DNA of 12,042 nt, from positions 1 through 12,042 of the forward strand of contig JBJCIZ010001014.1 in the NCBI GenBank assembly GCA_051294375.1. Direction: 5' to 3'. Shown here piece after piece: positions 1-12,042 of the stretch. Source of the stretch: Paraspadella gotoi (taxonomy: Eukaryota; Animalia; Chaetognatha). How positions within the stretch are numbered: position 1 is the stretch's first letter; each line of letters opens with the position of its first letter. A model generated the notes under the pieces. The model had not been told where the DNA came from. It worked only from the letters and a program-made list of their open reading frames with translations, and searched no databases. The position numbers and the translations under genes are program-made.

Positions 1-236
1 GAGAGAGAGTTGGGAGTGTATGGATGTTGGGAGGGGAAAAGGAGATCCGAAAGCCGATTAAAACTTTTTCAAAATCGAAGAATCGTTAAGAAAAATAATC
101 TTGAATTAGAAAGAGAGAGAGAGGAAAAAAAAAAATTCTTTTGCGGTCTGGTTTCCTTAACTTATTTCTTTAGGAAAGTGGAAAGGCGATGGTCGAAGAA
201 TTAAGGGGCCGGGGCGGAGGCTAGTACGGGGTGTGT

Positions 237-247
237 GGGGGGGGGAA
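237..247 (+). other. Polypurine-tract-like sequence GGGGGGGGGAA
   Basis: G9AA followed by TATTG/TGAATG resembles the G-rich PPT found immediately before a BEL/Pao LTR start. Confidence 0.45.
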
Positions 248-916
248 TATTGAATGGAAACGAAATCGCAAGTTTAATGCTGGCACTGTAAAGAGAGATT
301 CTTGTACGCGAGCTGCAATACTTGGCCGTCGTTATGTAAATTCACTGATCTTTGTTAGTTCGTTCGCCAACCATTTTTTAGAAAGGCTCAGTTCTGTTTA
401 AAAAAGACCGCCAGGATCGCCCCGTTAACGGAAGATATTAAGAATTTGTTCTACACTGCCCCTGAGGATTGCCTTTACTACGTAAGAAATAGAATCTGAA
501 CTTTTGAAGAATAATTTGTCTGGATATTATTCATTATGTTGTTAAAGGCCTTTTTTAACATCTTGTACATGCACTCACTACTCGCTACACTACATTCACA
601 CTATTCCGTTATCAAACATCGGGGCGTTCTTGGAGTTAGAATTTTGAGCTGAGGCGATCTGTATAACAGTCTTAAATATTAAAGACTTAAATGCCATCAA
701 CGGGAATAAAACTAATTTAATCTAAACTAACTCAACAAACAAAATATCTAATAAAAATAAAAATACGCTGAAGCAACCTGGAAATTGGGAGACTTTGGCT
801 CCCGAGGACTGGGCCTAAATCATAACATAACCTTGTTCGCGTTCTACATGTGAACCGACTGAGGAGTTTGGAGGAACGCGGGAGCCGCCGATAAGGGCCC
901 TGCCGGGTGTCAAACA
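248..916 (+). repeat. Putative LTR (only one copy seen)
   Basis: Non-coding stretch between the PPT-like tract and the gag leader. It starts TATTG (TG at 251), ends TCAAACA (916) followed by a T run, and contains AATAAA signals near 705 and 750-761. There is no second copy to confirm it, and the 3' end could instead be ~795. Confidence 0.4.
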
Positions 917-997
917 TTTTTTACTGCCATCAGGGCCGGGTCTATTGTGACCGGGCCATTAAGTCGGGCACACGGCCGAAGCAGAAGCCTACGTTAC

Positions 998-1004
998 GTA
1001 AGTT
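998..1004 (+). promoter_or_regulatory. Putative major 5' splice donor AC|GTAAGTT
   Basis: Perfect GTAAGT intron consensus starting 16 nt upstream of the AAAAATG at 1014, the position typical of a retroviral major splice donor. Confidence 0.55.
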
Positions 1005-1013
1005 ACAAAAAAA

Positions 1014-3920
1014 ATGCCATCATCGCACGGTGGCGACGATGGAACTTTGCCAATTTGAAAGGGTTTTTTAATAACACATTAAATCAAAATGAACGAGGTG
1101 TAAGAAGGTTCGTAAAAGAATTACAAAACGAACTAGACAAATTCGCAAAACTATATGACGATGCCAAAGTTCCGTTGGAGGTTCAGGCGGTTGAGCGGGT
1201 CGAATGGGCTCGCGAGACTGCCCGGACAATGCACATTGAATTGTCACGTTTTATCACTGTTAACCCTGCACTTGAAACCGATCGTGTTAAATCACTGTTA
1301 GATGATAATCTTGATTGTTCGGTACTGGGCATTTTGAGGGCACGTCCTATATTAGTTTTGGGAGCTGAGAACGCCGCGCAAGTTGACAAGATAGTTGAGG
1401 TTTCTGATGAGGAATTTGAGGAATCCGTCCGCACGGGCAGCGCGTCGTTCGTTTCCGCGTCCCCACAAAATCCTCCTCCTATTCTCAGCATCCATCGTCG
1501 AGATCATGAGAAGTCGCGCGTCGAGCCAAGGTCTGCGACGGGAATCTCCGTCAGATCGTCGCAAAAAAATAGAACCACGGTAACGTCATCTCAATTGTCT
1601 CGCGAGAAGATCCGCCAAGAGTTGGTAAATGAGCTGGTAAAGTGTTTGGAAGAGAGGATAGCGTTAGAGAGGCAGAAAGAGCAAATGGATGTAGAACGTG
1701 AAAAGGAGAGAGCGAAACGAGAGGGGAGAAACGAGGACGAGCTTGAAGCAAAATTAAAAGAAATTCGAAAGGGAACGAATGAAAGAATAATGAAGGCGGA
1801 GGAAAGGCATAGAGAATGGGTGATAGAATACAAACAAAAAAACAAGGAAAGAAAGGAGAGAGCAGAGANNNNNNNNNNAGGAAAGAGAGAAAGCAATAGA
1901 ATTCGAATTTCAACAAAAGGCTATTGAAAAGAAGGAAAAAGCGGTGAAAGAGAGATTATCCAGAATTAGTGGAGACAGCTCTGAAGAAGACCTGTATTCT
2001 TGTAGATCGGACGGCGGTCGTACAAAGGCGTCGCGTCGGAGCGTCGCGAGTCGCCGGAGCGGACGTCACGTTGAGGAACGCCCGATCGTCGAACGTCACG
2101 CCGAGGATCGCCCGATCGCAGAACGCCATGTCGAGGAGCGCCCGATCGCAGCTCCACGCGCCGAGGAATCTTCGCCGGAAACGACGGTGCCCAAATCGAT
2201 CATTACTACGGTGAGGGGAGGAAAGGAAAGGGAGGAAAGAAAAGAGGAGGAAGATATTCTGGTCAAACTCATGAGGGACTTACTCGAGGAGAAGAGGAGA
2301 AGCCGAGAATTGACAGAACCATTGTTGCCGCCGCCGGCCGGCCCGCGTTATTATCCGCCGCCGTGCGCGGCCTCCACCGCCGCCCGTTCCGTCCGCGCCG
2401 CCGCCGTTCCGTCCGTACCGCCGCCAAATCTGTCCGTAGTCGCCGCCGTTGCCGATCGCGCCGCCGCCCGCGCGGATAGTCCCGCCGCGCCGCCCGTCGT
2501 AATAACACGCGGGTGGTACCAAGTTATTCCGCCGCCGCGAGTTGTAACGCCGCAGATCCAATCGACACCGCCGTTAGTAACGCCACACACAATGCACACT
2601 GAGTCGTCCAAATCGTCCGTGCCGCTCGTAACGCCGCCATTGTTGTCGTCGCTTGAAGTTGATCGAGTTGTTGAAGTTTCGAAGTCGCCAGTCGAATGCG
2701 CAAATTGTTCATGTCGAAGTGAGTCGCGCTGGTCACCGCCGCCCGTTGTAGAACCGCTCGAGGACAAACTGGAAAGGAAAGAGTCGATTAATCATGGCAC
2801 CACACGAGAGGAAGCTCTCACACAATTATGCATATTACAAACACAACAACAGGCGCTGAGTCTTATCAGGCAAAAACGTCCCAAGTTAAAATTTTCCGGA
2901 AAGGATCGTCGAGTAGACTTTGAGTCGCAACTTAATTTGTTTGAGTCATTGAGTAAGGTCGTTGGTGTCACAGACGAAATGCTTATGTCAGAATTGAAGG
3001 AGTACTTCGACGGAGACGCGGGCATCATAGTATCACAACATGAAGCGTCGGGAAACCACACCAAAGCTTTGAAGGAAGTCAAATTGGCGTTAGAAATCGA
3101 ATTCGGTCGAAAGAATTTTACAGCGCAACAAATGTTAGAAGAGTTGTTAAAGGGACCAAAGATTTCTGAGAAAGATTTCGCCGGATCGAGGACTTTCATA
3201 TTAGAGATGGAAAAATTTTACAAGAGGGCTGTAGAGACAAATCGCGCCGCGACATTCTCCACACGAGAAACATACATCGAGATCATATCTAAGAAACTTC
3301 CGTTCTTGGCAAATCCGGTAGCGAAAAGAATGACGAAGCATGAGTTGTCGATACTAAAAAGTGAGAATAGGAAGAAGGGAGATCTTGAGTTAAAGTTCGA
3401 TGAGTTCTTGGAGATCGTGAAGGAAGTGACGAGATCAAAGGAAACCATGGGGATCTTGATGAAACAAGGGTCGTCGTCAATCGAAAGGTCAAACGGGGTG
3501 AATAACTCCAGCGCGAGGACTTACGGAGAAATCGTAAGAAATCATGTTTCAGTTCGTGCAGCCGCAGCAACTCGAGCGACGAAGGCGACAGTCGCCGCCA
3601 ATCGAAGCTTTTCCAATCCCAATTCCGATCCTACCAATCACGCACCCAGAGGCCCAAGGCAATCAAAATGTGACTTTTGTGAAAAAGTTCACTTCACGGG
3701 AATCTGTTCTAAGTTTCTAGAGTTGACGATTGACGAAAGGGTGGGCTGGATGAAAGAGAAAGGACTGTGTCGACTTTGTTTCGGACGAGGGCACCTGGCG
3801 AGGGACTGTTCCAATCTCATGGGTTGTCAGACGTGCGGACAAAGGCACCATGCATCCATTCACAGAGAGGAGTCGAATCAGGAACAGAGTTTCTTCTTGA
3901 CTAGCAGCAGCGTAACGTGA
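1014..3920 (+). CDS. gag: Gag portion of the polyprotein (joins track ORFs 947..1927 and 1944..3920)
   Basis: The E/K/R-rich coiled coil continues across the N gap at 1869-1878 (EREKAIEFEFQQKAIEKKEKAVKERL is open from 1881). A Pro-rich linker and C-terminal knuckles follow. The start at ATG 1014 is inferred and requires one missing base near 1043. Confidence 0.85.
1869..1878. other. Assembly gap (10 N)
   Basis: N run inside a purine-rich, low-complexity part of gag. The true gap length is unknown. Confidence 0.99.
2064..2168 (+). repeat. 30-nt coding tandem repeat, ~3.5 units
   Basis: Units at 2064, 2094, 2124 and 2154 (partial) encode RHVEERPIVE / RHAEDRPIAE / RHVEERPIAA / PRAEE. Confidence 0.9.
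3669..3863 (+). other. Triple zinc-knuckle nucleocapsid domain
   Basis: CDFCEKVHFTGIC (CX2CX3HX4C), CRLCFGRGHLARDC (CX2CX4HX4C) and CQTCGQRHHASIH, the arrangement typical of BEL/Pao Gag. Confidence 0.93.
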
Positions 3921-4822
3921 CGACAGGAGCATTTCGACCGATAGTTCCAGTCGTTGTGAAAAGCGGACATAGGTCGGTCGTTACGTACGCCTTATTAGAT
4001 AGCGGCGCTACCCGTTCAGCCATGTCAATGAAATTAGCGAGAAAATTAGATTTAGCTACGTACGCAGAATATACAAATTTAACAACTTATGACAAAGTGT
4101 CAAGAACATGGAGAGATTATGGTGACATCGAATTGACGAATATAGAAAACACGTTTTCAACGGAAATAAGAAAAGTCATGGTAGGAGAGATTTTAACGAC
4201 AGAGACAGACCGACCGACTCGAAACGAAGAAATCGAGGACTATCAGTACATGAAAGGAGTTGAGTTTATCGAATTGGAAGATGACTCGGTCGAAATGATA
4301 CTCGACGCGAGATTGGCACATACTTGGGTCGGAGGTGAGACGAGAAAAGGACCTGAAGGTTATCCTGTTGCGCTGAAGACAGTGTTCGGGTGGACATTAG
4401 TAGGAGCGAGTGAAAACGAAAGCGGAGAACACATTAGTTGCTGTTCAACGACACATGAGCATGAGAAATTGGAATATTTGATAGCGTCGATGTTTCGTCA
4501 CGATTTTTTGATGAGAGGAACTGAGAGATATCCATCTGAGGTGCAGCACCCGTCGGCTGAAGACAGTTATGCTTTAGAGCAACTGGAGAACGAGATTTAT
4601 TTCAACGAAAAGACCGGTCATTACGTAGCGCCGTCACCGTGGAAAAAGGGAAGGGAGAAGACTGCCGAGTTTCTTGAAACGATTAAGGACGATGTGGTGA
4701 AGAACGCGGAAAGCAGAGCGAGGAAATTGGCGAACAAGATGCGGAAAGATCCGTTGCTGAAGGAGGGGGTGTTCCGAACGATGGAGGAGACAATCGAATT
4801 GGGCCAGCGAGAAAGGCCGTAG
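3917..4822 (+). CDS. pol: Aspartic protease and pre-RT segment of the polyprotein
   Basis: YALLDSGATRS (DSG at 3998-4006), PVALKTVFGWTLVG and GHYVAPSPWK. The frame is open from 3905 and is shifted -1 relative to gag. Confidence 0.9.
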   Translation: MTTGAFRPIVPVVVKSGHRSVVTYALLDSGATRSAMSMKLARKLDLATYAEYTNLTTYDKVSRTWRDYGDIELTNIENTFSTEIRKVMVGEILTTETDRPTRNEEIEDYQYMKGVEFIELEDDSVEMILDARLAHTWVGGETRKGPEGYPVALKTVFGWTLVGASENESGEHISCCSTTHEHEKLEYLIASMFRHDFLMRGTERYPSEVQHPSAEDSYALEQLENEIYFNEKTGHYVAPSPWKKGREKTAEFLETIKDDVVKNAESRARKLANKMRKDPLLKEGVFRTMEETIELGQRERP

Positions 4823-7800
4823 TGGAGCATCCGCCGCCGGGTCAGCCGGAGTGTTTCGCGCCGTTGCTCGTCGTCACGAGAGCGGACAAGCCGGGCAAAT
4901 TCAGAATCTGTCAAGATGCAGCATCGAAAGTGAACGGGAATGCGCTGAACGATCACTTGATTGGAGGGCCGGACAACCTCACTCCGTTAATTGGCATGTT
5001 GCTGAAGTTCCGCAGAAAAAGATATACGATTTCCGCAGACATCAAGGGGTTCTTCCATCAAGTCGAGTTACATCCAAAAGACGTAGCAGCCTTCAGATAC
5101 CACTGGTATACAGACAAATCGATGCAGACATTGGAGGTTCACGAGCCGCTGGTACACGTGTTCGGGGGAGCGGGCAGTCCGGGGGTCGCGACGTTTGTGC
5201 TGCAGTATCACGGGAAGAAGCTGAGTTTCACTGGAGAATTTTCGCCGGAGGTGATCATCGCGTTTTTCCTTAAAGTTTACGTTGACGATTATCTCGATGC
5301 GCTGGACGGCATTAAAGAAGCAAGAAAGATGCGGTTAGACATGACGGAGGCGATGAAGAAAGGCGGGTTCGAGCTTACAAAGTGGCAAGCTTCACATCCA
5401 CGAATCTTGTTAGATGATCCAGAAGGAGACGAAGAAGAGAACGAAACGGTGAACGAAGCAGTTGACGGGGGGTTGGAGGAAGAACTGGAGGATAATCTCG
5501 AGGGTTTGGCCGGGAATGCAATGCCGGAGGATCCGTCGCTCGATGAACATGATTCTAAAGTTTTAGGAACGGGATACAACTCGAAACGTGATGTTTTCTT
5601 TGTACGAGTAACAGACAAAGCAGAGAAGGAGGCGAAGACGAGAAGAGATGTCTTGAAGTTGGTCGCATCGGTTTTCGATCCGCTGGGGTTGGTGGCGCCG
5701 TTCGTATTGAAAGGGAGAAGCATATTCCAAAAGATAGTGATGGAAGGGCTAGACTGGGACGACAAGCTGCCGGAAGAGTTGTTCGAGGCGTTCGACAAGT
5801 GGCGAAAGAAGATGTGTTTTCTAAAAAGAATTAGAATTCCACGGTGGACGAGCATCTTGGGCCTTGAATGTGTGAAGACATCGTTGATCGTGTTTTGCGA
5901 CGCAAGTTACGAAGGGTATGGAGTGGCCATCTACATAAAGAAGGAAAATAAAGACGGAGAAAAAAGTCACGTGACGCTACTCTTTGCCAAAGCTCACGTA
6001 GTACCAGTAAAGATGCAAGAAAAAATTATAGTGGAGAATCAACTGGATCATGGAGACTCGATGCCAAGGCTGGAACTAAACGCGGCAAGATTGGCGGCGC
6101 AGACTCGAGACACCATGATAAGGGAAGCGGGTGAAGAATTTGATGAGATTCATATGATGACGGATTCAATCACAGTGATTCGATGGATCAAAGACTGGAA
6201 AAAACGTTTCAAAACGTATGAGAATTTTCGATTGAAAACTATCAGACTCCTCTCGAAACCAAGTGAATGGAAATATGTGCCATCCCAAGAAAACCCAGCC
6301 GATTTGACAAGCCGTGGGGTAGATGCTGATGATGCTGAAAGTTGGAAAAAGTTTCACAGAGGACCTGAATGGCTTCGCCAAAAAGAGAAAGACTGGCCGA
6401 CTACGAACGATTTAGACAGTATGAAGAAAAAGAAAGATGTAAATGTAAATATCAGCGCAATTCACGACGATAGTGAATTTAGTCCGATGGAACTTATTTT
6501 TGCTAATTCTACAAGAGAGTATCCGAAAAAAGATGATGAACATGAAAAAGAGGACTGGGTGCTGAAAGTAACTGAAAAAATAAGTGACTGGGTGAAAAAA
6601 GTGAAAAGAATAGTTTACTTTGTGAAAGCAGTGAAAGGATTGATTGAAAACAAAATTCGAAAGAAGAAAGGTGAAGCAATAGAGAGAAAAGAAATGAGAA
6701 TGACAGGAGACGAATACAAGAGAGCAGAGTTGAAACTAATCAAAGCGATCCAAAGAAAAAAATTCGAAAAAGAAATATTCGAATTAATAAAGTTGGGAGT
6801 CATGACGCCAAATTCGCACAGAGAATTGAGAAGTAGAAATTCAAGAATTGTCGCTATGAGTCCGTTCATTGACGAGGAGGGTTTGATGAGGACTGGAGGG
6901 AGGTTAGGGAACTCGAAAGGGTTATCATATGACGCTAAACATCCCATAATATTACCAAAAGATGACGAGAATATCGATTCACTGATTCGCCATGAACATA
7001 TCACATTATTCCACTCCGGTACATGCGCAACATTCCATTCATTAAGACAAAGATTTACCTTGTTGGGAGGAAGGCCAGCAGTGGAAAAGATCGTCCGCCG
7101 GTGTTTGAAATGCCAGAGAAACTTAAAGGTTCCAACGCCGCAAAAGATGGCTGAACATCCAGAATTCAGAGTAAACGAAGCAATTCCATTTGAAATAACC
7201 GGACTTGATTGTTTTGGTCCGTATCAGGTGAAACACGCCGGACGTGGGCTGAATAAAAAGAATGTAGTAATATTTACATGTCTAACTACACGAGCAGTAG
7301 CTTTCGAAATATTGAAGGATATGACATCGCAGTCAATGCTCAGCGCACTAATCAGATTTAAAAACGTTTACCCAGGTGTACGCTCATTCATCTCGGACAA
7401 CGGCACGAATCTCGTAGGAGCGAGCAACGAGATAGAGAAGCAACTACATCAACTCCAAAGCAACGAGAAAATTCATGAAGAAATCGCCGCCAAAGGAATC
7501 ACCTGGACATTTGGACCGCCAAACGCTCCACATTGGGGAGGAGCTTGGGAAAGGTTGATTCGTGAGACAAAAAAGCACATCAACGCCGTCATTCCGTCAG
7601 AGTTAGACGTCGACACATTCGCAACGATCCTAAGTGAAATATCAGGTATCATGAATCGACGCCCATTGACATTCGAATCTTCCGATCCAAAGAGTGATAT
7701 TGCATTATCACCAGCAAATTTCTTATATCCATATTTGTTTACATCGACATCACTAACCTTATTACCATACGCAGCGGCGGAAGGGGATTGCATGAGGGCG

Positions 7801-8094
7801 GCGTGGAAGCAAGTGAGGGAGGTAGCGGACTCTTTCTGGAGACGTTGGCACTCAGAGTACTTAATCTCGTTACAGGAGAGAACGAAATGGCGAAACACGG
7901 CCGAAAACTTGAAGGAAGGACAAGCAGTTCTACTCGTCGAGCCGAACGCCCCGCGGGATCAATGGAAGACGGGCAGAGTCGTCGAAGTCAAAGGAGACGG
8001 CACGATCAAGAGAGAAGCCGTCGTCCGCCTCGCCGACGGAAGAACTTTTCGACGTCACCACAACGCGCTGGTTCAACTCGAACTGGATCAGTAA
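4822..8094 (+). CDS. pol: Reverse transcriptase - RNase H - integrase segment
   Basis: RT YVDD at 5278-5289. RNaseH motifs FCDAS (D 5899), PRLEL, TDS and NPAD. Integrase HHCC at 6997-7113 and D-D-E at 7207/7396/7549, followed by the C-terminal WKTGRVVEV...VVRL domain. No internal stops in 1090 codons. Confidence 0.97.
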   Translation: MEHPPPGQPECFAPLLVVTRADKPGKFRICQDAASKVNGNALNDHLIGGPDNLTPLIGMLLKFRRKRYTISADIKGFFHQVELHPKDVAAFRYHWYTDKSMQTLEVHEPLVHVFGGAGSPGVATFVLQYHGKKLSFTGEFSPEVIIAFFLKVYVDDYLDALDGIKEARKMRLDMTEAMKKGGFELTKWQASHPRILLDDPEGDEEENETVNEAVDGGLEEELEDNLEGLAGNAMPEDPSLDEHDSKVLGTGYNSKRDVFFVRVTDKAEKEAKTRRDVLKLVASVFDPLGLVAPFVLKGRSIFQKIVMEGLDWDDKLPEELFEAFDKWRKKMCFLKRIRIPRWTSILGLECVKTSLIVFCDASYEGYGVAIYIKKENKDGEKSHVTLLFAKAHVVPVKMQEKIIVENQLDHGDSMPRLELNAARLAAQTRDTMIREAGEEFDEIHMMTDSITVIRWIKDWKKRFKTYENFRLKTIRLLSKPSEWKYVPSQENPADLTSRGVDADDAESWKKFHRGPEWLRQKEKDWPTTNDLDSMKKKKDVNVNISAIHDDSEFSPMELIFANSTREYPKKDDEHEKEDWVLKVTEKISDWVKKVKRIVYFVKAVKGLIENKIRKKKGEAIERKEMRMTGDEYKRAELKLIKAIQRKKFEKEIFELIKLGVMTPNSHRELRSRNSRIVAMSPFIDEEGLMRTGGRLGNSKGLSYDAKHPIILPKDDENIDSLIRHEHITLFHSGTCATFHSLRQRFTLLGGRPAVEKIVRRCLKCQRNLKVPTPQKMAEHPEFRVNEAIPFEITGLDCFGPYQVKHAGRGLNKKNVVIFTCLTTRAVAFEILKDMTSQSMLSALIRFKNVYPGVRSFISDNGTNLVGASNEIEKQLHQLQSNEKIHEEIAAKGITWTFGPPNAPHWGGAWERLIRETKKHINAVIPSELDVDTFATILSEISGIMNRRPLTFESSDPKSDIALSPANFLYPYLFTSTSLTLLPYAAAEGDCMRAAWKQVREVADSFWRRWHSEYLISLQERTKWRNTAENLKEGQAVLLVEPNAPRDQWKTGRVVEVKGDGTIKREAVVRLADGRTFRRHHNALVQLELDQ

Positions 8095-8271
8095 AAACAA
8101 TTTGAAAAGAAAACTTTAAATTCATGGAACAATGAAAAAACTCGGTAAAGTGAATTTGTAAAGGCAAATTGTAAACAATCATCGTAGTCAAGCAAAAAAA
8201 TAGTCAGTTAAAATTTACAAAATATCGTGATCGATCATATCGTGAATTTAGAAAGAAGCCAGCTCTCAAAA

Positions 8272-8850
8272 ATGAACATCGAACAATTCGTCAAGTCTTG
8301 TTTTCAAAAACAACTGAGAACGTCGATCGATAGATTGGTGGAAAATTTATGGGAGGAAGTAGAAGCAATTCAAAGTTGGAGCTACCCACCAGCTACAGAA
8401 ATATCGTTAATATTGGAAACAGTGAGATCAAGAAAAAGGCAGATAGCCGAATTGGCGAAAGAACTTAAGGGAATATACGTTCCACCACCCGCCAAGGAGG
8501 ACGACGAAGATACGATTTACCATAAAGTGTTCCGCATTCCAGAGGAAGAACTCGACGAAGAATCAAAAAAAATTCTAGAAATGAAAAGAAAGAGAAGGAA
8601 CGAAGTGACGGCTAAACAAAAGAAAGTTACGTTCGCCGACGACGACACCACGGTGAAGAGCGAAATCAATGACGAGACGAGACCAAAGGAGATTGACGAG
8701 GTCAACACGGTGATCAAGACGAATGACGTAATCACCCAAGAAAAAAAGGAACCAGATGAAGCAAAAGCCGTCGGCGAAGAAGAAAAGCCCAAGAGACGAG
8801 CACCGCCAAGATGTCATTTTTACTATCGAAAATTATTCATTAAAAAATAA
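8272..8850 (+). CDS. Accessory ORF A, 192 aa, unknown function, charged, with KRKRR and KKVTFAD motifs
   Basis: First ATG (AAAAATG context) of track ORF 8227..8850. It is a long open frame between AT-rich spacers. Only weak acceptor candidates precede it (AATTTAG 8245-8251, CCAG ending 8262). Confidence 0.75.
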   Translation: MNIEQFVKSCFQKQLRTSIDRLVENLWEEVEAIQSWSYPPATEISLILETVRSRKRQIAELAKELKGIYVPPPAKEDDEDTIYHKVFRIPEEELDEESKKILEMKRKRRNEVTAKQKKVTFADDDTTVKSEINDETRPKEIDEVNTVIKTNDVITQEKKEPDEAKAVGEEEKPKRRAPPRCHFYYRKLFIKK

Positions 8851-8958
8851 AGTCATAAAGACTTCAAACTCGTAAACGTCGAACTGTTATAGCCGGAGAG
8901 AAACTTATTGAATAGTGAATTGGTCGAATTTTTATTATTTGAATTGTTTTCAGTTGCC

Positions 8959-9330
8959 ATGGATACTCCAAACGCCTTCGTTGACGAATGGAACAAAATT
9001 GAAAAATCTTGGGATGATCTCGAGAAAGAAGAACAAAGCGAAAAAAGGAGAAGGAAAATATTCGAACTGATATTACAGGAAAAAGAATTAAAGCAAAAGG
9101 AAAAAGAAGCTGAGCAATTGACAGAAGAAAAAGCCGATCCGAACAAAGCAGTTCTCCAATTAAAGCAAGAACTTGCCGATCTGAACCTGAGAAAAAACTT
9201 GATCGCTACAAAAAAATTATCAAACCCGGAAAAAATCACAACGTTCACAATGATGGAGAAGAGAACTGAGAAGAGACTCGAGATAATCTCTGGAAAATTG
9301 TCGACGTTAGAACCGAAAGAAACTGAATGA
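8959..9330 (+). CDS. Accessory ORF B, 123 aa, coiled-coil-like, paralogue of ORF C
   Basis: ATG lies 5 nt after TTTTCAG (8947-8953). Aligns by eye with ORF C. Confidence 0.75.
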   Translation: MDTPNAFVDEWNKIEKSWDDLEKEEQSEKRRRKIFELILQEKELKQKEKEAEQLTEEKADPNKAVLQLKQELADLNLRKNLIATKKLSNPEKITTFTMMEKRTEKRLEIISGKLSTLEPKETE

Positions 9331-9421
9331 AAAAAAAGAAAACTATTTGTGATAGTTAATAAAAGAACTGATAATTCATTATTGAATTTGTTTAAAGTTT
9401 AAGTTATAGTTTCAGTTCCTA

Positions 9422-9838
9422 ATGGATCTGGCAACCGGTTTCAAAAACAAACGAAGCAAATTAAATGAACAATGGAAAAAAGGAGAAAAACTTTGGGCAA
9501 ATGGAGACTACCAAGAATCAATTAATGTGGTAGAAAAACTCATACTTCCAGAGGTTGAACTTCAAGAAGAGGAAAAAAGGCAAAAAGAAACCGACCAAGA
9601 AAACAAAGAACCTGAAGCCGCATTAGAAAGGTGCAAAAAAATGAAAGAAAACTTAAAAAAGAGAAAAGAAGAGGGAACCTACCTATACGAGTTAGAAAAA
9701 AACTTTGCAGTGTCAAAAATTTATACCGAAATCTTGACAAGAACGGAAACGGAAGAAAAAGAGATCGACAAAAAGATCACAAATCTCGAGAGAAAAATTA
9801 GAATGACGTCATTACGAAAAAGAGTCTCAAAAAATTAA
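9422..9838 (+). CDS. Accessory ORF C, 138 aa, coiled-coil-like, paralogue of ORF B
   Basis: ATG lies 6 nt after TTTCAG (9410-9415). Aligns by eye with ORF B. Confidence 0.78.
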   Translation: MDLATGFKNKRSKLNEQWKKGEKLWANGDYQESINVVEKLILPEVELQEEEKRQKETDQENKEPEAALERCKKMKENLKKRKEEGTYLYELEKNFAVSKIYTEILTRTETEEKEIDKKITNLERKIRMTSLRKRVSKN

Positions 9839-9909
9839 CATTAAAAAATGAAATGATTATATCGAATAAATTTTTTCTCAGAAAGGTAGCTGAATTCCGG
9901 AAAGAAAGA

Positions 9910-10185
9910 ATGAACTGGTGCTTGAGCACAGATTGCAGACCCCAATCGGTGGAAGATGCAATGAGAAAATTAATTTCTTACGAAAATTATTATCTGGAAA
10001 AACGAGAGAACGAAAAAGACGGAATAAAAATACAAAAACTGGAAGCTGAATTCAAAGAGCAAAAGAATTACTTTGAGAGATGGATCGAAGTTCGCTACCA
10101 GCAAAATAATGTGTTCTCAAACTTTCAGAAAGAAATGAGAGCTCATATTAAAGGAAGAAAACACCAAAACAGAACAGACAATTAA
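9910..10185 (+). CDS. Accessory ORF D, ~91 aa (start uncertain), paralogue of ORF E
   Basis: An acceptor-like TTTTTTCTCAG at 9871-9881 lies within track ORF 9853..10185, and the next ATG is at 9910. Aligns with ORF E. Confidence 0.65.
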   Translation: MNWCLSTDCRPQSVEDAMRKLISYENYYLEKRENEKDGIKIQKLEAEFKEQKNYFERWIEVRYQQNNVFSNFQKEMRAHIKGRKHQNRTDN

Positions 10186-10233
10186 TCGAAATTTACATAT
10201 AATGTTTTGTTTATTTAAGATATTTCAGTAACC

Positions 10234-10500
10234 ATGTCATTCGAACTTACTAAAAATTTTCGCGAACGAGAAAAAGCCAAAGCCGCAGCAGAAACGCCAA
10301 GCAACCTTGAGGACACGCTGGAGAAGCTGGAGATGAATGAGAAGGAATTCGAGTCATTGTATTTCGATTATATAGCGCTAGGCTGTCCGATGGTAAAGGT
10401 GTCAGAAACATATATCTGGAGAATCGCTTACCTGAAAAGATGGGCCGACTTAATGGAAGCTGAGGGAAAAGTCTTCGCCGAAGATATTCAACCACACTAA
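10234..10500 (+). CDS. Accessory ORF E, 88 aa, paralogue of ORF D
   Basis: ATG (ACCATG) lies 5 nt after ATTTCAG (10222-10228). Aligns with ORF D. Confidence 0.72.
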   Translation: MSFELTKNFREREKAKAAAETPSNLEDTLEKLEMNEKEFESLYFDYIALGCPMVKVSETYIWRIAYLKRWADLMEAEGKVFAEDIQPH

Positions 10501-10599
10501 AAAACTGATCGAGATGTGTCGACGATCCAAAATTACTTATACATTCGTTATTCTTTGCATTCTTGCTTTCTTCGTTTACATTTAGTATATTCAGTCAGA

Positions 10600-10845
10600 A
10601 TGGACATTTCACAGCTAGCGGAAAAGCAGAGAGATCACTTGGCAAGTCGTAAAAGCGTCTCCTGGTTCGGCATCCTTCCCTTCGGATCTTGCTTAGCGCA
10701 AGATCTGTCGACCATCACAACGTCTGTTCGCACGCCGACCGCCGGCTACCCGCTTCCGCCGGCTGCCTTTTATTCCAGGCTCTCTCGAACATATGGCGTC
10801 GCACCCACTGACTACTGTTTCCCGTTGTGCTGCGAACAAAACTAA
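10600..10845 (+). CDS. Possible accessory ORF F, 81 aa (may be the start of a longer frameshifted ORF)
   Basis: ATG lies 5 nt after ATTCAG (10589-10594), which follows a T-rich spacer. Composition changes to higher GC at this point. Confidence 0.4.
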   Translation: MDISQLAEKQRDHLASRKSVSWFGILPFGSCLAQDLSTITTSVRTPTAGYPLPPAAFYSRLSRTYGVAPTDYCFPLCCEQN

Positions 10846-11113
10846 GTCTCGAAACCATCGGTTCGTGCCGCAAGCACTTAGAGCCCAACAAATTTTATGG
10901 GCCACTCAGAGAAGACTCGATATTGAAGAGTCCACTCCGGGTGACTGGACAGCGGACAATGTCGGATTAATTTCTTGTTGGAGCGCGGTCAGAAGCGAGG
11001 GAGGCGCAATGTCTCCCCACGAGAACGGAACACTCTGCTATCCGCGAGCGCCGTGCTGCAGGCGCACGTTGCAAAATCTCTCTCTACAAACGGAGATCTA
11101 TGAAGTCGGCTAA
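10793..11113 (+). CDS. Possible ORF G, 106 aa, or a frameshifted continuation of ORF F
   Basis: Overlaps ORF F in another frame. TTTTATTCCAG (10768-10778) lies 14 nt before its ATG. No recognisable domain. Confidence 0.25.
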   Translation: MASHPLTTVSRCAANKTKSRNHRFVPQALRAQQILWATQRRLDIEESTPGDWTADNVGLISCWSAVRSEGGAMSPHENGTLCYPRAPCCRRTLQNLSLQTEIYEVG

Positions 11114-12042
11114 CGAGATGTCTCCGTGAGCGCACTTCTCAGAAGCGCTTACAATCGTCAGGCGGCTTATCAGGCATCGCAATCATGCTGAGCAAATGGA
11201 AAATCTCATCCGATATAACAATGTGCCTAGCTCCTGCCAGTCGGCGCGATATGGCAGCTCCCACAAGTGAACGCTCTTCACATTGATCCAGCAGTGCGTA
11301 GTATCTGCGAGTACGATTCCCATTACTATGTGGACCGATTAAGATTGAATTGATGTATACAGCTATTTTTCAGAAACAATGTTATTGTTAATCGAACTAA
11401 ATTCCTGTAAATGAATACTAAAGCAGAACATTAAATAATTTTTGAATTCGCTGAATGTTTGAACAATTAGGTGATATACTCGTAGGCATACAATAGACAG
11501 TGATAGCATATCATTGTGAAATCGGATTTTAACCCAATGTAAGTCTTTACTCTGCGCAGCATGAACCTTCCCTCACTTGCTGCCTGCCAGCATCTTCGTT
11601 CTCTGGATCGCGGTTGCTCGTTTATTCAGGAGAAGCTCTTTCTCCCGCCGGGCTGGAACCACCTTATGTAATTAGTATATTAAGTTTTAAAGTTTAGGCT
11701 ATTACAATTTTTATTTAACGTTAGAGTTAACGCTTCGAGTTACAAGTCAGACTTAAATTACTCTGATTAATTTCCGTATCGCACGTAATTTTCAGTACGT
11801 CTGTTTGTGTTTTTTAATTTTTTTATCGCCTCGTAGCATTTCTTCACAAGAATTTTCATATTTTAAGGGACGGGATTTCTGTTTTAATCTACTGATCGAT
11901 TTTTGACGTTTCGTAACTTGTCGTTGCATGGATGGACTATTTGGGACGATCTTCGATCCTACTCGAATTCCGTAACGGGCACTTCTTTTACCGGCAAATA
12001 GTGCCGGAATGCGGACGCCGAACTATCACACGCGCGCTGAAG

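What the first reader, a model, noticed from the sequence alone, without database searches (positions are those of the whole stretch)
8095..11414. Cassette of 5-7 small non-env accessory genes directly downstream of BEL/Pao integrase
Seen: ORF A starts 177 nt after the pol stop and is followed by a head-to-tail + strand array (192, 123, 138, ~91, 88 and 81 aa) with AT-rich spacers of only ~50-110 nt. No LTR intervenes, and I see no signal peptide or transmembrane segment in ORFs A-E. Known: BEL/Pao elements usually have one gag-pol ORF, and a few (nematode Cer7/Cer13, Tas) add a single env-like region. Inference: this is a 'complex' LTR retrotransposon carrying virus-like accessory proteins, possibly for host-defence suppression or RNA export. 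I do not recognise this architecture from described BEL/Pao families.
Basis: partly seen in the sequence, partly recalled or inferred. Interest (0 to 1): 0.9.

Follow-up and report, generated by a model that had tools for sequence, protein, structure and literature searches.

The report
Retrotransposon with spliced accessory gene array
A BEL/Pao-type jumping gene is followed, right after its integrase gene, by five small intact reading frames of no known family, each behind a splice-acceptor-like sequence; they likely belong to the element and would each be read from their own spliced message, a strategy known from complex retroviruses but not described for this group.

Summary
The array is real. 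Five intact ORFs (A-E, 88-192 aa) tile 78% of 8095-10626; none of 4,000 simulated sequences gave more than three. New here: every ORF start lies behind a T-rich 3' splice-acceptor-like site, mostly TTCAG 5-6 nt before the ATG (4 of 6 starts vs 4 of 180 other ATGs). A GTAAGT donor lies 16 nt before the gag ATG and stays GTRAGT in variant copies. B and C are paralogues. The proteins are charged and helical, lack membrane segments, and had no homologue in any search. ORF F onwards is variable; the 81-aa figure is unreliable. Contigs from 4 runs (3 studies) hold A-E at 99% or more, but none listed bridges pol and array, and no 3' LTR follows in the window. The pol sits in an unnamed 32-member clade with gag and pol separate; 0 of 24 distant BEL/Pao loci with long 3' DNA have such an array. 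Best reading (0.45): element-borne accessory genes expressed by alternative splicing from the leader donor. Rivals: spliced-leader trans-spliced operon inside the element (0.25); host operon beside a broken element (0.2). Expression and protein function are untested.

The parts
237..247 (+). Polypurine run (PPT-like) directly before the LTR, i.e. the layout expected at a 3' LTR
   Evidence: Sequence. Suggests a tandem or circularly permuted assembly; inference.
248..916 (+). Putative LTR (starts TATTGA, ends TCAAACA)
   Evidence: Sequence; contigs laid at 342 are deeper than pol contigs in 4 of 4 runs (74, 251, 1100, 3780). A second copy is not in the window.
998..1003 (+). 5' splice-donor consensus GTAAGT in the non-coding leader, 16 nt before the gag ATG at 1014
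   Evidence: One of 3 GTRAGT on the + strand; 840 of 20,000 leader shuffles and 2 of 38 control gag starts have one. Contigs laid here in 4 of 4 runs read GTGAGT, and a more diverged contig end in X7 and X3 also has GTRAGT at this place. Use as a donor is inferred.
1014..3920 (+). gag, with Cys-His knuckles at 3669 and 3768; frame broken near 1050 and at the N gap (1869-1878)
   Evidence: one homologue P0211, 34% identical, E 5e-47.
3905..8094 (+). pol in a frame separate from gag: protease (DSG), RT (YVDD 5278), RNase H (DAS 5899), integrase; frame broken near 4805
   Evidence: Pfam Peptidase_A17 E 2.8e-35, DUF5641 1.1e-21, Integrase_H2C2 2.6e-8, RVT_1 9.3e-5 (below its cut-off).
8272..8850 (+). 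ORF A, 192 aa; helical N-terminal half, disordered tail, KRKRR patch; weak acceptor TTTAG ending 8251, 20 nt before the ATG
   Evidence: 0 hits among 1.84 billion representatives.
8959..9330 (+). ORF B, 123 aa, charged (44% K/R/D/E); acceptor TTTTCAG ending 8953, 5 nt before the ATG; paralogue of C
9422..9838 (+). ORF C, 138 aa; acceptor TTTCAG ending 9415, 6 nt before the ATG; 30% identical to B
   Evidence: Score 102; 0 of 2,000 full and 7 of 2,000 window shuffles reach it; no homologue.
9910..10185 (+). ORF D, 91 aa from the first ATG after the acceptor TTCTCAG ending 9881 (110 aa from 9853)
   Evidence: weak likeness to E (13 and 26 of 2,000 shuffles; not significant over 21 pairs).
10234..10500 (+). 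ORF E, 88 aa, predicted four helices; acceptor TTTCAG ending 10228, 5 nt before the ATG
   Evidence: Atlas recognition 2676, best hit 0.88, a lead only.
10600..10845 (+). ORF F start (acceptor TTCAG ending 10594, 5 nt before the ATG); body after about 10626-10669 differs in other copies
10670..11418 (.). GC-richer segment apparently specific to this copy; holds the 106-aa frame at 10793 and a seventh acceptor (TTTTCAG ending 11373) before an 11-codon frame
   Evidence: Joint across it in X7 (side 24 nt, letters between not known); composition.

Best explanation
A BEL/Pao-type pol is followed by five intact small ORFs, each behind a splice-acceptor-like site, which likely are accessory genes of the element, likely made by joining one donor in the 5' leader to alternative acceptors so that each ORF would get its own message. 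Shown: the ORFs, the acceptor-like sites 5-28 nt before each first ATG, the donor consensus at 998 before the gag ATG, and B/C paralogy. Inferred: transcription starts in the LTR; unspliced RNA serves gag, pol and packaging; the leader ending at 997 is joined to acceptor A, B, C, D, E or F; the array grew by tandem duplication of an acceptor-plus-ORF unit; the 3' LTR follows further down and is the same sequence as 248-916, collapsed in assembly. The proteins are likely soluble helical regulators with basic patches. The most likely job for at least one (about 0.3) is Rev/CERV-like export or protection of the unspliced RNA, which an RNA with one donor and six acceptors would need; anti-silencing is the next guess.
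For: ORF tiling beyond all 4,000 simulations and pol-like codon periodicity in A-E. TTCAG within 8 nt of 4 of 6 first ATGs vs 4 of 180 other ATGs, Fisher p 2e-5; 0 of 20,000 spacer shuffles reached 3 of 6; a looser pattern within 30 nt fits 7 of 7 starts vs 16 of 179. 6 of 7 TTTCAG on the + strand lie after 8900. No GTRAGT lies in the spacers, so they are not ordinary introns joining the ORFs. The donor consensus is kept as GTRAGT in variant copies while neighbours change. The A-rich strand skew of pol continues through E. A sister pol family stays collinear 103 nt past the pol stop, and table 5 lists no joint from there back to the LTR. Array contigs have depths close to those of near-identical pol contigs in 4 of 4 runs (27/45, 25/26, 367/258, 5/3; depth is a rough guide only). 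A PPT precedes the LTR, and 8 control contigs likewise run pol then next gag, so permuted assemblies are common. Relative P0002 lies on contigs of 10,640-10,703 nt in 5 cluster rows, leaving about 2.7-3.3 kb beyond assumed gag, pol and LTR (indirect). Precedent for a donor near gag spliced to a 3' acceptor: Oikopleura Tor3a env (PMC4402516) and C. elegans Cer1 (PMC3315495), passages read.
Against: No 3' LTR within 3,948 nt after the pol stop. None of the 32 listed pieces (of 907) bridges pol and ORF A. The 91-94% sister pol family is about 3-12 times deeper than the array and its continuation past 8197 was not seen, so most pol copies may lack a similar array. The acceptor motif was chosen after looking at the data. 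The donor is only a 1-in-24 event by shuffling. The strongest acceptor (B) comes second, which would hinder use of C-F by plain cis competition; uniform 5-6 nt spacing fits trans-splicing at least as well. This copy's gag and pol are broken. No homologue or fold supports any function.
Confidence: 0.45

Rival explanations
1. The array belongs to the element but is an operon: the polycistronic RNA is resolved by host spliced-leader trans-splicing at each acceptor.
For: Acceptors sit 5-6 nt before four ATGs; spacers are 48-108 nt and T-rich with no donors; AATAAA or ATTAAA lies at or after the ends of A, B and C (8846, 9358, 9840/9865). TTTCAG as the nematode-type acceptor and about 100-nt intercistronic spacing are recalled, from no call. 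Cer1's spliced mRNA occurs with and without SL1 (PMC3315495, passages).
Against: A conserved donor in the leader offers a cis partner; no polyA hexamer in the spacers after D or E; the hexamers are common in this A-rich DNA (22 in the window); internal 3' cleavage would cost full-length RNA; the host is not known to trans-splice.
Confidence: 0.25
2. The array is a host operon or fast-evolving host gene cluster lying next to, or captured once by, a 3'-truncated and broken element; or the contig is chimeric.
For: Low depth and 99% or more identity in 4 samples of 3 studies would fit one fixed locus; A-E are intact while gag and pol are broken; no bridging contig listed; no 3' LTR; sister pol family not followed past 8197.
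Against: No introns in five ORFs; strand skew and codon pattern continue from pol; no junction feature between pol and A, and sister copies run on past the stop; the leader donor is retained across variants; clade relatives leave similar unexplained length. Intact A-E (1.9 kb) against a few breaks in 7 kb is not by itself significant.
Confidence: 0.2
3. The ORFs are element genes expressed without splicing, from internal promoters or by reinitiation; the T-rich spacers are promoter or initiator motifs.
For: Tor3b/4b env is driven by an internal promoter (PMC4402516, passages).
Against: Each spacer ends in a pyrimidine-rich stretch and AG just before the ATG; six promoters within 48-108-nt spacers is unlikely.
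Confidence: 0.06
4. The ORFs are non-functional by-products of T-poor, A-rich sequence.
For: Low-complexity charged proteins, no homologues.
Against: Local-composition simulations never gave more than 3 ORFs; frame-specific codon periodicity; acceptor placement; B/C paralogy with frame kept.
Confidence: 0.04

Closest known systems
Belpaoviridae (BEL/Pao; Semotivirus), ICTV profile PMC8742986 (whole text read)
   Same: Gag with Cys-His knuckles, pol order PR-RT-RH-IN, Pao Pfam domains, YVDD, LTR of 669 nt, PPT; two ORFs allowed.
   Different: [quoted passage not shown] PBS not recognised.
Env-bearing BEL/Pao: Tas, Cer7 (PMC554778, passages), Atlas virus (PMC9094657, listing and abstract start only)
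   Same: Extra coding capacity 3' of integrase.
   Different: One large glycoprotein there; five small soluble ORFs without membrane segments here.
C. elegans Cer1 and CERV (Ty3/gypsy; PMC10309623 and PMC3315495, passages and abstract start)
   Same: LTR retrotransposon with a spliced message, sometimes SL1-capped, for a non-env accessory protein needed to export unspliced RNA.
   Different: Gypsy; one 517-aa protein sharing exons with gag. No sequence likeness was tested or found.
Oikopleura Tor3a (Ty3/gypsy; PMC4402516, passages)
   Same: Donor near the start of gag spliced to an acceptor 3' of pol.
   Different: A single env; non-canonical GA donor; gypsy.
Complex retroviruses (HIV-type one major donor, many acceptors; scheme recalled, accessory-gene list in PMC7264820 passages)
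   Same: Leader donor before the gag ATG, several acceptors each before a small ORF.
   Different: No env, BEL-type RT, non-overlapping single-exon ORFs in tandem, partly duplicated.
Additional 3' ORFs of plant Retand/Grande and bdelloid Vesta/Juno/TelKA (PMC11963269 abstract; PMC7264820, PMC5408684 passages)
   Same: Long pol-to-3'LTR regions with extra ORFs of unknown or enzymatic function.
   Different: Gypsy-group elements; typically one ORF, antisense in Retand; no acceptor-tagged array in the passages seen.

Membership tests
Belpaoviridae (BEL/Pao) | Pol with protease, RT, RNase H, integrase in that order, of Pao type | tested here: met
   Pfam Peptidase_A17, DUF5641, Integrase_H2C2; motifs DSG, YVDD, DAS, integrase D-D-E with 50 residues between the last two by my count; 102 of 105 homologues list PF05380.
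Belpaoviridae (BEL/Pao) | Gag with Cys-His knuckles, in one ORF with pol or in a second ORF | tested here: met
   Knuckles at 3669 and 3768; gag ends at 3920, pol in another frame; 0 of 29 long clade pol proteins carry the gag knuckle.
Belpaoviridae (BEL/Pao) | Two flanking LTRs of 0.2-1.2 kb | tested here: inconclusive
   One LTR-like segment (248-916) with raised depth; no second copy in the window.
Belpaoviridae (BEL/Pao) | PPT of about 10 nt before the 3' LTR | tested here: inconclusive
   11 purines at 237-247 precede the only LTR; fits if the assembly is permuted or tandem.
Belpaoviridae (BEL/Pao) | 18-nt PBS matching host tRNA-Arg or tRNA-Gly | not testable with these tools
   A T run and no TGG follow the LTR end; no host genome or tRNAs held.
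Belpaoviridae (BEL/Pao) | Described range: one to three genes, 4.2-10 kb | tested here: not met
   Seven or more ORFs and 12 kb if the array is internal. So I file only the pol as BEL/Pao-type and the element as a variant outside the described range, not as a member of any described species.
Env-bearing BEL/Pao (Tas, Cer7, Atlas) | Large glycoprotein ORF with membrane anchor after integrase | tested here: not met
   Largest ORF 192 aa; hydropathy at most 0.85; no Pfam hit.
Retroviridae (complex retroviruses) | env gene and retroviral-type RT | tested here: not met
   No env; Pao-type pol. Works-like comparison only.
Complex-retrovirus-type expression scheme | Spliced mRNAs joining the leader donor to several acceptors | not testable with these tools
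   Consensus signals present; transcripts not examined.
Spliced-leader operon | Short spacers ending in an unpaired 3' acceptor just before the ATG | tested here: met
Spliced-leader operon | Spliced leader on the mature messages | not testable with these tools
   Only assembled contigs were served.
CERV/Rev-like export proteins | Sequence or fold likeness; export activity | tested here: inconclusive
   Single-sequence models of A and E are of low confidence (pTM 0.30, 0.42) and gave no match at E 0.001 or better.

The most novel reading that the evidence does not exclude
An undescribed clade of BEL/Pao elements has built a eukaryote-style operon of duplicated accessory genes inside its genome and lets the host's spliced-leader machinery cut one LTR-driven RNA into five or more single-gene messages: a retroelement with a trans-spliced operon.
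Probability: 0.22. Interest if true: 0.87.

Novelty: new variant of a known kind. Interest (0 to 1): 0.66.

Why it matters
Accessory-gene sets reached by multiple splice choices are regarded as a mark of complex retroviruses; LTR retrotransposons with extra 3' genes mostly carry one. ICTV describes BEL/Pao as having one to three genes and poorly understood replication. A BEL/Pao element with five or more acceptor-tagged genes would show an independent origin of complex-retrovirus-style expression without env, growth of accessory genes by duplicating an acceptor-plus-ORF unit, and five new small proteins as candidates for RNA export or anti-silencing. The exact donor and acceptor coordinates make the cis versus trans question testable with one 5' RACE or long-read RNA run.

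Tried and rejected
No whole genome is held, so copy number, flanks and a 3' LTR could not be looked up. Sequencing runs: no RNA holder listed (X7 is only guessed to be RNA and showed no joint from 997 to any acceptor); this is no evidence on expression. 10855-11256 has no cover in 4 of 4 runs; cover alone proves nothing. A detailed comparison of copies over the array was not obtained, so dN/dS and the sister family's 3' continuation stay open. A joint 5963 to 8577 in X3 and X5 (table 5c) would link pol to ORF A; I did not count it because the A/G-rich landing site resembles pol near 6685. Homologues of the array: exact look-up 0 of 10 sequences; A 0 hits by HMMER over 1.84 billion and no Atlas hit; C 0 of 46 candidates; E Atlas best 0.88; Pfam only weak hits, E 0.017 or worse; PHROGs and NCBIfam 0 of 7; tblastn against 80 loci one hit at E 0.029. 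B and D were not put through a large database search. Folds: E no match in PDB or viral libraries, best VIA Z 5.2; A only generic helical hairpins; B, C, D not folded. Loci of the close clade: viral contigs none; the JGI scan covered 16 of 64 parts and returned only distant elements; GTDB 4 distant loci. No tRNA or Rfam match. A-B, A-C and D-E paralogy not significant. Spacers as ordinary introns: rejected, no donors and each ORF ends in a stop. Env or fusogen: rejected for A-E, no hydrophobic segment. Literature: ten searches listed no BEL/Pao element with such an array; the library lacks most subscription papers, including Bowen and McDonald 1999 on Cer elements (recalled, not read), and I read no supplements or Repbase/GyDB entries, which may hold such elements.
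Full report
Observation. The pol frame stops at 8094. Six + strand ORFs follow head to tail: A 8272-8850 (192 aa), B 8959-9330 (123), C 9422-9838 (138), D 9910-10185 (91; 110 from 9853), E 10234-10500 (88), F 10600-10845 (81). Five ORFs of 80 aa or more cover 78% of 8095-10626; none of 2,000 global or 2,000 local Markov simulations reached five. A-E score better in their own frame under pol codon frequencies; F and the 106-aa frame at 10793 hardly do. A-E are 34-45% charged and their highest 19-residue hydropathy is 0.85. Nothing like 248-916 recurs after 8000.

The element. Pfam gives Peptidase_A17, DUF5641 and Integrase_H2C2; DSG, YVDD, DAS and two gag knuckles are in place. The 105 homologues found are nearly all Pao-type. 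An integrase tree of 141 rows (the window, 76 of 105 proteins, 64 of 80 loci; short or stop-containing rows left out) puts the window in a clade of 32 with support 1.0, all unnamed ENA/Logan proteins and none of the loci. In that clade 0 of 29 long pol proteins carry the gag knuckle, against 38 of 49 outside it, so gag and pol are separate ORFs. This copy is broken in frame near 1050, at the N gap and near 4805. An 11-purine tract (237-247) precedes the LTR-like segment 248-916, which is the layout of a 3' LTR; contigs at 342 are deeper than pol contigs in 4 of 4 runs. Eight control contigs run pol, then a new gag 576-2,115 nt later, so permuted or tandem assemblies are common, and the missing 3' LTR may be the one at 248. 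This is inference. The host is not identified; BEL/Pao elements are known from animals (PMC8742986).

Each ORF start lies behind a pyrimidine-rich stretch ending in AG: TTTAG 20 nt before A, TTTTCAG 5 nt before B, TTTCAG 6 nt before C, TTCTCAG 28 nt before D, TTTCAG 5 nt before E, TTCAG 5 nt before F, and TTTTCAG 5 nt before an 11-codon frame at 11379; in each case the ATG is the first after the AG. TTCAG within 8 nt marks 4 of 6 first ATGs and 4 of 180 other ATGs (p 2e-5); 8 of 20,000 spacer shuffles reached two and none three. The motif was picked after inspection. The spacers hold no GTRAGT, but the 97-nt leader between LTR and gag ATG holds GTAAGT at 998, one of three on the strand; 840 of 20,000 shuffles and 2 of 38 control gag starts have one. 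All contigs laid there in 4 of 4 runs read GTGAGT with changes in neighbouring letters, and a more diverged contig end in two runs also has GTRAGT at this place. B and C are paralogues: 30% identity, 0 of 2,000 full and 7 of 2,000 window shuffles; D/E likeness is not significant over 21 pairs.

Other copies. Nine of 11 listed runs hold part of 7400-11800, all one organism label, 3 studies. Four were laid. Contigs cover A-E at 99% or more in all four (for example 1 difference in 1,343 nt in X1; 10 and 2 gaps in 1,318 nt in X7). Their depths resemble those of near-identical pol contigs. A sister pol family, 91-94% alike and about 3-12 times deeper, is laid to 8197 in X3, 103 nt past the stop, with no listed joint back to the LTR; what follows was not seen. 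None of the 32 listed pieces of 907 bridges pol and ORF A. X1 and X3 contigs leave the window at 10621-10626, and an X7 contig joins 10669 to 11419, so F's body and the frame at 10793 are not core. Depth here is a rough guide, not a copy number.

Controls and relatives. Of 83 distant BEL/Pao loci with the pol end, 39 have 600 nt or more downstream; in 12 of these a repeat of upstream sequence starts 1-629 nt after the stop. None of the 24 with 1.5 kb or more shows an acceptor-tagged array, judged from the ORF lists. DNA around the close clade could not be fetched. Indirectly, P0002 sits on contigs of 10,640-10,703 nt in 5 of 8 cluster rows, leaving 2.7-3.3 kb beyond pol, an assumed gag of 799-970 aa and a 670-nt LTR; the longest contigs of P0003, P0004 and P0007 leave 2.5-4.5 kb, but their shorter ones leave little. 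Flanking DNA could explain this too.

Proteins. No family, homologue or fold was found. Single-sequence models of A and E are helical and of low confidence. A, B, C and D carry basic patches (KRKRR, KRRRK, RKRVSK, KGRKH).

Mechanism. Most likely (0.45) the LTR drives one RNA; unspliced it serves gag, pol and packaging; spliced from the leader donor to one of six acceptors it gives single-gene messages. The array likely grew by duplicating an acceptor-plus-ORF unit. Such an RNA would need help to leave the nucleus unspliced, the job CERV does for Cer1 (PMC10309623, abstract start and passages), so a Rev/CERV-like role for at least one protein is my lead guess (about 0.3), with no direct support. 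The same acceptors would serve spliced-leader trans-splicing (0.25), which better explains the uniform 5-6 nt spacing and a strong acceptor in second place; Cer1's spliced message occurs with and without SL1 (PMC3315495, passages). A host operon beside a broken element, or a chimeric contig, is not excluded (0.2).

Comparison and novelty. ICTV gives Belpaoviridae one to three genes and 4.2-10 kb (PMC8742986, whole text); de la Chaux and Wagner mention only env as an extra gene in the passages seen (PMC3118150). Extra 3' ORFs are known in gypsy-group elements of plants, rotifers, tunicates and nematodes (PMC11963269 abstract; PMC7264820, PMC5408684, PMC4402516, PMC13524379 passages), mostly one per element. 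Ten literature searches listed no BEL/Pao with an array of this kind, within the limits of the library. The earlier scan finding e1-7361384 (a chromovirus with one long extra gene, unchecked) only adds that single extra genes recur. Verdict: the array and its splice-type signals are real; linkage to the element is likely but unproven; expression route and function are untested. New variant of a known kind, interest 0.66.

Noticed in passing
P0001-P0031: The pol falls in a clade of 32 (FastTree support 1.0, long stem) made only of unnamed ENA/Logan proteins, 33-44% identical, whose pol is separate from gag. It looks like an undescribed BEL/Pao lineage.
   Followed up: partly
P0141, cluster of P0005: A fragment of this clade's pol is annotated as a hypothetical protein of a SAR324 bacterial MAG; likely eukaryotic contamination, and a hint that some hosts are marine.
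   Followed up: no
window 1-247: Purine-rich stretch and PPT before the LTR; laid by contigs of other runs (X3 joint 51 to 162). Probably the element's own 3' untranslated end.
   Followed up: partly
window 9247-10050: Extra depth in X3 and X5 but not X1 or X7, and contig breaks at 9470-9487 and 9883-9912: part of C/D may be shared with a deeper repeat or sister array.
   Followed up: no
window 917-935: No TGG-starting primer-binding site after the LTR; a T run follows instead.
   Followed up: partly
window 848-853: ATG-TGA start-stop in the LTR, the only ATG between 700 and the donor; it would lie in the shared leader if transcription starts upstream.
   Followed up: no
window 11789-11795 and 11932-12042: A further TTTTCAG with no ATG near it, and a 37-codon frame running off the window's end.
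   Followed up: no
window 2063-2167: Three tandem 30-nt repeats and a Pro/Ala-rich stretch in gag.
   Followed up: no
L081-L084: BEL/Pao elements inside four prokaryotic MAGs, one on a 1.4-Mb contig with a 705-nt repeat pair 99% alike; likely contamination.
   Followed up: no

What the first reader, a model, noticed from the sequence alone, without database searches (positions are those of the whole stretch)
8947..11381. Accessory ORFs are headed by a splice acceptor a fixed 5-6 nt before the ATG
Seen: TTTTCAG-ttgcc-ATG (8959), TTTCAG-ttccta-ATG (9422), ATTTCAG-taacc-ATG (10234), ATTCAG-tcaga-ATG (10600) and TTTTTCAG-aaaca-ATG (11379, an 11-aa mini ORF), plus TTTTTTCTCAG at 9881 for ORF D. Each full-size ORF ends in its own stop codon, so these are not exons of a single protein. 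Known: TTTCAG is the 3' splice and SL trans-splice consensus of nematodes and fits other AT-rich invertebrates, and trans-splice sites often lie just before the ATG. Inference: each ORF is made into a separate monocistronic mRNA from one precursor.
Basis: partly seen in the sequence, partly recalled or inferred. Interest (0 to 1): 0.88.

Follow-up and report, generated by a model that had tools for sequence, protein, structure and literature searches.

The report
Retrotransposon with splice-headed accessory genes
A BEL/Pao jumping element of an unidentified animal carries a row of small extra genes, four of six with a splice-acceptor-like signal 5-6 bases before the start codon, and it likely makes one messenger per gene by splicing a shared leader onto each, as complex retroviruses do, although no RNA data were available to show it.

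Summary
The window is a BEL/Pao LTR retrotransposon whose Pol falls in a long-stemmed clade known only from unnamed metagenome proteins. Six ORFs of 81-192 aa follow pol; none that was searched has a homologue outside the window. TTCAG-N5-6-ATG is real: 6 hits against 0.115 expected, none in gag-pol or on the minus strand. It heads 4 of the 6 ORFs. Corrections: ORF 8272 lacks it; ORF C's site is 28 nt from its ATG; one hit lies inside ORF C; ORFs A and B are paralogues; one run's contig leaves the window's sequence at 10626, so most of ORF E and the 11379 mini ORF may not belong to the shared element. New evidence: a GTAAGT donor sits 16 nt before the likely gag start, and two sister variants keep it as GTGAGT while flanks change. 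Best reading (0.5): alternative cis-splicing of one leader onto each acceptor. Rivals: SL trans-splicing (0.2), internal TCAGT-type promoters (0.17), a functionless relic (0.08). No RNA run could be tested, the host is unknown, and conservation of the acceptors in other elements is untested.

The parts
287..997 (+). Possible 5' LTR and untranslated leader (limits uncertain; no second LTR in the window)
   Evidence: AATAAA at 705, 750, 756; only one ATG between 790 and 997, followed at once by a stop; no LTR pair found. Inferred.
998..1003 (+). Candidate major 5' splice donor GTAAGT, 16 nt before the likely gag ATG
   Evidence: Only GTRAGT between 780 and 1013; 764 of 50000 shuffles put one in the last 36 nt of the leader; sister variants read GTGAGT (tables 3 and 7)
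1014..3920 (+). gag region (start at 1014 inferred; this copy has frame breaks and an N gap); three Cys/His clusters near the end
   Evidence: ORFs; ATG list; one relative P0217, E 1.6e-47
3917..8094 (+). pol region of BEL/Pao type: protease, RT, RNase H, integrase; frame break near 4.8 kb in this copy
   Evidence: Pfam Peptidase_A17 2.8e-35, DUF5641 1.1e-21, Integrase_H2C2 2.6e-8, RVT_1 9.3e-5 below its cut-off; protease motif read
8272..8850 (+). Accessory ORF 0, 192 aa, no TTCAG; weaker TTTAG 20 nt upstream, TCAGTT 66 nt upstream
   Evidence: pol-like codon bias
8947..8953 (+). Acceptor-like site A (TTTTCAG), 5 nt before ATG
8959..9330 (+). Accessory ORF A, 123 aa, K/E-rich, predicted three long helices; paralogue of B
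9410..9415 (+). Acceptor-like site B (TTTCAG), 6 nt before ATG
9422..9838 (+). Accessory ORF B, 138 aa, K/E-rich; paralogue of A
9871..9881 (+). Acceptor-like site C (TTTTTTCTCAG), 28 nt before ATG 9910
9910..10185 (+). Accessory ORF C, 91 aa from 9910 (frame open from ATG 9853, 110 aa); holds an extra TTTCAG-N6-ATG at 10123-10137
10222..10228 (+). Acceptor-like site D (ATTTCAG), 5 nt before ATG
10234..10500 (+). Accessory ORF D, 88 aa, predicted helical (mean pLDDT 65)
10589..10594 (+). Acceptor-like site E (ATTCAG) after a pyrimidine-rich tract, 5 nt before ATG
10600..10845 (+). ORF E, 81 aa; only about the first 9 codons are shared with the X1 contig, the rest lacks coding-like bias
   Evidence: table 8
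11366..11414 (+). TTTTTCAG plus 11-aa mini ORF; lies beyond the point where the X1 contig departs, membership doubtful

Best explanation
This BEL/Pao retrotransposon carries a cassette of short accessory ORFs after pol and likely expresses them by alternative cis-splicing, in which a likely major donor at 997/998, just before gag, would be joined to one of several acceptor-like sites that lie a few bases before each ORF's ATG. Each spliced RNA would carry the element's own ATG-poor leader, so the first usable start codon is that of the chosen ORF (computed). The unspliced RNA would serve as genome and gag-pol message. Internal AATAAA signals may end some messages after one ORF (untested). Shown: the motifs, their statistics and the donor's retention in sister variants. 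Inferred: every splice. The proteins lack a membrane span, so they are probably not an envelope; A and B are predicted long helices, and a regulatory or assembly role is a guess.
For: Motif coupled to ATG far above chance and confined to the 3' cassette. T- or pyrimidine-rich tracts on an otherwise A-rich strand precede the four sites: 4 of the top 9 of 261 AGs by upstream T count, three of them in the top 4; percentiles 0.96-0.99. GTAAGT 16 nt before the likely gag start (chance 764 of 50000). The commoner sister type reads GTGAGT with two changes just upstream (table 3, three runs). One more diverged X7 contig also keeps GTGAGT there with different flanks (table 7). After each predicted join the first ATG opening more than one codon is the ORF's own. 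0 of 13 ORFs of 80 aa or more after pol in 19 other BEL/Pao loci carry such a site. Precedent: Oikopleura Tor3a env spliced from a donor near the start of gag (PMC4402516, section read); EIAV spliced RNAs share one donor (PMC9517694, passages).
Against: No splice junction was observed. GTRAGT is no commoner than chance in the window as a whole (7 against 7.46), and the donor could serve a single product such as pol or ORF 0. The base after AG is T at all four sites, which is not the usual acceptor preference (recalled) and fits an initiator. Cis-splicing does not itself require a fixed 5-6 nt spacing. ORF 0 lacks the motif and one hit lies inside ORF C. A and B are paralogues. The implied introns are about 8-9.6 kb. 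Conservation of the acceptors in other elements could not be tested.
Confidence: 0.5

Rival explanations
1. The cassette is an operon resolved by the host's spliced-leader trans-splicing: each TTCAG takes the SL, and cleavage at upstream AATAAA signals frees the preceding message.
For: Acceptors very close to the ATG. Stop-to-AG distances of 43-103 nt for A-E are of the order of intercistronic distances in nematodes (about 110 bp) and Oikopleura (60 bp or less; PMC7986045, passages). AATAAA before A, B and C. Cer1 of C. elegans takes SL1 on its spliced RNA (PMC3315495, passages).
Against: A conserved 5' donor lies upstream in the same transcript, so the acceptors are not unpaired. AATAAA in 3 of 5 gaps is not significant (P about 0.08). 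The host is unidentified and not known to have SL trans-splicing.
Confidence: 0.2
2. The motif is a transcription initiator, not an acceptor: each ORF has a small internal promoter starting at the A of TCAGT and giving 7-8 nt 5' UTRs.
For: All four ORF-heading sites read TCAGT, which I recall as the arthropod initiator consensus. ORF 0 has TCAGTT 66 nt upstream without a T-rich tract. A fixed distance to ATG follows naturally. Tor3b/4b env is made from an internal promoter (PMC4402516).
Against: A TATA-like word 15-40 nt upstream at 1 of 4 sites, plus a weak TTTAAA at B. The pyrimidine tracts are strand-specific, as expected of an RNA signal. 7-8 nt UTRs are short for scanning (established knowledge). 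ORF C has no TCAGT. It leaves the conserved donor unexplained.
Confidence: 0.17
3. The shared head is a relic of tandem duplication of one small gene, with no present splicing role.
For: A and B are paralogues; three ORFs begin ATG-GA(T/C).
Against: No other ORF pair among 0, A-E reaches z 3. The 30 nt upstream of the sites are not similar between sites (177-986 of 1000 shuffles), so only the core motif survived while all else diverged, which implies selection.
Confidence: 0.08

Closest known systems
Belpaoviridae (BEL/Pao LTR retrotransposons), ICTV profile PMC8742986 (whole text read)
   Same: Pao-type Pol domains, gag before pol, integrase last
   Different: [quoted passage not shown] Pol lies in a separate long-stemmed clade of 33 rows, support 100 in a quick tree.
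Oikopleura Tor3a and Tor3b/4b gypsy-type elements, PMC4402516 (section 18 and passages read)
   Same: A downstream ORF is expressed by splicing from a donor near the start of gag (Tor3a) or from an internal promoter (Tor3b/4b): two of my three mechanisms
   Different: Gypsy lineage, one env ORF, non-canonical GA donor
Lentiviruses such as EIAV and HIV-1, PMC9517694 (passages)
   Same: Several small accessory proteins made from spliced RNAs that share one 5' donor
   Different: Retroviridae; overlapping and multi-exon accessory genes, Rev/RRE control and an envelope. Here the ORFs are tandem, non-overlapping and single-exon, and no splice is shown.
C. elegans Cer1, PMC3315495 (passages)
   Same: An LTR retrotransposon that uses host splice sites, including SL1 trans-splicing, for an accessory protein and must skip them for the genomic RNA
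   Different: Gypsy type; one multi-exon accessory protein sharing gag sequence, not an array after pol
Bdelloid rotifer LTR elements with ORF3 (PMC5408684, passages) and planarian Burro elements with accessory ORFs (PMC6431247, passages)
   Same: Extra non-envelope ORFs in invertebrate LTR elements; ORF3s are said typically to come from spliced messages
   Different: Not BEL/Pao; the passages read describe no acceptor-per-ORF array

Membership tests
Belpaoviridae (BEL/Pao) | Pao-type Pol with order protease, RT, RNase H, integrase | tested here: met
   Pfam Peptidase_A17, DUF5641, Integrase_H2C2 above cut-off, RVT_1 below; 100 or more of 105 homologues carry PF05380; protease motif upstream
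Belpaoviridae (BEL/Pao) | Two flanking LTRs | tested here: inconclusive
   No direct-repeat pair in the window; the 3' end may lie outside it or be replaced after 10626
Belpaoviridae (BEL/Pao) | Primer-binding site for tRNA-Arg or tRNA-Gly | not testable with these tools
   No host genome or tRNA set held; a TGG-led stretch near 797 is only a candidate
Belpaoviridae (BEL/Pao) | Polypurine tract before the 3' LTR | tested here: inconclusive
   No purine run of 12 or more after 10185; 3' end uncertain
Belpaoviridae (BEL/Pao) | One to three genes, 4.2-10 kb (descriptive range in the ICTV profile) | tested here: not met
   gag, pol and five or six further ORFs over more than 10 kb; this is the variant feature, so it is filed as BEL/Pao by Pol only
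Complex-retrovirus-type alternative splicing (works like) | One 5' donor upstream of gag | tested here: met
   Sequence only: GTAAGT at 998, GTGAGT in two sister variants
Complex-retrovirus-type alternative splicing (works like) | An acceptor before each accessory ORF | tested here: inconclusive
   4 of 6 with TTCAG at 5-6 nt, 1 with CTCAG at 28 nt, 1 without
Complex-retrovirus-type alternative splicing (works like) | Junctions seen in RNA | not testable with these tools
   No holder on record as RNA
Complex-retrovirus-type alternative splicing (works like) | Rev-like export factor for unspliced RNA | not tested
   No function could be assigned to any accessory ORF
SL-resolved operon | Host has a spliced-leader RNA and SL reads at the acceptors | not testable with these tools
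   Host unidentified; no genome; no Rfam match in the window
SL-resolved operon | Unpaired acceptors (no upstream donor) | tested here: not met
   Consensus donors at 998 and 2719 lie upstream on the same strand
SL-resolved operon | Short intercistronic gaps with poly(A) signals | tested here: inconclusive
   Stop-to-AG 43-103 nt; AATAAA in 3 of 5, P about 0.08
Internal initiator promoters | TCAGT core with TATA about 30 nt upstream | tested here: inconclusive
   TCAGT at 4 of 4; TATAA at 1 of 4; consensus recalled

The most novel reading that the evidence does not exclude
A BEL/Pao retrotransposon of an undescribed clade has built its own operon: five or six accessory genes on the genomic RNA, cut into capped single-gene messages by the host's spliced-leader trans-splicing, with a retroviral-type donor competing for the same acceptors.
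Probability: 0.2. Interest if true: 0.8.

Novelty: new variant of a known kind. Interest (0 to 1): 0.55.

Why it matters
BEL/Pao elements are described as simple gag-pol(-env) elements whose expression is little studied (PMC8742986). A member with five or six orphan accessory genes, each seemingly addressed by its own splice site, would mean that the complex-retrovirus way of expression also arose in this family. Unchecked notes from this scan report the same layout in gypsy elements of worms, so it may be a recurring solution. The anatomy gives base-exact predictions that one long-read RNA run can decide between cis-splicing, SL trans-splicing and internal promoters. The Pol clade itself has no named member in my searches.

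Tried and rejected
No RNA holder listed. Run X7, a guessed RNA run, shows the same depth pattern as the DNA runs and its contigs cross sites A, B and D without a joint; none of the 10 joints listed ends at a predicted acceptor. This is no evidence either way. X10 laid nothing. No cover of 10855-11256 in any of the 4 runs laid; a hole proves nothing by itself. A comparison of more diverged sister cassettes at lower likeness was not obtained, so acceptor conservation stays open. No whole genome held. DNA of the close Pol clade was not found: viral contigs gave 1 distant locus in 4 scans, genome contigs none in 2, and the metagenome scan (16 of 64 parts read, best 80 of 554 kept) gave only loci at 28-38% identity. 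Homologues of accessory ORFs: none for the A/B profile among 1.84 billion representatives, none for C, no Pfam hit above cut-off for the six, no PHROG hit, no usable Atlas hit for D or ORF 0, no fold match at E 0.001 for D or A, one weak PDB row at E 0.066. ORFs 0, D and E were not searched against the large protein collections. Rejected: exons of one protein (own stops, mixed phases); envelope or FAST-like fusogen (no membrane span; compare 10.1101/2025.03.14.642691, passages); tRNA or Rfam RNA in the window. Literature searches turned up no report of an acceptor-per-ORF array in a BEL/Pao element. The library is open-access only and the term 'bel pao' may miss the slash spelling. PMC3118150, PMC2774666, PMC7084138, PMC9094657, PMC6389100 and PMC3383448 were searched by passages and added nothing decisive. 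I recall an extra 3' gene in the C. elegans BEL-type element Cer7 from a 1999 paper that is not held; this could lower the novelty. No supplements were opened.
Full report
What the window is. The + strand holds a BEL/Pao LTR retrotransposon. The long ORF 4996-8094 matches Pfam Peptidase_A17 (E 2.8e-35), DUF5641 (1.1e-21) and Integrase_H2C2 (2.6e-8), with a weak RVT_1 match below its cut-off. A protease motif lies just after 3920 and a gag region with three Cys/His clusters precedes it. This copy has frame breaks near 1.05, 3.9 and 4.8 kb and an N gap at about 1870. No LTR pair is in the window. The nearest Pol relatives, at about 33-44% identity, are unnamed proteins from metagenome assemblies; the best named hit is a crinoid protein at 32%. 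In a quick tree of 58 rows, none left out, the window groups with 32 of these unnamed proteins on a long stem with support 100 (the careful search did not finish and there is no outgroup). The host is unknown and no genome is held.

The observation. Six ORFs follow pol: 8272 (192 aa, ORF 0), 8959 (A, 123), 9422 (B, 138), 9853 or 9910 (C, 110 or 91), 10234 (D, 88) and 10600 (E, 81). TTCAG-N5-6-ATG occurs 6 times in 8095-11420 against 0.115 in shuffles (0 of 2000) and 6 times in the window against 0.88 (0 of 200). It stands before 5 of 39 ATGs in 8065-10626, 0 of 124 ATGs upstream and 0 of 161 on the minus strand. The 30 nt before sites A, B, D and E are T-rich, at percentiles 0.96-0.99 of the region. 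As a control, 19 of 80 other BEL/Pao loci have 2 kb or more after pol; they hold 13 ORFs of 80 aa or more, and none has TTYAG within 12 nt of its ATG. These loci are not of the close clade.

Only 4 of 6 ORFs have the fixed spacing. ORF 0 has no TTCAG, and site C is 28 nt from ATG 9910. A further hit at 10124-10137 lies inside ORF C. A and B are paralogues (30% identity; z 5.8); no other pair among the accessory ORFs is. A contig of run X1 matches 9883-10626 and then continues for 168 unlike letters (table 8), and ORF E lacks the codon bias shared by pol, 0, A, B and D. Site E and its first codons therefore belong to the shared element, while the rest of E and the 11379 mini ORF may not. Counting A and B once and using a loose pattern still leaves about 0.005 (my arithmetic).

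The missing half: a donor. GTAAGT at 998-1003 lies 16 nt before ATG 1014, the likely gag start (inferred, since this copy breaks frame soon after). Such a hexamer falls in the last 36 nt of a shuffled leader in 764 of 50000 trials, though it is not enriched in the window overall (7 against 7.46). In runs X7, X5 and X1 the commoner sister type differs at 994, 995 and 1000, which leaves GTGAGT (table 3). One more diverged X7 contig has different flanks and again GTGAGT next to position 1007 (table 7; a single contig). The one change inside the hexamer is at the position that the donor consensus leaves free between A and G (established knowledge). From 790 to 997 the only ATG is followed at once by a stop, so after any predicted join the first ATG opening more than one codon is that of the ORF behind the acceptor.

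Mechanism. The best reading (0.5) is alternative cis-splicing of one leader onto several acceptors, with the unspliced RNA as genome. Tor3a elements of Oikopleura splice env from a donor near the start of gag (PMC4402516, section read), and EIAV's spliced RNAs share one donor (PMC9517694, passages). SL trans-splicing (0.2) fits the short AG-to-ATG distance and the 43-103 nt gaps (compare PMC7986045, passages), and Cer1 takes SL1 (PMC3315495, passages). Against it, the acceptors have an upstream donor, AATAAA in 3 of 5 gaps is not significant (P about 0.08) and the host's use of SL is unknown. Internal promoters (0.17) are suggested because all four sites read TCAGT, recalled as an arthropod initiator, and Tor3b/4b use an internal promoter; a TATA-like word at the expected distance is clear at only 1 of 4. 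A functionless relic of duplication (0.08) is weakened because the tracts upstream of the sites are not alike. Cis- and trans-splicing could also coexist. No step has been seen in RNA.

The proteins. None has a membrane span (highest hydropathy 0.96), so this is not an env. A is predicted as three long helices (pLDDT 82, pTM 0.43, two-sequence alignment) and D as helical with low confidence. Searches found no relatives or informative folds. A role in RNA export, particle assembly or host interference is a guess by analogy.

What is known and what is new. The ICTV profile lists one to three genes for the family (PMC8742986, whole text). Ten literature searches found no acceptor-per-ORF array in a BEL/Pao element, within an open-access library. 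A recalled 1999 report of an extra gene in C. elegans Cer7 could not be read. Four earlier notes of this scan describe the same layout in gypsy elements of worms; they are unchecked AI notes, came after I had found the donor, and are leads only. The mechanism is thus of a known kind, and its occurrence in this family and clade appears new.

Verdict. The pattern is real but less uniform than stated. The element most likely expresses its accessory ORFs from separate messages, with cis-splicing from the donor at 998 the best-supported route. New variant of a known kind; interest 0.55, limited by the absence of RNA evidence, of a named host and of a conservation test for the acceptors.

Noticed in passing
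window 3917-3920: The gag stop and a GTG in the protease frame overlap as GTGA, and the close-clade Pol proteins listed mostly start at or near the protease, so gag and pol are separate ORFs in this clade. How pol is made (frameshift, reinitiation or splicing to the pyrimidine-rich AG near 3904) is open.
   Followed up: partly
window 8443-10854 against 4021-8040: At 90% likeness the cassette has about a fifth to a tenth of the depth of pol in three runs, so most sister copies seem to carry a different or much more diverged 3' region; summed contig depth is not a copy number.
   Followed up: partly
window 10627-12042: More GC-rich DNA without the element's A skew; short patches (10637-10669, 11419-11442, from 11663) match other contigs in X1 and X7, which suggests a different repeat family or a diverged cassette.
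   Followed up: partly
P0001-P0032, P0034: An unnamed BEL/Pao clade from metagenome assemblies, clusters of up to 150 members, long stem of 0.75 with support 100 in a quick, midpoint-rooted tree. One member is labelled as from a SAR324 bacterial bin, probably contamination, which hints at a marine host.
   Followed up: partly
window 2063-2167 and 2375-2490: Proline- and arginine-rich tandem repeats (30-nt period) in the gag region, variable among copies.
   Followed up: no
window 2719-2724: A second consensus donor GTGAGT inside gag.
   Followed up: no
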